From the IMG/VR virus record IMGVR_UViG_3300037311_000222, positions 5,894 through 69,893 of that record: a DNA stretch of 64,000 nucleotides. One strand, 5' to 3'. The stretch comes from a virus. Taxonomy: Duplodnaviria; Caudoviricetes. A program made the translations under genes and the position numbers. Below are positions 1 through 64,000 of the stretch, piece after piece (the first letter of the stretch is position 1; the number at the start of each line of letters is the position of its first letter). The notes under the pieces were generated by a model. The model worked only from the letters and a program-made list of their open reading frames with translations. It ran no database searches and was not told the DNA's origin.

Positions 1-126
1 TATTTCTATATTTTATATCTAATAAATTCATATTTGTATCAACCTTCGTAAGAAACAATTCTATTTGAAAAAGATTAACTTCTGTTGTTTTAAATTCGTC
101 ACCAACATACATAAGTTTAGAAATAG

Positions 127-237
127 TCATATACACCGCAATTGGTTTAAACATTCGAGAAGCTTTTGATCTACAACAAATTCTAAACATACGCTGCTAT
201 CTAACACAATATAAAAGGATATATGGCAGAGTTTCAT
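127..237 (-). CDS. 36-aa micro-ORF (MKLCHISFYIVLD...), below ORF-track cutoff
   Basis: Manual translation; ends ATA-TGA overlapping the ATG of the next ORF (130 to window edge, MTISKLMYV...). Confidence 0.4.
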   Translation of the reverse strand: MKLCHISFYIVLDSSVCLEFVVDQKLLECLNQLRCI

Positions 238-455
238 ATGTCTTTAGTCCATTTAAAGGGGCTTTCACTTAACGCCTTTACCATACCCCCTGTAAAAGTT
301 GGAAACGGGATTGTTTTTATAATTTGATCAAATGTCATAGATAAATATTACACTAATTCAAGCAAAATAACAAGTAATTTGTGATGTGGCGGGGAGCAAT
401 GTGGGGGGTATAGCGATCGATTAAACGTGGCTCGCTGCCGCTCGCCACCATCCCA

Positions 456-851
456 CTACGGCACAGGTCTCTTCTCGCCACACTTCTCGCAATACTCATA
501 CTCTTCGTTAAATCCGGTGTACTTTTTCCAAGCGTGATAACACCCATGGCTGTACCCAGCTGCAATCATTTTAGACCAGCAGAGAACATCCTGACTAAAA
601 AACCCAACGTAGTCGTTTGTTTGTAGTCTATAGTTCCAATTATTCATAGAGGCATTAAACTGTAAGTCAAATAGTCTTTTTAAATTCACCATCTCAACAT
701 CAATGGTACGAGTGTCTTTATCAGTAAGAGATACTTCCGTCAAAGTGTACATATCAGTGTGATAAGTAACATCACTTATAATGTAATATTTATTAGCGTT
801 AAATTCACTACTAAACACGCAATCTTTTAACTTATAAATATTACCAAGCAT
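456..851 (-). CDS. hypothetical protein with C-terminal CxH...CxxC zinc-finger-like motif
   Basis: CYHAWKKYTGFNEEYEYCEKCGEK at C-terminus; 1-nt coupling with upstream ORF. Confidence 0.7.
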   Translation of the reverse strand: MLGNIYKLKDCVFSSEFNANKYYIISDVTYHTDMYTLTEVSLTDKDTRTIDVEMVNLKRLFDLQFNASMNNWNYRLQTNDYVGFFSQDVLCWSKMIAAGYSHGCYHAWKKYTGFNEEYEYCEKCGEKRPVP

Positions 852-1231
852 TAGTCGATATTCTCAATAATGTCGCTGTGAGTTGCAGTAGCATAAGAAT
901 ATACAGACTGATGAGGAGTTTGATACCGTTTCCAGCGATTGTTATAGATTTCAACACTGTTGTCTGGGTAATAAATTTTAAGACTATTGTTTTTTCCAAT
1001 AAGTAGTGTGGGTTTAGTAATACTCACTGTAGGAGAAACACATTCATACGGTAATACTACAGGGGGTAGTCCAACATTAGATAACGGTATGGTTGATAAC
1101 ATCAGCGATGATTTAGAATCTTCAGATACTTTGTTTGTGTTTTTTACTTCACGTTTTTTAAACATCGGTTTTATAAAGTTCAGTGTAGTATAAATAACAA
1201 TAGCAGTTGCGATAATAAATAATGTCTTCAT
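851..1231 (-). CDS. hypothetical protein, N-terminal membrane anchor
   Basis: Hydrophobic MKTLFIIATAIVIY; SD AAGGAG upstream. Confidence 0.65.
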   Translation of the reverse strand: MKTLFIIATAIVIYTTLNFIKPMFKKREVKNTNKVSEDSKSSLMLSTIPLSNVGLPPVVLPYECVSPTVSITKPTLLIGKNNSLKIYYPDNSVEIYNNRWKRYQTPHQSVYSYATATHSDIIENID

Positions 1232-1240
1232 AAATCTCCT

Positions 1241-1558
1241 TTAAAAAGTTAAGTTTATAATGGGTACCGCAAGAAGTCCGCCTAAAAAGGCTGCCTCAAC
1301 GTCGGTTTTATTGAACTGGGTGTCATAATACGCCTCTTTTGCTACGCTAAGTAGTAAAACGCTACCAAAAGAAAGTAAAAACGATTGTGTTTTTGATATT
1401 TCATACTTTTCTTTAAAATAATTTACAAGCATTACGGTAGAAACTCCACCGACGAACACAGTTGCGTTTCTTTCAGCACTTTCATAAACAAATGCGTTAG
1501 TATTATTAAAACTTAATAAAAGAAAAAACAACACATACTTCATTTGTGTTCTTTCCAC
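1241..1558 (-). CDS. small membrane protein, YfiM-like
   Basis: Signal-like N-terminus, hydrophobic helices, KEAYYD...DVEAAFLGG pattern resembling YfiM-type proteins. Confidence 0.5.
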   Translation of the reverse strand: MERTQMKYVLFFLLLSFNNTNAFVYESAERNATVFVGGVSTVMLVNYFKEKYEISKTQSFLLSFGSVLLLSVAKEAYYDTQFNKTDVEAAFLGGLLAVPIINLTF

Positions 1559-1836
1559 TTCTTTAGTAAAAAACTTTCTTTCCTACCACTAGGCCTTTGA
1601 ATATTTAAATGAGGAATGTACTTATACAGTTCTGAAGGAAATTTTATATATTGAGCCATAAGCTCATAACGGTTTCTTACTCCGTAATATTTGTAAAGAT
1701 ACGTAAGTTGGTGTTTTAAGGCTTTTATATTAATATTTACTTCCTTACTAACGTCATCTAACCCCTTACCCTCTAGTATAGGTTTTAAAAGGGTAAGGCG
1801 TAGTGTTCTACTTATTTCAACGTTTCTGCGTCTCAT
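1540..1836 (-). CDS. LuxR/GerE-type helix-turn-helix DNA-binding protein
   Basis: GKGLDDVSKEVNINIKALKHQLTYLYKYYGVRNRYEL fits the LuxR C-terminal HTH pattern. Confidence 0.65.
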   Translation of the reverse strand: MRRRNVEISRTLRLTLLKPILEGKGLDDVSKEVNINIKALKHQLTYLYKYYGVRNRYELMAQYIKFPSELYKYIPHLNIQRPSGRKESFLLKKWKEHK

Positions 1837-1933
1837 CTAACAATACTCACATTAATGCAGTTGTCTGGCCTAATACTAAAACTGCCTAAGTAAACTCCGA
1901 GTAAAAGTCCTACAACCAGGTAAACAACGTTCG

Positions 1934-2332
1934 TCATATTTTACCAACATATTCAAAGTTTTTCATGTCTTTACTGTTTTCGATTACAACAGTGCTTGCG
2001 CCAATACCTGGAGACATTGCTGTGGGGTCTTTGGTGTGGAGACTTGCGCCATTAAACCCGGCAATTAAATAACGAAACTGTTTCAATAAACTCTTAGGTC
2101 TTTCAAACATATCATCAGTAGTATAAACCCCTCCCGTTGATTTTTCAACAAAAGTTAGCATTATTAATCTGTGTACTGTTAACGCTTTAACTTTTTTGTT
2201 TTTATATAAATTAACAAATTTATAATTCCATGCGTTAGTTTGATGTTTTAAATATATATTATTTTTATGAGAAAAAACTTCTCCGTCTTTAGTTATTGAG
2301 TATAAATTTTCATAACCGGGTATAGCTTTCAT
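1934..2332 (-). CDS. NUMOD4/HNH homing-endonuclease N-terminus fused to unrelated C-terminus (probable remnant)
   Basis: IPGYENLYSITKDGEVFS and VHRLIMLTFV are typical of NUMOD4-HNH proteins; no HNH catalytic His/Asn motif follows. Confidence 0.6.
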   Translation of the reverse strand: MKAIPGYENLYSITKDGEVFSHKNNIYLKHQTNAWNYKFVNLYKNKKVKALTVHRLIMLTFVEKSTGGVYTTDDMFERPKSLLKQFRYLIAGFNGASLHTKDPTAMSPGIGASTVVIENSKDMKNFEYVGKI

Positions 2333-2346
2333 CCCGTATCTCCTTT

Positions 2347-2366
2347 GTATACTGTATACAGTATAC
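2347..2366. repeat. perfect 20-bp palindrome
   Basis: GTATACTGTATACAGTATAC is its own reverse complement; lies just upstream of the SD of 1934..2332. Confidence 0.85.
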
Positions 2367-2917
2367 TAGCTACCTGCTAAATAATATTTGCTACTTCTTG
2401 TGTATTTAGGAAATTCTTTTGTTTCAGTGAAATGTTTATCAACAAATAAACAGTAGTTGTTAGGTAATGCGCAGAGCTGACCACTATCTAAAACAATGAC
2501 GTTGTGTGTTTTAAACTGCTCAGGATCTTCTGCTAGCCCTCCGCCAGCATAATCAATAGTAAATAAATACCTACCATCAATACCAAGCTTAGTTTTAACT
2601 TGATAGTCTTTTAATGCTTCATACTCGATGAGCTGCGCTGGACCATCAAGACACGTGAAAGGTTGAAGCTCTTCGGTTTTTAAGTCACTGTTATAGACAA
2701 AATGTTCGCTATACTTAGTACAGCGAAGAGCTTCAATAGGAAGGCTCGAGTACACAGCGCCAGATTCTAGGTGGACAGTAAACAGAATAGGTCTACCAGA
2801 GACACACTTAGCCGAAATTAAGTATGCGTCTTCTGTCAGCATTGCGTCAGCGCCATCTTGAGTAAGATAGCTTTTTATAATTTTTACTTTTAATGTGGGG
2901 ATATTTACGTTAAACAT
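2366..2917 (-). CDS. conserved phage hypothetical protein
   Basis: Long clean ORF; YLFTIDY...LDSGQLCALPNN pattern recalled from aquatic phage hypotheticals. Confidence 0.7.
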   Translation of the reverse strand: MFNVNIPTLKVKIIKSYLTQDGADAMLTEDAYLISAKCVSGRPILFTVHLESGAVYSSLPIEALRCTKYSEHFVYNSDLKTEELQPFTCLDGPAQLIEYEALKDYQVKTKLGIDGRYLFTIDYAGGGLAEDPEQFKTHNVIVLDSGQLCALPNNYCLFVDKHFTETKEFPKYTRSSKYYLAGS

Positions 2918-2924
2918 GTATTAA

Positions 2925-3272
2925 CTATAACATGTCTTTTACTTTTTGCAACTCTTTTTGAATGTATTGTTTGTCATTGTTTTTTCTACAAAGCCCCGAG
3001 GGGTGAGGTAGCGGAATGTTCTCAATTTGAAGCGCATCTAACCGTTTTTTAGCTTTAACGCCCAGCGCTACAACAAGAAACCCTCGACTTTTTAGTTTCT
3101 TTATATTATCTAGATTTTCTTGAGTGCGGCTGTTTAAAACAATATAGTATTTAGGATTTATATACCCAATCCACTCTACCAAGCGGTCAAAGCATCTAGC
3201 GCCAACAAACGCAATGTCGTAATTTATATTTGTTTTTGACGGCTCATCGCCCACAAACACTATATGTGACAC
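2925..3272 (-). CDS. minimal uracil-DNA glycosylase-like protein
   Basis: IVFVGDEPS (motif A-like), VVALG, LPHPSG (motif B-like HPS). Confidence 0.55.
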   Translation of the reverse strand: MSHIVFVGDEPSKTNINYDIAFVGARCFDRLVEWIGYINPKYYIVLNSRTQENLDNIKKLKSRGFLVVALGVKAKKRLDALQIENIPLPHPSGLCRKNNDKQYIQKELQKVKDML

Positions 3273-3685
3273 AATAATTCCCTAGAAATATTTCTAGTTG
3301 CTCTCCACAATTCGTAAGGATGATCTGAAGGAAAAAGGAGTTGTGTGTGTAGTTGAGTTAGCCGCATTTATACTTCTATCGGAACATTCACATCGTTAAT
3401 ATACGTTAGTAGAGTAAATATTTTCATATTTCTTCTAAAAGTTTAATTGTGTAATATAATTCTTCAAACATATGCCTACCTAAGCCGTTTGTATATCTTG
3501 TAGAATTTAAACGTAAAGAAAATAACTTCATCATATATCTTTTAAGAGATGTACCCCAGTGTAAATAAGACATCTATCGTAACTGAGGTGATAAAAAATT
3601 CTCGTTTCGAGACTATTGGTTAATAATTGTGTAATTGTCATATTTTTTGTACAAATTGTGTTACTTGAATATTAAATAAAGTCAT
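3260..3685 (-). other. chain of translationally coupled micro-ORFs: 3638..3685 (15 aa), 3531..3641 (36 aa), 3424..3534 (36 aa), 3368..3427 (19 aa), 3260..3367 (35 aa)
   Basis: Manual translation; three consecutive ATA-TGA/ATG overlaps tile the gap with no ORF of 60 aa or more. Confidence 0.45.
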
Positions 3686-3771
3686 ATATGTGTTAATTGA
3701 CTAAGCGTGTTAGTTTCTCTAAACAACCAACTATATCTCAAATAGCTTATGTCAGTATGTCTATAAAATTA

Positions 3772-4119
3772 CTACTGCTCATTTTCTTTACCAATAATTA
3801 GACCTTGATCTTTAATTTGATATTGTCTACCCAGGTAAGCAGTGAGGCTTGTACCAAGAAAGTATAAACTTGACCAAAAGGCTTCTTTAAGCTGTGCCAT
3901 TGTAGCGTCTGTCAAAGTAAACTGTGTAGTTAGTTTAGCAAAAATAGAAACAATCATTAATAGAATTGCAATTGACGCAAGCCCTGCTGAAACTACAACT
4001 AAAGACACGGTGATTGACCCTTTACCCGTCTTTGGGTCACGAATTGTAGGAAGAGGAATGCCGAGTGAGTTCATATTGTTAACAAATTCTAAATATTTTT
4101 CTTTTAATTCATTTAGCAT
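3772..4119 (-). CDS. two-TM membrane protein (possible holin)
   Basis: Two hydrophobic segments (ITVSLVVVSAGLASIAILLMIVSIF; FWSSLYFLGTSLTAYLG); SD AAGGAG. Confidence 0.55.
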   Translation of the reverse strand: MLNELKEKYLEFVNNMNSLGIPLPTIRDPKTGKGSITVSLVVVSAGLASIAILLMIVSIFAKLTTQFTLTDATMAQLKEAFWSSLYFLGTSLTAYLGRQYQIKDQGLIIGKENEQ

Positions 4120-4483
4120 ACAGCTCCTTTAATTTTATAATTAATACAATATTACCACTAAACTCGTTATTATTAAAATTATAAACCAACTCGGGTCTAA
4201 TTACAAAGTTTTCTTTTTCATATTTAAGCTTTTTAAATGGACGAGTAGTGATGCGTTGAGTAACTATTGGTATTACCCATGCTCCATAAATTAAATCATC
4301 GTCTTGAAGACCTGTATATTTATAAAAAGTATTTTTAGAGCGTTTTTGTAATTCTTTAAACTCAGCGTTAACCTCTGGATATAGGAAGAGTGCTCTGCGG
4401 GCAGTGTCGGATGCGTTGCGATATTCTTCGTTTTGAACACCGAACAATGATAATGCTAGTATTGTTTTACCGCTCAACATCAT
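4109..4483 (-). CDS. hypothetical protein
   Basis: Overlap-coupled ORF in minus-strand operon. Confidence 0.6.
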   Translation of the reverse strand: MMLSGKTILALSLFGVQNEEYRNASDTARRALFLYPEVNAEFKELQKRSKNTFYKYTGLQDDDLIYGAWVIPIVTQRITTRPFKKLKYEKENFVIRPELVYNFNNNEFSGNIVLIIKLKELYAK

Positions 4484-4709
4484 CGTCTAATATAAAAAAA
4501 TTATAATTGTACAGTTCTACGAATAACTTTACAAAATTTTTGTTTTCTTCTTTTCTTATATATTGATTTATGGCGTAAACATCTCCAGGAGTTACAAAGT
4601 CATAGTTTAACTTAAAAACCATATCAATAAACTCTTCTCGATGTGGATGTTTTTTAATAAACTTAAATAAAAAATAATAGAACTTATTGATTAACGTCGT
4701 CATTACCAA
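4467..4709 (-). CDS. hypothetical protein
   Basis: Coupled ORF in operon. Confidence 0.55.
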   Translation of the reverse strand: MVMTTLINKFYYFLFKFIKKHPHREEFIDMVFKLNYDFVTPGDVYAINQYIRKEENKNFVKLFVELYNYNFFILDDDVER

Positions 4710-4884
4710 TAATTGCTAAGTCAGCGTTTACTAGTTTTGAAACAATTGTACATTCGCTTTTTAGTTTTTTAGAAATAAGAGGAAGCATTTTATTAGCAAT
4801 TGTTAAATTATCATAAACAGCAACCACTTTTTTATCTTCGTCTTGTACTACAAAAATTTGAGTATTTATCATGACACTCTCCAT
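4684..4884 (-). CDS. hypothetical protein (start may be 4872)
   Basis: Coupled ORF; GGAG precedes internal ATG. Confidence 0.55.
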   Translation of the reverse strand: MESVMINTQIFVVQDEDKKVVAVYDNLTIANKMLPLISKKLKSECTIVSKLVNADLAIIGNDDVNQ

Positions 4885-5102
4885 TGTCTTTCGCTGGGAC
4901 TTATTGTGTTTTCGTCTACGGGCATAAATTCAATAACAAAATCTTTTTTAACTACGATTGTAAGCTTATTGTTTAAACTAATCGTAAAAAACTTATCTTT
5001 TTCATTAACTAAGAATTGTTTTACGTCATTGATATTCATTTCTTTATCAAACTTTACGGTCTTTGCTGTATTATCGCTAAATCTAAGTGTGTAGACGCTC
5101 AT
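4869..5102 (-). CDS. hypothetical protein
   Basis: Coupled ORF in operon. Confidence 0.6.
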   Translation of the reverse strand: MSVYTLRFSDNTAKTVKFDKEMNINDVKQFLVNEKDKFFTISLNNKLTIVVKKDFVIEFMPVDENTISPSERQWRVS

Positions 5103-5350
5103 TAGTGTAATCTCCCTTTGTCTGGTTCAGTAGCTTTGGTAAATGTGTGTATATCATAGGTTTCACCGTCGTGCATTTGCTCTAATACTTCTAATACTTT
5201 TTCTGAATTACCAATAATTAAAACAGTTCCTTGCGTGTGTTCATTGAACGCAACATACCAGTTTAATTTTTCACAGTTTTTTATAATACCGTTAATTAAA
5301 TCTTCCATAGATTCTTCTTTAACCATAACACTTCCTTTATGGAAAGTCAA
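5102..5350 (-). CDS. hypothetical protein
   Basis: Coupled ORF in operon. Confidence 0.6.
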   Translation of the reverse strand: MTFHKGSVMVKEESMEDLINGIIKNCEKLNWYVAFNEHTQGTVLIIGNSEKVLEVLEQMHDGETYDIHTFTKATEPDKGRLH

Positions 5351-5558
5351 GTTTACGCCAATTACTGTAATCTATACCGAAAACTGTAATATCTTCTTCT
5401 TTTGTATTCCACCACGTACCGGTTTTAATCTTTTTATAAATTTTACAAGTTGCGTTTGTTATACTAAAATTAGCTTTATGTATTTTGGTCACTACATAAA
5501 CAGTGTTGTGATCGTTTAGTTTAAACCAAACATCATTAATTTTTAACGCTGATTCCAT
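5337..5558 (-). CDS. hypothetical protein
   Basis: Coupled ORF in operon. Confidence 0.6.
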   Translation of the reverse strand: MESALKINDVWFKLNDHNTVYVVTKIHKANFSITNATCKIYKKIKTGTWWNTKEEDITVFGIDYSNWRKLDFP

Positions 5559-5683
5559 AAAAACTCTTTCAATGCTAAAATTATAAATACAATTTGAGAA
5601 AACATAAAAATATAATTAAGAGTATTTAAGAAGAATACACCATTTATGTAAGCTAAAACGGCATAAATAAAAGATTTCTTCAT
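5543..5683 (-). CDS. 46-aa hydrophobic membrane micro-protein (MKKSFIYAVLAYING...)
   Basis: Manual translation; ATGA overlap with 5680..5928; fills the gap exactly. Confidence 0.5.
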   Translation of the reverse strand: MKKSFIYAVLAYINGVFFLNTLNYIFMFSQIVFIILALKEFLWNQR

Positions 5684-5928
5684 TTATTTCCTTGCTCGTA
5701 TTCGTAACAAAACGCTTTTACTCCTAATTGAACCTGACCCATATCAGGATTGTATTCTATCAATTCAGAGCAAGTATGTCGTAAACTATGAGATATTCTA
5801 TGGTTTTTTAGAACTCGTAAATGGGTGTCTAGCTTAGAAGTTTCATAGCCTATTGTATAAAAAACTAAGTAACATCCGATTGTATAGCAGCATAACACCA
5901 AAAAAAACTTCATTAGATGTCCTTCCAT
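5680..5928 (-). CDS. hypothetical exported/membrane protein
   Basis: Hydrophobic N-terminus MKFFLVLCCYTIGCYLVFY. Confidence 0.55.
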   Translation of the reverse strand: MEGHLMKFFLVLCCYTIGCYLVFYTIGYETSKLDTHLRVLKNHRISHSLRHTCSELIEYNPDMGQVQLGVKAFCYEYEQGNK

Positions 5929-6119
5929 AAAAGCTTTCGTGTAAAATGGTGAAGAATTTTTTTCTCTCCGTCCCAGTTTTCTTCATAAACACCCTTGAGT
6001 TTTTTTGGCCAGGAGTGGTGTTTTTTGTCGAATCTTCCTGCAATATATTCTAATTCATCTATAGAAAGGCCGGTAGCTTTCGTTACATATTCAATGTTAT
6101 TATCGTCACTTAGATACAT
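5913..6119 (-). CDS. hypothetical protein
   Basis: Coupled to S8 protease gene. Confidence 0.55.
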   Translation of the reverse strand: MYLSDDNNIEYVTKATGLSIDELEYIAGRFDKKHHSWPKKLKGVYEENWDGEKKILHHFTRKLLWKDI

Positions 6120-6741
6120 TGGACATCTTTCTTATAATTTTACCTGTTCTAACCGCAGCTGCTTGAGAAGTTCCGCTTAAAGTAATTCCGTAAGCGGTTA
6201 GATTGACGCTAAGTTCGAAAAAATCTACAATAGGCCCAGTGTTTGCGTTATTGCTACTTCCAGTAACCACAATAAGACGATCGTCATAGCACGCCGGATA
6301 GTAGTTACAGTGTGATTTTGATAAATAATCACCGCTATTTCCAGACGCAACGACCACAACAATGTTTTTATCTAAAGCTTCCTTAATTAGTTCTTTCTCT
6401 TTTTTGAGAGGGTTTATTCCCCCTAGCGAAAGATTTATTACATCAACTTTCGTGTCAATTGCCGTTCTTAAGGCTTTTTGTATCTTATGAATTACATTAA
6501 TGTTGTTTTTTTCATTAAAAACTTGTAAAATAATTTGACAATAGTGACTTTTTTTGGTATACCTGTTAATAAGACCAGATACATTGGTGCCGTGTTTATT
6601 ACTCCAAGTGTCGGTTTTGTCCCACATATGGTCAGTGGAACACAAAGGGATATCAGCAGCAACGCCTGCGTCTAGTCCGCTGTCAATGACGGCCACTTTA
6701 ATTTGGGCGTAAGTAAGAATCGAAAGAAAAAAGATAAACAT
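6106..6741 (-). CDS. secreted subtilisin-like (S8) serine protease, minimal domain
   Basis: Catalytic motifs VIDSG (Asp), HGTNVSG (His), VASGN (oxyanion Asn), GTSQAA (Ser); signal-peptide-like N-terminus. Confidence 0.9.
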   Translation of the reverse strand: MFIFFLSILTYAQIKVAVIDSGLDAGVAADIPLCSTDHMWDKTDTWSNKHGTNVSGLINRYTKKSHYCQIILQVFNEKNNINVIHKIQKALRTAIDTKVDVINLSLGGINPLKKEKELIKEALDKNIVVVVASGNSGDYLSKSHCNYYPACYDDRLIVVTGSSNNANTGPIVDFFELSVNLTAYGITLSGTSQAAAVRTGKIIRKMSNVSK

Positions 6742-6747
6742 ATAGTT

Positions 6748-6776
6748 ATTAAACTATATGTTATCGATGTTGTCAA
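6748..6776 (-). promoter_or_regulatory. sigma70-type promoter, probably leaderless
   Basis: TTGACA-17 nt-TTTAAT; exactly 6 nt between -10 and ATG 6741; no SD. Confidence 0.65.
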
Positions 6777-6780
6777 CCTT

Positions 6781-6797
6781 TTAACAAATATACATAG
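6781..6797 (+). promoter_or_regulatory. putative phage late promoter motif, copy 1
   Basis: TTAACAAATATACATAG upstream of the packaging operon. Confidence 0.7.
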
Positions 6798-6906
6798 CTA
6801 AAAAAGAGTTGTTTAGGCAAAGAGCAAAACTAAATAAGTTATTTAAAAACTAAAGAATGCCGTCACGCCAATAAACTACACTTTTCTCTAAATAAAGGAT
6901 TTTTCT

Positions 6907-7194
6907 ATGGAATTAATAAAAAAAGTTAATTATAACTTAGTTATATTGGTAGCGTATGTAGTAAAGTGTCTTGTTACGCCTGTTTCATTTGCAGACAGCG
7001 TGGTTCTCTTGGCGCTAGTTTCTCCGGTTCTTCTTAAAATGTATTTAAAGATTAAAGAACCTAAGCCTCTTGACCCCAGTATTTACAAAGAACTAGACCA
7101 GCTTAAAAAAGACGTTCAATATCTTAAAAGCGAAATGAGCGCAGCTAACGTAGCTAGTGTTATAAAGGCTCCTACTAAAAAGTATTTCGGTTAA
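6907..7194 (+). CDS. hypothetical membrane protein
   Basis: Two hydrophobic N-terminal segments then coiled coil; SD AAGGA. Confidence 0.7.
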   Translation: MELIKKVNYNLVILVAYVVKCLVTPVSFADSVVLLALVSPVLLKMYLKIKEPKPLDPSIYKELDQLKKDVQYLKSEMSAANVASVIKAPTKKYFG

Positions 7195-7196
7195 TT

Positions 7197-7640
7197 ATGT
7201 CTAAAAGTATAAAAACTCTAGCCAACGATTTTAAAAACACTGGCGTTTTAGAAATTGAGATTAAAACACTTAAAACTCGTTGTGATCAACTAGAAGCATA
7301 CAACAATCACTTACTCGCGGAGCTTGATAGAGCACGTAAGGTTGACCGCTCTGGTGTAATAAAACTGTATTTAACACCTGAGCAAGAAATTCTTGAGCAA
7401 CAAATTTCTCGCATTCAAGCCGTGTCTCGTGAGCGCACCTTGACACTTGAAGAAACTAAGATGCTCGATTTACATATCAAAAACAAACGATTGCTAGATG
7501 ATAAAAGCACCGTTAATGCTGAATATAAAGACATAAAAAATTCATCCATTAGCGACCTTTTAAAACTAGCCGAAGGGGAACCATCTGATGTCACAAAAAA
7601 TGCCGAGTCAAAAACAAGCGCAAAAGCTGCTATGGAGTAA
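7197..7640 (+). CDS. probable terminase small subunit
   Basis: Positional only: helical protein directly upstream of and overlapping terL. Confidence 0.4.
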   Translation: MSKSIKTLANDFKNTGVLEIEIKTLKTRCDQLEAYNNHLLAELDRARKVDRSGVIKLYLTPEQEILEQQISRIQAVSRERTLTLEETKMLDLHIKNKRLLDDKSTVNAEYKDIKNSSISDLLKLAEGEPSDVTKNAESKTSAKAAME

Positions 7641-9033
7641 AGGTGTTCTTCGCTGGAAGTTAACGCCTGTTCAAAAGACAATCTACGATAAATTTTATTC
7701 TTCGGATGATTATGTAACTACCGTATTGGCATCAAGACAATTGGGAAAATCCTTTGCTATGTGTGTTCTTGCTGTAGAGACATGTTTACGTACTCCAAAT
7801 GCTGTCGTCAAGTATGCGTGTCCAAAACAAAAAATGGTTAAAACTATTTTAAAAGCAACAATGCGTCAAATATTAGAAGATTGTCCAGAAGAGATAATGC
7901 CTGAGTATAAAGAAGCCGACAAGCTTTATGTATTTAAAAATGGCAGCGAAATACAAATGGCGGGATGTGATAACCAAAACTACGACAGCATTAGGGGCGG
8001 TCGAGCGCATCTTTGGATTGTCGATGAGGCGGGATTCTGTGATGATTTAGAAATTGTCGTTAGGTCAGTGTTGTCTCCTACTACGACTACTACTCGCGGT
8101 AAAGGGTTACTTGCTTCTACTCCCGACCCTCACAATCTGGATCACGATTTTATTAAAAAATTTGTTGAACCCGCTTCGTTTGATAAAACTCTCCACAAGT
8201 ACACAATTTATGATAACTCGTTAATTACCGATGAAGATAGAGAAAAAATTATTCGCCAATATCCGGGAGGGGTAACTAATCCTTTGTTCCGAGCTGAATA
8301 CATGTGTGAGATTGTTAAAAGCGCTGAAATATCTGTTATACCAGAGTTTGATGATGAAGCAGAAAAAAAACTTGTACAAGAATACCCTCGCCCTGCGTGG
8401 TTCGACACTTACGTTTCTATGGATATTGGGGGTAAAGATTTTACAGCGGTGTTGTTTGGATATTTCGACTTTAGTAAGAAGAAAGTAATTATCGAAGATG
8501 AATTTGTGATGAAGGGTAAACAAAATAGTCAGGTTATTGCTGAAGGTATCAAACGTAAAATTAGAGAGTTGTGGCAAGAAAAACCCGTTTATTTGATGTA
8601 TGCGGATAATAACAATGTAATTTTACTGAATGATTTGTCTATCTATCACGATTTACATTTTATCCCTACAAAAAAAGATAATAAAGAAGCCGCAGTAAAC
8701 CAGTTGCGCTTATTAGTAGCAAATGAAGAGCTTATTATAAGCCCTAGATGTAAAACTCTTATAGCTCACTTAAAAAATGCCGCCTGGGCTAAAAACTCAA
8801 GAAATGACGGTAGTTTTCGTGTATTTGCTCGAAGTGTAGCGTTTTCTCACTTTGACTTTGTGGATGCAGCGCTGTATATGGTTAGAAACATTCGGTATTC
8901 TAAGAATCCTTATCCCAAAGGGTATGGTTTATTAGCCGGAGAAAACTCATACACTCGAGAAGTAGAAAACTCGGAATATTCGGTATTTAGCGACATGCTT
9001 AAGGCCCGAAGTTCTTTTAAACGACGTGAGTAA
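7588..9033 (+). CDS. terL: terminase large subunit
   Basis: Walker A SRQLGKS, Walker B WIVDEAG, motif III ASTP, RNase H-like nuclease SMDIG. Confidence 0.93.
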   Translation: MSQKMPSQKQAQKLLWSKGVLRWKLTPVQKTIYDKFYSSDDYVTTVLASRQLGKSFAMCVLAVETCLRTPNAVVKYACPKQKMVKTILKATMRQILEDCPEEIMPEYKEADKLYVFKNGSEIQMAGCDNQNYDSIRGGRAHLWIVDEAGFCDDLEIVVRSVLSPTTTTTRGKGLLASTPDPHNLDHDFIKKFVEPASFDKTLHKYTIYDNSLITDEDREKIIRQYPGGVTNPLFRAEYMCEIVKSAEISVIPEFDDEAEKKLVQEYPRPAWFDTYVSMDIGGKDFTAVLFGYFDFSKKKVIIEDEFVMKGKQNSQVIAEGIKRKIRELWQEKPVYLMYADNNNVILLNDLSIYHDLHFIPTKKDNKEAAVNQLRLLVANEELIISPRCKTLIAHLKNAAWAKNSRNDGSFRVFARSVAFSHFDFVDAALYMVRNIRYSKNPYPKGYGLLAGENSYTREVENSEYSVFSDMLKARSSFKRRE

Positions 9034-9035
9034 AT

Positions 9036-9052
9036 TTAACAAATATAGATAG
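9036..9052 (+). promoter_or_regulatory. putative phage late promoter motif, copy 2
   Basis: TTAACAAATATAGATAG between terL and portal. Confidence 0.7.
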
Positions 9053-9075
9053 CACAAATTCTATAAGGAAGTTCA

Positions 9076-11130
9076 ATGCAAGATCGGTATTTCGCAGCTA
9101 AACCACCAGAAGAAATGGCTCAGACTGTATTAACTAAGGCTGAGCGTTGGTTTTTAGCATTAGACACAAACGGATACTTGCAAAAATTAGTTCAAGCGTG
9201 GAGCGCTTATTACGGGGCTTACTACAGTGACGTTGGTAGCGGTCATCAAATCGTATTTGGTGGAGAGCAAGGCGAGCTTACTCAATTGCCTGTAAACCAC
9301 TTTAGAAATCTTTGTAGGCATATGCTTACTATGGTGACAGCAAACCGTCCCGCCATGCAAGCTCGCGCTATTAACACTGATTATAAATCATTAGTACAAA
9401 CTAAACTAGCGTCTGGTCTCTTGGATTATTATCTTCGAGAAAAACGACTAGAAGATTACTTACACTCCGCTATTGAATCTGCAATTGTTATGGGTAGTGG
9501 GTACATTAAAATGGAATGGAACTCTACTGCCGGTGAAATATACGACGTAGACCCAGACGAAGTCGATGAACAGGGTAATGTTATCCGTAAAGGGTTCCCT
9601 ATCTATGAAGGGGATGTTAAATTTTCGAACCTTTCGCCTTTTAACGTTGTATTTGACGGTACTAAAGAGTCTAGCAAAGACCACGACTGGGTTTTGTGTC
9701 GTTCTTACAAAAACAAATACGATTTAGCCGCTAAGTTTCCAGAGTTTAAAGACGAAATTCTAAAACAAGAAACTAAAGACTCTCAACAACGTTACGATTT
9801 TAATAGCAATTTCTACGACGGTAGTGACGACATTACTGTTTATGAGTTTTATCACAAAAAAACAGAGGCCATGCCTGAAGGGCGTTACACTTTGTTTGTA
9901 TCTAGAGACGCAATTCTTATGGATACAACTATGCCTTACCGAGACCTCCCCGTTTACCGGGTAACTCCTGGCGATATTATGGGCACTCCGTATGGGTACA
10001 CCGACACGTTTGATATTCTTCCTATTCAAGATGCTTTAAATTCTCTTTACTCAGCTGTTTTAACTAACCAATCAGCGTTTGCTGTACAAAACATTATGGT
10101 TCCTCGCGGCTCAGACTTTAATAAACAAACGCTGTCTGGCGGAATGAACATTATTGAATACAACCCAGGGTTGGGTAAACCTGAGCCTATAAACTTTACA
10201 AACACTCCGCCTGAAGTTTTTAGTTTTATTGGAATGCTAGAAAAAGTTGCTGAAACTATTTCAGGTGTTAACTCAGTTGCTCGTGGTAACCCAGAATCAT
10301 CTCTTAAGTCTGGTAACGCTCTTGCTTTAGTTCAATCAATGTCATTACAGTTCATATCAGGACTTCAACAGTCCTATGTAAAGCTCATTGAAGACGTTGG
10401 TACAGGTCTTGTAAACATGTTAAAAGACTTTGCTGCGGTTCCTAGAGTTGCCGCTATTGTCGGAGAGTCAAATCGCACCTACATGAAGGAGTTTAGCGGG
10501 GACGACCTATCTGAAGTAAACAGAGTTGTAGTTGATGTAGCTAACCCTTTATCTAAAACGACCGCCGGGCGTGTTCAAATGGCAGAACAGATGCTACAAA
10601 TGGGATTAATAAAAAGTCCTGAACAATATTTTTCTGTTATTAATTATGGAAAACTTGAGTCAATTACTGATAGCGCTGACAGACAACTTTTATTAATTAA
10701 AGCCGAAAACGAAACAATTTTAAACGGTGGTATGGTTAACGCGGTTGCAACCGAAGCCCATGCTTTACACATTAAAGAACATGGTGACGTACTTGCTGAC
10801 CCTAATTTAAAAAATGATGCAGAGTTAGTTACTAGAGTGCTATCACACATTCAAGAACACATCGATATGCTTAGAATGACTGACCCTGATCTTCTCATGA
10901 TTAGAGGTGAACAACCTTTAGCTCCTCCTGGTGGCAGTGCGGCAAACCAAATGAGTCCAGATCAGATGGTTAACACTCAACAAATGGGACCAATGGACGA
11001 AGTAATGCAAGCTCCGCAAACATTTGCTGCTAGCCCAGAAGGTGCTAACGTAAATTTACCATCATTACCGCAGCCTCCAGCGCCTTTTAACCAGTTGCCA
11101 ACAGACCCTTCTCAAATGACACCAGAGTAA
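9076..11130 (+). CDS. portal protein
   Basis: 684 aa directly after terL; P22-like portal character with low-complexity P/Q/M tail. Confidence 0.85.
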   Translation: MQDRYFAAKPPEEMAQTVLTKAERWFLALDTNGYLQKLVQAWSAYYGAYYSDVGSGHQIVFGGEQGELTQLPVNHFRNLCRHMLTMVTANRPAMQARAINTDYKSLVQTKLASGLLDYYLREKRLEDYLHSAIESAIVMGSGYIKMEWNSTAGEIYDVDPDEVDEQGNVIRKGFPIYEGDVKFSNLSPFNVVFDGTKESSKDHDWVLCRSYKNKYDLAAKFPEFKDEILKQETKDSQQRYDFNSNFYDGSDDITVYEFYHKKTEAMPEGRYTLFVSRDAILMDTTMPYRDLPVYRVTPGDIMGTPYGYTDTFDILPIQDALNSLYSAVLTNQSAFAVQNIMVPRGSDFNKQTLSGGMNIIEYNPGLGKPEPINFTNTPPEVFSFIGMLEKVAETISGVNSVARGNPESSLKSGNALALVQSMSLQFISGLQQSYVKLIEDVGTGLVNMLKDFAAVPRVAAIVGESNRTYMKEFSGDDLSEVNRVVVDVANPLSKTTAGRVQMAEQMLQMGLIKSPEQYFSVINYGKLESITDSADRQLLLIKAENETILNGGMVNAVATEAHALHIKEHGDVLADPNLKNDAELVTRVLSHIQEHIDMLRMTDPDLLMIRGEQPLAPPGGSAANQMSPDQMVNTQQMGPMDEVMQAPQTFAASPEGANVNLPSLPQPPAPFNQLPTDPSQMTPE

Positions 11131-11133
11131 CGT

Positions 11134-11409
11134 ATGAGCTATAAAAAGATTAAAGAGATGATGAGCTGTAATTCGCCAAAACCTTCAACAAGACCGGGTA
11201 AAAAACGAATGGTTAAGGGTTGTGAAAATGACAGAGAAAAAATTGTCCACTTCGGAGACGACAAATATTCTTCTAACTATTCTGACGAAGCTCGTAAGAA
11301 TTTTAGAGCGAGACACAATTGCGATGAGCCAGGCAGCAAGTTAAAGGCTCGTTATTGGGCTTGTCAAAATCTTTGGAAGAAAAACTCAACAAAAATACAA
11401 GGAAAATAA
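11134..11409 (+). CDS. small basic conserved viral protein of unknown function
   Basis: PGKK...KIVHFG...ARKNFRARHNCD...ARYWAC pattern recalled from aquatic viruses. Confidence 0.7.
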   Translation: MSYKKIKEMMSCNSPKPSTRPGKKRMVKGCENDREKIVHFGDDKYSSNYSDEARKNFRARHNCDEPGSKLKARYWACQNLWKKNSTKIQGK

Positions 11410-11410
11410 A

Positions 11411-11794
11411 ATGAATGAACAGCTAAGAAAACTAGCACAACAAATTAGAGAACAAAAACTAGCGGAAATTGTTGAAGAACCTTCTGATGAACTTTCTATC
11501 GAAGATTACGCAAAGATGGAGCCTCCTCGCGGTGACTATTCAAAAAAACCAGAACGATTTACCAATGTTCGTAATTATTTAAAAAACATGGACACGTCAG
11601 TTTCTCCTTATGAAGGTGTTATAGAACCCAATACTAGGGTTACTAACGTAAACGCTTTTGACATAAAAAAACCTACACCTCAAGAAATAATGTTTAAAAC
11701 AGTAAGAGAAAACAGTTTGCTACCAAACACTAATGCGTATGAAAATATCGAGAAGTATAAAGAAGAGATTAGAAAAAAACATAGAGGAATGTAA
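11411..11794 (+). CDS. hypothetical protein
   Basis: Coupled ORF in late operon. Confidence 0.7.
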   Translation: MNEQLRKLAQQIREQKLAEIVEEPSDELSIEDYAKMEPPRGDYSKKPERFTNVRNYLKNMDTSVSPYEGVIEPNTRVTNVNAFDIKKPTPQEIMFKTVRENSLLPNTNAYENIEKYKEEIRKKHRGM

Positions 11795-12687
11795 TGTCGA
11801 ATAACTTAAAAGGTTATGATGCCTTTCAAGTATTGAGAAGTGTATTTGACGTAGATATGAATTGTCTACGTGTGTGCGTTGTCGATGGCGCTAACCCCGG
11901 TTCAAGCGGTGTTATTGTTACCATTACGCACACCGATGATAGTATTCGTTTGGGAGACGGTACTTACTTTTTTACTAGTACTCTTTCTGGCGGTAAAGTA
12001 GCGCTAGATGTTAACGTAATTAATAGTAATTTACCAATAACAATAAGAGATTTAGCTTTTGCTACTGATAAAGTAGACGTAACGGGTTCTAGTGTTACCG
12101 TTAGTGGCGTTGATTTAGATATTAGAGATTTAAACTTTACTAGCGATAAAGTAGACGTAACGGGTTCTAGTGTTACCGTTAGTGGTACAGACCTTGATAT
12201 TAGAAATTTAACATTCGCTACTGATAAGGTCGATGTTTCTGGCTCCACCGTTACTGAACAAAACAGCGCTGACATTCTAAACTCAGTTCAGTCTATTGAT
12301 GGTAAACTACCGTCTTTAGGTGTTCAAACTCAATCAAATTCAGTTAGTGTAACTTTAGCATCCGATCAACCTAACATAAATGTTAATTGTGATTTAGAGG
12401 CTTTTACTAACGTAAACCCGGACAGTGTTCAATTAGTAGGAAGCATCGACGGGACCAAGACCGGTCAAAAATTCGGAGTAGTCAATAACCTTAGATTGCA
12501 GATATTGGATTCGCACGACAGAGTGGCAGAGTTTACATATGCAGACTTTGGTACAAAAAATCAAAGAATAACACAAATTGATTACTCTAGTGCTACTTTT
12601 TCGGGAGTTTTAGTTAGAAGAGTTTTTAGTTACACGCCAGTTGGAAATAATTATCGACGAGACGACGAAACTTGGTCTCTAGTTTAA
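11794..12687 (+). CDS. putative structural protein with 26-aa tandem repeats
   Basis: About 3 copies of IRDLxFxxDKVDV(T/S)GS. Confidence 0.7.
   Translation: MSNNLKGYDAFQVLRSVFDVDMNCLRVCVVDGANPGSSGVIVTITHTDDSIRLGDGTYFFTSTLSGGKVALDVNVINSNLPITIRDLAFATDKVDVTGSSVTVSGVDLDIRDLNFTSDKVDVTGSSVTVSGTDLDIRNLTFATDKVDVSGSTVTEQNSADILNSVQSIDGKLPSLGVQTQSNSVSVTLASDQPNINVNCDLEAFTNVNPDSVQLVGSIDGTKTGQKFGVVNNLRLQILDSHDRVAEFTYADFGTKNQRITQIDYSSATFSGVLVRRVFSYTPVGNNYRRDDETWSLV
12040..12255 (+). repeat. coding tandem repeat, 78-nt period
   Basis: GATAAAGTAGACGTAACGGGTTCTAGTGTTACCGTTAGTGG identical at 12067 and 12145; third degenerate copy at about 12223. Confidence 0.85.
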
Positions 12688-12704
12688 TATATTAAGGAGT
12701 AATA

Positions 12705-14765
12705 ATGAAATATGTAAAAGCTGATCTACTGTCGCCCATTGGCGCTACTTATGATCAAACTAGAACCACTACTCAGGGTCGAGCACAAACCAAAACTATT
12801 TCAGGGGACGTAGCTCTTGGTCCTCCTTTGAATAGATTTGTTGATGTTGTTACCGATACATCTGTTGCATCCAGCGTAATTCCTACCGGAAGTTACCTTT
12901 CACCAAATGGTAGACTGTTCACTTTGGGGGTTATAGCAGGTGGTGTTATACCAATCTCCCTACATCAGGTCGATTTGGTTACTGGTAGTAATACTTTTGT
13001 CGGAACAATAAGAGTTCCCTTTGCTAACGTAGCTGCGACAACTCAAATAATTAGAGGTTTAAAAGTTTTAGACACCGGAATTACTGGCTGGAGATTTTTT
13101 ATAGCTACAACCGGTTCAATATTAATTAACGGAGGACTTTATTGCGTTAATAACGTAGATCAAAGTGATTTTTTGCCATCTGGAGCAGGTACTTTATTCC
13201 CATTTGCAACGGGTTTAAATCAAAAAGCTGTGTACTTACTACAAGACCCTAGTAACATTGGTGTAGCCCAACTAAACGTCGCTGCTACCGGAGTCGTTTT
13301 AGATAGACCCAATAACCGAGTTTATGTCCATAACGGTGTATCAGCGACACACCAATATTACGTTTATAATTCATCAGCCTCTTTAAACTGTCCCTTATCA
13401 AATGCGACGATAGACCCCGCTACTGACAGATTTACAATTACTGCTCATGGGTTTGCTGATAACACTCCCATTTTTATTACAAATTTAACTGGCGCAGCTG
13501 GGCTAATAAATAACACTAATTATTTTGTTAGAACCTCCACTGCTAATGATTTTCAAGTTTCACTTACTTCAGGCGGAGCTGCTGTTAATATTACTAGTTT
13601 GGGTTCTGCTGACGTATGTCGAGCATTCGGTACAACAGGCTCTGCTTGGGTTCATAAAACCGGTAACCTACCAGCCCTTACTGGGACTTTAATTACGCTT
13701 GACTCAGAAGACTACGCTGTTCCCGGACACACATCAAATTCAGGTCAGCCTTGTGTGTTTTTTTGCACCACATCTAACTTGTATTTAGGGAGAATAAGTG
13801 AACTCACGTCAGGGGCAACTTCGTGGCCGTCATTAACTACCTCTAATTTACTCGGAAGTCTTAATCAGATAGTTACTCCTACGTTGGTATTGGCGACGTG
13901 GTCTACTGTTTTAGATCGCGCTATTTACCTAACTAATACCAATATTTTGATAATGAAACAAGTAGTTAATAACGTTATCGATAGAATTTTTGGGGGTTCA
14001 ACCAACCTTCAACGAGAAGCTACTCCGAGTAATGTCATTCCTTTACAGTGGTTAAACGCTAGTTCTTTAGATGTAGAAGACGGGTGGTTGGTATTAACCG
14101 CAGCAACAAACGTAGGTCAGCGTGGTAACTTTTTAGCAGATCTGCGCTCAGATTCTATTTTTGACTATTCTTATGTTGTTACTAAAGTTTTAGACACTTC
14201 AAATTCTATTTATAAGTTTATTTCGTCTGTAGATAAACTTTTTGATGATACAGGTAGTTTAAGTGTTGATTATAGAACTTCTGGGTTTGGTTCAATTTCT
14301 GGTGGTTGGACGCCTATCGGATTCGCTGAAGATCTGAGCGGTATTTCTACGGGGGCTCAAGTTCAATTCAAAATAAGATTTAACACTTTAGGTTTAGACA
14401 CCTCAATTCCTGCTCAGTTGAGAGAATTTTTCTTGGGGTTAGTTAGTAACACTGAGATTTCTGATAATTGGGAGTTTAGTGATGATTTTTCTGACAATAA
14501 CGTTCCGTCAAGAACAGCTTTTAGGTTAAAAAAAGCATACACAAGCGTAGTGCCTACGCTCTATTACAGAGCCTATGACTTATCTAATGCTTTAATTGTC
14601 AACCATAACACAGTAACTAATATTTTAAATTTTGAATATTCGACGGATAACGGAACCTCATGGTTACCTTTAGGTGTTGTGCCTAACGTTGTTGGTACTT
14701 TATTGCGTTATACGTTTACATCTCCTCCCGGAGTTGACGTAAGACCCGGTCTTAGAGAGGATTAA
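12705..14765 (+). CDS. putative virion structural / receptor-binding protein
   Basis: 686 aa, beta-rich T/S/G/N composition; TITAHGFADNTPIF...NTNYFV module seen in fibre proteins. Confidence 0.6.
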   Translation: MKYVKADLLSPIGATYDQTRTTTQGRAQTKTISGDVALGPPLNRFVDVVTDTSVASSVIPTGSYLSPNGRLFTLGVIAGGVIPISLHQVDLVTGSNTFVGTIRVPFANVAATTQIIRGLKVLDTGITGWRFFIATTGSILINGGLYCVNNVDQSDFLPSGAGTLFPFATGLNQKAVYLLQDPSNIGVAQLNVAATGVVLDRPNNRVYVHNGVSATHQYYVYNSSASLNCPLSNATIDPATDRFTITAHGFADNTPIFITNLTGAAGLINNTNYFVRTSTANDFQVSLTSGGAAVNITSLGSADVCRAFGTTGSAWVHKTGNLPALTGTLITLDSEDYAVPGHTSNSGQPCVFFCTTSNLYLGRISELTSGATSWPSLTTSNLLGSLNQIVTPTLVLATWSTVLDRAIYLTNTNILIMKQVVNNVIDRIFGGSTNLQREATPSNVIPLQWLNASSLDVEDGWLVLTAATNVGQRGNFLADLRSDSIFDYSYVVTKVLDTSNSIYKFISSVDKLFDDTGSLSVDYRTSGFGSISGGWTPIGFAEDLSGISTGAQVQFKIRFNTLGLDTSIPAQLREFFLGLVSNTEISDNWEFSDDFSDNNVPSRTAFRLKKAYTSVVPTLYYRAYDLSNALIVNHNTVTNILNFEYSTDNGTSWLPLGVVPNVVGTLLRYTFTSPPGVDVRPGLRED

Positions 14766-14767
14766 AA

Positions 14768-16117
14768 ATGGCTAATTTTTTAGTCGAAAACAATTTTTAT
14801 CAAGGGACTAGCGACGCTTGTATTATTGACCTAACCCCCCCAGTGTTTTCTGGTATCACGGGTCTTGATGTAGAGTCGCGGGGACAAATACGAGCAAGCT
14901 GGTCTGCCGCTACTGACCCCACGTTACCAATTAGATACGAAATTTACATAAAAGCAGGAAGCAACGTTGGATTGTTTTCAGTTAGTAACATAGTAGCAAT
15001 TAGTTCTAACTTGCAATACGATATATTTACATTACCCGATGGTTCTTTTTTAGTTAATGGTACTACGTACTTCGTTGGGGTTAGGGCTTTAGATGGCGTG
15101 AATAATCGAGATAGTAATGTAGTTTCACAAAGCGTTATATCTACGGGCGTTCTCACTGCTATCGATGTTTATGAAAGCAAGGCTAGTGTTACTAACGTAA
15201 CTGACGGCGAATTTAAAGTGGTTGCGTGGGTCAATAAAAACGAAAGTTTAGCTATTGCGCCCGGTGCAGCTTTAGGACAAGCTTCTTACACGGTTTATGA
15301 TAGTCTAGGGGTGCTAGTTCCTGGATTTTCTGGTGTTGTAGTTTCACCAAACGCGCAGGGTTTATACGTTTTCCCTGTCGTTAATAATACTTTAAACGTA
15401 AACGAGTCTTATCAATTAAGGGTGTCTATCGTTGTTGATGGAGAAGCTCGAATTAATTTTGTATCTATACCAAAACAAGAGGAAGTCTACGTTTTGGATG
15501 GTGTAGTTTCTTTAAATAATTCTAACAATCTTACTGGTAGTTTTTGGGTAGAAAATAACGGGAAAACGTTAACTTCGGGTTTGAGTACCGGTTCTTATCA
15601 GGTCTATTTAGCTGACGGAACGATTGTCCCCGGGATTAGCGAAACTGGTATAGTCGCTGACGCAAACGGATTTTTTACAATAACGCCTTTTGCGTTGCCT
15701 GGATTTCTTGATATAACAGAGTCTTACATTGCGCGTTTAACGTTAAGTGTTGATGGTCAACCTAAAACTAAAAATTTAATCATCGACGACGAACCCGTTG
15801 TTTATGACGTTAAGAGCGTTTTTTCTATAAACGCTTTAAATCAGTTAGAAGCAACGTTTTGGGCAACTAAAAACGATGAAATTGCTTCAACAGTTCTTTT
15901 GGGTACAGCTAGTTATCAAATTTACGACAAGCTAGGTAACACCGTGGCTGGATTGAACCAATCTGGTATAGCCGCTGATATCAATGGGTTTTTTCATACA
16001 ACGCCAGTTTCTGCAATACTGTTGACAGATTTAACTCATTATACTGCTCGAGTAACTATCACAGTAGCAGGGAAAGCGCGAACCGCAGCTAAAGGATTTT
16101 CTTTACTAGGAACATAA
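14768..16117 (+). CDS. FN3-like domain plus three Ig-like repeats; putative decoration protein
   Basis: PVFSGITGL...IRASWSAATD...IRYEIY...YFVGVRALD (FN3-like); three repeats W...ASY.VY...G...G...A...GF. Confidence 0.6.
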   Translation: MANFLVENNFYQGTSDACIIDLTPPVFSGITGLDVESRGQIRASWSAATDPTLPIRYEIYIKAGSNVGLFSVSNIVAISSNLQYDIFTLPDGSFLVNGTTYFVGVRALDGVNNRDSNVVSQSVISTGVLTAIDVYESKASVTNVTDGEFKVVAWVNKNESLAIAPGAALGQASYTVYDSLGVLVPGFSGVVVSPNAQGLYVFPVVNNTLNVNESYQLRVSIVVDGEARINFVSIPKQEEVYVLDGVVSLNNSNNLTGSFWVENNGKTLTSGLSTGSYQVYLADGTIVPGISETGIVADANGFFTITPFALPGFLDITESYIARLTLSVDGQPKTKNLIIDDEPVVYDVKSVFSINALNQLEATFWATKNDEIASTVLLGTASYQIYDKLGNTVAGLNQSGIAADINGFFHTTPVSAILLTDLTHYTARVTITVAGKARTAAKGFSLLGT

Positions 16118-16671
16118 TGTCTATACTTCGTCGTTTAGTAGCTCAAGACAGTAACTATGAAAACCAATGGTTAAAGGTAGACCACGGTTCTCGTTATATC
16201 GTTAACGATGTTAATGAGTGTCAATTTCTTTTTGGTCCAAATAGCGAATTAAATAATAGCGCTCAGGTTTTAAAAATAGCAGCTCAGTTAAATACTAATA
16301 CGTTAGATAAAATTCGTTTTACAGGGTATTTGTATAACCCAAAGACAGGAGCTATTGATTCTAGCTCTAGCGTTATTTTTAATATATACTCTGTAACTGA
16401 TATTGCTAGTCCTCGTTGGGATGACGTTTTTGTTACTAGTGTAACCGGTGTACAACAAAGTAATTCTTATTATTTTGCTGAAGTGAGTATATCAAGCTTT
16501 GTAGGACTTAGTTTAGATGGTGATACGACGTTGATGATCGAAGCTGTTGCTACTAGGCTAGGTATAACATATCGAGATAGAATTTACGTAAATCATTTAG
16601 GTGTCTACGAAAGCGTTGTGCGTTTACGCCAAGATGTTGATTTTTTAAACATCACTAAAAAGGATCTGTAA
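16117..16671 (+). CDS. hypothetical structural protein
   Basis: Coupled ORF in late operon. Confidence 0.65.
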   Translation: MSILRRLVAQDSNYENQWLKVDHGSRYIVNDVNECQFLFGPNSELNNSAQVLKIAAQLNTNTLDKIRFTGYLYNPKTGAIDSSSSVIFNIYSVTDIASPRWDDVFVTSVTGVQQSNSYYFAEVSISSFVGLSLDGDTTLMIEAVATRLGITYRDRIYVNHLGVYESVVRLRQDVDFLNITKKDL

Positions 16672-17153
16672 TGTCAAAAAAATTCGCATTAGTTAATAAT
16701 CAAGTTGTTACTGATGTTAAACATTTAACGGATGAGCAGTTTCAAGACGAAGTTAAGAAAAATAATTCAGTAATTGACATTGATAACGTTTTTCCAGAGC
16801 CTTCGGTGGGTTGGGTTTTAAACGGTAACTCTTTTGAACTACCTCAAAACGCTACTGATAAGGAACTTTTAGAAATCGCGCTTGCTGACAAAAAAATAGA
16901 ACTTGGTTTAGTGTTGACTAAATTTTGTATTACCCGTATTGGCGCTAGAAATAAAATCCTAAATAAAACAGGTCCTCAAGTCACCACTATTCTTAACGGC
17001 TTGTTGCCTGTAAAATTTTTACTTGAGACGGGAGCTTTAGGTACAGCAAGATTTGCGTGCTCCCAGTTAACCCTTGGATTTACTGAATATGCTGATATTT
17101 TTCAGTATGTAATAAATGAAATTAATTCTTTCGAAAACTCCCATGGGTTATAG
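16671..17153 (+). CDS. hypothetical, possible fibre assembly chaperone
   Basis: KKFALVNNQVV...PSVGWVLNG N-terminus resembles tail-fibre chaperones. Confidence 0.5.
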   Translation: MSKKFALVNNQVVTDVKHLTDEQFQDEVKKNNSVIDIDNVFPEPSVGWVLNGNSFELPQNATDKELLEIALADKKIELGLVLTKFCITRIGARNKILNKTGPQVTTILNGLLPVKFLLETGALGTARFACSQLTLGFTEYADIFQYVINEINSFENSHGL

Positions 17154-17643
17154 TTATCTTTTTTCGAAAAATAATAAAATAGGTTCTAAACTAATTTCGT
17201 GGAGTAGCGGTTTATTTAAAAAAGATATCACCGAACTTAGTGGTAGAATACCCTCTCACGTCGCTGTGCTAATCAATGAATGTCTAGTGATTGAATCAAC
17301 TTTAGGCACCGGTGTTAGAATTATTCCTTATAATAAGTGGAAAGAGATTAACGAAGAGCTATTTAAAATAGACTGTATTCAATCTTACGACGATCTTGAA
17401 GATAAAAAAAAAGAGCTTTTGTTTGAGATGTGGGGCAAAAAATACGATTGGTGGGGGATATTATATTTTACTAAATGTATGTTGTCTAAGTATTTTTTTA
17501 ATATACCTTTACCAAGTAAGAACAAACTAGAAAGAGAAGATTATTTTTTCTGTACTGAGTTTGCAGCAAGGCTTGCCGGATACGATTATTCTATGACAAC
17601 CCCTGCTAAAATGTGTAATGACTTTTTAAGGATGCAAAAATGA
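17116..17643 (+). CDS. permuted papain-like NlpC/P60 (YiiX-like) hydrolase; start may be about 17143
   Basis: His before Cys: SHVAVL...VIES ... KKYD ... FFCTEFAA. Confidence 0.7.
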   Translation: MKLILSKTPMGYSYLFSKNNKIGSKLISWSSGLFKKDITELSGRIPSHVAVLINECLVIESTLGTGVRIIPYNKWKEINEELFKIDCIQSYDDLEDKKKELLFEMWGKKYDWWGILYFTKCMLSKYFFNIPLPSKNKLEREDYFFCTEFAARLAGYDYSMTTPAKMCNDFLRMQK

Positions 17644-17834
17644 GTGGGTATGAAAAAATTAAAAAAACATTAGGTAAAACGTCTGATGGGGCAAGACCTA
17701 CTAATCTTGATTTATACTCAAGGGTAAAAGCTGAGGCTAAGCGTAAGTTTGACGACTGGCCTTCCGCTTACGCTTCTAGCTGGCTTGTTAAAGAGTACAA
17801 GTCTCGCGGTGGGAAGTACAAGAAATGGGTTTAA
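17640..17834 (+). CDS. small basic conserved viral protein of unknown function
   Basis: PTNLDLYSRVKAEAKRKFDDWPSAYASSWLVKEYKSRGGKY pattern. Confidence 0.7.
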   Translation: MSGYEKIKKTLGKTSDGARPTNLDLYSRVKAEAKRKFDDWPSAYASSWLVKEYKSRGGKYKKWV

Positions 17835-18079
17835 AGCGCTGGCATAAAGAAAAGTGGCTTGACCAAAACGGCAACGAGTGCGGTTCGGGTTTATCTAAAG
17901 GTAAGCCTAAATGTAGACCTTCTAAAAAAGTATTATCAAAAACTCCGGTGACTTGGGGCGAGCTTTCTGACTCTGAAAAACGTAGAGCGGTGGCTGATAA
18001 ACAAGCTGCCGCAGATAAAGGCGAACAGTTTTCTAAAGTTAGATTTAGTAGAATACGAAAAGAGCTTAAACGTGGCTAA
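17825..18079 (+). CDS. small basic conserved viral protein of unknown function
   Basis: MGLKRWHKEKW...CG...PKCRPSKKV...TP pattern; coupled to previous gene. Confidence 0.7.
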   Translation: MGLKRWHKEKWLDQNGNECGSGLSKGKPKCRPSKKVLSKTPVTWGELSDSEKRRAVADKQAAADKGEQFSKVRFSRIRKELKRG

Positions 18080-18221
18080 GATAATACCCTATAAACTAAA
18101 AGAAAACGTTGACTCTAAATCTGCTAAAAAAAGTTATATAATTAAAACCCGCGTATTAAAATGGGGGTTTAGAATTAGCTTGCTGTTAAATATCTACTTT
18201 ATATACAGACAATTATTTTAA
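18072..18221 (+). CDS. 49-aa micro-ORF with hydrophobic C-terminus
   Basis: Manual translation from GTG 18072 (MAKIIPYKLKE...SLLLNIYFIYRQLF). Confidence 0.4.
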   Translation: MAKIIPYKLKENVDSKSAKKSYIIKTRVLKWGFRISLLLNIYFIYRQLF

Positions 18222-18234
18222 CAAATATAAATAG
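18218..18234 (+). promoter_or_regulatory. putative phage late promoter motif, copy 3
   Basis: TTAACAAATATAAATAG; contains exact T4 late consensus TATAAATA; upstream of scaffold. Confidence 0.7.
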
Positions 18235-18312
18235 TACAAACCCGGTTCGGGAGTACTTAAAAACAACCTCGTTTACCCTTATTGTTAAGGATAACAACAT
18301 ATAGGAGAATAT

Positions 18313-19287
18313 ATGTCTCAAGCACCCGTTGCCGCTCAAGTCTCTACTGAAGCAGTGCCTTCACTAGAAAGCCAAATTAATGCCACTACAGACACTGTAG
18401 AAGGCTCTAAAACCAATGAAGTAGACCTAGATGCTGTAGCTAGAGGAGAAGAAGCTACTACAGAACAAGCCGCAACAGAAGAAGTTAAAGAGCTTAAGAA
18501 GAAGCTGAAACTTAAAGTTCGTGGTAAAGAGAGAGAAGAAGAAATCGACTTTAACGATGAAGACAAGCTTCGTAAAATGCTAGAAAAAGCATACGGAGCT
18601 GACGAAACGTTCCAGGAAGCATCAAAGACTCGCAAGCAAATGGAGGCGTTTGCTAAACTTCTTCAAGAAGACCCCGTAGAAGCTCTTAAGCATTTTGGGC
18701 ACGACGTTGACGCCATTGCTCAAAAATACCTAGAGTCTCGCATTGAAGAAATGCAAAAATCTCCAGAACAGCTAGAGCTTGAAAAACTTCGTAAAGAAGT
18801 TGAAAAAGAGCGCAAAATGCGCGAAAAAATTGAACAAGAGCGAGTTGAAGCACAAAAAAGTCAAATTGAACAAGAATATGCTCGTAAACTTGATGACGAA
18901 ATTAGTGTATCTCTTGCGAAAGCTAACCTTCCTAAGTCTCCCTACGTTGTAAAACGTATTGCTGAAAGTCTTATGATTGCTTTGCAAAAGGGATATACAG
19001 ACGTTTCCGTTGCTGACGTTCTTCCCGTAGTCGATAAACAGATCAAATCAGAGCTTCGTGAGTTTTTTGGAGCGCTTCCTGAAGATGTTTTCGACCAAAT
19101 CTTGGGAAATGACACTGTAAATAAGCTTCGTAAAAATCGAGTTGCTAAAGCAAAAACCGCTCCAATCACTGCTAGTAGCGTAAAACCTACCGGTATGTCA
19201 GAGGCGTTAAAAGCGGAAGCCACTAAAAAAGAAGAAAAAGTAAGTTCTAGAGATTTCTTTAAAAATCTAGGAACTACTAAAATTTAA
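18313..19287 (+). CDS. capsid scaffolding protein
   Basis: Charged coiled-coil protein directly upstream of MCP; SD AGGAG. Confidence 0.7.
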   Translation: MSQAPVAAQVSTEAVPSLESQINATTDTVEGSKTNEVDLDAVARGEEATTEQAATEEVKELKKKLKLKVRGKEREEEIDFNDEDKLRKMLEKAYGADETFQEASKTRKQMEAFAKLLQEDPVEALKHFGHDVDAIAQKYLESRIEEMQKSPEQLELEKLRKEVEKERKMREKIEQERVEAQKSQIEQEYARKLDDEISVSLAKANLPKSPYVVKRIAESLMIALQKGYTDVSVADVLPVVDKQIKSELREFFGALPEDVFDQILGNDTVNKLRKNRVAKAKTAPITASSVKPTGMSEALKAEATKKEEKVSSRDFFKNLGTTKI

Positions 19288-19300
19288 CAAATATAGATAC
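19284..19300 (+). promoter_or_regulatory. putative phage late promoter motif, copy 4
   Basis: TTAACAAATATAGATAC upstream of MCP exon 1. Confidence 0.7.
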
Positions 19301-19301
19301 C

Positions 19302-19332
19302 ACACTCTATAGAGATTGGCTCTATAGAGTGT
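19302..19332. repeat. 13-bp perfect inverted repeat in MCP leader
   Basis: ACACTCTATAGAG-ATTGG-CTCTATAGAGTGT; each arm contains palindrome CTCTATAGAG. Confidence 0.85.
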
Positions 19333-19475
19333 ATTAACGAAAATGGGTAGTTTGATATCAACTACTTACGGAATCTGTAGCAACCCTTTTGGGCCTACAA
19401 GATAAGCCTTAAGCTAGAGCAGTATTGTACTTATCTGTTTTTAAGTTTTAATTAACTTTTAAATAGGAGTATTGT

Positions 19476-19643
19476 ATGGCCGGAGAAAATACGGTTACAA
19501 CCTTAAACGGTCTTTTCCAGAACGTTTATGCAGATAAACTAAAGAACTTGATTCCTGAGGGAACTAAGCTTCTTAACAAAATCCCTTTTGGTGAAAGAGA
19601 AAAATCACTCGGATCATTCTACGTACAGAGTGTTATTTTGGGT
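19476..19643 (+). CDS. major capsid protein, exon 1 (56 aa, MAGENTVTTLNGLFQNVY...SVILG)
   Basis: SD TAGGAG; ORF missed by the track; ends in GGT immediately before intron 1. Confidence 0.88.
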
Positions 19644-19858
19644 TAACCTTTTAGGCCCAATAAAAATCTTCTCTGATTGACTCGGACCTCCAGAAGTGGA
19701 CAACGAGGCGCAAGGGTAAAGCCAGCGTGAGAGACTAAGCGAGAAGACGACAAAAGTCGATGCAATAGTCCGATCTACCGCATAACCCAAGAAACGGTAG
19801 AGGTTGACAGAAATGTTTAACCCCTGTTAGAATGGAATTGTAACAGAGTAACAACTTG
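19644..19858 (+). ncRNA. group I intron 1 (215 nt, no ORF)
   Basis: P1 exon TTGGGT/GCCCAA (19655-60) with U.G pair; P10 TTTTAG/CTAGAA; P3 TCTTCTC/GAGAAGA; P7 GACTA (19733)/TAGTC (19766); P8 CGAC-AAAA-GTCG; terminal G 19858. Confidence 0.9.
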
Positions 19859-19870
19859 CTAGAACACGGT
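19859..19870 (+). CDS. major capsid protein, 12-nt micro-exon 2 (L-E-H-G)
   Basis: CTAGAACACGGT; keeps frame; both halves pair with flanking intron guide sequences. Confidence 0.85.
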
Positions 19871-20699
19871 AAACGATAAAGTAATGCCGTGCCTAAATTG
19901 GTGAAAAAACATGGAAGGCTAAAGATTAAATGAGAAAATACGGAATTGTATATAAAATTACAAATTTAAAAACAGGTAAATCCTACGTAGGACAAACCGT
20001 TGAATCCGTAAAAGAAAGATTCTACGCTCATTATCAAGACAAAAGAGCTAATACTTACGTCGGTAATGCACTGAGAAGCGAAGGTAGACAAAACTTTATA
20101 TTTGAAGAATTGTTTATAGCGTTTGATAAAGAATCTTTAAATTTAGTCGAAAAACTTTTAGTTGAACAGTTAAATACGTTATATCCGAATGGTTATAATT
20201 TACGTCCTGGCGGCAGTCAGTATGGTAAAATGTCGTAAGAAACAAAAGAAAAAATTAGTAAGTCTAAAACTGGTAAACCTCTTTTAAAAAAAAAACGAGG
20301 AGAAATCAGAAGTGAAAATCAAAGACTACAAATTTCAGTTTCTTTGTGTGGAAAACCAATACTTTGTGAAAATGAATTAAACGGACAAAAAACCATATAT
20401 TTAACTGCTCACGAAACAACGAACTACGGGTTTCAACCTTGGAACGTAGTAGCTTGTTGTAGGGGTAAAAGAGTTCGACATAAAAATTGTAAATTTTCTT
20501 ATTTAATCCATGCTAATCAGAGCGGAAGTGTTGACAGTAACAAGTCTTCACACGCGCAACGACTAGAGATTGAAACTACTGAGTAGAATAAAATATCTCC
20601 ACGAGTCACCGACAACGTTTAATAGACGTTGAAAAGATAGTCTGAACTTATAGGAAACTATGAGAAGTAGAGGATAAAGAGCCTTTACGATAACAAATG
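19871..20699 (+). mobile_element. group I intron 2 (829 nt) carrying GIY-YIG homing endonuclease ORF
   Basis: P1 CACGGT/GCCGTG (19886-91); P10 AAGTAAT/ATTACTT; P3 TTGGTGA/TCACCGA; P7 GACTA (20561)/TAGTC (20638); P8 CAACGT/ACGTTG; terminal G 20699. Confidence 0.92.
19930..20586 (+). pseudogene. GIY-YIG homing endonuclease with NUMOD3-like linker, interrupted by in-frame TAA at 20236-20238
   Basis: GIVYKITNLKTGKSYVGQT, R...H, E...N motifs; track ORFs 19930..20238 and 20344..20586 are the same frame with one stop (MS*ETKEKISKSKTG). Confidence 0.85.
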
Positions 20700-21737
20700 A
20701 TTACTTATGCAGGACCTACCGACGATGCGTTTACTCTTGATGACGCTATCGAAGGTGCTGTTCTTCCCGCTCAAATTCAAGGAAGTCAGATGATGTTGCG
20801 TTCACGCCTTGGTGTTGGTGCAGCTTCTCGTGCTTCTGCTGGTAAAGCAGCTTTTGAAGAGGCCACTAAATACCTCGTTCGTAACATGCTTCGTTCTATG
20901 TCTCGTCGCGTAGAAGCAGGTTTGTTTTACGGTGGCGTTGGTATTGGCGAAGTTGGTGCACTCCCAGGTGGAGCTGTTATCACTATTGCTACTGCTGAGT
21001 GGGCTCCAGGAATCTGGGCTGGTTCTGAAAAAATGAAAGTAGACATTTACGATGCTACTTCCACTACTCTTCGCGGTTCTGCGCAAGTTGTAGCGGTTAA
21101 CATGTCAAATCGACGTGTAACTCTTGATGCTCTCCCTGTAGGAACTCTTGTTACCGACAAGATTTACTTCAAAGGCGCTAAAGATAAAGAATTTGTCGGT
21201 ATTCACAGAATTTTAAGCAACACTGGCGTACTTTTCAACATTTCTGCAGCTAGCTACAACCTGTGGCGCGGAAACGAATTGAACATCGGAGGTAACCCTC
21301 TGTCTTTCAATCGTCTTCAAGATGCTATTGCTCTTGCTGTTGAAAAAGGACTTGACAGCGAAGTTGAAGTGTATGTTAACCCTCGCGCTTGGTCTGATCT
21401 TTTAACAGAGCAGTCTGCTCTTCGTCGCCTTGACGAATCCTACAAGACTTCTGTTACTGAGAATGGAAGCCAAGAAATCACGTTCTACGGACAAAACGGA
21501 AAAGTTTCTATCGTTCCGTCTAACTTCGTAAAAGAAGGTTTTGCTTACGTTCTTTGCATGGAAGATTTTATGAGAATTGGTTCATCTGACATTACGTTTA
21601 AGCGTCCTGGTCAAGGTGATAATTTCTTTAAAGATCTGGAAAACAGCGCTGGTTACGAGATGAGAGCTTACTGTGATATGGCGCTTCTGTGCGTATCTCC
21701 AGGTAAAAACACCATCATCAGTAGTATTGTTAACTAA
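20700..21737 (+). CDS. major capsid protein, exon 3 (345 aa); spliced product 405 aa
   Basis: Follows scaffold, ends at strong terminator; spliced junction reads SVILG-LEHG-ITYAG; the track ATG 20697 includes the intron terminal G and has no SD. Confidence 0.88.
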   Translation: MTYAGPTDDAFTLDDAIEGAVLPAQIQGSQMMLRSRLGVGAASRASAGKAAFEEATKYLVRNMLRSMSRRVEAGLFYGGVGIGEVGALPGGAVITIATAEWAPGIWAGSEKMKVDIYDATSTTLRGSAQVVAVNMSNRRVTLDALPVGTLVTDKIYFKGAKDKEFVGIHRILSNTGVLFNISAASYNLWRGNELNIGGNPLSFNRLQDAIALAVEKGLDSEVEVYVNPRAWSDLLTEQSALRRLDESYKTSVTENGSQEITFYGQNGKVSIVPSNFVKEGFAYVLCMEDFMRIGSSDITFKRPGQGDNFFKDLENSAGYEMRAYCDMALLCVSPGKNTIISSIVN

Positions 21738-21758
21738 TTAACTAGAAATAGTTAAAAT

Positions 21759-21790
21759 AAAGAGGCTCCTCCCAAGGGGCCTTTTTTATT
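21759..21790 (+). terminator. rho-independent terminator after MCP
   Basis: AAAGAGGCTCC-TCCCAA-GGGGCCTTTTTT. Confidence 0.8.
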
Positions 21791-21870
21791 TGTACTTTAA
21801 CTTTATTTTGTCACAGTCGTACACTCTGTATAACTTTTCTGATAAAGCATGTTCATGTTCTGTCATCCCG

Positions 21871-22077
21871 TCAGGGGTATTTACTCTTTTTCTCTGATTT
21901 CATTAATTTTTTTTCTAAAATAGCATCTAATTCATAAAATTGAAATCCACACGCTTTTAAAAACCCGCCAAAATCCTCTAAAAGCTCTGACAAAGTGACT
22001 CCGTTAGACTCAACAACCACATTTGATGTGTCATACTTATTTTCAGGGTCTTTAGTTTTACTAAATTTATATTGCAT
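21871..22077 (-). CDS. hypothetical protein
   Basis: SD AAGGA; clean ORF. Confidence 0.65.
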   Translation of the reverse strand: MQYKFSKTKDPENKYDTSNVVVESNGVTLSELLEDFGGFLKACGFQFYELDAILEKKLMKSEKKSKYP

Positions 22078-22091
22078 GATATTCCTTTACA

Positions 22092-22120
22092 TAAAAGCCC
22101 GCTTAATAGCAGGCTACTTT
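22092..22120 (-). terminator. possible rho-independent terminator
   Basis: Minus strand AGCCTGC-TATTAA-GCGGGCT-TTT after 22125..22610. Confidence 0.5.
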
Positions 22121-22124
22121 ATTT

Positions 22125-22610
22125 TTAAAAACTAATACCTACCGTACCGCGCAGTGTTCCGTTTGTATCAACGCTACCGCCAATACCTAGATTACTGTCA
22201 AATACGTTTTGACGCATGTATCCAGCGTCCATAACTAGTCCTCGATCTGAAGAAAGTACTCCGGTATTACCATTAATTGATTTACTTAAGCCTGTATGGT
22301 CACGTCTTCCTCCAACAATAACTAAATTTTTGTCATCACGTGAAACTTTACAAACACGTTGAGTGTGTTTACTAGTTTCAGTGACAATAAACTGTTGTTT
22401 ACGAGGAACCACCTTAAACTTGTTTGCACTAACTACTGACTCTCGACCGTCTTTGGTCCTAACAATAATCACTGCATCTTGCAAGTGTTTAGGTACATCA
22501 GTGTTAATTTCTTTAGTGTTTTCTACTTTTTCTTGTGAGTTAGTGTCTACACAAGAATCAGCGTTTACGTTAAGAGAAAACAAAAATACAACTGTAATAA
22601 TAAGTTTCAT
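22125..22610 (-). CDS. exported protein with outer-membrane beta-strand-like C-terminus
   Basis: Signal peptide (VNA|DS); alternating C-terminal strands ending GTVGISF. Confidence 0.55.
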   Translation of the reverse strand: MKLIITVVFLFSLNVNADSCVDTNSQEKVENTKEINTDVPKHLQDAVIIVRTKDGRESVVSANKFKVVPRKQQFIVTETSKHTQRVCKVSRDDKNLVIVGGRRDHTGLSKSINGNTGVLSSDRGLVMDAGYMRQNVFDSNLGIGGSVDTNGTLRGTVGISF

Positions 22611-22619
22611 ACTATCTCC

Positions 22620-23402
22620 TTAGTGTCTATAAAGGGTTGAAGGAATAACTTGCTCAACAAAATTAGGTCCGCTCATCTTAAGTTGCAAAGCAATTTTAGT
22701 TGCGGGTCCTTGGTAATAAACTACATTAATTTTATTAGGTCCGCGGTGAAGTTCAACAGCCGCGCTTGCGTTGGTTGTAGGAGCATGAAGCCCTGGGTTA
22801 TTAATTAGTACTTGTTCGTTAATTACTAACCTTACTCCGTCATCGCTTAACACCTTAAACACGTGCATACCGGTAGTTTGAATGTTAAGGTAGGCGTAGC
22901 AGTCTAGCGCATAACCCGTCAATCCTACTGTATTCTGAAGCGCACTAGGCATGCCAGGAAACCCTTGAGACGAAGGACTGTCACCAACGCTAAGATTAGA
23001 CAGAACAAAGTTGCCTGCTGGAGGATTGCTTGCTAGAATTAGCTTAATATCAGTAATTCCGTCCCAACTACGCAAATCGTGAACATTGCATGATAGTCCC
23101 GATAGTAAAGCATTTTCTCCATCTTTTCCATTTAGACCATCTCGACCGTTAACTCCGGGCATTCCAGCTGGTCCTTGAGCCCCGTTGGCGAGAAACACTG
23201 GGTCAGAGCCTGTACACGTTACATAAGCTCCTCCTGGAGCTGAAGTAACCAAGCATGAAGTTCCGTCTTTACCGTCGTTTGCCGTTAGTGTAATTTGTTG
23301 AGTGCGCTTATCGCAAGCCATTGCCAAAAAAATCAGTAGCAGAAACGTTAATTTATTCATTCGTGTCTCCTTTTTCTTTATTATACATTTTATTATTTTC
23401 AA
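22620..23402 (-). CDS. lipoprotein with collagen-like repeats and PA14 domain (start probably MNKLTF)
   Basis: Lipobox LAMA|C; GxxGxxG run; FKVLSDDGVRLVIN...VYYQGP PA14 signature. Confidence 0.8.
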   Translation of the reverse strand: MKIIKCIIKKKETRMNKLTFLLLIFLAMACDKRTQQITLTANDGKDGTSCLVTSAPGGAYVTCTGSDPVFLANGAQGPAGMPGVNGRDGLNGKDGENALLSGLSCNVHDLRSWDGITDIKLILASNPPAGNFVLSNLSVGDSPSSQGFPGMPSALQNTVGLTGYALDCYAYLNIQTTGMHVFKVLSDDGVRLVINEQVLINNPGLHAPTTNASAAVELHRGPNKINVVYYQGPATKIALQLKMSGPNFVEQVIPSTLYRH

Positions 23403-23649
23403 TGCAATGAGTATTATTAACGCAGTCTTCTAAAAACACGATTAAACGCTCTGTACCAGGACTACTGTATCGAGCTGATACATATTGTTGTGTTCTTATG
23501 CTTAAACAAAGTCTAACCGTTCTATCCATAGCTTGCTCTCTTGTATCCCCTCTAAATCTGAGCTTAGGCACATCTCCAGTAGCTTTAAACGTACAAATGA
23601 AATTTTCTTGAGCAAACAACAAATTCAAAGTTAATAATATTTTAATCAC
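23353..23649 (-). CDS. small exported Cys-containing protein
   Basis: Signal peptide MIKILLTLNLLFA; four Cys. Confidence 0.6.
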   Translation of the reverse strand: MIKILLTLNLLFAQENFICTFKATGDVPKLRFRGDTREQAMDRTVRLCLSIRTQQYVSARYSSPGTERLIVFLEDCVNNTHCIENNKMYNKEKGDTNE

Positions 23650-23875
23650 AATCTAACTCCACTTCTTCAATCCATGTTTGATAATCACCAGAAAACCATA
23701 CTCCTGTAGGTTTCTTACTTTTTTTTTTTACTAAACTCTTCTTTTAAATTTTTATCAATAATAATTTGTTTTAATTTATTTTCCGCTTTTTGTTTTGTTG
23801 AAAAAAAAAATTTACACAATAAGGGTACGATAGTGAACAAATATAGTCACTCATTATAACGTATATTTTATTCAT
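23642..23875 (-). pseudogene. 77-aa ORF broken at two homopolymer tracts
   Basis: T10 to T11 and A11 to A10 restore MNKIYVIMSD...FSTKQKAENKL...GVWFSGDYQTWIEEVELDCD; ATGA-coupled upstream. Confidence 0.55.
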
Positions 23876-24015
23876 AAAAATCCTAATATATAACAATGTT
23901 TGTATTTTTTTAGTTTTGCGATGGGTAAAGTTAAGAATATACGATTATAAATTGGATCATACCAAATTACTCTTATGTCTTGAAAAAACATTAAATCTTT
24001 AATCAATTTATTCAT
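23872..24015 (-). CDS. 47-aa micro-ORF (MNKLIKDLMFF...)
   Basis: Manual translation; ATGA overlaps on both sides. Confidence 0.5.
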   Translation of the reverse strand: MNKLIKDLMFFQDIRVIWYDPIYNRIFLTLPIAKLKKYKHCYILGFL

Positions 24016-24161
24016 AAAACCCTTGTTACGTTAACATTTTGGTAATACGTTTTAACCCAAGCTTTCCACATTTCTACATTCATATCTAAGTGTAAGTCGT
24101 TTTCAACGTTACAATCAGTATCTTTGGTAGTAGCCGTTGCAAAATATAGCCTATCGTCCAT
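24012..24161 (-). CDS. 49-aa micro-ORF (MDDRLYFATA...)
   Basis: Manual translation; SD AAGGA; ATGA overlap downstream. Confidence 0.5.
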   Translation of the reverse strand: MDDRLYFATATTKDTDCNVENDLHLDMNVEMWKAWVKTYYQNVNVTRVL

Positions 24162-24332
24162 AATAACTATCCTTAGAGATTATTTTACCCTCAAAAATAA
24201 ATTCAATCCAGGCGCTACTATCTTCGTTATTTAATGAAAATTTAACAACAAATTTTTCAAGATTTTTTTTTTTATTTTAAATGAATACAATTTTGGTTTA
24301 CAGTTTTCTACTACTTTAACATGGTATTTCAT
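24151..24332 (-). pseudogene. about 60-aa ORF frameshifted at an A11 tract
   Basis: A12 or A9 restores MKYHVKVVENCKPKLYSF...NLEKFVVKFSLNNEDSSAWIEFIFEGKIISKDSYYGR. Confidence 0.45.
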
Positions 24333-24781
24333 GGTTTAAACTCCATGCTAGGGCGTTCGTTTCTTTTGCCCATATCTAAATGACACCATAAAGAATTTTT
24401 GCCAACCGTCGCTTCGATAGCTTCCATCATGAGACCATATTTAGCTAATATGCCATTTTTACCCAAATTGCTTTGAGTTTTACGAATTAATAACCCAAGT
24501 TCGTTTACTGGTTTAATTTGAAAAACATCTAAAGCTAAACACATTTGATGAAGGCTCTTTTTACTAGCGCCCTTAACTTTAGAGTTTACAGTACTAGGCC
24601 TAAACCCACTCGAAATGCTAACAGGTTTGTTCCATTTAAGCTCTGTAAGTAATCCGTTAACAGCGTCGCATAATTTTGTTGCATTTGTTTTAAGCTCATC
24701 GGTTAATTCTGGTGACTTAGCTCTTTTTGGATAGCGACCAGAGCTTGTAATAATGTCGTCAACTGTGATATATATTTTCAT
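24329..24781 (-). CDS. peptidase M15 family endolysin candidate
   Basis: ISSGFRP, SLHQMCLALD (SxHxxxxAxD), WCHLD zinc-binding motifs. Confidence 0.85.
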   Translation of the reverse strand: MKIYITVDDIITSSGRYPKRAKSPELTDELKTNATKLCDAVNGLLTELKWNKPVSISSGFRPSTVNSKVKGASKKSLHQMCLALDVFQIKPVNELGLLIRKTQSNLGKNGILAKYGLMMEAIEATVGKNSLWCHLDMGKRNERPSMEFKP

Positions 24782-24789
24782 TTATACTC

Positions 24790-25002
24790 CTAATCGCAAT
24801 ACATTGGTACACAAGAAATATGTTCACCTTTATGATAGCACACAACCCCATATTCGTCTACCGTTGTTTTAACTTCTACGCTTTTATCGTCTACTATATA
24901 CAAACAAATTCCGACTATTAAATATACAGCTAACGTAGTCAACATAATTAAACTAATTACTTCTTTAAAATTGAGACTCATGTTTATTCCTCTCCACAAC
25001 AA
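24790..25002 (-). CDS. small membrane protein
   Basis: TM helix then short Cys-containing tail. Confidence 0.55.
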   Translation of the reverse strand: MLWRGINMSLNFKEVISLIMLTTLAVYLIVGICLYIVDDKSVEVKTTVDEYGVVCYHKGEHISCVPMYCD

Positions 25003-25538
25003 AGGGTTATTTCATAATTAATATATGTCACTTCTTCAAATTGTTTACAAAAAAACCAAGTGTTAAGAGGTTTTTTGTACTTGGTGTGTTGAGTTTTTAT
25101 TGTGAATAGTTTTTCTAGTTCGCTTCTTAGTACATTTACCTCTGGGAAGCTATTTAAAAATCTATCAAGAAATGCGTAGGACTTTCCGTGGATTCCTTCG
25201 TAGGTCATAAAATATACTCTACTTGCTAAGATTGTTTTTTTACCGGTTCTTTTCATTTCATCAATAATACCGTCTACAATTCTATTTAAGCTACTTAAAC
25301 CATTGTTATTTTTTTCAATTTCTTCACATATTAGTTTTTTATTCATAGGATGCTCCCCATCGTCTATTGCGTCTCCTGGACGCTTGTTACAAACAGAACA
25401 CTCTAAATATTCGTTACCATCTCCAATGTCTTTATACACCCAGTTGTGTAGTTTACAAGCTACGTTTTTAGGCTTACCCTCGTTTGTTGACATTTTTAAA
25501 GCAAAAAAGAATATCGCCAGCATAAAGATAAATAACAT
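24984..25538 (-). CDS. membrane-anchored zinc-finger protein, possibly two fused genes
   Basis: N-terminal TM, CxxH...CxxC; internal GGGGAG-6 nt-ATG (MNKKLICEE). Confidence 0.6.
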   Translation of the reverse strand: MLFIFMLAIFFFALKMSTNEGKPKNVACKLHNWVYKDIGDGNEYLECSVCNKRPGDAIDDGEHPMNKKLICEEIEKNNNGLSSLNRIVDGIIDEMKRTGKKTILASRVYFMTYEGIHGKSYAFLDRFLNSFPEVNVLRSELEKLFTIKTQHTKYKKPLNTWFFCKQFEEVTYINYEITLCCGEE

Positions 25539-25544
25539 TGGTTT

Positions 25545-25573
25545 AATATACTCTATTATTTTTTTAATCGCAA
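25545..25573 (-). promoter_or_regulatory. sigma70-type promoter, probably leaderless
   Basis: TTGCGA-17 nt-TATATT; exactly 6 nt to ATG 25538; no SD. Confidence 0.6.
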
Positions 25574-25580
25574 GAGATTT

Positions 25581-25597
25581 TTAACAAATATAGATAG
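25581..25597 (+). promoter_or_regulatory. putative phage late promoter motif, copy 5
   Basis: TTAACAAATATAGATAG at start of tail operon. Confidence 0.7.
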
Positions 25598-25615
25598 CAC
25601 AAATCAGGGAGATTC

Positions 25616-26092
25616 ATGCCTAAAACTCTTATAGTAAATAACACCCCGTATGAATACCCCACCGAGGGGGATGCACCAGGCTGGGGAGCTAACGCTACGG
25701 GCTGGGCTGAGGCTGTTACTGGGGTTTTAAGTAATTTACAAGGCCCAAACGACGTCCTTGAAACGTCTTTTTCTATCGCAAATAATCAAACAATTGCGTC
25801 TAATATCACAGGTTTAGCGTTTAATGCTGGGGCTGTTAGAGCGGCTAGGATTATTTATAGTATATTTCGGGTGTCTTTTACAACGCCTTCAGGTAACGCA
25901 GAGTCCGGCGTTTTTGACATAGTTTACGATAATGCCGCTGGTTGGCAGCTCGCTCAAGGTGACACGGTGGGTAACGCTGGGTGTCTTTTTAGCATCACTT
26001 CGGCGGGTCAATTTCAATATACGTCTAATGATATCGGTAGTTTAAATTACATTGGTGAAATGCGTTTTTACGCTAAATCTATTCAACAATAA
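25616..26092 (+). CDS. tail-associated protein, paralogous to C-terminal domain of 28521..30227
   Basis: ETSFSIANN...NITGLAF...VRA...FSITSAGQFQYTS vs ETAFVMANN...NVTGFVF...VRS...FSITTAGQIQYTS. Confidence 0.7.
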   Translation: MPKTLIVNNTPYEYPTEGDAPGWGANATGWAEAVTGVLSNLQGPNDVLETSFSIANNQTIASNITGLAFNAGAVRAARIIYSIFRVSFTTPSGNAESGVFDIVYDNAAGWQLAQGDTVGNAGCLFSITSAGQFQYTSNDIGSLNYIGEMRFYAKSIQQ

Positions 26093-26105
26093 ATAGAAGG
26101 TTTTA

Positions 26106-27905
26106 ATGGCAACAAGTCCTAAAGGTTTTGTAAAGGGTATAGCGGTTCAAAACGAAACGGTAAGATCTAAACAACTTATTGTTGATGTTAGTAACTCTGC
26201 TGCTGCTGCTACAAGTACCACTCTTTTAGCAAACCAAAGTGCTAATAGAACACTAACACTTCCTGATGTTACCGGTACTTTAACAGAGAATGCTGCTACT
26301 CAGACTCTTACCAATAAGACAATAAGCGGAGCGTTTAACACTTTATCTAACATTCCCGTTTCTGCTATCTCAACGTCTGTCTCTGACGCAAATCGTTTTA
26401 TTGCTAGAGACGGAGCAGGGGTAGTTGTTTCTGTAAACACTGTGCCCGCTGGTACTGTGGTGGGTACTAGCGACACGCAGACTCTCACGAATAAAACAAT
26501 AAGTGGAGCTAGCAACACAATTACAAACGTTGCGGCTTCTAACGTTGTCGTTACTCCCACTGGTAACTTAACATCAACTAACGGTCAAGCAGCGCTAGTT
26601 GAGCTTCAAACCGACATTGATGCTCTTAACTCTGATAAAGTATCTGGTCCTGCGTCTAGCGTAGATAACTCAATTCCACGCTATGACGGCACTACCGGTA
26701 AGATTGTAAAAGCCTCTGGTGTTGTAGTTGATAACAGCAACAACGTTACTGGTGTAAACGACCTGGTTGTTAATGGTGACCTTACTGTTAATGGTACTAC
26801 AACTACAGTAAACAGCAACGTTTTAGATGTTGTTGATAAAAACATTACAGTAAATAAAGGCGGTTCAGACGTAGTTTCTGAAGGTTCCGGTCTTACAGTT
26901 GATAGAGTAGGCACGAAAGGTAGCATTGTTTATGCTAACGCGGCTACTTCTAAATTTAGAGTAGGTAATTTGGGCAGTGAGGTGGAAATTGCCGACATTT
27001 CCTCTAATCAGGTTATTACCAATAAAGACATCGATGGCGGTATAGCGAGCAATCTCTCTCGTATTACTGTCCCTAAAAACACTCTTTCTAACTTAACTAC
27101 TTTGACTCGTAAACAGGGTACAATCGTTTATGCTACTGACACCAATAAAGTATATTCAGATACCGGGTCTAGTTTAGTTGAAATTGGTATTTCTGCATCA
27201 TCCCCAGTTTTAACGGTATCTTCTACTTATGTAGCTGTTGTTAGCGATGAAGTTATTTTGTGCGATGCTTCAGGCGGCGCTTTTACTGTAACTCTTTTTA
27301 CTGCAGCTGGTAATACCGGTAAAAGAATTAGAATTAAAAAAATTGACAGCACTTTTAACAGAATTACAATTGATGCTAATGCTTCAGAAACAATTGACGG
27401 TGCTTTAGTTAGAAGACTAGCTACTCAAGATGAATATGTTACCATTATTAGCGATGGTGCTAATTGGAGAGTAGAAGAGCGTTATGTAGATAGTTCAGTT
27501 AAGACATTTACTCCTAGCGGTTCCTTTACTACAAACACTACGTATACAGGATCTTATTGGAGAGATAACGAATTAGCTTATGTTCAAATTAGATTATCGT
27601 TTTCTGGAGTACCTAATTCTACCGTTTTATCAAACGTAACTTGTCTACCTAGCGGTTTGACGATGAATACGGCAATAATGCCTTCCGTTTATCTAGGGAA
27701 CTGCTGGTCTTCTGATTTTGGAGTAAACATATTTCCGGGATTAAATAGTATTATTTCATCCACTACTATACAGCCAACCGTATATGCTTCTGGCGGTACG
27801 TACACGTCGACCAATCCTATTGACCAAGCTACGCCTATATCGTTTAATACCGCAGATGCTATCTTAATAGAATTTACAGCAGCTATAACTGAGTGGGTTT
27901 TTTAA
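26106..27905 (+). CDS. tail fibre protein
   Basis: Repeated TQTLTNKTISG, T/S/N/V-rich, VILCDASGGAFTVTL module. Confidence 0.75.
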   Translation: MATSPKGFVKGIAVQNETVRSKQLIVDVSNSAAAATSTTLLANQSANRTLTLPDVTGTLTENAATQTLTNKTISGAFNTLSNIPVSAISTSVSDANRFIARDGAGVVVSVNTVPAGTVVGTSDTQTLTNKTISGASNTITNVAASNVVVTPTGNLTSTNGQAALVELQTDIDALNSDKVSGPASSVDNSIPRYDGTTGKIVKASGVVVDNSNNVTGVNDLVVNGDLTVNGTTTTVNSNVLDVVDKNITVNKGGSDVVSEGSGLTVDRVGTKGSIVYANAATSKFRVGNLGSEVEIADISSNQVITNKDIDGGIASNLSRITVPKNTLSNLTTLTRKQGTIVYATDTNKVYSDTGSSLVEIGISASSPVLTVSSTYVAVVSDEVILCDASGGAFTVTLFTAAGNTGKRIRIKKIDSTFNRITIDANASETIDGALVRRLATQDEYVTIISDGANWRVEERYVDSSVKTFTPSGSFTTNTTYTGSYWRDNELAYVQIRLSFSGVPNSTVLSNVTCLPSGLTMNTAIMPSVYLGNCWSSDFGVNIFPGLNSIISSTTIQPTVYASGGTYTSTNPIDQATPISFNTADAILIEFTAAITEWVF

Positions 27906-28192
27906 TGGCAGCAATTAAAGAAATTAACGGTATGGTGAGTTTAGATGCGGACCAAGTAATTCGGTCCACAGCTGACGTTACTTCGGATGGACAATTAGTT
28001 CAAAAAGTAGTTAACGTTGGTGGCGTTTTTGTTCCTGCGGTGTTTGATGGTATCGAGTTAACATACGTAACTGTTGGTAACGGTATTGGTGAAATTGCGA
28101 CAGTAACTTATAAACTTGGTAGTATAAATTTAAATACATTAACGTTAGGGTATGATTCTAGTAACCGACTTATTAGTGTGGTAAAAAGTTAA
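27893..28192 (+). CDS. tail-associated protein (start probably 27905)
   Basis: Coupled between fibre genes. Confidence 0.6.
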   Translation: MGFLMAAIKEINGMVSLDADQVIRSTADVTSDGQLVQKVVNVGGVFVPAVFDGIELTYVTVGNGIGEIATVTYKLGSINLNTLTLGYDSSNRLISVVKS

Positions 28193-28512
28193 TGGGCGTA
28201 ATTTTTAATATTTTTACGGGAAATTTTGATTTTACAAGCGGAACGCAGACGCCTAACTTTGTCCAATTGTTTAATGCCACTGGTGACTGGGGTACGCCGT
28301 CTGGTGGGTTTTATTCTTTGCAAGTTCTAGCAACAGCCCACGGTAAAGGTTTAAACACAATTGTTCAGGTGTATGAACTAAATAGCGGTAATTACGATTT
28401 GATAGATACAATTACTTTTGTTAACAGTATTACTGGGAACATTACAATTAGAACCCTACAAACTCCCGACACTAGATTTGCTGGAAAAATAGTTATTTCT
28501 GAAAACAATTAA
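28192..28512 (+). CDS. tail-associated protein
   Basis: Coupled ORF in tail operon. Confidence 0.6.
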   Translation: MGVIFNIFTGNFDFTSGTQTPNFVQLFNATGDWGTPSGGFYSLQVLATAHGKGLNTIVQVYELNSGNYDLIDTITFVNSITGNITIRTLQTPDTRFAGKIVISENN

Positions 28513-28520
28513 GGAATAAA

Positions 28521-30227
28521 ATGTCAAGCAACTTAAGTAAATTTAGAACAGGGATAAGTGTTAGCGGTGTAGCTACTGTTAATTCTGATATAGTTACTAC
28601 AAATACAGCTGCTCAAACCCTCACTAATAAAACTATTAATGCTGACCTTAATGTTATTAGTAATATTGATAATGACGAAATTAAAATAAACGCCGCTATT
28701 GATGCTACTAAAATTGCTAACGGTATTGTTAATAATAATGAGTTTCAACGCTTAGATGGTGTTACTTCTGACATCCAGCCTCAAATAGACGCTAAGCAAA
28801 GTTTATCAGAAAAAGGCGTTGCTAACGGGTATGCACCACTCGATGGTAGTAGCAAAGTTCCCGTAGCGTTTTTACCTTCTGCTGTGATGACATACGAAGG
28901 TGTTTGGAATGCTAGTACAAATACTCCCTCTCTTGCTGACGGCGTTGGTGACACTGGTATGGTTTACCGAGTAGGCGTAGCTGGTACCCAATTCACTCCG
29001 CCTGTTAGTTTTAATGTGGGTGACTATGCTATTTACAATGGTACTAAATGGGAAAAATCAGATACAACAGATGCGGTAGACTCCGTTAACGGTATTACGG
29101 GAACCGTAGTTCTTACTACTTCAAATATTAACGAGGGAACTAATCTTTATTTTACTGACGAAAGAGCCCAGGATGCGGTGGGGTCGATTTTAAACCCTAC
29201 AGCTACTGTAGTGTTTACTTATGACGACGCTGCTAACAGTATTAACGCAAACGTTCCTGATGCTGGTATTACTAACGTTAAAATAGCTAGTGGGATAGAT
29301 GCTTCTAAGATTAGCGGGGGAGTAGTTAGTAACGCTGAGTTTGATTTTCTTAATGGCGTTACATCTTCGGTTCAAACTCAATTAAATAATAAAGCAGACA
29401 GCACTCTTAACAATCTTGGGGTTACTGCTATAAACGCTGACTTGTTAGCCGCACTACCTTCAACTATTAATATAGGAAGCCCAACGAATAGATTTAGCGG
29501 AGTTAATGCAAACACGGTAAGTGCATACTCTTCGTTTAGTGTTTTAAATTCCGGGGGGGGTGGACGAGGACAAGTGCTTTCTGATGACATTTCGCCGTCA
29601 GGAACAAGTTTAGCGGTTGCGCTTCGTAATACTAACCCTTTCGGTAACATTGCTATTTACACTCAAGACAGTAGTTCCACCGGTCAGGTTAGAGTAGAAA
29701 CCGGCAATGCTTCCTCTGGAGCTTCTGGTGATGTGGTATTACGCACCGGTACAGCTACTGCTACTCGTGGTCAGGTTGTAATTAATGCCCGCCAGCTAGA
29801 CATGGGTAACGTAAGAATCGTTAGCCTTCAAGACCCAGTTAACAATCAAGACGCGGCTACTAAACTATTTGTAGAAAATCTTAACCGATCTTCGGTTAAC
29901 GACATTAAAGAAACCGCTTTTGTAATGGCTAATAACGTAGCGAGTCCAACTAATGTTACTGGGTTTGTTTTTCCAAACGCATTAGTGAGAAGTTTTAATG
30001 CACTAGTTTCAATTGCTGTGTCTGCATCAACTCCTTTGTTTGAAGCTTTTGTAATTACCGGGGTACAAGTTGGAGCAGATTGGGTTATTGACACTAGTTC
30101 TACAGGAAATAACAGTCAGGTAGGGTTTAGTATTACTACAGCTGGTCAGATTCAGTACACCAGTGGTAACTACCCCGGGTTTACATCAGCTACAATGCGT
30201 TTTAGAGCAATTACCACACAAGTATAA
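28521..30227 (+). CDS. tail fibre protein
   Basis: QTLTNKTI, GVANGYAPLDGSSKVP, VDSVNGITGTVVL, NLYFTDERAQDAVG fibre motifs. Confidence 0.75.
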   Translation: MSSNLSKFRTGISVSGVATVNSDIVTTNTAAQTLTNKTINADLNVISNIDNDEIKINAAIDATKIANGIVNNNEFQRLDGVTSDIQPQIDAKQSLSEKGVANGYAPLDGSSKVPVAFLPSAVMTYEGVWNASTNTPSLADGVGDTGMVYRVGVAGTQFTPPVSFNVGDYAIYNGTKWEKSDTTDAVDSVNGITGTVVLTTSNINEGTNLYFTDERAQDAVGSILNPTATVVFTYDDAANSINANVPDAGITNVKIASGIDASKISGGVVSNAEFDFLNGVTSSVQTQLNNKADSTLNNLGVTAINADLLAALPSTINIGSPTNRFSGVNANTVSAYSSFSVLNSGGGGRGQVLSDDISPSGTSLAVALRNTNPFGNIAIYTQDSSSTGQVRVETGNASSGASGDVVLRTGTATATRGQVVINARQLDMGNVRIVSLQDPVNNQDAATKLFVENLNRSSVNDIKETAFVMANNVASPTNVTGFVFPNALVRSFNALVSIAVSASTPLFEAFVITGVQVGADWVIDTSSTGNNSQVGFSITTAGQIQYTSGNYPGFTSATMRFRAITTQV

Positions 30228-30237
30228 CGGAGATTAA

Positions 30238-30693
30238 ATGGAATCAAAACTCACTGCCATAGAAATGCAAAGACACGCATACGACGAAACTTCGCAAGCG
30301 GTGCGCTCTAAACTCGTTGACACGTCTTTTTCTATTGAATTAGACCATCAAGATGGTGACAGCGTGACTTCTCACAAACCAAAATTATTTATTAGCGCTC
30401 TAGAGGTTCAAAATGAAGAAGTTGTTATACCCGAACAAGCGTGTTCGCACATTAGTAAATTTTCTTTATACATCAATCCAAAATCAACATTCTCTGGTAA
30501 AATAAGTGTATTAGTTAGTCCTACTTTAAATGATAGTTTTTTTGTAGAACATAGCGTTTTTAATGTCAATTCTTTAGAAAAAAGTGCTATGATAGTAAAT
30601 AGTGTGGGCATTCTAGCACAGCGAGTAAAGGTTGTTGTTTCTGAATGCTCACCTGAAGTTGTTTTTGATTTACATTTAGTGGGTCAAGGGTAA
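30238..30693 (+). CDS. hypothetical structural protein
   Basis: SD CGGAG; in tail operon. Confidence 0.65.
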   Translation: MESKLTAIEMQRHAYDETSQAVRSKLVDTSFSIELDHQDGDSVTSHKPKLFISALEVQNEEVVIPEQACSHISKFSLYINPKSTFSGKISVLVSPTLNDSFFVEHSVFNVNSLEKSAMIVNSVGILAQRVKVVVSECSPEVVFDLHLVGQG

Positions 30694-30694
30694 T

Positions 30695-31204
30695 ATGGCA
30701 AGAATTAATATCGGCGAAAGCGTGTCATTAGAATTAGCTGTTCCTGAAAAAAAACAAGAGCAAATAGTAAGAGAAATAAAAGTCGAGTTTGACTACTCTA
30801 AGGTTGAGCCGCATTTGGTTGCTCTTGAGGCTAAGATCGATGAGCGCGTGAACAACCTTTCTAAAAAAATTGATGAATTGCCTATTCAACAAGTTATTGA
30901 AACAAAACAAATTCTTCCCACCGAAACTAAAGTAGTGAATATTGTTACTCACGACAAAGAGGATATTAAGACGCTCGAAAGTGAATTAAAAGATATTTAT
31001 GACGAGTTAAAGAGCGATGTTCATAGTTTTTATAAAATAAACGAAGATTTACATCAATTAATTAGAAGTGTTGATAAATCTGACGAGCTTAGTAGCGTCG
31101 GTTTGGTTGTAAAAGAATTAAAACATGATTTAAATAAATTAAAAAAACAAAATAAATTGCTAATGTTTGTTACTTTAGCAGTTGTCATATTAAATCTATT
31201 ATAG
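30695..31204 (+). CDS. coiled-coil protein with C-terminal TM
   Basis: Ends LLMFVTLAVVILNLL. Confidence 0.65.
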   Translation: MARINIGESVSLELAVPEKKQEQIVREIKVEFDYSKVEPHLVALEAKIDERVNNLSKKIDELPIQQVIETKQILPTETKVVNIVTHDKEDIKTLESELKDIYDELKSDVHSFYKINEDLHQLIRSVDKSDELSSVGLVVKELKHDLNKLKKQNKLLMFVTLAVVILNLL

Positions 31205-31212
31205 GAGTAAAA

Positions 31213-31473
31213 ATGAAAGATTTGATGGATATGTTAATGAAGAAAAAAGGTCAGCCGCAAAGAGTTGACGCTACTGAAAAGATGGCAAAGATGCAGGCTG
31301 TAAAAGAACTTATCACTATGCTTGAAGGTATGATGGGTGAGGAAGTTGACGGCGGAATGATGAAAAAAGTCACCGTAGCAGCTCCTGACGACGAAAGCCT
31401 TGAGATGGGCTTAGAAAAAGCTAAAGAAGTAGTTTCTGAGATGCCCGATGAGGACGAAGAAGACTACGAATAA
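31213..31473 (+). CDS. small acidic Met-rich protein
   Basis: SD TAGGAG; clean ORF. Confidence 0.7.
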   Translation: MKDLMDMLMKKKGQPQRVDATEKMAKMQAVKELITMLEGMMGEEVDGGMMKKVTVAAPDDESLEMGLEKAKEVVSEMPDEDEEDYE

Positions 31474-31485
31474 TTGAGGTGTTAA

Positions 31486-32433
31486 ATGTCAGATGTTTTG
31501 ACTTCTAACTCTCTGGTTTCGTCTATAAAAAGACGGGCGCACGTTCCTGAAAATCAAAGTACGTTTAACTTTAATGATTTTTTGGAGTTTGCTAACGAAG
31601 AATTGCGTTTAGCTTTGGTTCCTTCTTTAATGTCTTTAAACGAAGATTTTCTTCTTTTTGAGCAAGAAGTGGATTTGGTTCCAAATAAAAACGAATATAC
31701 AATTCCTTCTAGAGCAGTTGGTAATAAATTAAGAGACGTTCAAAAGAAATTTGTCGAGGGTAGCTACGGCGAGATGACGCGTATTTCTATTGGGGAACGT
31801 TTTGCAGATAGCAATGATGGCTATAGTCAAAACTCGTTAAGTACCTTTTATGTAAAAAATAATAAGGTCGTATTACAGGGAAGCAATAGCTATACAGGTA
31901 AGCTTGTTTTTATTTACTACATAAAACCATCTCGATTGGTAGCTGAAAATCGTATTGGTGTTATAAAAGGCATTAATCGAGCAACCGGCGAAATTGTTTT
32001 AGACAAAATTCCTTCTGTTTTTAATACTAACGCTAAATATGATTTATATAAATCGGATTCTCCTAACAGTATTTTAAAGATAGATTTGTCTTTAGCTTCT
32101 ATAAACACTTCTACCTTAACTGTTATTTTTAACGCTAGTGAAATATCAGAAGAAGTTCAAATTGGCGACCATGTTAGTTTAGCTGGTGAATGTATAATTC
32201 CTCAGGTTCCTTCTGATATACACCCAATGCTTGCTCAGTTAGTTGCTTGTCGAGTATTAGAGTCGCAAGGTGATACCGAAGGTTTGCAAAACGCTTTACT
32301 AAAGTTAAAGCAAATGCAAGATGCTTCTGGGATTATTTTAGACAACCGAGTTGAGGAAGCTCCACAGAAAATAGTAAATAGACACGGAACAATGCGTTCT
32401 GCCGTTTTCTCTAAAAGATATAACCGACGATAG
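31486..32433 (+). CDS. putative head-tail adaptor (tail tubular protein A-like)
   Basis: Position before the large tail gene; helical N-terminus plus EYTIPS...LRDV pattern of connectors. Confidence 0.5.
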   Translation: MSDVLTSNSLVSSIKRRAHVPENQSTFNFNDFLEFANEELRLALVPSLMSLNEDFLLFEQEVDLVPNKNEYTIPSRAVGNKLRDVQKKFVEGSYGEMTRISIGERFADSNDGYSQNSLSTFYVKNNKVVLQGSNSYTGKLVFIYYIKPSRLVAENRIGVIKGINRATGEIVLDKIPSVFNTNAKYDLYKSDSPNSILKIDLSLASINTSTLTVIFNASEISEEVQIGDHVSLAGECIIPQVPSDIHPMLAQLVACRVLESQGDTEGLQNALLKLKQMQDASGIILDNRVEEAPQKIVNRHGTMRSAVFSKRYNRR

Positions 32434-32441
32434 GGTTTTTA

Positions 32442-35400
32442 ATGCAAAAAGTTTTGCTTCGTCATAAAGGTCTTTTTACAGACCCAAACCAACTGTCAGC
32501 AATACCCGAAGGAGCTTTAACCGAAGCTCAGAATGTGGTTATTGATAGAGAAGACATAGTTGAGCCTCGGCGAGGATTTAAACAGTTTGGTAACACTTTT
32601 GGTATTGGTACAGACAGAGCTAAGCAACTACTGACATATAAAGACCGCGTCTTAGTTCACTACACAAACAAACTTCTCTTTAATAGCAATCCGCATACAA
32701 GTTCCGCTGAAGGCAATTTTCTTCAATTTGATGGAAACTACTCAGAGTTAGAAGCCGGTAGAAGAATTAGATCAATTGAATCTAACAAAAACTTATACTT
32801 AACCACAAATACAGGTATTAAGAAAATATCAGCAAAAACAGCTGCTGATTTTACAACCTCAGCCGGTTTTATCGTTGACGCTGGCGTTCCTGAAGCACTA
32901 GATTTAACGGGAGAACTTGACTTTACCGTTGATGGTTTTTTACCTCCAAATAGTAAAGTTGCCTATCGAGTATTGTTTGGATATAAAGACAATAATAACA
33001 ACGTTATATTAGGTGCGCCAAGTAGTCGAATAGTTCTTACTAACTTTAGTAGTGACTCAGCTAATGTAAATCTACAATTTATCATTCCTCAAACTATCAC
33101 TAGTACATATTTTTATCAAGTGTATAGAACTCCGGTATTCACTGCCACAGCGGGAACAACTTTAGATTTGATTGACCCAGGTGATGATATGAACCTGGTA
33201 ATGGAGGATTTTCCTACTGCTGTCGAGCTTACAAACAAACTAGTATCGTTGACAGAGATTACACCAGAAGATTTTAGAGCTAATGGATTACCTCTTTACA
33301 CTAGTCCTAACGTCGGTGACGGGATAAGTTCTAGTAACACTCCTCCACCAAAAGCAAAAGACGTTACTCTATTTCAGAGTACTGCATTTTATTCTAACAC
33401 TGAAACTTCTGCTCAAACTACGCTTTCTTTGTTAAGCGTTGCTAATTTAATTAGCGGTATGTCTTCAATTACTATTCAGGGTACAACCCCTCAAACATAT
33501 ACTTTTTTTGGTACTAAAGAGTTGTCTAGATTCAATTTCACTGGCTACACTGGGACTATCCCTAGCGCACTAAATGGTAAGTATTTTTTATTTAATTCTT
33601 CTTCTAATAAAAGAAAATACTACGCTTGGTTTGATACAACTAAAACTACGCAAACTATAACTTTTACTAATTACGTCGGAGTAATTCCCGGTGATTTAGA
33701 TGGGAGATATTTTATATTAAATACTCCTAGCAAAAGAAAATATTACGTTTGGTATGACGCTACAGGAACAACTCAAGACCCTATATTTAATCCTGAAAAT
33801 ACAAACCTAAGTGGTTTACTTGGTATTAAGATTGACATTTTTTCTGGTGTAACTACTAAAATTCAATTAGCCTCTGCTACTAGTTTGGGTATTACTACAA
33901 ATAACGTTTTTAACGATTTTGATATAAACTACACTGCTGGTGATGATTTTTTGACAGTAGACACTGAGTCATTTGATGTTGCAGATCTTTCTTTGTTTGA
34001 AAACATACAAAAAGGTTTTCTTTTTACTATAAATACGCCAACTGACTTAAATCCTTCAAACGATTTACTTGTACATACTGACGTTGTAGGCCGAGCTGGG
34101 TTTAAGGTTAACATCAGCCGAGGTGTTACAACTTTACCACAATTAGCAGAAAAAACCGCTAACAGTATAAATGACCAAGACGAAGCCTTTGATTTTAATG
34201 TACTTTATACTTCGGGTAATTTATTTTTTGAGCTTGAAAATAACAACAATGGTAAAACCGACGACGCTGTAGACAGTTTAATTGATGGAGTTGGATTGGG
34301 GTTTGTTGTATCTGTTATAAACCAAGGTAACGGAGAAGACGCTACTCTCAAACAAGCCTTGTTGTCGGCTGCTCCTAGTCCTGCTCAACAGATTGACGAA
34401 ACTGCCCGTTCTTTAGTAAACGTTATAAACAAAAACCCATTAGAATCGGTTTATGCTTTTTATATTTCAGGACCGACAGACTTGCCTGGTCAGATAGTCT
34501 TTAAAGCCCGAACGATAAATGTTCCTAGTTTCTCATTAATTGCTAATAGCGGTGCTACTGGAGAAAGTTTTAATCCTTCCTTACCTCCAGCAGTCGGTGC
34601 CAATCCTGTTGTTGCAAACACTGAAATTAAACCCAATCGTATTTATTTTGCTAAGCTTCAACAACCTGAGTCTGTTCCTGCCTTGAATTTCATCGACATA
34701 GGACCAGAAGATAAAGAAATATCACGAATATTAGCTCTTAGAGAATCTTTATTTGTCTTGAAACGCGATGGAGTCTATCGTCTTACCGGGTTTAATGGGC
34801 AGTTTACAGTAGATTTGTTCGATGGGTCTACTAAAATTTTATCACCAGATTCTGCTGTTGTGCTAAATAACCAAATCTTCTGTTTAACCAATCAGGGCGT
34901 TGTTCAAATTTCTGACACAGGAGTTCGTGTTATTTCTGACCCTATTGACACGGTAATAACTACTTTAACTAGCAGTTCTTTTAATTTCAGATTTACAACT
35001 TTTGGCGTTAGTTACGAAACAGATCGAGCTTACGTATTATGGACTATAAAAAATACAACAGACAACGTTGCTACTCAAGCTTTCAGGTATAACACTAAAA
35101 CAGAAACGTGGACTATCTATTGTACCGATAGTAAAACATGCGGTTTGGTTAACGATCTAGACGACAGGCTTTATTTAGGTGCTGGTGATATAAATTTTGT
35201 TGAACAAGAGCGGAAAATGTTCAATAGGACGGACGCGGCTGATAGAGAGTATTCCGTTTCAATACCCGAACTAAGTGTTGTTAACGAGGAAATAACTTTA
35301 TCTTCTAGTCAAAACGTGCAAGTAGGCGACGCTCTTTTACAAACTCAATATCTTACTATTTCACAATACAATCAACTTTTGAAGAAAATAGACTTAGACC

Positions 35401-36752
35401 CTCAAGTAGGACAGTCTGAAATAACTCAGTTTGACTTTACTTCTTACAGCGGTGCGTTGCCTAACGCTTTACAGGGTAAGTATTTTACGTTTTTTTCTGC
35501 TTCTGACGCCGTTAAATATGTAGTTTTTTTTGATGCAAACAATACTCTACCAACTCTTGATACGAGTGTTAACATTGACGCAGCCGGAGCCTTCCAGATA
35601 AGAGTGGATGTAAGCGCAGTAACTACGTTAGCTCAATTAGCAGACTTAGTTCAAAATACTATAAAATCTAGAACTTTAGAGTTTAGCGTAAATTATCCAC
35701 CACTTGCTACTAGTTTCAGTATTAAAACTGTTAGGAGCGGAGTAACTAGTAACGCCCAAGATGGGGTACTAAATCCCGTTTCAAATGGGTTTGTTATTAA
35801 TATTCTTCAACCGGGATTTGGTGACTATTTTTCGGTTCTTTCTGCCTCAGCTGGAGACAGTCTAAAAAATAAACTTGACGATTTAGCGTTAAAATTAGAC
35901 GCAGACCCCGGTGTAGCGTTTACTGATTATTTTACTGCTATAGGCTCTTATTCTGGGGTTAGTGCCTCTACGATCCCCGGTCTGTCAACAAGCATAACTA
36001 TTCCTGGACACAGTTTGGAATCAGGAAGAATTATAAATATATCCAATAGCACCACTGTTCCTAATATAGACGGTGCGTATGAGTTAACTAAGGTTGACGT
36101 CAATACCATCAGTATTCCTGTAACAACTACCGGAGCTGGCGTGGTTAATTGGTCGGTAAATACTTTAACTTTTCGGGATTACCAGGGTATGTTTAATGCT
36201 GTAGTAACTAAGCTAAACGCTGACACCGGAGTGTTGTTTTCTAGTTACGCCAAATCTGAGGGTACTTCAGTGTACGAGGGACTTGTTCTGTCTAAGATTA
36301 ATAACACTAGCAAAGTAGTTCTTCAGTATGAACTTCCTTTTATAGTCGGTCCTGTAACTTCTTTTAGAGGAATTAAAACTTTAGTTGTTTATGCTCCTGA
36401 CCCTGTAGGTGACCCTTCTATAAAAAAACAAATTAGAGAAGGTACTTTTATTTTTGAAAACACAAATTTTAACACTGCTACAGTGAGTTACAAAACCGAT
36501 TTAAGTCCTGGCTTTGAAGACATTTTTTTTAATCGTTCTGGTAATGGCGACTTTGGAGGCTTTACTTGGGGAGAACAAAATTGGGGTGGCGGGTTTAGTG
36601 GAGTTCCTTTACGCACATATGTACCAGCTGCCAAACAAAGATGTCGTTATATTCAAGCTAAGTTTGTTCACTCAAATGCCAGAGAAAAATGGGCTATTTA
36701 CGGTATAAGCTACACCTTTAGAGCTATTTCAGAGAAAGCATATAGAGACTAA
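32442..36752 (+). CDS. putative tail nozzle / tubular protein B-like (1436 aa)
   Basis: Propeller-like segments (NRIYFAK, RILALRESLFVLKRDGVYRL, QIFCLTNQGVV), C-terminal RCRYIQAKF...WAIYG; precedes ejection-type genes. Confidence 0.55.
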   Translation: MQKVLLRHKGLFTDPNQLSAIPEGALTEAQNVVIDREDIVEPRRGFKQFGNTFGIGTDRAKQLLTYKDRVLVHYTNKLLFNSNPHTSSAEGNFLQFDGNYSELEAGRRIRSIESNKNLYLTTNTGIKKISAKTAADFTTSAGFIVDAGVPEALDLTGELDFTVDGFLPPNSKVAYRVLFGYKDNNNNVILGAPSSRIVLTNFSSDSANVNLQFIIPQTITSTYFYQVYRTPVFTATAGTTLDLIDPGDDMNLVMEDFPTAVELTNKLVSLTEITPEDFRANGLPLYTSPNVGDGISSSNTPPPKAKDVTLFQSTAFYSNTETSAQTTLSLLSVANLISGMSSITIQGTTPQTYTFFGTKELSRFNFTGYTGTIPSALNGKYFLFNSSSNKRKYYAWFDTTKTTQTITFTNYVGVIPGDLDGRYFILNTPSKRKYYVWYDATGTTQDPIFNPENTNLSGLLGIKIDIFSGVTTKIQLASATSLGITTNNVFNDFDINYTAGDDFLTVDTESFDVADLSLFENIQKGFLFTINTPTDLNPSNDLLVHTDVVGRAGFKVNISRGVTTLPQLAEKTANSINDQDEAFDFNVLYTSGNLFFELENNNNGKTDDAVDSLIDGVGLGFVVSVINQGNGEDATLKQALLSAAPSPAQQIDETARSLVNVINKNPLESVYAFYISGPTDLPGQIVFKARTINVPSFSLIANSGATGESFNPSLPPAVGANPVVANTEIKPNRIYFAKLQQPESVPALNFIDIGPEDKEISRILALRESLFVLKRDGVYRLTGFNGQFTVDLFDGSTKILSPDSAVVLNNQIFCLTNQGVVQISDTGVRVISDPIDTVITTLTSSSFNFRFTTFGVSYETDRAYVLWTIKNTTDNVATQAFRYNTKTETWTIYCTDSKTCGLVNDLDDRLYLGAGDINFVEQERKMFNRTDAADREYSVSIPELSVVNEEITLSSSQNVQVGDALLQTQYLTISQYNQLLKKIDLDPQVGQSEITQFDFTSYSGALPNALQGKYFTFFSASDAVKYVVFFDANNTLPTLDTSVNIDAAGAFQIRVDVSAVTTLAQLADLVQNTIKSRTLEFSVNYPPLATSFSIKTVRSGVTSNAQDGVLNPVSNGFVINILQPGFGDYFSVLSASAGDSLKNKLDDLALKLDADPGVAFTDYFTAIGSYSGVSASTIPGLSTSITIPGHSLESGRIINISNSTTVPNIDGAYELTKVDVNTISIPVTTTGAGVVNWSVNTLTFRDYQGMFNAVVTKLNADTGVLFSSYAKSEGTSVYEGLVLSKINNTSKVVLQYELPFIVGPVTSFRGIKTLVVYAPDPVGDPSIKKQIREGTFIFENTNFNTATVSYKTDLSPGFEDIFFNRSGNGDFGGFTWGEQNWGGGFSGVPLRTYVPAAKQRCRYIQAKFVHSNAREKWAIYGISYTFRAISEKAYRD

Positions 36753-37147
36753 TGGCCACAAAAAAACTTGATCTTAAAAGATTAACAAAAGAAGACTTTC
36801 CTAGTAAATACTTTGACTTACTAGACCGTCTTATATTTCCTTTAAACTCGCACATGGAACAGGTTAGGAACATTTTAAACTTCGATAATAAAGAGTTTAC
36901 AACCCTTTCTATTGCGACCAACAACTCGGGCCAGCCCGTTAGCCCAGTTAAGTTTAACAGCTCTTTAAACGAGCGTATAAGAGGTTTAATGGTGGCTTCG
37001 GCTAAAGTTACTTCTGACAATACATCTTTTCTCACTCAGGCTCCTTTTATTACATTCTCTCAAAATGAAAGTGTAGTAACCATTAATTACATTGCCGGTC
37101 TTCAGCCGAATAAACGCTACGAATTGACTTTGTTTTCAGTAATTTAA
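36752..37147 (+). CDS. hypothetical tail protein
   Basis: Coupled to nozzle gene. Confidence 0.65.
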   Translation: MATKKLDLKRLTKEDFPSKYFDLLDRLIFPLNSHMEQVRNILNFDNKEFTTLSIATNNSGQPVSPVKFNSSLNERIRGLMVASAKVTSDNTSFLTQAPFITFSQNESVVTINYIAGLQPNKRYELTLFSVI

Positions 37148-37160
37148 CAAATATAGATAG
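37144..37160 (+). promoter_or_regulatory. putative phage late promoter motif, copy 6
   Basis: TTAACAAATATAGATAG upstream of ejection-protein genes. Confidence 0.7.
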
Positions 37161-37166
37161 GTAAAA

Positions 37167-38924
37167 ATGGCCGTAGTTTACAATCAAAACGAACAAGATA
37201 AAGACCAAGAAAATAAATCTATGGTGTCTGGAGGGGGTAGCGCACCTCAGAGTAGTGCTACGCCTCAACAAAATGCTCCTAATCAGCCTCAAAGACAAGG
37301 TAGCGGTAGATTTACCAACATTCAAAAATATCTATCGTCTAATCAAAACGCTGGTCAACAGCTTGCTGGCTCCATTGGTAGTCGTTTTAGTAAACAAAAT
37401 GAACCTTTAAAGCAAAAACAAGAAGACCAAATGACTCAGCTTAACCAAGGTATTCAACAAGGTCGTCAAGCTATTCAGCAGGGTCAAGGCTTTAATCAAA
37501 ATCTTCGTCAGATTGGACAAGATATACAATCTCGTTTTGGTGGGGAAAACTATCAACCCAATCAAAACATTGCATCTATTAATAGTTTTACACAATCTCC
37601 AGATTTTAATCGCTTTCAACAAATTCAAGCCGGTCAAGGCGTAGATGAGAATTTACTTAATCTTAGACAGCAAACTGCTCAGTCCGCTAATAAAGCTATT
37701 ATAGATCAAAATCAACAAAACGTAAACATGTTAGGTAGCGAACAAGGTAGGAGCGATTTACTTCGTAAAAACTTTACTGCTAATCCTATGTACACTCAAG
37801 GTCAAAACAGACTTGATACTTTGTTTTTAACAAGAGGCGGTCTAAATCCACTACGTCAACAGTTAAATACTGAGCTTCAGTCTCGTAGAGCAGTAGATCA
37901 GACCTTGCAAGGAACTTTAGCCGATGTGAACACATTGCGTTCTCAAGAACAAGGTATTGTCCAGGATATTGATAGCGCGTCTAAAGCTAACGAACAGGCT
38001 TATCTGGACATGCTTTCTAGTTATGTTCCTAAAATTAATGAACTTCGAGATAAAGAGTTTACGGACTTGGGTTCTCGTTATGGAGCCATGAAAACAAACA
38101 ACCTTAAAGCTGGTGGCTTACTTGACCCCTCTGGTCCATTAGATAAAGACGGCAACCCTATTCTCCAAAAAGCTACTACAGATGGTGGTGTTCAGCGTTT
38201 GACGGCTGCAGATTTAAAAAAATTAGGTTTACAGCGCAATATGCAAACATTTAACGTTTTTGACGAAACTAGTTTAGACGATGTAGCTTTACGCGGTAGA
38301 CAAGCTCAAGGGTTCCAAGACGTGGCCTCTGAGGGTAATGTTGCCCAGTATGGTGCCTTAGCGCGTATAGCGGGCTTAGACCCCTCAGCTAAACGTTTAA
38401 CACAAGCTTCGACTTTAGAAGACACTGTGCAAGCTCGTCAAGGTGAATCTAACTTACAAAATCGTTTAGAAGCTGCGTCTCGTAACTTTGACGCTTTTGC
38501 TGCTGGTAGAGACTATAAAGAACATTTCCAACCTAGCGGAAAAACGTGGGCAGAAACACAGGGTAATTTGCAGGATGTTTTAGCTGGTAAGAATTTATTA
38601 AGTGCAAATCGTAGGTTTTCAGGTCAAGTACCATTACAGGCACAATCCGTTTATAATAGAGTTTTGCAAGATTTAAAAGATCAAGGGTTTAATCGAGTAT
38701 TAACGACTGAGGGCGACATAGAAGATATTTTATCAAACGTCACTCCTACATCTCAGCGTGTTTTTACTAGAAATGCTCAAGATTTTAATAATAACACCGG
38801 TCTTACTAATTTAGATGCTCAGGTATTAAGAAGAAATCAGGCTAATAGACTTTCGGCAAGTAACACTGATTTAGACGAAGTTGTTAAACAAAGATTAGAA
38901 AATTTAGGCATAAAGAGGAGTTAA
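37167..38924 (+). CDS. putative internal virion / DNA ejection protein
   Basis: Q/N-rich helical protein in podovirus ejectosome position. Confidence 0.55.
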   Translation: MAVVYNQNEQDKDQENKSMVSGGGSAPQSSATPQQNAPNQPQRQGSGRFTNIQKYLSSNQNAGQQLAGSIGSRFSKQNEPLKQKQEDQMTQLNQGIQQGRQAIQQGQGFNQNLRQIGQDIQSRFGGENYQPNQNIASINSFTQSPDFNRFQQIQAGQGVDENLLNLRQQTAQSANKAIIDQNQQNVNMLGSEQGRSDLLRKNFTANPMYTQGQNRLDTLFLTRGGLNPLRQQLNTELQSRRAVDQTLQGTLADVNTLRSQEQGIVQDIDSASKANEQAYLDMLSSYVPKINELRDKEFTDLGSRYGAMKTNNLKAGGLLDPSGPLDKDGNPILQKATTDGGVQRLTAADLKKLGLQRNMQTFNVFDETSLDDVALRGRQAQGFQDVASEGNVAQYGALARIAGLDPSAKRLTQASTLEDTVQARQGESNLQNRLEAASRNFDAFAAGRDYKEHFQPSGKTWAETQGNLQDVLAGKNLLSANRRFSGQVPLQAQSVYNRVLQDLKDQGFNRVLTTEGDIEDILSNVTPTSQRVFTRNAQDFNNNTGLTNLDAQVLRRNQANRLSASNTDLDEVVKQRLENLGIKRS

Positions 38925-38925
38925 T

Positions 38926-40011
38926 ATGGTAGATCCCATAACCGGTTCGCTTTTAATTGGCGCAGGGTCAAATTTATTAGGCGGAGTGTTAGGCTCACGT
39001 TCAGCAAAAAAAGGAGCTAAAACTCAAGCTGCCGCAGCTGCCGAAGTAAAAGCATTGTATGATCAGTTAAAAATTCCTACTATTGCCGATCAAAGCGTTC
39101 AGTTAGAGGAAGGTCAAGTTTTAGCTGATTATAATCCAGAATTAGAGCAACTTTTAAATTTACAACCATCTGAATATGAAAATATTGAAACTTCTCCCGA
39201 ATATAAAGAATTACAACTACAAACTTTGCGTAAAATGGCGGGCGTGGGAGAAGATGGTTTAGATGAGGGTGATGAGGCTGCGTTTCGTGAAGCTCAACGA
39301 GCTGTAGCTAACGAAGCGCAAGCTCAACAAGCTTCTATTTTAAACAACATGGCTCAACGTGGTACATTGGGTGGCGGCATGGAGCTTGCTGCTCGTTTAC
39401 AAGGTGCTCAAGACTCCGCTAATAGACTTTCCTCAGCTGGTGATAAACTCACACAAGATGCTAGAGCCAGAGCTTTACAAGCTTTAACACAAACAGGTAG
39501 CATGGCAGGAAATCTTCGTTCTCAGGATTTTGAAGAACAAGAAAAAGTAGCTAGAGCTAAAGACGCTATCAACGAGTTTAACGTAAGAAACCAACAACAA
39601 CTTCAAGGTAGAAACATTAGCGAACAAAATAGAGCACTGCTTGCTAACATGCAAGCTCGTCAAGCTATGGCTGACTCTAACAGAATGTTGCGTAATCAAG
39701 AACAGCAATATAATAAACAACTTCAACAGCAAGATTTTGAAAATCAAATGAGAAAAATTCAAGGTCGTTCTGGCGCAGCAACTGGAGTAGGAAACGCTCA
39801 AGCTAACATCCAAAATGCCAATGCGCAAATGTTTGCCGGTATTGGTAGCGCTCTAGGCGGTGCTGCAACTGCTTATGGTGCTGCTGCGCAACAAAAAGCA
39901 AATGCTCAAGCTAACCGAGAAAGCGCTGAGCGAATGGCTTTACTTGGTGGTAGTAATCGCAACACCGAATACAATCGCAGACTACAAAATTTCGACCCTA
40001 ATGAGGCTTAA
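38926..40011 (+). CDS. putative DNA pilot / ejection protein
   Basis: MVDPITGSLLIGAGSNLLGGVLGS N-terminus, A/Q-rich coiled coil, G/A-rich C-terminus. Confidence 0.6.
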   Translation: MVDPITGSLLIGAGSNLLGGVLGSRSAKKGAKTQAAAAAEVKALYDQLKIPTIADQSVQLEEGQVLADYNPELEQLLNLQPSEYENIETSPEYKELQLQTLRKMAGVGEDGLDEGDEAAFREAQRAVANEAQAQQASILNNMAQRGTLGGGMELAARLQGAQDSANRLSSAGDKLTQDARARALQALTQTGSMAGNLRSQDFEEQEKVARAKDAINEFNVRNQQQLQGRNISEQNRALLANMQARQAMADSNRMLRNQEQQYNKQLQQQDFENQMRKIQGRSGAATGVGNAQANIQNANAQMFAGIGSALGGAATAYGAAAQQKANAQANRESAERMALLGGSNRNTEYNRRLQNFDPNEA

Positions 40012-40013
40012 TC

Positions 40014-41267
40014 ATGAAAAACATGTATAATGAAGAGCAAGAAGAGATACGGGGGGTTGTTGATCCCGAAACGGTGCAAGAGGAGGCCGTAGGACAAGAG
40101 CTTGCTAGTGAGCTGTCTCAGTTGCCCGATGAGGAGGTGGCGCCCTTACCGATCACTAGAGTGCCCGCTCTTATACCAGATATACAACAAAACGAGTTAC
40201 AAGATGCTCAAGATCAAAGAAATAAGCTTCAACAATTTGGAATGTTAATGAAGGCATTCCAAGGTTTTTCTAATATTCCTAGAAAGATGATTGACCCTAA
40301 CGCTAAAGCTGATACTTCGATTCAAGATGATGTTATTAAACTAGCGGAACAACCGGTAAACGATGTTACCAACAGACGTAGCATTGCCGCTTTAGACCAG
40401 CGTTTGTCTTCTTTGAACATTGATTTACAAAATAAAATGCTTGATAATGAACCAACAAGTGACCAGTCTCGTAGTTATCAAGAATTAATGTCTAAAATGA
40501 TTCCTTCTTTTGATAAAGAACGCTTAGCTAACATGTCAGCTAGACAAATAGAAGCAGTTATGGGTCCTATTGCCAGATGGCAACAGTTTAAGGATATGGC
40601 GAGCGCAAGAAGTGAACAGCTAAGAGATTTAAGAGAAGACAGAAAAGCTAAACAAGAAGACAGGGACTTAGATAGACAATTGAAAGAAGAAGCTTTAAAA
40701 GTTCGTAGCGAAGAAAAAACAAAACAACAAGTAGCCTTAAAAGAAGCTCAAGCAAAGGCAAATAAAGCTTACGAAGTTGGTTTATTGTCTGAAAAACAAT
40801 ATCTAGACGCTATTGCTAACCCCAAAAAATACGATCCCACTAGCGTAATTGACGTTTTTTCTTCTAAAATGGCGGATAATCCTTTAACCCGAGGATATGT
40901 TTCTCCTGAAAGAAAACAAGCCGAAGCTGCTTCAGACTCTTGGGTTGATAGTTTTTTACGTTTAGATTCGGGAGCAGCGATTGGGGTAGACGAGCGTTCT
41001 GAGTTTAAACGTATCTATTTCCCTCAGCCTGGAGATGACACAACTACTGTATCCAATAAGGCTAAGCTTCGGCAAGCAATTAAAAACGCCGCTAAATCTT
41101 CTAGCGGGAAGTTTGTAACGGTGAGCGAAGCTAAGGCGCTGGCTGGCGCGGGCGGAGAAACAAGTTCAGAAAAATCCGTAGTTAAAAAAATGTATTCTCC
41201 TTCTGCTAATAAAACTAAAATGATATATTCTGACGGTTCTGAGGAAGTTGTAGATGGAAAACAATAA
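40014..41267 (+). CDS. putative internal virion / ejection protein
   Basis: Helical, charged; position. Confidence 0.5.
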   Translation: MKNMYNEEQEEIRGVVDPETVQEEAVGQELASELSQLPDEEVAPLPITRVPALIPDIQQNELQDAQDQRNKLQQFGMLMKAFQGFSNIPRKMIDPNAKADTSIQDDVIKLAEQPVNDVTNRRSIAALDQRLSSLNIDLQNKMLDNEPTSDQSRSYQELMSKMIPSFDKERLANMSARQIEAVMGPIARWQQFKDMASARSEQLRDLREDRKAKQEDRDLDRQLKEEALKVRSEEKTKQQVALKEAQAKANKAYEVGLLSEKQYLDAIANPKKYDPTSVIDVFSSKMADNPLTRGYVSPERKQAEAASDSWVDSFLRLDSGAAIGVDERSEFKRIYFPQPGDDTTTVSNKAKLRQAIKNAAKSSSGKFVTVSEAKALAGAGGETSSEKSVVKKMYSPSANKTKMIYSDGSEEVVDGKQ

Positions 41268-43398
41268 TATAAACGACTGGGAAGAAGTAGCTATTGATGA
41301 TTTTCAAGAAGTTCCTCTAGAGAACAGAGAAACGTCTTCAGAAAAAAAAGATTTGTCTAATTTAGATGTAGCTGGGCTTGCTGCTTTGCAGTCTTTATCT
41401 TTTGGCGGAGCTGACGAAATTAAGGCCGCAATTGAGGCTCCTTTTTCAGATAAAACATATGAACAAATAAGAGACGAAGAAAGAGAATTAGTTAAGCAAG
41501 CCGAAGAGTCTAATCCCGGTTTATACAATACTATGAGTTTTGGCGCTGGTGTAATTCCTGCAATTGCTTCTGGAGGGCTTGGTTTAGTAAAGAGCGCGGC
41601 TAGTGCAGCTAAAGCGGTTCCTTCTTTAGCTAAAATTGCAGGTCTTGGAGCAGCTCAAGGTGCTGCTCAAGGTTTAGGTAGTTCGGAAGTTGATAATATT
41701 TCCGATTTAGGAGTTGATGTAGCCAGTGGAGCGGGGTTGGGTGCTACAGTCGGGGGAGCTATCGGAGCCGGGGTTAGAGGAGTGAGTTCACTTGCTTCTA
41801 CGGTTTTACCTAAAGCAAAAGACTTTGCTTATGATATTCCATTAGTTAAACCTTTCTTGCGTTCAAGAAAATTAAAGAAAGAAGGCATTGATGTTGCTTC
41901 AGATCGAGCAGGCCAACGTATTATAAAAGATTCCGAAAAGCTTGCTAAGGATATGCAGCAAACACTAGAAAATATATATAAATCTTCTAGTAAAGGTGTT
42001 GGGAAAATATTAAAAAGAAGCAGCGACCAAGGCTTAGAAGCAGACATAAGTCAAGACCTTGCGCGTATGCAAAAGTCTATACAAAACACTAATCCCGCCA
42101 CTGCTGAAGGAAAAGCAAGTCTTCAAGAGCTTCAGAGTATCATCGATAAATATAAACAAAATAAAACGTTACTAAAGAAACCAGGTACTTTGGTTAAGAC
42201 AGGCGAAGAGAAAGCTTTAGAGAAACTATTGAACAAACAAAATAAACTGTCCGAGCAAGCTAAACTTGTTAACGAACCGGTTAATTTCACTGAGCCTGAA
42301 ATTTCTGAAAATTTTGTTAAATCGCTCGAAACAAGACAAGGTAAAACCTTCGTTGAGCCCATTACAAGTGGTGAATTTAATCCCATTAAAATTGTCAACG
42401 AACCTGAAATTATTGCAAATTTAAACGCTCAGGAGCTTCAGACTTTAAAAAGACAAATAGGGGACATTTCTGCTAAACAGGATATTGGAGACATCGCGTC
42501 TAAGCGTATTCAACAATCTAAGGAGATGGTAGACAAAGCGTTAAAAGAAAGAGCTATTGCTCCTGAGTTAGTACCAGCGCTAGAGCGAGTAAACACTCAG
42601 TTGGGTGCTACTAAAGATGTTAGCGGGTTAGTTAATAAAGATTTACTAACGTATATGAATCCTACAGAAAAGCAAGCTGCTATAAATGACCTATCTAAAT
42701 TCTTAAGAAAACCCGCTGTTGGGTCAAGTGGCGATGATTTAGCACAGAAAAAAGAGTTATTTTACAACACTTTGAAAAAAACAATGCCAAATGAGTCAGC
42801 CGAAAACCTTAAACAGCTTAGCGATGAGCTAGCAGAACAATATGAATATAACGTTGCTAGTCGAAATATTTTTGGCGGTATTAGCTTTAAAGACCCTTTA
42901 AGTCTTCTTGGTACTGGTAAGGGTTTAGCAGTACGAGGCGGTCAAACCGTAGGCGCTTTAGAGAACGTCGCTTCTAAGGTGAGCGAAGCTGTGCAATTGG
43001 ATCGTACAGCTGCTCGAGCATTAGCTAAGCAAGCTCCAAAACCGCTACAGGATGTATTAAAACAATATGACGCAGCTCGTTTACAGAACATGTCTTTAAA
43101 CACAGCTTTGCGTAAACCTACTGAGAACGTCGTAGAATCGCGTAATGACCGTCGTCAAGAGTTTATAACTGAAGGTACTAAGTCTTTAAATAAAGCTGAT
43201 GCAAGCGATTTGCAAGCGTTCAGCAACGATTTAGTTAATAGTGGAGCATTGGGCGCAGAGAAGTACGCTAATACTCTTAAAAAACTATCAGAACTGGAAA
43301 CTAAAAACAGAGCCCCATTGACCTTTAGTTTAATGAGTGACCCTAATTTTAGACAATTATACAAAAACAGATTTAAGACAGCACCATCTGAGGAATAA
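41254..43398 (+). CDS. putative large ejection protein
   Basis: LQSLSFGGADEIKA motif and G/A-rich membrane-inserting segment typical of such proteins. Confidence 0.55.
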   Translation: MENNNINDWEEVAIDDFQEVPLENRETSSEKKDLSNLDVAGLAALQSLSFGGADEIKAAIEAPFSDKTYEQIRDEERELVKQAEESNPGLYNTMSFGAGVIPAIASGGLGLVKSAASAAKAVPSLAKIAGLGAAQGAAQGLGSSEVDNISDLGVDVASGAGLGATVGGAIGAGVRGVSSLASTVLPKAKDFAYDIPLVKPFLRSRKLKKEGIDVASDRAGQRIIKDSEKLAKDMQQTLENIYKSSSKGVGKILKRSSDQGLEADISQDLARMQKSIQNTNPATAEGKASLQELQSIIDKYKQNKTLLKKPGTLVKTGEEKALEKLLNKQNKLSEQAKLVNEPVNFTEPEISENFVKSLETRQGKTFVEPITSGEFNPIKIVNEPEIIANLNAQELQTLKRQIGDISAKQDIGDIASKRIQQSKEMVDKALKERAIAPELVPALERVNTQLGATKDVSGLVNKDLLTYMNPTEKQAAINDLSKFLRKPAVGSSGDDLAQKKELFYNTLKKTMPNESAENLKQLSDELAEQYEYNVASRNIFGGISFKDPLSLLGTGKGLAVRGGQTVGALENVASKVSEAVQLDRTAARALAKQAPKPLQDVLKQYDAARLQNMSLNTALRKPTENVVESRNDRRQEFITEGTKSLNKADASDLQAFSNDLVNSGALGAEKYANTLKKLSELETKNRAPLTFSLMSDPNFRQLYKNRFKTAPSEE

Positions 43399-43400
43399 TT

Positions 43401-43679
43401 ATGTCAAAACCATTAGAAAGAAAGATAGACGCTTTTATTAAACAAACTGACGAAAGACTTGATAATATTGAGCAAGTGTTGATAAAACAAGAGATAAATC
43501 TCAGTATGCACATGAAAAGATCTGAACATCTTGAGACTATTATGGAACACATTCAAAAAGAAGAGTTAAACCCTATTAAAAAACACATTCACATGATTGA
43601 GGGCGGATTGAAAGTGTTAGGCGGTTTAAGTATTATATCTGGGTTTCTAGCGTTGGTTCTGAAGCTTTTTAGCGTCTAA
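43401..43679 (+). CDS. coiled-coil protein with C-terminal TM (holin-like candidate)
   Basis: Last late gene; ends GLKVLGGLSIISGFLALVLKLFSV. Confidence 0.5.
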   Translation: MSKPLERKIDAFIKQTDERLDNIEQVLIKQEINLSMHMKRSEHLETIMEHIQKEELNPIKKHIHMIEGGLKVLGGLSIISGFLALVLKLFSV

Positions 43680-44054
43680 ATACTCAACCATTGCTTCTTC
43701 AAGTTCGTTTGGATTGTGAACTTCTTGTGTGCTTTCTTTATATTTTAACAAAGTCGCTGACCCTGTCATTAACAATTTTTTGTCTTTTCTTGCAATGCTC
43801 TGTTGACATCGATTTCTTGCGTTATTTCTATCAAATATTTTTTTCTTAGCTTTTTTGGACTTATTAAACGTTTTTTCGCCAGAATTAAAAGTTGCGTTAT
43901 TCTCTTCCTCAGTAAAATCATTTAACCATTTAAGTTCTTTTTCTGACAGTTTATCTAAATAATCATAATCTAAATATTCTTGTCTAATTCTAGTGTTAAC
44001 TCTGCTCGTTAGAGCCGGGTACTTCATTGATGATCTTAATGTTTTCTTTTTCAT
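43647..44054 (-). CDS. hypothetical basic protein
   Basis: Terminal gene of long minus-strand operon. Confidence 0.65.
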   Translation of the reverse strand: MKKKTLRSSMKYPALTSRVNTRIRQEYLDYDYLDKLSEKELKWLNDFTEEENNATFNSGEKTFNKSKKAKKKIFDRNNARNRCQQSIARKDKKLLMTGSATLLKYKESTQEVHNPNELEEAMVEYLDAKKLQNQR

Positions 44055-44406
44055 AGATGTTTCTTACAAAGATGTTTGCCTTCATTATTGTTATCGGGTT
44101 AAAGTCTATGTTTAATTTTTTTTTGTTTAAATACAAAATACTTCCCATTTTACTGTTTTTATATTTAAACTTACTCTTGAGTAATTTAGCTAAAATACGG
44201 TGATGTAACTTAGAGCTACGTTGCCAATTGTAATAGTGATAATATAACAAGTTTAAACTAACGGTGTCGTGACCTTTAAAGAGATTAAACTCATCACAAA
44301 ATCTGTCAAGTTCTTTAACGTTTAGCTCAGTCTTAGTAACTGTTTTTATTTCAGCTACACTAAGTAGTTCTTCAATCGTTAAGTTTTGACGCGCCATATA
44401 CGGCAA
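43996..44406 (-). CDS. hypothetical, possible winged-helix DNA-binding protein
   Basis: FCDEF...LLYYHYYNW...LLKSKF resembles C-terminal winged helix of primase/helicases (weak). Confidence 0.5.
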   Translation of the reverse strand: MPYMARQNLTIEELLSVAEIKTVTKTELNVKELDRFCDEFNLFKGHDTVSLNLLYYHYYNWQRSSKLHHRILAKLLKSKFKYKNSKMGSILYLNKKKLNIDFNPITIMKANIFVRNIYEKENIKIINEVPGSNEQS

Positions 44407-44809
44407 CCGATGTTGCTAAAATACCCAAACCAAAGTACATAGTTTTTTGCCAAAAATCTTCATTCTCTTTTTTATTAAGCTGCGTAGCTAAAGTCAAAGA
44501 TTGGTCTTGATATAGCTTTAAGCGCTCGTCAAGAATTTTAATTTCTGAATTAGTCAATTCACTACGCTTATGTAATAGTTCAGATAACTCTTTGTAGTGT
44601 TTAGCGTCATCGTAAGCTTGAGATGCTTTTTTTTCAGCTTCTGGGCTAAATAAAAATCCGCTACACTCAGCTTTCTGTCCTTCTTGAAGAAGCTTTACCG
44701 CTTCTTTGCATTCTGTAGCAAAAACAACTTGATTAAAGAATAGAGTAAATAGTAGTAAATATTTCACGTTAATTCCAACGTTTATTAGCTTTAGACGCAC
44801 GCTCTTCAA
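44372..44809 (-). CDS. exported coiled-coil protein with C-terminal TM (spanin-like candidate)
   Basis: Signal peptide MKYLLLFTLFF...FA|, Cys pair, C-terminal hydrophobic helix. Confidence 0.55.
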   Translation of the reverse strand: MKSVRLKLINVGINVKYLLLFTLFFNQVVFATECKEAVKLLQEGQKAECSGFLFSPEAEKKASQAYDDAKHYKELSELLHKRSELTNSEIKILDERLKLYQDQSLTLATQLNKKENEDFWQKTMYFGLGILATSVAVYGASKLND

Positions 44810-45038
44810 GAGTTAAATCGTCAGTTTCCGCTAGTTGACGCTTTCTTTCTTCTGTGATAGCTTTGAGTTTTTCGTCAACCTTATTAATTTCGGCTTCAAT
44901 GTTAAGTTGGTCTCGTTCAAGAATAATGTCTTTACCTTTAGTTTCGGCTAACTTGACATTTACTTCGGCGTCTTTCCGTTTATTTAACTGATAAAATCCA
45001 AATCCCAATAGTCCTAAAATCAATGCTACAATTTCCAT
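44769..45038 (-). CDS. N-terminal TM plus coiled coil (i-spanin-like candidate)
   Basis: MEIVALILGLLGFGFY then charged helix. Confidence 0.55.
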   Translation of the reverse strand: MEIVALILGLLGFGFYQLNKRKDAEVNVKLAETKGKDIILERDQLNIEAEINKVDEKLKAITEERKRQLAETDDLTLEERASKANKRWN

Positions 45039-45040
45039 AA

Positions 45041-45874
45041 TTACCTCAACAATAAATCTCGTTTATTTTTTAGACAGTTTTTATCGAACTGGTTTAAACC
45101 ACAAAAAGTTAAATACTCTTTTAATTTTTTTTCCGCATTCGCAGTTTCTACGGTTTCAACGTGTTTGGTTGGTTTAATCCAGGCGTAATCTTGATTGTTT
45201 TTAATAAAATAAGTAATGTATAATAGCGGAACAACAAAACTAAAGCTTAAACTTTGACTTCCGGCAAAAACAACTGCCGACAACTCTCCCTTTTCATTAA
45301 AAACGCCACTACCGCTATTTCCGGGTTGAATTAAATTCGTACTATACTGCGCATCGTGAATCTCAGTTACTGGTTTTCCAAAAAAAGAACATCCCATTGG
45401 ATCTTCAGTGCTTTCTTCTTCGGTACACTCTCTTACTGAGGTAACTACATTGATTTTTATTTCGTCCCCGTAATGACCAGTTGTTACAGTTTGGGGCAAT
45501 AACATAGGGTGTCCCGAAACCACCGACTTATCGCCAATCTTAGGAAAAGTGCCTGATATTTTTACACTGACGTTTAAGTTTGCTTTAGTTTCGATAATAC
45601 ACAAGTCATGTCTATCGAACGTTTTGTACCGATTAATGCGATATCCTTTGTTGTTATTTACAATAAGCCAATCTGTCTCAATAGACTCGCATACGTGCTT
45701 GTTTGTAATAATCAACGAACCAAAAACTCCAGACTCTATAATAGTTCCTGTTCCTCCAGAGCTAGATTCTTTATTTGTGATTTTAACCGTCACTTTTCTT
45801 AGTTCTTGGACGGTGGTTGGTTTAATTGTACTTGCGTGCGAAAAAACAAACAATAAAATTGCAATAAAATTCAT
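45041..45874 (-). CDS. secreted trypsin-like (S1) serine protease
   Basis: TNKHVC (His), HDLC (Asp), PGNSGSGVF (Ser); signal peptide. Confidence 0.9.
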   Translation of the reverse strand: MNFIAILLFVFSHASTIKPTTVQELRKVTVKITNKESSSGGTGTIIESGVFGSLIITNKHVCESIETDWLIVNNNKGYRINRYKTFDRHDLCIIETKANLNVSVKISGTFPKIGDKSVVSGHPMLLPQTVTTGHYGDEIKINVVTSVRECTEEESTEDPMGCSFFGKPVTEIHDAQYSTNLIQPGNSGSGVFNEKGELSAVVFAGSQSLSFSFVVPLLYITYFIKNNQDYAWIKPTKHVETVETANAEKKLKEYLTFCGLNQFDKNCLKNKRDLLLR

Positions 45875-45875
45875 T

Positions 45876-46196
45876 CTAATCTTCTTTCCAGATAATTGTT
45901 AATGTTACTATGTCTTGACCTTGAAAGTTATTTTCAGTAATTTGCGTTCTGTACCCTTTGGCTTCAAACAATTTTTGTAATTCATTTACGACTTTTGCTT
46001 CTTTTTTTAGAATATCAGCCGAATACGTAGTTGCGCCACGTTGTTCTGCAGTTCTGCGCATACTATCCATAAAGTTTGTTACAAGCGCTTTAATTTTAGA
46101 TTTATGAAGTTGTTCTTCTGTTGCTGTAATTTCTCTTAGCTCGTCTGCAGGAATAATCTCTGCGACATCATCGTCCATGTAATCTTCTAATTTCAT
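45876..46196 (-). CDS. hypothetical protein
   Basis: Coupled ORF. Confidence 0.65.
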   Translation of the reverse strand: MKLEDYMDDDVAEIIPADELREITATEEQLHKSKIKALVTNFMDSMRRTAEQRGATTYSADILKKEAKVVNELQKLFEAKGYRTQITENNFQGQDIVTLTIIWKED

Positions 46197-46552
46197 TTCT
46201 TTTTTCTCCTTTTATTCTTTCTTCCTAAATTTTCTTGTTCAGTTTTGGCGTGGTGATGAGCTTCACAAAGTATCTGAAACCCTTCTTTTTCACAAAATAA
46301 CCGACTGATGAAATTATTCCAATCAATAAATCCAACCGCAGGGTCTACCACCGGCTGTATATGGTCAACTTTTACTTGTTTAGCTTTCCATAAAATGTCT
46401 TTACCTTCTTTAACGCAATAGGCACATCGGTAGATACCTCGTTCAACTCTTGCCTCTTGCATAGCTTGTGTTCTTGGTGGGTAAGCAAAAGATGCCCGTC
46501 TTAAACGATTAATTAAAAATGATTTTAAATTAAAGTTTTTTTTGCCAGCCAC
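46193..46552 (-). CDS. HNH endonuclease
   Basis: CAYC...VDHIQPV...FQILCEAHHHAKT. Confidence 0.85.
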   Translation of the reverse strand: MAGKKNFNLKSFLINRLRRASFAYPPRTQAMQEARVERGIYRCAYCVKEGKDILWKAKQVKVDHIQPVVDPAVGFIDWNNFISRLFCEKEGFQILCEAHHHAKTEQENLGRKNKRRKKK

Positions 46553-46781
46553 AAACGTTACATCTCTTTAGTTTTACATGGTGAAAGTCGTGATAAATAA
46601 GCTCCCCTTTGCCACAGCTTGAACAAGGCTCATTTTGTAGGGTTTCTTCAAGCTCGATGGCTTCTGTTATCACGCCTTCATAAAAATGTTTTTGTCTTTC
46701 TAGTTGTTTTAGCTGTTTTTTTAATCTACGGTTTTCTGAACGTAAATATTCCAGCTCACTGCGCTCTTTTTGTCTTGCCAA
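46530..46781 (-). CDS. coiled coil plus zinc-ribbon protein
   Basis: CSSCGKG...CNVCGW. Confidence 0.65.
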   Translation of the reverse strand: MARQKERSELEYLRSENRRLKKQLKQLERQKHFYEGVITEAIELEETLQNEPCSSCGKGELIYHDFHHVKLKRCNVCGWQKKL

Positions 46782-47210
46782 TTAAATACCCGTTGAACCA
46801 AACCCTCCATCACCGCGAGGTGTGGAGTTTAATTCTTTAACAATTTTAAAATTAACAGGGATAGCTTTAGTAACTTGCATTTGAAGAATTTTATCTCCAA
46901 CCTCGTAATCTGGTAAAGTCGGGATGATTTTGTAAAATACGGCTTTGTATTCTCCTGTATATCCTTCGTCACCTGTTCCAATACAATTGCTTAATATCAT
47001 GCCCGTCTTGTGAATAGAGCTTCGTGCTCTAAAATCAAATTGAATGCCTTGCTCTTTAAGCTCTGGTTGGAGTTTAATGCCTAGTCCATACTCAATCCGA
47101 CTATCGCCTAGGTTTTTCTTACTAGTTGCAACAACATCGTAACAAGCGTCAGTTTCGTGCGCTTTAAGCGGTACTACAGCATTGTCTGAGAGAACAAGTT
47201 TAATTGTCAT
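46782..47210 (-). CDS. dut: dUTPase (trimeric)
   Basis: ACYDV, RARSS, GTGDEGYTGE, RGDGGFGSTG motifs. Confidence 0.93.
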   Translation of the reverse strand: MTIKLVLSDNAVVPLKAHETDACYDVVATSKKNLGDSRIEYGLGIKLQPELKEQGIQFDFRARSSIHKTGMILSNCIGTGDEGYTGEYKAVFYKIIPTLPDYEVGDKILQMQVTKAIPVNFKIVKELNSTPRGDGGFGSTGI

Positions 47211-47216
47211 ATAATG

Positions 47217-47245
47217 AATATGTCTAATTTTTATACAATTGTCAA
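47217..47245 (-). promoter_or_regulatory. sigma70-type promoter, probably leaderless
   Basis: TTGACA-17 nt-CATATT; exactly 6 nt to ATG 47210; no SD. Confidence 0.55.
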
Positions 47246-47279
47246 GAGTTTATTTAAAAAATGTAAATAGTTAAAATTG

Positions 47280-47981
47280 TTAAATATTCCAGTTATTTTT
47301 TTCAAGCCATTCAATCGCAACTGGTGCAACATTTTGTGCTTTAACTTCATCAAGCATTAATTTAGCAACTTCTTGAATTTCAAGTTGCGCGTGAGATTCG
47401 TTACGTAGTTTTTGATAGTTAGCAAATGATCTTAAATTAAAGATAGTAACACGTTCAGTCATATTGTGTTGAGGTAAAACGCCGCGAACAAACTCTCTAA
47501 CTCTTTTATATTCAGTGCTAGTGATTAAGGAGCGATCTTTATCTTCGAACGCCGCTTTCATAGCTTTGCATTCGTTTTCATAAAAGTCGTTAGCAAGTTT
47601 ACAAATTTCATTATATTTTTTTTTAAATATGTTAGCTTCATCGGGATGAACTTTAGAGTAGATATCTAAAACGTCTTGAGGTAAGGCTAAAAACTCTCTA
47701 GGCATTGTTCTATATCTACCGCTCATTCCATTATGACTTCCTATTCGATGAGTCATATGCTGGCGATCAATTGCGATTGGTAGTTTTATCCAAAATCTCA
47801 TTACAACTGATTCAAAAGGAGTGGCGTGTCGATCTTTTGCTAACATTTCAACAACACGTTTAACGTCTTCTTTAGTTTTTTTATTTTTCTGTTGATAAGT
47901 AGAACTTGAAGTCCATGCCGCTTCAGCTATGCTTCTATCGTCACCCATCACTTCCTGTAGTTCTACTTTAATCTGACTCAT
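47280..47981 (-). CDS. thyX: flavin-dependent thymidylate synthase
   Basis: HATPFE, RQHMTHRIGSHNGMSGRY, NLRSFANYQKLR...HAQLEI. Confidence 0.93.
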   Translation of the reverse strand: MSQIKVELQEVMGDDRSIAEAAWTSSSTYQQKNKKTKEDVKRVVEMLAKDRHATPFESVVMRFWIKLPIAIDRQHMTHRIGSHNGMSGRYRTMPREFLALPQDVLDIYSKVHPDEANIFKKKYNEICKLANDFYENECKAMKAAFEDKDRSLITSTEYKRVREFVRGVLPQHNMTERVTIFNLRSFANYQKLRNESHAQLEIQEVAKLMLDEVKAQNVAPVAIEWLEKNNWNI

Positions 47982-47993
47982 ACTTAATTCCTT

Positions 47994-49847
47994 TTAAACA
48001 ATCTCGCAAGCGTTGCCACTGCACGCAATACTCTCAACTCGCGTAGTGTTGTCAGTTTCTTCTTTTACTTGTTTTAAGTCAATTTCTTTTACTAGTTTTG
48101 ACATTTCTTCGTATTTTTCTTTAGTACAATCTTCAAATGGAGCCTGTTGATAAGTACCTCCGTTATAAGGGAGTAAACTAATGCCAGCGTATAAATCTCT
48201 GTTTTCCCACATTTGATTACGCAAATTTTCCCACTCATTGTCTTTAACAGAAATAGTAACAGATACATTGTGTTTATTGTCACCATAACGATGACCAGAG
48301 TTAATCCAATTTCTACTGTAGTAAAGCGTTCGATTAAATAACGATAAAGCCGTTTCGTTTTCTCTAAGAATAGCTCCTTCAGGGCTTTCTTGAGGAATAC
48401 TCACTACAACTCCTGTAGAGCTAAATAAATCATCTTCAACTAGATTAGGGATTGCGTGTTTTAAGTAAACAGCTAGACTATCATCTTTATTCATTCTGAT
48501 TCGACGAATATAGTGTTGCGCGTGTCTAGCATGAATACCGCTGGAACTTCCTAGTACGCAACTAGAAGTACCTTCAGGTTTAATTGCTGTAGCTCTAGCA
48601 GCAATGTTTATTCCTAATTTTTTAGCATATTTTTCATTAACATCTAAAACTAGTTGTCCTGCTTTTTTTAAAAGCTCAGCGTTGATTGACGATTTGCTGT
48701 CCGCAATCCCCGTAAAGCTAACTCCGAGTAATGCTTCTTTTTCCGTTGTTAATTGCCAAGAAGGTCGAAGGTAGTCAAAATCAGTATAACTAGCTTGTAA
48801 TGTCCCAATTAAAGCGGCTTGATAAACTCTGTTCAAAAAATCTTTTTCATTTTTAATATTAGTTTGATTAATAGTAGTTAAATTACAAAATTGATTAGAA
48901 TTTAACGCTATTTCCACGCAAGGATTTGCACCCATATCAACGTTGTTAGTCCAGTAAAATCCAGGCTCACCACTTCCTGATTCTTGACAAATTTTAAATA
49001 TTTCAAAAAATTCATCTTTAGAAACTAAATTTCTAGGGAGAACGGCGCTATTATTTGCTCTAGCTCTCCAAGGTGCAGTATTCCACCACTCTCCTGATTT
49101 GCACTTTAGCATTTCGGTGTCATTTGTATCAAATAAAGAAATTAAAGCAGCCCTTCGGATTCCTCCTGCTAGCACCGCATCGGAAATGATACAAATAATA
49201 TCATGTAATTCTAAAGGTCTGAGTTGTCTACCAATTGCATTTTTTAAACGTTCTTCTACCATTTCAAGCATTTTTTTAAGAGGCTCTGGTCCAGGCGCCT
49301 TTGCTCCGGTAGTGACCAAATAACTACCTTTAGGTCTAATATCTCCAAAATCAAAACGAGGTTTAACTCTACCGTAAAAATATGCCTCCATTAATAAATC
49401 GATAGATTGAGCCCAACCCATAATAGAATCTTGAACAGAAAAAAAACCATTTTCTTTCGGTTGTTTTAGTTTTGGTAAATTACGAACGTGATGTTTTTGA
49501 ACCGAAAATCCTACGCCTACTCCAGAAAGAAGTAAATATAAAATTTCACCAAAAACTCTAACATTATCAACATTTGTAAATGAACAATTGTATTGTCTTG
49601 CGTGATTTTTTAAAATAGCTTCGCCGGAAAACTGTAAAGCTCTCATTGAGGGCATTACCTTAAGATCGTGAACGTAATTATAAGCTTTGGTTATATCGCT
49701 AGATAGTTTAGGGAACCTATCTAAATGCATGTTCATATTTCTATTAATAGATTCAGCTAAAGACTCTCTGCGTCCTAAATGAGGCACAAATTTAGCATAA
49801 GTTCTAAAAGCAACAATTGCACTGAGCAATAGATTGGATGCGTTCAT
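47994..49847 (-). CDS. nrdJ: class II (B12-dependent) ribonucleotide reductase
   Basis: YNCSF, GVGVGFS, AGGIRRAA, ANPCVEI, FCNL, TAIKPEGTSS, C-terminal CSGNAC; no nrdB present. Confidence 0.9.
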   Translation of the reverse strand: MNASNLLLSAIVAFRTYAKFVPHLGRRESLAESINRNMNMHLDRFPKLSSDITKAYNYVHDLKVMPSMRALQFSGEAILKNHARQYNCSFTNVDNVRVFGEILYLLLSGVGVGFSVQKHHVRNLPKLKQPKENGFFSVQDSIMGWAQSIDLLMEAYFYGRVKPRFDFGDIRPKGSYLVTTGAKAPGPEPLKKMLEMVEERLKNAIGRQLRPLELHDIICIISDAVLAGGIRRAALISLFDTNDTEMLKCKSGEWWNTAPWRARANNSAVLPRNLVSKDEFFEIFKICQESGSGEPGFYWTNNVDMGANPCVEIALNSNQFCNLTTINQTNIKNEKDFLNRVYQAALIGTLQASYTDFDYLRPSWQLTTEKEALLGVSFTGIADSKSSINAELLKKAGQLVLDVNEKYAKKLGINIAARATAIKPEGTSSCVLGSSSGIHARHAQHYIRRIRMNKDDSLAVYLKHAIPNLVEDDLFSSTGVVVSIPQESPEGAILRENETALSLFNRTLYYSRNWINSGHRYGDNKHNVSVTISVKDNEWENLRNQMWENRDLYAGISLLPYNGGTYQQAPFEDCTKEKYEEMSKLVKEIDLKQVKEETDNTTRVESIACSGNACEIV

Positions 49848-49871
49848 TAAAAAAATCTCCGTTGTAAAATT

Positions 49872-50228
49872 TTATTCTTCGAAAGGTAAATACAAACTAT
49901 CGCCAACAATACTACTTAAGTCTTTTTTGTCATCGACATGTCTAGAAGGCTTGCTCATACAAACGTGAACATATTTTGTTAATTTAAGTTTTTTAATAAC
50001 TTGTTCGCACCATTCATAGCTATTTTTTGACCACGCAATAACATAATCTCCTCTATTAAAACAGTGTTTTAAAAAAGTAACATGAAACTTATGAGGAGTT
50101 AAGTATATTTTTTCATCACCGTAATCAAACTCGATTGTTTTATCAGTTTTAACTCTAAAGTTTTTATACATTACTAGAGTATCGTCAATATCAAAAACAG
50201 TAATGTTATTACTTTTAATTGTTTTCAA
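49872..50228 (-). CDS. HAD-superfamily phosphatase-like protein
   Basis: VFDIDDTLV (DxD), WS, KP...VDD. Confidence 0.7.
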   Translation of the reverse strand: MKTIKSNNITVFDIDDTLVMYKNFRVKTDKTIEFDYGDEKIYLTPHKFHVTFLKHCFNRGDYVIAWSKNSYEWCEQVIKKLKLTKYVHVCMSKPSRHVDDKKDLSSIVGDSLYLPFEE

Positions 50229-50491
50229 CCAAAATCCTCGTCTGGTATATGTTTATATTCCACCAGAGGTAAATCACTGTTTTTTGTTACAGAAACAAGT
50301 TTTGTATCGCCATAAACTCGCATAATCATATACCAATCAAGACTTTCAGTGTACAACAACTCTTCCACTTCGTAAAGACCTTTTGTGTTAGGCACTTTAA
50401 CTAAATCAGCCCGTTTAAACGGATGCTTTGGTAAAGTCCATTTTACAATTGGTAATAGGATCATTCTAATTACGTATTTTAGTTTACTCAT
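50225..50491 (-). CDS. hypothetical protein
   Basis: Coupled ORF. Confidence 0.6.
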   Translation of the reverse strand: MSKLKYVIRMILLPIVKWTLPKHPFKRADLVKVPNTKGLYEVEELLYTESLDWYMIMRVYGDTKLVSVTKNSDLPLVEYKHIPDEDFG

Positions 50492-50987
50492 TCTTAAACC
50501 TATCGTCTAGATATGGCCGTGTCTCACTAAGCTCAATTGCCATAGCTAAGTTTGCCATGGCGTTTCCTAGATGATGGTTTTGACTTTTTTGATCGATGTT
50601 TTCACCAGCATTAAACTCGTTAATGTGGCGCAAAGCCGCATCTAAAAGATATGATATCTTGATACCAGACCTCCAGTTGTGAGCACCGTAGTGTTTTTCT
50701 CCGTAAGTTAAGGCTCCGCCTAAAGCCCATAAAGCTTTTTGAGGAATTAACGACAAACGAGGTTTTGACATATCACCAATTGCGTCTTTTTTCCCAACAA
50801 GAAGTTTTTGCTCTCCTTCAACGACCTCTTTCGCCGTATAAAAACTATCGTACATAGGTTCGCCATGTTCGTTAACAGTTTCGTTAGTTGATTTAATTTC
50901 GTAGTTATCTCCGGGTTTAATGTATAAAGTTTGTGTTTCTGGGTAATCACGAATGCTACCATCTTTGTGTCTATAAACATTGCTCAC
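50484..50987 (-). CDS. dATP/dGTP diphosphohydrolase-like (DUF5664-type) protein; start probably GTG 50987 (track: 51044)
   Basis: KPRLSLIP...LTYGEKHYGAHNWRSG...DAALRH...HHLGNAMAN; GTGA overlap with upstream micro-ORF. Confidence 0.75.
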   Translation of the reverse strand: MSNVYRHKDGSIRDYPETQTLYIKPGDNYEIKSTNETVNEHGEPMYDSFYTAKEVVEGEQKLLVGKKDAIGDMSKPRLSLIPQKALWALGGALTYGEKHYGAHNWRSGIKISYLLDAALRHINEFNAGENIDQKSQNHHLGNAMANLAMAIELSETRPYLDDRFKNE

Positions 50988-51106
50988 AATACCCCCAAGT
51001 AAACTACATGTTTCGGTGTGATACAAAACTCGCTCCAATACCAATGTTGTAACTCATCCGCGACTTGTATAGCGTCTACATCTGAAAAATACCAAACGTG
51101 AAGCAT
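50984..51106 (-). CDS. 40-aa micro-ORF (MLHVWYFSDVD...)
   Basis: Strong SD GGAGG 4 nt upstream; GTGA-coupled to next gene. Confidence 0.55.
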   Translation of the reverse strand: MLHVWYFSDVDAIQVADELQHWYWSEFCITPKHVVYLGVL

Positions 51107-51120
51107 ATTCCTCCATAAAA

Positions 51121-51364
51121 AACGTAACGTATCCGGGCGCGACTCCGGCTCTTGTATCTACTAAGGTTTAACCGCACGTTCGGAGCCGTCGCCCATCGAA
51201 CTTTGATTCTTACAACCATACTTTAAAAGCTTAGCAATGCGTCTGCTTTCGGTAATGACCCTTATGTTCAATACGCTCTATTGTCTTTCGTGTGTGCCTA
51301 GCACTTCGAGATTATTCTATTGAGATGACACATCCTACCAGTGCTGCTTTCCACCTTACGTTAC
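51121..51364 (-). ncRNA. unassigned structured ncRNA candidate, about 245 nt
   Basis: Own promoter; 5' GTAACGTA pairs with 3' TACGTTAC followed by T-run; several internal helices; no ORF. Confidence 0.65.
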
Positions 51365-51370
51365 AAATAC

Positions 51371-51399
51371 AATATACTAAATTTTTACTTATTAATCAA
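51371..51399 (-). promoter_or_regulatory. sigma70-type promoter for ncRNA candidate
   Basis: TTGATT-17 nt-TATATT; +1 predicted at G 51364. Confidence 0.6.
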
Positions 51400-51591
51400 G
51401 AAAAATCTTAGCAAGGGTTAAACTGTACGAGCCGCTTCGCGGTCTTTTGCAACCACACAGGCAAGGTTTTGGACACGAGACCCCTTGTTAAGAATAAAAA
51501 GTCTACAACATACACCGTTAGTTGCCAGTCTAACCCTATCATTACGTGTTTGGCAGAACACATCCTAGTCACTTGTGTATGTCTTATAGGT

Positions 51592-51813
51592 TCAAGACTT
51601 TTTTGAAAAAAACCATCTAAACCCAACTTTACCGTTTTCTTCAATACTTTGTTGCACTAATTCAATTTGAGACGGTAACAACCGAGTTTCAGCAAGATAA
51701 GCTTTAGCAAAGTCGCTTAATATCTTATCGCGCTGCTCCAATAATTGCTTAGCTATGTCTTGTTCATTTCCAGAAAAAGAAACTTCTTTATTTGTTTGAT
51801 CTTTTACGTTCAT
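51592..51813 (-). CDS. hypothetical protein
   Basis: SD AAGGA; clean ORF. Confidence 0.65.
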   Translation of the reverse strand: MNVKDQTNKEVSFSGNEQDIAKQLLEQRDKILSDFAKAYLAETRLLPSQIELVQQSIEENGKVGFRWFFSKKS

Positions 51814-52312
51814 ATTTTTCCTTTAATTTTCTTCTAAATTCGTTTCGTTTACTAACTGAGGGTGATTCTCCATGTTTCCAGTAATGCGTGTAAACAAAAC
51901 GTTGAAAATCGTTTTCTTTTTGAAATTTCCAATAAGGTATTTTTATGTTAACTTCCTTTATTATAGTTTTGTGATATTGCATTCCTAATAGTTCAAAATC
52001 TAGAATAGCTTTTCTTTGGTCTTCCGTTGGCTTTGTATCAAGAAGTTCTTTATCTAACGCTCTATCAACTTGAGCAGGAACTGTTTTATTATTGTAAACG
52101 AATGATAAGTGATGTCCGAGTTCGTGCACAAAATCTAATATAAGATCTGTTTTTGATTTTTCCGCATTTTCGTATATAATAATTTCACTGCCGTCTATCG
52201 CCCAAGCTGCGCTATCTGACGAATACTTAACGTAAGGTTTATAAGTTACTTTTAACCCTAAACCTTCTGCGTATTTCTTTAATCTTTTAAGCTCTTCGTC
52301 TCTAATACCCAA
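51788..52312 (-). CDS. zincin-like metallopeptidase (HExxH)
   Basis: FVHELGHH...E. Confidence 0.65.
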   Translation of the reverse strand: MGIRDEELKRLKKYAEGLGLKVTYKPYVKYSSDSAAWAIDGSEIIIYENAEKSKTDLILDFVHELGHHLSFVYNNKTVPAQVDRALDKELLDTKPTEDQRKAILDFELLGMQYHKTIIKEVNIKIPYWKFQKENDFQRFVYTHYWKHGESPSVSKRNEFRRKLKEKYERKRSNK

Positions 52313-52315
52313 AAT

Positions 52316-53083
52316 TTATCTCAATATTTTTTTTGTGTTTTTAAGAAGATTAACTCCGTCTTTAAACTCTTTTCCGCATTTGTTACAGCGATAGCGTTGG
52401 AATTTGCCGGTATTAGAATAAGAAAACCCGCGTTTAAGTAAGCTTGTTGAGCCGCAGGTACACACAACGCTACCATCTTCGTTATAAACATTCAAGTTAA
52501 TGCTATTATCCCAGCTTTTGTATAGATTATAAGACTCTTCTAAACTCAACACGTCGTATTTATTGTAAATTTCCATTTCTTTAAAAGCGTTCTTATTACC
52601 TTTTAAGCATTCTTTCCACATAGAAAATCCTGGAAACTTTTTGTGGTCTAATTTTTTATATTTTTTATTAAGTTTATCAGTAACGTAAGCAAGTTTATTT
52701 GATGTGTGTGCAAATTGTTTTCTTGATATTCTAAGTAAATCGATATGTCTATAGCTTGATGGAGGCTGCATACCTTGAATAATAAAACGAGAATTTAATT
52801 TTTTGGCATCAAAACTTAAGCCGTTTTGGGTTATTACTACATCCGATTCATCGAGTAATTTCCATATTTGTTGTAATATCTTCTTATCATTGCGTGGGTT
52901 TTTTTCATTACGAGTATCCGCGTACATAACTTCTTTCTCGCCTAGCCATTTAGCCGACCACGAAAGAACTGACCAATCTTCTTTAATTTGTTGTAGTCCT
53001 ACATTTTGGTCTCTCAAACCCCATACGTAGGCTTCAATTGGAGATGTTTCAATATCAAAAATTAAGATTTTGGGTTTTTTCAT
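52316..53083 (-). CDS. RNase H-like DEDD 3'-5' exonuclease with C-terminal zinc ribbon
   Basis: FDIET, NGLSFD, YNKYDV, CTCG...CNKCG. Confidence 0.85.
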   Translation of the reverse strand: MKKPKILIFDIETSPIEAYVWGLRDQNVGLQQIKEDWSVLSWSAKWLGEKEVMYADTRNEKNPRNDKKILQQIWKLLDESDVVITQNGLSFDAKKLNSRFIIQGMQPPSSYRHIDLLRISRKQFAHTSNKLAYVTDKLNKKYKKLDHKKFPGFSMWKECLKGNKNAFKEMEIYNKYDVLSLEESYNLYKSWDNSINLNVYNEDGSVVCTCGSTSLLKRGFSYSNTGKFQRYRCNKCGKEFKDGVNLLKNTKKILR

Positions 53084-53310
53084 TTAATTTCACCTTTCGA
53101 GCGTAATATTACATAAAGTCGATGAATTTCTAATTCTAGTTCAACCCTTGTTATTTCGTATTCTTTTAATAAATCCCAAATCGATACACCACAACCAATG
53201 TAAGGATAAAACATATCGCTAATAGAATCAAGCTCTTTCTTGAACTTCTTAAGTGTATTATATTTTTCTTTAGTTTGTTTATAAAACTTCATGTCGTAAA
53301 TTTGGCTCAT
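53080..53310 (-). CDS. hypothetical protein
   Basis: ATGA-coupled on both sides. Confidence 0.6.
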   Translation of the reverse strand: MSQIYDMKFYKQTKEKYNTLKKFKKELDSISDMFYPYIGCGVSIWDLLKEYEITRVELELEIHRLYVILRSKGEIK

Positions 53311-54041
53311 ACGCTCTTAATTATCTCCTCAACTGGAAGCACTGTTTCAAGTATGTACAGAGTGTCCTCTACGCGTTTCATATAGTGAGTAGAATCAGCG
53401 TCATGATTGTAAAGGTCTATAACCTTGAGTATCTTGTTTTCAACCATTATGGGTTCGCCTGTCTTCTTATAAAACTGAGGTACACCCTTTACTGTTTTTT
53501 GTTTCATACCGTCAACCGTTTGATATAGATATACCTTATCACCTTGTTGTATTCCACTCAACACTTTTTTATTAATAGCCTCTTTTATAGCATCTTTTAC
53601 TTTAGTTTCATTAAGTCGTTCGGATTCTTCTACTTTTTCTGTATATGTTTTTTTAGTAGACCAGCGCTTGATGTTGGTAATATTTTTGGCTTCCTCTAAA
53701 TACTTTTTATATATACTAATTATTACACTGAGGTCGTTGTTGCCTAACATTTCGTTCAAAATTCCTTCATTCATCTGTTTAAGAGCGGGTTCTTTTGTTG
53801 AACTTTTAAAAGCTGAGCCTTTTACTACAATTTCTCCGTTAGCTTTTTTCATTATATAGTTTTTAGCTTTGGAAATAACAGCGCTTTCATAAACCCCATC
53901 ATGGTCAAATTTTATATGTTCAGGAAACTGCTCATTTAAAGCTTTTAAAAACAATTCTTGTTCTTCTTTAGACCAAGGCGTTTGGTCTTGTTTACACAAA
54001 AACAATGAGTCAGTGTCGCACCCAATTAATAAATGATTCAT
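53307..54041 (-). CDS. polB: family B DNA polymerase, C-terminal subunit
   Basis: Starts at motif C (IGCDTDS); KAKNYI, KGSAFK. Confidence 0.88.
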   Translation of the reverse strand: MNHLLIGCDTDSLFLCKQDQTPWSKEEQELFLKALNEQFPEHIKFDHDGVYESAVISKAKNYIMKKANGEIVVKGSAFKSSTKEPALKQMNEGILNEMLGNNDLSVIISIYKKYLEEAKNITNIKRWSTKKTYTEKVEESERLNETKVKDAIKEAINKKVLSGIQQGDKVYLYQTVDGMKQKTVKGVPQFYKKTGEPIMVENKILKVIDLYNHDADSTHYMKRVEDTLYILETVLPVEEIIKSV

Positions 54042-55687
54042 TCTTTTTCCTTAGATAGTTCGCGCCAATACGTTACATCTTTATTTGTTGCAAATTTAAT
54101 TGCTTTTTCAAGAGTTTCTCTACCAAGTCTTGTTATTTTTGCTGCATTTTCTGGAGAGTTGTATAGTAAGTACCCGCTTCCGAGGTATCCGTACAAGGAG
54201 TTTGCAAAAATCTTTTGGCTTCCTTGCAAATCGTCATAGTATTTGTTTTTAGTTTTTTTGTATAAATCTTTATTTTTTATACGTTCTGTTCTAACGTATT
54301 TTAATATTTTTAATAAGTTTTGCTTAGGGTCTTTATCTTTGTCATAAATTTCGTATTGAAGCATAATACTTGGATAAAGAGCTATCAAATCTTGTTTGAA
54401 TACGTTTTTATAAACTCCAGCCACGCCAAGGGAAATTGCTCCCTCAAACTCAACTTTCTTACTAGAACTTGCTATACTATGACCATCTTGTAGATAAGAT
54501 CTAATCATAATTGAATCAAGTTGTGAGCCTGTAGCTTCGTTAATCATCTGTTGAAATGTTTTAGGTACAGATTGATTCATGTAAAAAAAACTAGGAGCCA
54601 TAATATCAAACATTTTAATCGGGCTGTCCCCGTCTTGGCGGCAGTATTCTTTAAACTCCTGCCACAAACTATCGTTAGTTTTATAAAAAGTTTTTACTGA
54701 GTTTTTAGTAAAATCCCACTCGATGCGGCTCTCGTCAACTAACTTTAAATGTTTTTCAATAGCTTTTAGTCCGTAACTTGGGAAGTGTCTCGATATATCA
54801 TATTTAATGCTGAGAAAATAAGTGTCGCAAATTTCTCTACCAAATATTTTCATATTGTTATATTCATATTGCTGACTACCATCTTTACGGAACTTAGATT
54901 TTTGGGGTTCAACGTAAATTTCGCTGCCATCTCTACCAAGCTTTAGTGGTTTGATAGTGTTTAAATAAGGTAAATCAAATGAAAATATGTTATGACCTAA
55001 AAGAATATCAGGATTTACTTCTCTAACCCACGTTTCCCACGCATCAATCATTTGAATTTGATTAAATTTATAGTCTTGAATGTCAAATAGTCGCCGTGTA
55101 ATTATACCATTTTTGCGAAAAGTATTCGATATAAGAACAACTTCTGAACCTGGTAGTTCAGCGTTAGTCGTGGTAGTTTCAATGTCAAAAGATAATAGGG
55201 ACGCATCTTCGGTTTTCATACCTTTGAAGTATGTAAACCCATTGCACATCATAAATCCTTCTTCAACAGAGCGTGGAGTGAATATCTCGTAAGGTTTGTT
55301 ATCTAAAAAATCAGTGACATAAAAATCATAGTCATATTCTTTAATGAACTTATAATGCTGCTCACCCTCTAGACGTTTAGCATTAGTAGCTTCGTAGGGT
55401 CCTAATGCCCAAGGTTTATATGGAATAACTTTACTTGTGCCGTCTTTAAAAAATACGTTAGCACCGTTTTGATTAATCGTTACATTGACAATATACTCAG
55501 TGCTATCTTTACCGAAAATTAAAGAATCGTAAACGTTTTTAAGATTTTTTCTTTTTTTAAGTTCGGACTTTACCGCTTCAATTAAGTCGGGTTTATCGTT
55601 AATAGTCTTAATCATCCAATTGAGATAATCTGAGGGAACTTCAGGTAAAAGTTTATTAGCGTGTTTACCGAAAGGTATTACTTGCAT
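54038..55687 (-). CDS. polB: family B DNA polymerase, N-terminal subunit with small N-terminal PFGKH domain
   Basis: ExoI FDIET, ExoII GHNIFSFD, ExoIII YCRQD, motif A DLIALYPS, motif B KIFANSLYG; N-terminal IPFGKH...VPSDYLNW. Confidence 0.9.
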   Translation of the reverse strand: MQVIPFGKHANKLLPEVPSDYLNWMIKTINDKPDLIEAVKSELKKRKNLKNVYDSLIFGKDSTEYIVNVTINQNGANVFFKDGTSKVIPYKPWALGPYEATNAKRLEGEQHYKFIKEYDYDFYVTDFLDNKPYEIFTPRSVEEGFMMCNGFTYFKGMKTEDASLLSFDIETTTTNAELPGSEVVLISNTFRKNGIITRRLFDIQDYKFNQIQMIDAWETWVREVNPDILLGHNIFSFDLPYLNTIKPLKLGRDGSEIYVEPQKSKFRKDGSQQYEYNNMKIFGREICDTYFLSIKYDISRHFPSYGLKAIEKHLKLVDESRIEWDFTKNSVKTFYKTNDSLWQEFKEYCRQDGDSPIKMFDIMAPSFFYMNQSVPKTFQQMINEATGSQLDSIMIRSYLQDGHSIASSSKKVEFEGAISLGVAGVYKNVFKQDLIALYPSIMLQYEIYDKDKDPKQNLLKILKYVRTERIKNKDLYKKTKNKYYDDLQGSQKIFANSLYGYLGSGYLLYNSPENAAKITRLGRETLEKAIKFATNKDVTYWRELSKEKE

Positions 55688-57673
55688 TTACCAGTCTTCC
55701 TTTTTTTGTGCTTGTTTTTCTTCTTTAACTCTTTGTCTTAGTTCTTCTAAATGATCACGCTCAGGTTGAGTAAGCTCATTAAACTGACCTTTTAATCCGT
55801 CAAAACCGTAATCAAGAGTAAGCAGTTCGCCCATATTGTTTTTTACAATTGCAATAGTTGAATACTTATCGTCACTTGGGTTTTTAGGGTTAAAGCCTGG
55901 TCGCCACAATGTAAGAATAATTCTACAGTCTTGTTCAATCACCGAGGCACCTTTGACGTTTCTCATTGACAATAATTCTTCTGACGGGTCTCCTGCAGAT
56001 TTTTGCGGTTGTAAGATTAAAATAATACAAACATCGTATGTGCTTGCTAAATCAGAAAGTCTACTTGCAACAAAGCCGGAGTTTGCGGTGGGGTCGCTAT
56101 AAGGGCCTCTTACTTTTTCTAAATAATCAACAACGACAAGTTTCAGTTCTTCTCCATATAATTGTTTATTAATTTTAATATCTTCTTCAATGCTTTCAAT
56201 TGTAGCGCCACGAGTAAAATTAAACTTAGCGTTTTTATAAACTTCTGATACTTTTTTAATTCCTTCTAAAATAGGTTTATCTTGGCGAATATTATATTCA
56301 ACGTCAAAGTTTTTATCGCTTTTAATCATTTTACGAAGTTTATTAGAAACATTTACACCTGTTTGCCGCTGAATTAGGCGCTGAAACAAAAGATTATCAT
56401 GCATATCTAAAGATAAAAACAACGCTCGTTGACCTTGTTCTAATGTAGTTTCGAGTATTTTAGTTGCAGCGGCGGTCTTTCCGCTCGATGGCGCTCCAAG
56501 TAAACCTACCATCATCCCCGTTGTTACTAGTAGGTTATCATCCAAACTTCTAATGCCAGTCTTAACAATATTTTGATTAATATTTTCAGCGAAATGTAGA
56601 AATCGTTCGCTAACATTATCAATAGATGTGAGATTGGTTTTTTCTTTAATATGATGTTCTTTAACAATTAATTGCAGTAAATCGTTTTCTTTTTCAGAAT
56701 ACATTCCGCCGCGCCAAGCTGGAGAATACACGGTGTTTACTATTTGTATCCAAATCTCATCGTTACTTTTTTTAGGAAGCCCGTAAAGTTCTGAACGTTT
56801 TTCGTTAACACCCTTTAACATATGATAGGCATCTGTTTTATCAAACCCAGCGTTGCGATAGGTTGAACAAAGTATCATCATTCCTTCGTTACCCCAGCCT
56901 TTAGGAATGTATCCTTTATGTAAAACAAACTTAGCATCGGTAAGATAAAAAGGTTTTTTAGTAAAGTCGATAGAAGCCTCTACAATTTCTACCTGTTTTT
57001 TAGTTATTTCTGCTTCGTTTTTTAACGATAACACCGTTTGTGGTAATTTTTGTATGCCTGTTTTTACTTCAATAGACTTAGGTTTATTTAACGCTTGTTT
57101 TTTAATAAAATCAGTCGAATAATTTTTAAGCCACCCAATTGAAACGGGTGTTTTGTACAAGCCAGTTTCTTGATGTTTTGTGAAGTTAAGCCTAAAGATT
57201 CGTGAAGGATTGTAAACTTTACTGTCAACCGTCACTCCTGCCTCTTTAGCAAGTCTTAAAGCGATTGTTTTGTGCTCCCCCGGAGTAAGCATAGTGTCAT
57301 GCTTTACAACAAGAGAGAAGCCTTTGTTGCCCGAAAAAGAAATGAGAATGTTTTTGCTATCAATACCCCTTTCGATAAGCTTTTCGTAAACTCTAACAGT
57401 ATCTTCTTTTGCTTGCTGGAGATTGGATTCATTATCGATATCAAAAACAAGATGATTAGTTTTAACATCTTCAATGCCTGAAACTCCTCGTGGTCGCTGT
57501 CTGCCATCTTTTTCGATAATTTCTTCTGCTAATTTTTTCTGATCTTCGTTGTAGGAATAAATAGAGAGGTAGTGATCTTTATCGTCAGTAATATAATTGT
57601 AAGGGTTTTCGTTTTCGCTGATAAGTTTTCCAATTGAATTAAGTCCTGAAGTAATTCTGTAATAATTTGACAT
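55688..57673 (-). CDS. AEP-type primase fused to SF4 (DnaB-like) helicase
   Basis: LVFDID, SFSGNKGF, RIFRL (primase); GAPSSGKT, VVVDYL, QKS, IEQD (helicase). Confidence 0.88.
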   Translation of the reverse strand: MSNYYRITSGLNSIGKLISENENPYNYITDDKDHYLSIYSYNEDQKKLAEEIIEKDGRQRPRGVSGIEDVKTNHLVFDIDNESNLQQAKEDTVRVYEKLIERGIDSKNILISFSGNKGFSLVVKHDTMLTPGEHKTIALRLAKEAGVTVDSKVYNPSRIFRLNFTKHQETGLYKTPVSIGWLKNYSTDFIKKQALNKPKSIEVKTGIQKLPQTVLSLKNEAEITKKQVEIVEASIDFTKKPFYLTDAKFVLHKGYIPKGWGNEGMMILCSTYRNAGFDKTDAYHMLKGVNEKRSELYGLPKKSNDEIWIQIVNTVYSPAWRGGMYSEKENDLLQLIVKEHHIKEKTNLTSIDNVSERFLHFAENINQNIVKTGIRSLDDNLLVTTGMMVGLLGAPSSGKTAAATKILETTLEQGQRALFLSLDMHDNLLFQRLIQRQTGVNVSNKLRKMIKSDKNFDVEYNIRQDKPILEGIKKVSEVYKNAKFNFTRGATIESIEEDIKINKQLYGEELKLVVVDYLEKVRGPYSDPTANSGFVASRLSDLASTYDVCIILILQPQKSAGDPSEELLSMRNVKGASVIEQDCRIILTLWRPGFNPKNPSDDKYSTIAIVKNNMGELLTLDYGFDGLKGQFNELTQPERDHLEELRQRVKEEKQAQKKEDW

Positions 57674-57690
57674 AATTCTCCTTTTGTAAA

Positions 57691-57719
57691 ACTATAGCAC
57701 TGTTTATACACTAACGCAA
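57691..57719 (-). promoter_or_regulatory. sigma70-type promoter for replication operon
   Basis: TTGCGT-17 nt-TATAGT; SD AAGGAG downstream. Confidence 0.65.
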
Positions 57720-57722
57720 GGT

Positions 57723-57753
57723 AAAAAAAAAAAAGCCCACTTAAGTGTGGGCT
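57723..57753 (-). terminator. rho-independent terminator
   Basis: Minus strand AGCCCAC-ACTTAA-GTGGGCT followed by a run of about 12 T. Confidence 0.8.
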
Positions 57754-57792
57754 AAAAACGCTTGGTGTACTTGAATCGTAGTTTGGGGAAAA

Positions 57793-58314
57793 CTACGTTT
57801 TAGGAGGAACTAAATCAAGTTCATAACGAATGGAGGCTTCTGCGTTTTTTGCAGCTTCGCGTCGCTTTTCAATATCTTGCTCTTTTACAAAGCCTAAGTC
57901 AATAAGTTTTTCTGCTTTTTCTGAAGGTTTTACTAAATTTGCGTATTTTTTATCACGCATCTTAAATGTGCTTCCTTTTACTTTAATATCTACGCTATTC
58001 TCAAATTGGAACGTAGTTCCAGTAGAAAGCAACAACACTTTACCGATTGTCCGGTCTCCGACTTTAGCTTCAAATTTAACCTTATCGCTTTCTGTTTCTT
58101 TTGGTTTGTAAAGATTGGCAATAACAGCCTTGCCATCTTGTTTAAGACTGCTACCATTAATAACAACATCAACGTCGTCATTAAAAGCTAAAAAATCACC
58201 TTTATTGTCTTTACGTTTTACAATACGACCGACCCCGGCATATCCAGATTTTGTAATATATGTTTCTCTAGTTTTGTTCATTAGTTTCTCCTTTTTTATT
58301 TTTTTCAATTTCAT
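57793..58314 (-). CDS. beta-rich protein with internal duplication; SSB-like candidate
   Basis: Two similar halves (F.F.DDVDV.ING...ANLYKP and F.FENSVDI.VKG...ANLVKP); near erf. Confidence 0.55.
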   Translation of the reverse strand: MKLKKIKKEKLMNKTRETYITKSGYAGVGRIVKRKDNKGDFLAFNDDVDVVINGSSLKQDGKAVIANLYKPKETESDKVKFEAKVGDRTIGKVLLLSTGTTFQFENSVDIKVKGSTFKMRDKKYANLVKPSEKAEKLIDLGFVKEQDIEKRREAAKNAEASIRYELDLVPPKT

Positions 58315-58567
58315 TTGCTACATATTCTACTACTTTATTTTTATAATAAAGCATGTCTTTAAAAAAAGCGTAAAGAGCTTTTTCTTCTTTATGAACAAGA
58401 TCGACTTCTTCTAAAGGTTCAAACACAAGCTTACGAATTGTTCTTAATGCTTTTTTTTGGCTAATGTCTTGAGTAATTTTATTAAAATTTTTAAAACCAT
58501 GCGCAAGCATAGCGCTAGCTTTTTCATACTCAGTTAATTTGCTTTTATTGTCGTCACTCATTACCAT
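58268..58567 (-). CDS. hypothetical protein
   Basis: Coupled ORF. Confidence 0.65.
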   Translation of the reverse strand: MVMSDDNKSKLTEYEKASAMLAHGFKNFNKITQDISQKKALRTIRKLVFEPLEEVDLVHKEEKALYAFFKDMLYYKNKVVEYVANEIEKNKKGETNEQN

Positions 58568-59019
58568 TCCTCACTGTTGCCGGTAGAAGCAGGTTTACGA
58601 AAACTAGATTTTTTGTCTGGTGCATAAGAGGCGGGCTTTGTTTGTTTATCTGTAATATCATTACCGTCTTGATCTTCTGATTTCATTGCAAATGTAGCGT
58701 TAATTAAAAACCTACGAAAGTATGTAACGGATGCTCCGATTTTTTGAGCATCTGTAAGATTTTGAGGAATAAGAATACTTGACTCTAAACTTTCTCCGCT
58801 ATCCACATGAACAACTAAGGTTCTTACTGCAGTTGTTCCGTCTTGAGCAATTGGAGGTTGTAGCAATAACAATCCGTGTTTTTCAAGCAAAGGTTCGATC
58901 ATATCTAAGTGTGCTTCTAAATTTGCGTATTTACTTTTAAAGTACGGGTTGTCCGATGTTTTTTTAATGGCAACCATTTCTTTTTTAACTTTACTCAACG
59001 CTTGATATAAATTTTGCAT
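58561..59019 (-). CDS. erf: ERF-family single-strand annealing protein
   Basis: NPYFKSKYA.L, LVVHVDSGE, AQKIGASVTYFRR, DQDGN. Confidence 0.9.
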   Translation of the reverse strand: MQNLYQALSKVKKEMVAIKKTSDNPYFKSKYANLEAHLDMIEPLLEKHGLLLLQPPIAQDGTTAVRTLVVHVDSGESLESSILIPQNLTDAQKIGASVTYFRRFLINATFAMKSEDQDGNDITDKQTKPASYAPDKKSSFRKPASTGNSEEW

Positions 59020-59180
59020 TTTTTTCCTTTTAATTTAAACAGTGTTTGAATGTTAGCGCTAATCGTGCCTACAAGGTAAGCCAACGCGATTGCTAACTTT
59101 AAGTTTGTTACTGAAGATAAAATTAAAAGCAATGCCGAGATAGTTGCGGCAAAAATTAACAGCTTAGTCGATGAATTCAC
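58995..59180 (-). CDS. small two-TM membrane protein
   Basis: Two hydrophobic helices. Confidence 0.55.
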   Translation of the reverse strand: MNSSTKLLIFAATISALLLILSSVTNLKLAIALAYLVGTISANIQTLFKLKGKKCKIYIKR

Positions 59181-59509
59181 TTGCGTTCCCTTCGTAGATA
59201 AAGCATTTCGATGGCTTTCTTATGTTCATTATTCAATAAATATGTTTTTCTGTCAACATTTTTAATTACTTTTTCGACTTTAGACTGTTCAGTTTTTGGG
59301 TTATATTTAATAATAACAAGCGAATAAATTCGTTTATTAAGACCGTTTTCATCTAATGAAATATCTTCAACTAAATCATATGTAAATGTATTTAATTCTA
59401 CCTTTTGTTTAATTTCTTCTTTAAACTCTTCCATTGTTTGTACAGGAGTATCTTTTTGTTCTTCTGTTTTTTTGTTTTCTAGCACTTTTTTAAGATTTGA
59501 TTTAAACAT
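59177..59509 (-). CDS. hypothetical protein
   Basis: ATGA-coupled. Confidence 0.65.
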   Translation of the reverse strand: MFKSNLKKVLENKKTEEQKDTPVQTMEEFKEEIKQKVELNTFTYDLVEDISLDENGLNKRIYSLVIIKYNPKTEQSKVEKVIKNVDRKTYLLNNEHKKAIEMLYLRRERK

Positions 59510-60392
59510 GTTTATCCTTTTTTAGTTCTACAAGTCCGGTTAAATCGCTTCCGTTTGATTTTACATAAGTTTCACAAGTGCAGTTTCCGAAATGATTATT
59601 GCAATTAGGATTATTACTTTTAAAATTTCCCATTTTAATATTATGCAGTACATTATCAAATTCGTCAAACGTTTTCTTTTTCATTTCTTCGTTTATTTTA
59701 CCTGATATAATCTCAATGCGAACTCGAGGGTCTTTTTTTCTTACTTTTTTATCAACTACAACATACGCTACCCCGGTAGTTCCGTATTTATCGCTCAATG
59801 CTTCGTCATAAGTAGCTAACTGCTGAGATTTAGTGTAAATTACGTTTCTGTCGTATTTAACACTAGTTGTTTTATTATCACAAATTAATTTATTTCCGTC
59901 CTTAAATCGAGCTACAAAATCCACAAGTCCTGTTATTAGGTCACCGTTTTGATTTGGTAACTCAATCCGTTCCTGCACTGACAATACTTTGTCTATTTGC
60001 GGTAAGATTTCTTTAGCATAAGTGTCTATAAACATCATTCCTTTGTTTAAAAGAGACTCCCAAGCTTTTACGTTGTCGGGTTGTTTAAGCATGTTTTCAG
60101 TCAACAACGACTCATCTAAATCAGCTTTACTAAATCTAATCAAATCTGTGTGTTTAAAAGATACTTCTTCGTTATTAATTTTACCAAAAGACCACGTTTT
60201 TTCAAACGCGTCTTGAGCTTCACGAACGCTATAGGTTAAAAGTAGCGTGTTTAGCCCGGTATCAATTGCATTACCAAAAAGTAATGCAGAGCTTGTAGTT
60301 TTAGAACGAAGGTACAAAAAATAGTGCATATAATAAGCAAGGGGACATCTAAGATACAATTCTTTGGCTGAATGTGATAGTTTTATTCCCAT
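59502..60392 (-). CDS. PD-(D/E)XK nuclease (RecB/Cas4-like exonuclease)
   Basis: LSHS...CP, GLVD, ICDNKT, QLATY, C-terminal Cys cluster. Confidence 0.85.
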   Translation of the reverse strand: MGIKLSHSAKELYLRCPLAYYMHYFLYLRSKTTSSALLFGNAIDTGLNTLLLTYSVREAQDAFEKTWSFGKINNEEVSFKHTDLIRFSKADLDESLLTENMLKQPDNVKAWESLLNKGMMFIDTYAKEILPQIDKVLSVQERIELPNQNGDLITGLVDFVARFKDGNKLICDNKTTSVKYDRNVIYTKSQQLATYDEALSDKYGTTGVAYVVVDKKVRKKDPRVRIEIISGKINEEMKKKTFDEFDNVLHNIKMGNFKSNNPNCNNHFGNCTCETYVKSNGSDLTGLVELKKDKHV

Positions 60393-60628
60393 TAACCTTT
60401 TGTCCTGTAGTTTAATTCTATTTTTATATCTTTTTTATCAAGTAAGTCAACAACCGCTTCTAACCATACGTAAGCAGTATTGTTATCTTCGTATCCCAGT
60501 GGCGCTGACTTATCTCTAAACATAACTAAAGCGGTATCCTTTAGTTTAATTAAATCATTACTATTCAGTTGTATTTTCTTTTTTAACGAGCCCATAATCT
60601 CGGTTCCTCTCTTCTGTTTTAAACACAC
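60392..60628 (-). CDS. hypothetical protein (start probably MGSLKK)
   Basis: Coupled ORF. Confidence 0.55.
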   Translation of the reverse strand: MCLKQKRGTEIMGSLKKKIQLNSNDLIKLKDTALVMFRDKSAPLGYEDNNTAYVWLEAVVDLLDKKDIKIELNYRTKG

Positions 60629-60857
60629 ACCCGTGACGCATTAAAGCCCGCTTTACGTGTCTTTTAAGTACATGAAGGTTAGTGATGTCGTCTCCACCTT
60701 TATGTATTACGTTTCCCTCTAAGTCTTGTATTTCGAAATACATCTCTTCAGTATTTAAAACGACCAAGTGATGTTTACCATTAATCACAAATCTCTGTTT
60801 TGAAACACCAACTCCTGGTAATTCGTCGCTATACTCATATCTGATTCTTGACTGCAT
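60561..60857 (-). CDS. hypothetical protein
   Basis: SD AAGGAG and promoter upstream. Confidence 0.7.
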   Translation of the reverse strand: MQSRIRYEYSDELPGVGVSKQRFVINGKHHLVVLNTEEMYFEIQDLEGNVIHKGGDDITNLHVLKRHVKRALMRHGCVFKTEERNRDYGLVKKENTTE

Positions 60858-60884
60858 ATTAACTCCTTAGCTGTTAATATACCC

Positions 60885-60913
60885 ACTATACTATAATAAT
60901 ACAGTAGTGTCAA
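60885..60913 (-). promoter_or_regulatory. sigma70-type promoter
   Basis: TTGACA-17 nt-TATAGT. Confidence 0.75.
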
Positions 60914-60917
60914 GTTT

Positions 60918-61120
60918 TTAAACATCAGACAAACATATTAATGTATTTTCTAAATTATTGAAATGATAAACAAAAATACCCTCAAATTTAAAATAAACAA
61001 CAAGTTCTCGTATTGTCATATAAAACATAAATAATGCAAATTTTTTGTTTTATCTAAATTGATATAAGTGACGTTTTCTAGGCTATCGTAAAATAAAAAA
61101 GAAAGTTTTGTTATCGTCAT
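60918..61120 (-). other. two coupled micro-ORFs: 61016..61120 (34 aa, MTITKLSF...) and 60918..61019 (33 aa, MTIRELVV...)
   Basis: Manual translation; ATGA overlaps with 61117..62217 and with each other. Confidence 0.5.
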
Positions 61121-62217
61121 CGAATATTTATCACTTTACCGAAACTTGCCGGGTTTTGACAACCTTCAGGTAACACCCATAACACTGGTATTCCGGGATT
61201 TTTCGGTTCATCTGCGCAGTCCCCATCTCCCATATAAATAATAACATCACATTTGAGTTCTTTGCATTTTTTAAGAGCAGGATTATACGCTGTTCCGCCC
61301 ATACCAGTGCGTTCTAGCTTTACTTTTTGTTTTCCTGAATATTCGATAATTTTATGTATTTCATAGTCTACATCGATAAAATACCCTTTACCTACGTTTT
61401 TAATAATTCTTTGTAATTCTTCTATAAATTTGGTAAACAACTCGTCACCAACGCTACCGCTGCTATCAACAGGTACACCAACTATAATTTTTCTTTTTTT
61501 CTTTATTCCTGGTTGTTCAATTCCGAATCTTCTATTTGGTTTTTTTCTAGTTGATTTACGTTCAGTGAAAACGTTTTTTGCTACGAAATTTCTAACAATT
61601 CGCTCCCAAGGTAAGCACGATGGTTGTAATAAATCTTTAAGTAATCGCTGAACCGCTTGAGGTAAACTTCCTGCGTTTGATTTTTTAATAGCGTCCATAA
61701 GTCGTTCTTTTAAAACCGCCTCAACTTCGTTTAAATTTTGAGTTTGACCCTCGCTATCGTGCTCGTCAAAAGTTTTCATGTTTTTAGGTATTTTGTTTTG
61801 GTTTTCTGTGAGTAAATTGTAATAATAATTACTGTCTTTAAACCTTTCTACTGGCTTTCCAATTATTTTTTCTAAACCTTCGGGGGTACACCCGGTTTTT
61901 GGTATTTCTTCAATATATTGATTAATACAAATATCCATGGCAATATTGTTTCTTTTTACATTCTTTAATTTATCACTAAAAGGAACGTGTTTAAACAGTA
62001 CATGTAAACATTCGTGTTTAATTAAACCCTTTAATTCTTTTGTAGTAAGACTGTTTATAAACTTAGAGTTGAACATAAATGTTAACGTAAAATTTTTAAT
62101 ACCGACACAAGCCGTAGGTACTCTATCTGACCAAACTACTTTAGCACCAAGTAAAAAATCTGCGTAAAATCTTTCAGTTTTTAACAATTGATAAATAGCT
62201 TCCGTAAATTTATTCAT
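61117..62217 (-). CDS. metallopeptidase-VWA domain protein (DUF2201-like)
   Basis: HECLH, NIAMDICINQ, MIDAS VDSSGSV, GGT, GDG. Confidence 0.85.
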   Translation of the reverse strand: MNKFTEAIYQLLKTERFYADFLLGAKVVWSDRVPTACVGIKNFTLTFMFNSKFINSLTTKELKGLIKHECLHVLFKHVPFSDKLKNVKRNNIAMDICINQYIEEIPKTGCTPEGLEKIIGKPVERFKDSNYYYNLLTENQNKIPKNMKTFDEHDSEGQTQNLNEVEAVLKERLMDAIKKSNAGSLPQAVQRLLKDLLQPSCLPWERIVRNFVAKNVFTERKSTRKKPNRRFGIEQPGIKKKRKIIVGVPVDSSGSVGDELFTKFIEELQRIIKNVGKGYFIDVDYEIHKIIEYSGKQKVKLERTGMGGTAYNPALKKCKELKCDVIIYMGDGDCADEPKNPGIPVLWVLPEGCQNPASFGKVINIR

Positions 62218-63259
62218 TTTCTTCCAATTTTTTAGTAATTTTATTAACTAAAACGTCATCATTTAAAATAATATACCCGTATGGAATAAAACTTTCTTCA
62301 AGTCTTTTACAAAAACTCATGCACATTTCTACCGGAATATCGCTAAGGTATTCAATTAAATTGCTTCTAATGATTTTGTTGTTTAAGTCTACTTTGTTTT
62401 CTTGAAGTCTAATGTAAATTTCTTCAGTTGTTTTGTTTAGAACATCTAATCTTGCCTCTTTATTATTAGAAAGTTTTAAGATTTGTTGACGGCACTGCTT
62501 GTAATTGTTTAAAACTAAAAGTCCTGACACAGGCTTTTCTGGTTTATTTAAGTACATCATATACGCCGATGCTGCCACTCGACCAATTGCGCCGCTATAA
62601 AGCTCTAAGCGGCAATCGTTTATATCTTCGTTGTCGAGTTTTGCTATCATGTTTAAGTATGATCTTCGGCTTGGTAGTACATGAGCTAAGCCATCTTCTT
62701 TTGATTTAATTTCTAAGTTTGCCGCGTTTTCTTTGATAAATCCTGACACATTTACTGCGCCAACATCTTCTGCATATGTTAAAAACTCTTCCACTGAAGG
62801 TTTTAAATCTATATGGATAAATCTATCATTAAACGCCACATCGCTCGTGTCAGTTACGTTAAAGTCGCCTGCTTGATAATTACCTGCGGCTACAAATGTC
62901 CAGCCATCAGGAATTTTATGCGTGTGAATAGCGCGTTCAGTAAACAAAGAAAACAGCGCTTGTAACACTTCAGGATTGGCTCGGTTAAGTTCATCTAAAA
63001 AAACAATACCTTCGCCCGACTCTGGCATCCACTCAGGTCTAGCGTGTTTTACTCTGCCGTCTGTTGTGTGGTGAAGTAACCCTACTAAATCACCTACGTC
63101 TTGTGTAGCAGCGTGAAGGTGAACAAAGTTCAAATTAAGTTCTTTACAAATTTGTTTAATGCTTGCCGTTTTACCTACCCCTTGATTGCCCCAAAGAAAG
63201 GGGGTAATGTTGTGTTTTCTTAAAATTGGTAATACTTTTTTAAAAGTTTTAATTTCCAT
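62210..63259 (-). CDS. MoxR-like AAA+ ATPase
   Basis: Walker A GNQGVGKT, Walker B FLDELNRA, AAGN, DRF, SRRS. Confidence 0.88.
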   Translation of the reverse strand: MEIKTFKKVLPILRKHNITPFLWGNQGVGKTASIKQICKELNLNFVHLHAATQDVGDLVGLLHHTTDGRVKHARPEWMPESGEGIVFLDELNRANPEVLQALFSLFTERAIHTHKIPDGWTFVAAGNYQAGDFNVTDTSDVAFNDRFIHIDLKPSVEEFLTYAEDVGAVNVSGFIKENAANLEIKSKEDGLAHVLPSRRSYLNMIAKLDNEDINDCRLELYSGAIGRVAASAYMMYLNKPEKPVSGLLVLNNYKQCRQQILKLSNNKEARLDVLNKTTEEIYIRLQENKVDLNNKIIRSNLIEYLSDIPVEMCMSFCKRLEESFIPYGYIILNDDVLVNKITKKLEENE

Positions 63260-63260
63260 T

Positions 63261-63878
63261 TTATACCTTTTGTTGTTTAAACTTATCGTTAAATAGCTTG
63301 GACATTTTTGACTCTAGTTTTTGACCTTCGTCGTAAAACACTCCCGTACCATCTTTATATTGCACTGCCATTTCACCGTCTGCGTGAGGAACAAGTCCTT
63401 TTTCTGGGATTTCTTTCATGATTATTTTAACAGGTTTTTCACACACTACACAAGTGTCATTAAAAATCCAATAAAATCCGCAATTTTTAACGATGTTTTT
63501 AGCAATTTCAATAATTGGTTGTGGTTTATTTTCTAATACTTCAGAAATATACGCATAAAACGCCACCCAATGACACTCGAAACTACCGTAGCTAACTTCG
63601 TTTTTAGTTTTTTTGATAATGTCCTCAGTAAGTTCTTTATCATTTGCTTTAATTTTAGCGGCTAAAACTAGTCCTTGCTTTGGGCTGTCTGCCCAAATAA
63701 AATTAGGGGTTTTTGACTTTTGTTTTTCATTTAAAACGTCGTGAGCATAAACATAACTAGCAGTGAGAGCAGCTTCGGCTTTTGTTCTATCACACGGTTC
63801 TGTACTTAATCCTATATTTAAATATTCATTTTGATATTCTTTAAGTTTTTCTAGTTGTTCTTTTGTTAATTGTTTCAT
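63261..63878 (-). CDS. conserved phage protein (DUF6745-like)
   Basis: DRTKAEA, WADSP, YGSFECHWVAFY, CEKP, HADGEMAVQYKDG pattern. Confidence 0.7.
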   Translation of the reverse strand: MKQLTKEQLEKLKEYQNEYLNIGLSTEPCDRTKAEAALTASYVYAHDVLNEKQKSKTPNFIWADSPKQGLVLAAKIKANDKELTEDIIKKTKNEVSYGSFECHWVAFYAYISEVLENKPQPIIEIAKNIVKNCGFYWIFNDTCVVCEKPVKIIMKEIPEKGLVPHADGEMAVQYKDGTGVFYDEGQKLESKMSKLFNDKFKQQKV

Positions 63879-64000
63879 TTTGTTTTCCTTTTAAAAATTA
63901 TCAGCAATAGTTTTATTCATTTCAAAACTAAATATTTTAAATTTAGTAAAACCAAATGTGTTTTTTGTAAAACGACTTAATGCGTCGCAAAAACTATCAA

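Follow-up and report, generated by a model that had tools for sequence, protein, structure and literature searches.

Two predicted group I introns flanking a 12-nt micro-exon in the major capsid gene of an uncultured tailed phage

According to a summary of Landthaler and Shub 1999 in PMC10136302, orf142 of phage Twort contains three group I introns, with an exon of 23 nt between introns 2 and 3. The same source describes skipping of the 23-nt exon, and a high similarity between two of the introns for which a joint ribozyme was proposed. Micro-exons in genes with group I introns have been proven by RNA-seq in the major capsid gene of Faustovirus E12 (13 nt; PMC6247863) and in placozoan cox1 (1 nt; PMC5436844). 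Capsid genes carrying single group I introns are found in mycobacteriophage LittleE and lactococcal phage Tuc2009 (PMC3706429).

We analysed a 64,000-nt stretch (hereafter the window) of a metagenomic contig, estimated to be 82% complete, from an uncultured phage of roughly 70 kb. Its capsid gene is very probably split by two group I introns that are spliced out (Table 1). These introns are unrelated to each other and lie 12 nt apart, within the conserved codons for VILG/LEHG/ITY. As in Twort orf142, a phage structural gene would contain tandem group I introns and a very short exon supplying P10 and then P1. In contrast to the near-identical IA2 copies and the exon skipping described there, the present exon measures 12 nt, its flanking introns are of different families and their removal is predicted. 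Group I introns, in part with GIY-YIG ORFs, likewise fragment the Faustovirus capsid gene and placozoan cox1; however, Faustovirus is a eukaryotic giant virus and cox1 a mitochondrial gene, whereas the present locus belongs to a tailed bacteriophage and its splicing is deduced from sequence. LittleE and Tuc2009 likewise have a homing-endonuclease intron in a highly expressed capsid gene with a split-looking annotation, but they possess one intron where this gene would have two, 12 nt apart, in a gene family that is an insertion hot spot. The tandem-intron arrangement is not unique, and the mobile elements involved are of a known type; with an exon shorter than the 23 nt of Twort, the case adds to the few tandem group I introns on record.

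Table 1. Coordinates of observed and predicted features at the capsid locus (window positions; paired strands separated by a slash).
Feature	Position	Strand	Remarks
Ribosome-binding site AGGAG	19465-19469	+	6 nt before capsid ATG; read from sequence
Capsid gene exon 1	19476-19643	+	ORF, 56 codons; 3' end TTGGGT
Intron 1 (predicted, family alpha)	19644-19858	+	215 nt; no ORF, no P2; begins with in-frame TAA, final G
Intron 1 internal guide	19649-19660	+	TTTTAG (P10) plus GCCCAA (P1)
Intron 1 P10	19649-19654/19859-19864	+	TTTTAG with CTAGAA, 6 bp
Intron 1 P1	19655-19660/19638-19643	+	GCCCAA with TTGGGT, 6 bp; U.G at splice site
Intron 1 core	19668-19846	+	P3-P9.2
Intron 1 P3	19668-73/19741-46	+	
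Intron 1 P4	19681-84/19704-07	+	
Intron 1 P5	19689-92/19697-700	+	
Intron 1 P6	19708-11/19725-28	+	
Intron 1 P7	19733-37/19766-70	+	
Intron 1 P8	19748-51/19756-59	+	
Intron 1 P9	19774-80/19795-801	+	
Intron 1 P9.1	19802-07/19817-22	+	
Intron 1 P9.2	19824-29/19841-46	+	outside counted pairs
Capsid gene exon 2, CTAGAACACGGT	19859-19870	+	12 nt; LEHG codons
Intron 2 (predicted, family beta)	19871-20699	+	829 nt; P7.1/P7.1a; 3' end AAATG, final G
Intron 2 internal guide	19879-19891	+	AAGTAAT (P10) plus GCCGTG (P1)
Intron 2 P10	19879-19885/20700-20706	+	AAGTAAT with ATTACTT
Intron 2 P1	19886-19891/19865-19870	+	GCCGTG with CACGGT
Intron 2 P3, 5' strand TTGGTGA	19898-19904	+	across ORF to TCACCGA 20606-20612
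GIY-YIG homing endonuclease pseudogene	19930-20586	+	218 sense codons, one frame
Intron 2 3' ribozyme core	20501-20699	+	P7-P9.1
Intron 2 P7	20561-65/20638-42	+	
Intron 2 P7.1	20566-70/20595-99	+	
Intron 2 P7.1a	20576-79/20583-86	+	
Intron 2 P3, 3' strand	20606-12	+	
Intron 2 P8	20614-18/20626-30	+	
Intron 2 P9	20647-53/20658-64	+	
Intron 2 P9.1	20668-73/20682-87	+	
Capsid gene exon 3	20700-21737	+	345 codons plus TAA
Terminator-like hairpin with T-run, after capsid gene	21759-21786	+	

Exon 3 matches the PHROG major head protein family (E = 7e-14). Searches of Pfam and of PDB sequences with the capsid protein sequence returned no match. Foldseek was run with a structural model (pLDDT 70) of P0001, a 92%-identical homologue, and retrieved the capsid proteins of SU10, SPO1 and cyanophages (E = 4e-10 to 1e-8). 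Because of the PHROG match and the fold search, the product is assigned as a predicted HK97-fold major capsid protein; the gene has a head-module position, with the portal and TerL genes upstream.

Joining the three exons yields a protein of 405 aa. A first-pass annotation of this DNA had proposed these exon and intron boundaries and the joined reading frame, and both hold on the sequence and against intronless homologues. The N-terminal sequence encoded by exon 1 is the same as that of intronless P0001 (405 aa) except for one residue, while exon 3 has 1732 homologues, the best being 92% identical. Across VILG-LEHG-ITYAG the product follows the intronless homologues residue for residue, and the alignment bore out the expectation that they would contain an equivalent of LEHG; GLEHG stands at the junction position in 95 of 120 homologues. 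At the DNA level, the closest intronless allele, L001, reads TTGGGT CTAGAACACGGT ATTACT, exactly as the ligated exons would. By our own arithmetic, about 6e-5 exact copies of the 12-mer are expected within the 1056-nt interval, and the match to L001 can be regarded as beyond chance. The unspliced frame is halted by TAA 19644-19646, and leaving out the micro-exon removes LEHG and keeps the frame, both as first described.

The sole long ORF visible to a gene caller is that at 20697-21737 (346 aa). Its initiator methionine codon consists of the final three bases of the intron, which leaves the predicted protein 60 residues short, in agreement with the truncation that had been pointed out. The public proteins P0072, P0049, P0080 and P0081 also start at intron junctions. 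About a third of the related loci are mis-annotated, which distorts capsid-based phage classification.

The P1 and P10 pairings listed in Table 1 were recovered as the first-pass annotation had them, at the same coordinates, including its proposal that each half of the micro-exon serves a different ribozyme. Every one of the 12 micro-exon bases has a predicted partner, CTAGAA belonging to the intron 1 P10 and CACGGT to the intron 2 P1. Intron 1 would draw its P1 from the last 6 nt of exon 1 and its P10 from the 5' half of the micro-exon; intron 2 would take P1 from the 3' half of the micro-exon and P10 from the beginning of exon 3. Most likely, each ribozyme cuts its own intron out of the late mRNA. 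Guanosine would attack after the U of the P1 U.G pair, and the freed 5' exon would then attack past the terminal G of the intron, with P10 holding the 3' exon, the end product being the 405-aa capsid protein. The two pairings of the micro-exon abut without overlapping, so that either intron could be removed first; we infer self-sufficient ribozymes and splicing with no obligatory order.

Assignment of intron 1 to group I is supported by covariation within the alpha family. The counts come from an unfitted MAFFT alignment of nine alpha introns (A2) and cover P3-P9.1, including the P3/P7 pseudoknot. In this core 99.4% of cells are paired and 24 of the 39 pairs show compensatory changes; none of 500 shuffles equalled the observed value, and slid controls reached 31-45%. 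P1 and P9.2 were misaligned by MAFFT in alpha introns with P2 insertions and were both excluded from the pair counts, P1 and P10 being tabulated apart from the counted alignment. The minimum-free-energy fold of intron 1 (z = -2.4) contains P1, P4, P5, P6, P8, P9, P9.1 and P9.2, and J8/7 and a GACUA/UAGUC-type P7 are present. Rfam, including its covariance model RF00028, returned no match to intron 1 in the gathering search, in a search at E ≤ 10 (19630-19880, 251 nt) or in an E-value scan of the whole window. Since the Rfam group I model does not detect intron 1, the assignment of this intron rests on comparative analysis, and alpha is an intron family that this model misses. The endonuclease gene carried by relatives at the same site has been lost from intron 1. 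The intron 1 guide also has a complement, TTGGGCC, in the 5' UTR (19389-19395), probably by chance.

Intron 2 is supported as a phage IA-type group I intron by similarity and covariation. Its 3' core matches 169 phage records and is 70-84% identical to phage IA2-type introns in P4761 TerL and Kolpuevirus ThyX, with which it shares P7.1, a GAAA-looped P9 and a GATAACA..G end. Unlike these introns, it lies in a different host gene with a different guide, and its GIY-YIG ORF is nonsense-mutated. The beta core is 97.3% paired over 42 pairs, 26 of them compensatory, as compared with at most 85.7% in shuffles and 35-42% in slid controls; from P4-P6, these counts take only the outer P6 pairs. RNAalifold alone recovers P7, P7.1, P8, P9 and P9.1, and L077 and L028 show double compensatory changes in both P3 and P7. 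P3 covaries in relatives (CTGAAGT/ACTTCAG in L077), in agreement with the Rfam alignment of the L059 homologue, and P7.1 alternates between GAGAT/ATCTC and GGATT/AATCC. An alternative P3 (AATC/GATT, near 20516/20567) was dropped, GAGAT/ATCTC being the covarying P7.1 hairpin and TTGGTGA/TCACCGA the pairing that covaries. P4 and P5 are assigned tentatively, and the endonuclease ORF is placed in a loop of the P4-P6 region. Against RF00028, intron 2 scores 28.1 bits (E = 9e-5), interruption by the ORF keeping it under the threshold of 50; its ORF-less homologue in L059 reaches 50.3 bits (E = 1.6e-11; gathering score 50). The proposed check against group I models gave a match at threshold for the L059 relative of intron 2, a score below threshold for intron 2 itself and no match for intron 1. 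The group I nature claimed for both introns is supported by the covariation-backed anatomy, and by their excision restoring a conserved protein and the L001 DNA.

The reading frame within intron 2 encodes a GIY-YIG domain (Pfam PF01541, 35.4 bits versus a cutoff of 22.6, E = 1.3e-8) and matches the PHROG homing endonuclease family (E = 8e-24). Along its whole length it shares 64% identity with an intact 220-aa ORF in L002, and related frames of 218-221 aa are intact. The window copy holds no intact full-length GIY-YIG frame: codon 103 is a TAA (20236-20238), the single in-frame stop, which lies within the alignment to L002. Separate Pfam and PHROG matches to 19930-20235 and 20239-20586 had raised the possibility of a frameshift; this was rejected, as tblastn against L002 gives one frame with a single TAA. 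The first-pass annotation had missed this premature stop.

The decay of this endonuclease, the minimal size of intron 1 and its absence from Rfam results, and the incomplete, metagenomic nature of the contig could be taken as signs that one or both ribozymes are dead, leaving a defective phage or a capsid pseudogene with no full-length capsid protein. We consider this very unlikely, as the three exons are intact and their product is 92% identical to an intronless homologue in exon 3 and nearly identical in exon 1. Furthermore, the window copy has no mispaired position in any counted helix of either core, the family-invariant columns are all retained, and alpha introns of 201-221 nt that lack P2 have been maintained in several diverged lineages. 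A more remote idea still, that the interruptions represent an intein, a translational bypass, a split capsid protein or an assembly chimera, has a negligible probability. A TAA immediately follows exon 1, more stops occur in the translated frames of the inserts and no intein domain was found. Homologous intron-bearing alleles with the same junction logic are present on many independent contigs from different samples, and both inserts show ribozyme covariation.

Normal splicing of both introns might also be accompanied by occasional removal of the introns and micro-exon together, giving a capsid protein that lacks LEHG. Such skipping would keep the frame and has been documented where tandem group I introns enclose short exons (PMC10136302) and in phage SIOphi (PMC11878797). 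It nevertheless seems improbable here: the Twort introns are a highly similar pair with a proposed joint ribozyme, whereas these come from different families, and TTTTAG, the P10-forming part of the intron 1 guide, lacks complementarity to ATTACT of exon 3. LEHG is nearly invariant in homologues, so that the skipped product would probably be useless.

The 19 alpha and beta introns that were compared all show a T at the end of the 5' exon, a G as the last intron base (including each of the nine alpha introns) and a U.G pair in P1. Introns of the alpha family, the beta family or both occur in about a third of related capsid genes, at several insertion sites within roughly 60 codons and with internal exons of 14-35 nt, a recurrence in many relatives that the first-pass annotation had also overlooked. 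With at least six insertion sites, the capsid gene family is a hot spot, and the guide is altered to fit each of five alpha and three beta sites. This conserved capsid motif is a dense homing hot spot, and its many natural alleles make it possible to compare how guides are retargeted and how endonucleases decay. Both introns of the window are probably relics of mobile elements. It is conceivable, if on balance doubtful, that alpha is a re-targetable ribozyme that has moved by guide rewriting between five or more positions in a stretch of about 40 nt of this capsid gene, and that it is co-converted with the beta GIY-YIG element where it lies 12-35 nt upstream. If so, the fully guide-covered 12-nt exon would represent the limiting case of alpha/beta packing. 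Both families also occur outside this gene family, beta splitting TerL in S. thermophilus phage P4761 and ThyX in a crAss-like phage, and alpha an RNR gene in roseophage CRP-118 and a P22-type coat gene.

Exon 1 of the capsid gene runs directly into a TAA after 19643, at which unspliced RNA would stop, as the first-pass annotation had pointed out. Joining 19476-19643, CTAGAACACGGT and 20700-21737 reproduces the exon and intron coordinates and the 405-aa product (..SVILG-LEHG-ITYAG..) that it had proposed, and omitting the 12-mer keeps the frame and removes LEHG, the in-frame deletion anticipated for exon skipping. Exon 3 used as a query retrieved 1732 relatives, mostly 404-413 aa long, and the expected LEHG equivalent was found, GLEHG standing at exactly the same place in 95 of the best 120. 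The 405-aa homologue P0001 (92% identical) comes from an uninterrupted gene on L001, an intronless allele whose DNA, ..GTTATTTTGGGT CTAGAACACGGT ATTACTTATGCC.., is the predicted ligation product of the window gene; by our own arithmetic, the chance expectation of an exact 12-mer in the 1056-nt interval is about 6e-5. Several database proteins begin exactly at these intron junctions (MITYDS.., VLEHG.., MLEQG..), so that the capsid truncation foreseen earlier is already present in public gene calls. The original observation and its interpretation hold, splicing being predicted from the sequence.

Positions of the capsid gene features in the window and of the short exons in the related capsid locus L051
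Feature	Position	Strand	Remarks
Capsid start ATG	19476	+	AGGAG just upstream
Exon 1 frame, 56 codons	19476-19643	+	ends ..TTGGGT, TAA immediately after
Intron 1	19644-19858	+	alpha family, without ORF
12-nt exon CTAGAACACGGT	19859-19870	+	encodes LEHG
Intron 2	19871-20699	+	beta family, RF00028 match below threshold
Intron 2 P3	19898-19904 with 20606-20612	+	ORF enclosed between strands
GIY-YIG endonuclease frame	19930-20586	+	64% identical, full length, to intact 220-aa L002 protein
Next long frame, 346 aa	20697-21737	+	
L051 exons between introns	2382-2399 (18 nt); 2621-2634 (14 nt)		

The window lies within a 69.9-kb virus record, with TerL and a P22/SU10-like portal upstream of the capsid gene and a terminator-like hairpin downstream. 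The modelled structure of P0001 (pLDDT 70) matches the capsid proteins of SU10, SPO1 and cyanophages, and the sole cultured relative is a Silvanigrella phage (29% identity). The scaffold-to-capsid intergenic region contains a perfect 13-bp inverted repeat (ACACTCTATAGAG / CTCTATAGAGTGT, 5-nt loop, 19302-19332) lacking a T-run, which may be a hairpin for RNA processing or regulation.

Checked against group I models, intron 2 matches RF00028 below threshold at 20424-20664 (28.1 bits, E = 9e-5; threshold 50), and intron 1 has no Rfam match even at E <= 10. Inserts homologous to intron 1 are nevertheless present in related capsid genes, and nine ORF-less copies of this alpha family (201-271 nt), aligned by MAFFT alone, support P3, P4, P5, P6, P7, P8, P9 and P9.1, with P7 and P3 forming a pseudoknot. 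The 39 pairs are 99.4% paired, with compensatory changes in 24; none of 500 shuffles equalled this, and slid controls were 31-45% paired. Folded alone, intron 1 gives P1, P4, P5, P6, P8, P9, P9.1 and P9.2 (z = -2.4); its P7 is the usual GACUA..UAGUC, it contains a J8/7-like GAUGCAAUAGUC, and P2 and P7.1/P7.2 are absent. The predicted topology is that of a group I intron. In roseophage CRP-118 the family also interrupts the ribonucleotide reductase gene, and in a freshwater podovirus it interrupts a P22-type coat gene. At the site of intron 1, the alpha introns of loci L003 and L004 contain HNH/NUMOD3 ORFs, so that intron 1 is an ORF-less derivative. Its 3' part carries a near-consensus sigma-70-like promoter (19804-19833; TTGACA, 18 nt, TG-TAGAAT; 11/12), roughly 100 nt ahead of the endonuclease ORF in intron 2; since the -35 coincides with a conserved ribozyme loop, the match may be a coincidence.

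The final 140 nt of intron 2 match 169 phage records, including inserts interrupting TerL (S. thermophilus phage P4761) and ThyX (a crAss-like phage). Capsid-family relatives harbour ORF-less 256-nt beta copies; that of locus L059 reaches 50.3 bits with RF00028 (E = 1.6e-11), and the Rfam alignment gives its P3 as UUGGUGA/UCACCAA, in agreement with our prior inference. Pairing across eight beta introns is 97.3% for 42 pairs (P3, outer P6, P7, P7.1, P7.1a, P8, P9, P9.1), of which 26 are compensatory, against at most 85.7% in shuffles and 35-42% in slid controls; RNAalifold found P7, P7.1, P8, P9 and P9.1 unaided. The endonuclease frame contains a TAA at codon 103 (20236-20238), and the gene is a pseudogene unless this stop is an assembly variant.

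All 19 delimited alpha and beta introns follow a T, end in G, and have a terminal U.G in P1 with an adjoining P10 of 4-8 bp, the guide sequence being altered to suit five alpha sites and three beta sites. As had been proposed, each half of the 12-mer serves a different intron: CTAGAA pairs with 19649-19654 (predicted P10 of intron 1) and CACGGT with 19886-19891 (predicted P1 of intron 2), covering 12/12 bases without overlap. We therefore infer that neither intron requires earlier removal of the other. Since the two introns are unrelated, and exon 3 offers no match to the guide of intron 1, skipping of the exon appears unlikely. In the capsid 5' UTR, TTGGGCC (19389-19395) is complementary to the intron 1 P1 guide GCCCAA, with C-G in place of the U.G wobble, and could be a decoy or chance.

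Phage capsid genes with group I introns are known from LittleE and Tuc2009 (PMC3706429), and short exons between tandem group I introns from Twort (23 nt) and Coxiella (34 nt) (PMC10136302) and from phiNIT1 (PMC11878797); exons are as short as 13 nt in the Faustovirus capsid gene (PMC6247863) and 1 nt in placozoan cox1 (PMC5436844). Tandem capsid introns around a short exon are of a known kind, of which the window gene is a further member; what is noteworthy is the 12-nt exon, an intron family undetected by Rfam and a dense insertion hot spot.

The capsid 5' end is interrupted in 35 of 91 fetched loci (some duplicates included), after residues ~14, 49/50, 53, 55, 56, 60 and 72; 28 loci contain an alpha core and 17 a beta 3' core. 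The window's exon is the shortest of the delimited internal exons, the others measuring 14 and 18 nt (L051, three introns), 16 nt (L028), 18 nt (L031), 24 nt (L059 and L071), 30 nt (L055) and 35 nt (L002). The three consecutive introns of L051 (1545-3499) are an alpha with ORF, an ORF-less alpha and a beta with GIY-YIG. L031 (97-1200) has tandem alpha-family introns around its exon (353-370), with an ORF in the second, and one alpha intron of L006 (2520-3979; L014 likewise) apparently holds two endonuclease genes in separate loops, GIY-YIG (180 aa) and LAGLIDADG (199 aa). Of nine distinct capsid genes with a beta intron, six (L002, L028, L051, L059, L071 and the window) also have an alpha intron 12-35 nt upstream of it, and many capsid genes have alpha without beta; the association could reflect GIY-YIG endonuclease co-conversion or a common site preference. 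In the P4761 TerL gene (L092:1190-1197), the exon preceding the beta-type intron ends in TATTTTGGGT, the same 10 nt as the end of the window's exon 1, where an alpha intron is inserted.

What the first reader, a model, noticed from the sequence alone, without database searches (positions are those of the whole stretch)
51121..51364. Unassigned ~245-nt structured RNA with its own promoter, paired ends and a possible pseudoknot or switch
Seen on the minus strand: TTGATT-17-TATATT puts +1 at G51364, exactly the first base of GTAACGTA, which pairs with TACGTTAC (51124-31) followed by a T-run. Internal helices include AGCACT/AGTGCT (51340-45/51300-05), GATG/CATC, TGGTT/AATCA and GTTCG/CGAAC (51197-201/51178-82). 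The loop of the last, GGGCGACGGCTC, is complementary to downstream GAGCCGGAGTCGCGCCC (51135-51). There are several GAAA/GTAA loops, raised GC and no ORF. I could not match it to tRNA, tmRNA, SRP, 6S, RNase P, group I/II introns or a known riboswitch. Inference: a novel phage ncRNA (ribozyme, protein sponge or anti-defence decoy) or a riboswitch-like leader for the nucleotide-metabolism operon that starts 15 nt downstream.
Basis: partly seen in the sequence, partly recalled or inferred. Interest (0 to 1): 0.8.

Follow-up and report, generated by a model that had tools for sequence, protein, structure and literature searches.

The report
New folded leader RNA of phages
The flagged stretch is a real folded RNA from a family absent from Rfam 15, which uncultured phages carry once per genome just ahead of DNA-replication and nucleotide-metabolism genes, where it probably gates their expression.

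Summary
On the minus strand, window 51364-51124 encodes a 241-nt RNA. A sigma-70-type promoter sits so that transcription should start at the first base of a closing helix. The 3' strand of that helix is followed by a U-run and the ribosome-binding site of the next gene.

Folding energy alone is unremarkable (z -0.5). Comparison is what shows the fold. I found 8 more full-length relatives of 147-211 nt, 2 copies cut by contig ends and 2 short remnants, all in uncultured phage contigs.

Four helices are kept in all nine full-length members through many compensatory changes. P1 pairs in 63/63 cells and has nine different sequences. Pa pairs in 43/43, P2 in 43/43 and the last hairpin in 44/45. 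Controls with the partner strand slid by 1-3 bases pair in 31-41% of cells. No Rfam 15 family matches.

There is one copy per genome, always inside the replication module, and several close relatives lack it.

A different alternative pairing, between the 5' strand and the last hairpin's 8-nt loop, is possible in every member.

Most likely function: a conditional terminator or leader with an unknown sensed factor. This is inferred, not shown.

The parts
51371..51399 (-). Sigma-70-type promoter: -35 at 51399-51394, 17-nt spacer, -10 at 51376-51371. The predicted start is 51364.
   Evidence: Promoter scan. The same layout, -10 then 6-7 nt then the first helix base, is seen in L013, L044, L045, L099 and L106. 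Transcription itself has not been shown.
51357..51364 (-). P1, 5' strand of the closing helix
   Evidence: Pairs with 51131-51124. P1 is canonical in 63/63 cells over 9 members, with 9 different helix sequences. All 7 P1 pairs show double changes.
51352..51354 (-). Pa, 5' strand. It is 3 bp here and 5 bp in the other members.
   Evidence: Pairs with 51294-51292. Pa is canonical in 43/43 cells, with two positions switching C-G to U-A.
51346..51351 (-). 5' side of the conserved purine-rich internal loop between Pa and P2
   Evidence: Conserved block in alignments A4 and A5. This phage and L104 deviate on the 3' side of the loop (51299-51295).
51340..51345 (-).
   Evidence: Pairs with 51305-51300. 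P2 is canonical in 43/43 cells, with 8 different versions.
51300..51305 (-). P2, 3' strand
51292..51294 (-). Pa, 3' strand
51271..51274 (-). Pc, 5' strand. This 4-bp helix closes a 3' subdomain shared with L099 and L104.
   Evidence: Pairs with 51157-51154. The three members have three different helix sequences, all paired, in register with the flanking conserved blocks. Read and counted (12/12).
51167..51238 (-). Insert specific to this phage.
   Evidence: Gapped in all other members in alignment A4. No comparative support.
51154..51157 (-). Pc, 3' strand
   Evidence: As for the Pc 5' strand.
51132..51149 (-). Last hairpin H: 5-bp stem (51149-51145 / 51136-51132) and 8-nt loop (51144-51137)
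   Evidence: The stem is canonical in 44/45 cells, with double changes at two positions. The loop is nearly invariant: 10 of 11 copies differ only at its last base.
51124..51131 (-). P1, 3' strand
51117..51122 (-). U-run that directly follows the closing helix after one base
   Evidence: A run of 5 or more U is present in 5 of the 7 copies found without asking for one, and an interrupted U-rich stretch in the other two. Only 10 of 135 other gene starts in these loci have such a run before their ribosome-binding site.
50984..51114 (-). Ribosome-binding site (51114-51110) and a 40-codon ORF (51106-50984). The ORF's stop codon overlaps the likely GTG start (50987) of the dATP/dGTP pyrophosphohydrolase-like gene (50987-50484).
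   Evidence: The start was placed by homology with L013 and L099.

Best explanation
Window 51364-51124 (minus strand) encodes one member of a new family of multi-helix phage RNAs.

Shown:
- The fold has a closing helix P1. An arm is made of helix Pa, a conserved purine-rich internal loop, helix P2 and a variable tip.
- It also has a variable middle domain and a last hairpin with a 5-bp stem and a nearly invariant 8-nt loop.
- There is one copy per genome, on the coding strand, inside the replication and nucleotide-metabolism module.
- The 3' strand of P1 is followed within 0-2 nt by a U-run and then the ribosome-binding site of the next gene.

Inferred:
- The host RNA polymerase starts at the first base of P1. 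These genomes show no phage-type polymerase.
- The downstream gene has no room for a promoter of its own, so it must be read through the element. The RNA is therefore a leader.
- P1 plus the U-run acts as a conditional stop, or as a processing point.
- The internal loop and the 8-nt loop are where an unknown factor (small molecule, phage or host protein, or the polymerase itself) decides between stopping and read-through.
- The switch may be the 7-nt 5' strand, which can pair either with its Pa partner or with the loop of the last hairpin.
For: Family and fold:
- Homologues were found by synteny, by pattern scans and by a covariance model.
- Helices are canonical in 193 of 194 cells over 9 members, against 31-41% when the partner strand is slid by 1-3 bases.
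- On the model-based alignment, 98.6% of cells pair, 11 of 17 pairs show double changes, and 0 of 500 shuffles reach the observed covariation score.
- RNAalifold on a plain MAFFT alignment finds the same three helices on its own.
- There are 4 G.U pairs and no A.C pairs, so the fold belongs to this strand.

Leader role:
- The -10 hexamer lies 6-7 nt before the first P1 base in six loci.
- The U-run is rare before other genes, 10 of 135.
- A start codon lies within about 25 nt in 10 of 11 loci, and the downstream genes include a primase-helicase and DNA polymerases.
- No phage-type RNA polymerase was found.

Possible switch: the alternative pairing is 7/7 in seven members, 6/7 in L020 and 4/5 in this window.
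Against: - There are no expression data.
- A stem that encloses 130-225 nt is not a typical intrinsic terminator, and P1 is only 6-8 bp with modest GC.
- The shortest relative (L045) keeps promoter, hairpin and U-run in front of the same gene. That argues the stem plus U-run is not a strong constitutive stop.
- The alternative pairing shows only wobble-type changes and no double compensation. It has a mismatch in L020 and is short in this window.
- No conserved partner was found that would compete with P1 itself.
- The ribosome-binding site is not sequestered.
- In L020 the next plausible gene is about 100 nt away.
- Downstream genes differ among members, so no single metabolite is suggested.
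- The U-run and ribosome-binding site were part of the pattern that retrieved six of the members.
Confidence: 0.45

Rival explanations
1. Stand-alone stable non-coding RNA acting in trans, for example as a decoy, sponge, guide or anti-defence RNA. It would be made from its own promoter, end at the U-run, and be protected by the fully paired 5' end. Read-through into the operon would be a side effect or a second role.
For: - Promoter, closed ends and a U-tail together look like a complete small-RNA gene.
- One copy per genome.
- Lost or decayed in close relatives, as accessory genes are.
- The nearly invariant 8-nt loop could be a seed or binding site.
- In L020 it is not tightly joined to a gene.
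Against: - In about half of the members no sigma-70 promoter is recognisable, and the element starts a few bases after an upstream stop codon.
- The next gene's ribosome-binding site follows the U-run with no room for a promoter, so essential replication genes depend on read-through.
- No target or partner has been identified.
Confidence: 0.25
2. Passive mRNA element. A 5'-terminal or intercistronic structure shields the message from 5'-end-dependent decay, or marks an RNase cleavage point at the U-rich stretch. No sensing is involved.
For: - The helix begins at the predicted first transcribed base in six loci.
- The short remnants L044 and L045 keep only the hairpin, U-run and ribosome-binding site.
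- The purine-pyrimidine spacer plus U-run after P1 resembles the RNase E preference known from enteric bacteria (own knowledge, not tested).
Against: A simple protective hairpin does not need four covarying helices, a conserved internal loop and an invariant 8-nt loop kept across phages whose proteins are 40-60% identical.
Confidence: 0.15
3. Protein-binding translational operator. A phage replication protein would bind the last hairpin next to the ribosome-binding site and repress translation of the downstream gene.
For: - A 5-bp stem with a conserved 8-nt loop lies 15-30 nt before the start codon of replication genes.
- This has the same shape as the T4 gene 43 operator (own knowledge).
Against: - The loop is the same in phages with family A and family B polymerases and before unrelated genes.
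- No protein common to all the genomes was found. The pyrophosphohydrolase family is present in only 1 of the 5 other genomes tested.
- The hairpin does not overlap the ribosome-binding site.
Confidence: 0.1
4. The conserved structure acts at the DNA level, for example as a single-strand initiation site or a transcription-dependent origin in the replication module.
For: - Always in the replication module and present once per genome.
- G.T wobbles would also be tolerated in single-stranded DNA.
Against: - The exact alignment of the promoter start with the first helix base, and the U-run plus ribosome-binding site on the same strand, point to RNA.
- The element is dispensable in close relatives, which an origin would not be.
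Confidence: 0.03

Closest known systems
Riboswitch-type transcription attenuators (an aptamer closed by a P1 helix, followed by an expression platform)
   Same: A multi-helix junction closed by a helix that varies freely in sequence. Conserved unpaired nucleotides sit in an internal loop and a hairpin loop. It lies in a 5' leader with a U-run directly after the structure, and a mutually exclusive pairing is possible.
   Different: - No ligand is known.
- The downstream genes are not one pathway.
- The stop signal would be the closing helix itself rather than a separate compact hairpin.
- No Rfam riboswitch model matches.
Lambdoid early-operon control: lambda nut sites with the terminator before the replication genes, and the HK022 put RNA (PMC9378689)
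   Same: A cis-acting RNA made just after an early promoter, or just before the replication genes. It sits next to a terminator-like signal in phages that depend on the host RNA polymerase.
   Different: Put is two short hairpins and nut is one. This RNA is 147-241 nt with four or more helices and has no sequence likeness to either. Binding to the polymerase or to an N-like protein is untested. These phages are not lambdoid.
5'-terminal stabilising stem-loops of bacterial and phage mRNAs, such as the E. coli ompA leader (own knowledge)
   Same: The helix starts at the first transcribed base, leaving no unpaired 5' end. The remnants in L044 and L045 are just such hairpins.
   Different: Stabilisers are simple hairpins with no conserved internal architecture.
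T4 gene 43 translational operator (own knowledge; Tuerk and Gold 1990)
   Same: A hairpin with a 5-bp stem and an 8-nt loop lies just upstream of the ribosome-binding site of a replication gene.
   Different: Here the hairpin is one part of a much larger fold. The loop sequence is shared by phages with different polymerase families and precedes different genes.
phi29 packaging RNA (Rfam RF00044)
   Same: A phage RNA of similar size with paired 5' and 3' ends, a junction, and functional hairpin loops. It is present once per genome.
   Different: No match to the Rfam model. This element lies on the mRNA of replication genes and is missing from close relatives, which an essential packaging part could not be.

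Membership tests
Any Rfam 15 family (4227 models) | Score at or above the family's gathering threshold | tested here: not met
   No match in the whole window at gathering thresholds. With permissive filters on the window copy, L013, L118 and L099, only chance-level hits appeared elsewhere or far below threshold.
tRNA / tmRNA | Cloverleaf or tmRNA fold recognised by ARAGORN | tested here: not met
   No gene found in the window.
Intrinsic (factor-independent) terminator | Stem followed within 0-2 nt by a U-tract | tested here: met
   True for all 11 copies that have a 3' end, with two of them interrupted. It is rare before other genes.
Intrinsic (factor-independent) terminator | Compact G+C-rich hairpin with a loop of about 3-10 nt | tested here: not met
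   The stem encloses 130-225 nt in the long forms, and the terminator scan does not report it. Only L045 comes close, with an 11-nt loop and a weak fold of -6.4 kcal/mol.
Intrinsic (factor-independent) terminator | Release of the transcript at the U-tract | not testable with these tools
Riboswitch | Conserved multi-helix fold with covariation and conserved unpaired positions | tested here: met
Riboswitch | Position in the 5' leader of the regulated gene | tested here: met
   A start codon lies within about 25 nt of the 3' end in 10 of 11 loci. L020 is the exception.
Riboswitch | Expression platform with mutually exclusive pairings | tested here: inconclusive
   The 5' strand can pair with the last hairpin's loop in all members, but only wobble-type changes are seen. 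No competitor of P1 was found.
Riboswitch | Downstream genes of one pathway, pointing to a ligand | tested here: inconclusive
   All are replication, repair or nucleotide genes, but of different kinds.
Riboswitch | Specific ligand binding | not testable with these tools
   Needs in-line probing or similar.
Group I intron | Interrupts a gene whose exons join into one reading frame, with an intron core recognisable | tested here: not met
   No hit to the Rfam intron models. The flanking genes are separate and complete in relatives both with and without the element.
HK022 put-type antiterminator RNA | Nascent RNA that binds the transcribing polymerase and suppresses pausing and termination | not testable with these tools
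   The resemblance is one of position only (PMC9378689). No model was available and no likeness in fold was seen.
phi29 pRNA | Match to the pRNA model, and an essential part of the packaging motor | tested here: not met
   No Rfam hit. The element is absent from close syntenic relatives.

The most novel reading that the evidence does not exclude
The family is a new class of sensor RNA: a riboswitch, or a target for a phage or host factor. Through it, phages that depend on the host polymerase would hold back or release their replication genes according to the state of the host, for example nucleotide pools, an alarmone or a defence signal. The 5' strand would toggle between its Pa partner and the loop of the last hairpin.
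Probability: 0.15. Interest if true: 0.9.

Novelty: new variant of a known kind. Interest (0 to 1): 0.65.

Why it matters
Structured leader RNAs of this size and complexity are where new riboswitches, antiterminator RNAs and protein-RNA switches have been found.

This family is small, but its fold is supported very cleanly. It is not in Rfam 15. It sits at a control point, the entry to the replication genes, in several unrelated groups of uncultured phages.

If it senses something, it would show how such phages time replication without a polymerase of their own. Even if its role is passive, it gives a defined and testable RNA with a minimal 147-nt version (L118) suitable for probing and structure work.

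Tried and rejected
- Single-sequence thermodynamics is uninformative: z-scores were -0.50 (window), -0.33 (L013) and -0.64 for the whole 556-nt gap.
- BLAST of the region, and of two other members, against 50,697 phage records found nothing real. No cultured phage with the element was found.
- Two earlier pattern scans based on this phage's P1 sequence, or on too strict a 3' motif, gave only chance hits plus L013.
- Scans with the downstream pyrophosphohydrolase reached short-form relatives in other gene contexts that lack the element.
- The idea that the RNA is tied to that enzyme was dropped. The family is absent from two complete genomes that carry the element.
- The idea that the closing-helix sequence is a repeated operator or a motif used throughout this phage was dropped. 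It is not enriched in the window.
- No conserved alternative partner of P1 was found.
- A group I intron, a terminal-inverted-repeat mobile element and an RNase III site were each considered and set aside on anatomy.
- Kink-turn and loop E readings of the internal loop did not fit by eye. This was not a formal test.
- The supplementary tables of the IMG/VR structured-RNA survey (PMC10690425) are not held. I cannot say whether that survey already lists this motif.
It was redone with coordinates only.

Full report
**What is at the site**

The window is part of a 69.9-kb uncultured virus contig. All the genes discussed here lie on the minus strand. In order, they are:
- a family B DNA polymerase
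- an exonuclease subunit
- an M78-like protein
- a 73-aa gene ending at 51592
- a gap, 51591-51107
- a 40-codon ORF (51106-50984)
- a dATP/dGTP pyrophosphohydrolase-like gene (50987-50484)
- two small genes, one of them a NIF-type phosphatase
- a B12-dependent ribonucleotide reductase

- A promoter-like site lies at 51399-51371.
- The first base of an 8-bp helix is at 51364.
- Its partner strand is at 51131-51124.
- Then come one G, six U, the ribosome-binding site and a start codon.

GC content is raised over the stretch. There is no ORF above 47 aa, no tRNA or tmRNA and no Rfam match at either threshold. The minimum-energy fold is no better than shuffled sequence (z -0.50). The single sequence therefore cannot show that the RNA is structured.

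**Finding relatives**

Nucleotide search of phage records found nothing. Loci fetched through the reductase gave one syntenic phage, L013. At the same place, between the 73-aa gene and the pyrophosphohydrolase gene, L013 has:
- the same promoter layout
- a 207-nt stretch whose ends pair
- a U-run
- a ribosome-binding site

The eighth pair of the closing helix is A-U in the window and G-C in L013.

Relatives reached through the M78-like neighbour show the same slot in reduced form:
- L044 has the promoter, the same closing helix and a U-rich run, with only 62 nt inside the helix.
- L045 has only 11 nt inside the helix.

Other syntenic relatives have no hairpin at all: L096/L097, L098, L048 and L130.

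L099 has a 211-nt version. Five of the seven pairs of its closing helix are changed on both sides, while several internal blocks are near-identical to the window. L102 is a further copy cut by the contig end.

A pattern built from the conserved 3' hairpin, the U-run and the ribosome-binding site found more copies:
- L103, L104, L105, L106 and L107 in viral contigs
- L118 on a 15.5-kb contig binned with an Omnitrophota genome

A covariance model built from four members then found L020, which the pattern had not asked for.

In total there are nine full-length members of 147-241 nt, two truncated copies and two remnants. None is in a cultured phage.

**The fold**

Four helices are shared by all nine full-length members. 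Their coordinates were located by a script that uses positions only.

| Helix | Canonical pairs | Different versions | Size |
|---|---|---|---|
| P1 (the two ends) | 63/63 | 9 | 6-8 bp |
| Pa | 43/43 | 4 | 5 bp, 3 bp in the window |
| P2 | 43/43 | 8 | 3-6 bp counted |
| H (last hairpin stem) | 44/45 | 6 | 5 bp |

- When the 3' strands are slid by 1-3 bases, pairing drops to 31-41%.
- On the model-based alignment of 11 copies, 98.6% of cells pair and 11 of 17 pairs carry double changes. None of 500 shuffles reaches the observed covariation score. That alignment is fitted to the structure.
- RNAalifold run on a plain MAFFT alignment of four members returns exactly the same 17 pairs.
- There are four G.U pairs and no A.C pairs, so the structure belongs to the strand that carries the genes.
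- A fifth helix, Pc (window 51274-51271 with 51157-51154), closes a subdomain shared by the window, L099 and L104. It has three different sequences, all paired.

Conserved unpaired parts:
- two bases after P1
- a purine-rich internal loop between Pa and P2, of 6-8 nt on the 5' side and mostly 6 nt on the 3' side
- short junction blocks after Pa
- the 8-nt loop of H, which in ten of eleven copies differs only at its last base

The tip of the P2 arm and the middle domain vary in length and content. The window carries an insert of about 70 nt (51238-51167) that no other member has.

One of its strands lies in the insert specific to this window. The other strand is hairpin H, which is conserved and covaries. 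So it is at most a local variation.

A different alternative is general. The 7-nt 5' strand consists of the base before Pa, the Pa 5' strand and the base after it. It can pair with six loop bases of H plus the next base.
- This pairing is 7/7 in seven members, 6/7 in L020 and 4/5 in the window.
- It excludes Pa, and it would extend P1 into a long closing stem.
- All variation in it is of the wobble kind, whereas Pa shows true C-G to U-A exchanges.

Pa is therefore proven by covariation. The alternative is only consistent with the data. Notably, the window has the shortest version of this pairing, and it is also the member with an extra stretch able to pair with the H loop.

**Context**

- Each genome holds one copy, including the two genomes with terminal repeats.
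- The element always lies on the coding strand inside the replication, recombination and nucleotide module.
- Upstream genes: recombination and repair genes such as a Sak4-like annealing protein, SSB, exonuclease VIII and SbcCD-like proteins, or the polymerase B cluster.
- Downstream genes:
  - the pyrophosphohydrolase-like gene, first or second in line, in five loci
  - a primase-helicase followed by polymerase A
  - polymerase A
  - polynucleotide kinase-phosphatase followed by RNA ligase
  - unknown small genes
- The pyrophosphohydrolase family is absent from two complete genomes that carry the element, so the two are not bound to each other.
- No phage-type RNA polymerase was detected. The control genomes gave no signal either, so this is a weak negative.
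- A sigma-70-type promoter whose -10 hexamer ends 6-7 nt before the first P1 base is present in the window, L013, L099, L106, L044 and L045.
- In L103, L104, L107, L118 and L020 I see none. There the element starts a few bases after an upstream stop codon.
- The U-run after P1 is a feature of the element and not of these phages' gene starts in general. Only 10 of 135 other ribosome-binding sites have five or more T in the 14 nt before them. Five of the seven copies found without asking for a run have one.

**How it most likely works**

The steps that follow from anatomy are these. The downstream gene's ribosome-binding site begins 0-7 nt after the U-run, leaving no room for a promoter. In L104 and L107 the downstream genes are a primase-helicase and a DNA polymerase. 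Those genes must therefore be transcribed through the element, which makes it a leader or intercistronic RNA.

A helix followed at once by a U-run is the signal at which bacterial polymerases stop. Here, however, the helix closes a large fold, so whether it forms in time should depend on how the interior folds.

My best reading is a conditional stop, or a processing point. It would be set by the state of the conserved core, with the internal loop and the 8-nt loop as contact sites for an unknown factor. The Pa-versus-loop pairing could be the toggle. I put this at about 0.45.

It resembles riboswitch attenuators in logic. It resembles the lambda nut/terminator and HK022 put arrangements in position (PMC9378689).

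Points that weigh against it:
- L045 keeps the hairpin and U-run in front of the same gene without any core.
- P1 is short.
- No competitor of P1 is conserved.
- There are no RNA data.

**Rivals**

- A discrete trans-acting RNA that ends at the U-run (0.25). This fits the promoter, the closed ends, the single copy and the loss in relatives. It fits poorly with the members that lack a promoter.
- A passive stabilising or processing element (0.15). This fits the remnants but not the conserved core.
- A translational operator for a replication protein (0.10). The shape of hairpin H recalls the T4 gene 43 operator, but the loop is shared by phages with different polymerases.
- A DNA-level element (0.03).

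**Novelty**

No Rfam 15 model matches any of the four members tested. A survey of IMG/VR lists thousands of unnamed candidate structures (PMC10690425). Its tables are not held here, so prior listing cannot be excluded.

Earlier notes of this scan describe other phage leader RNA families, but none with these features. I rate this a new family within a known kind, the structured phage leader RNAs. Its fold is supported unusually cleanly, and its function is open.

Noticed in passing
window 53307-55687 (minus strand): The family B DNA polymerase is split into two adjacent ORFs of 549 aa and 244 aa. The 244-aa ORF aligns at 58% identity to residues 579-820 of the single 823-aa polymerase of relative L045, starting at the catalytic aspartate motif. 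Relative L044 has the same split (553 + 247 aa), while L045, L096 and L098 have one gene of about 820 aa.
   Followed up: partly
L013:6933-7882, and the same site in L014-L017; L099:3299-5444: Several relatives have the ribonucleotide reductase interrupted after about residue 311 by an insert of roughly 950-1030 nt. In L099 the gene product carries intein-splicing and LAGLIDADG homing-endonuclease domains, so the inserts are probably inteins. The window's own reductase is uninterrupted.
   Followed up: partly
L013:1705-1780: A tRNA-like stretch lies just upstream of the element's promoter in L013. It has a good acceptor stem and T arm and ends in CCA. It scores only 19 bits against the Rfam tRNA model (threshold 29), and ARAGORN does not call it.
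   Followed up: partly
window 51400-51595 (minus strand): The 190 nt between the 73-aa gene and the promoter also fold into a long closed structure (-53.2 kcal/mol, z -1.6). They contain only a doubtful overlapping ORF. I found no homologue of it in L013 or L099.
   Followed up: partly
window 50984-51106 (minus strand): A 40-codon ORF with a strong ribosome-binding site sits between the RNA and the pyrophosphohydrolase-like gene. Its stop codon overlaps that gene's likely GTG start, which suggests translational coupling. L102 also has a small ORF in this position, while L013 and L099 have none.
   Followed up: no
L020:4359-4614: Directly upstream of the element in L020 is a long run of a 6-nt repeat. 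It reads as Gly-Leu or Gly-Ser repeats in two frames.
   Followed up: no
L044:4757-4832 and L045:4731-4757: Short forms of the element keep the promoter, closing helix, U-rich run and ribosome-binding site but have lost the core. In L044 what remains inside looks like fragments of the long form. This is best read as decay by internal deletion.
   Followed up: partly
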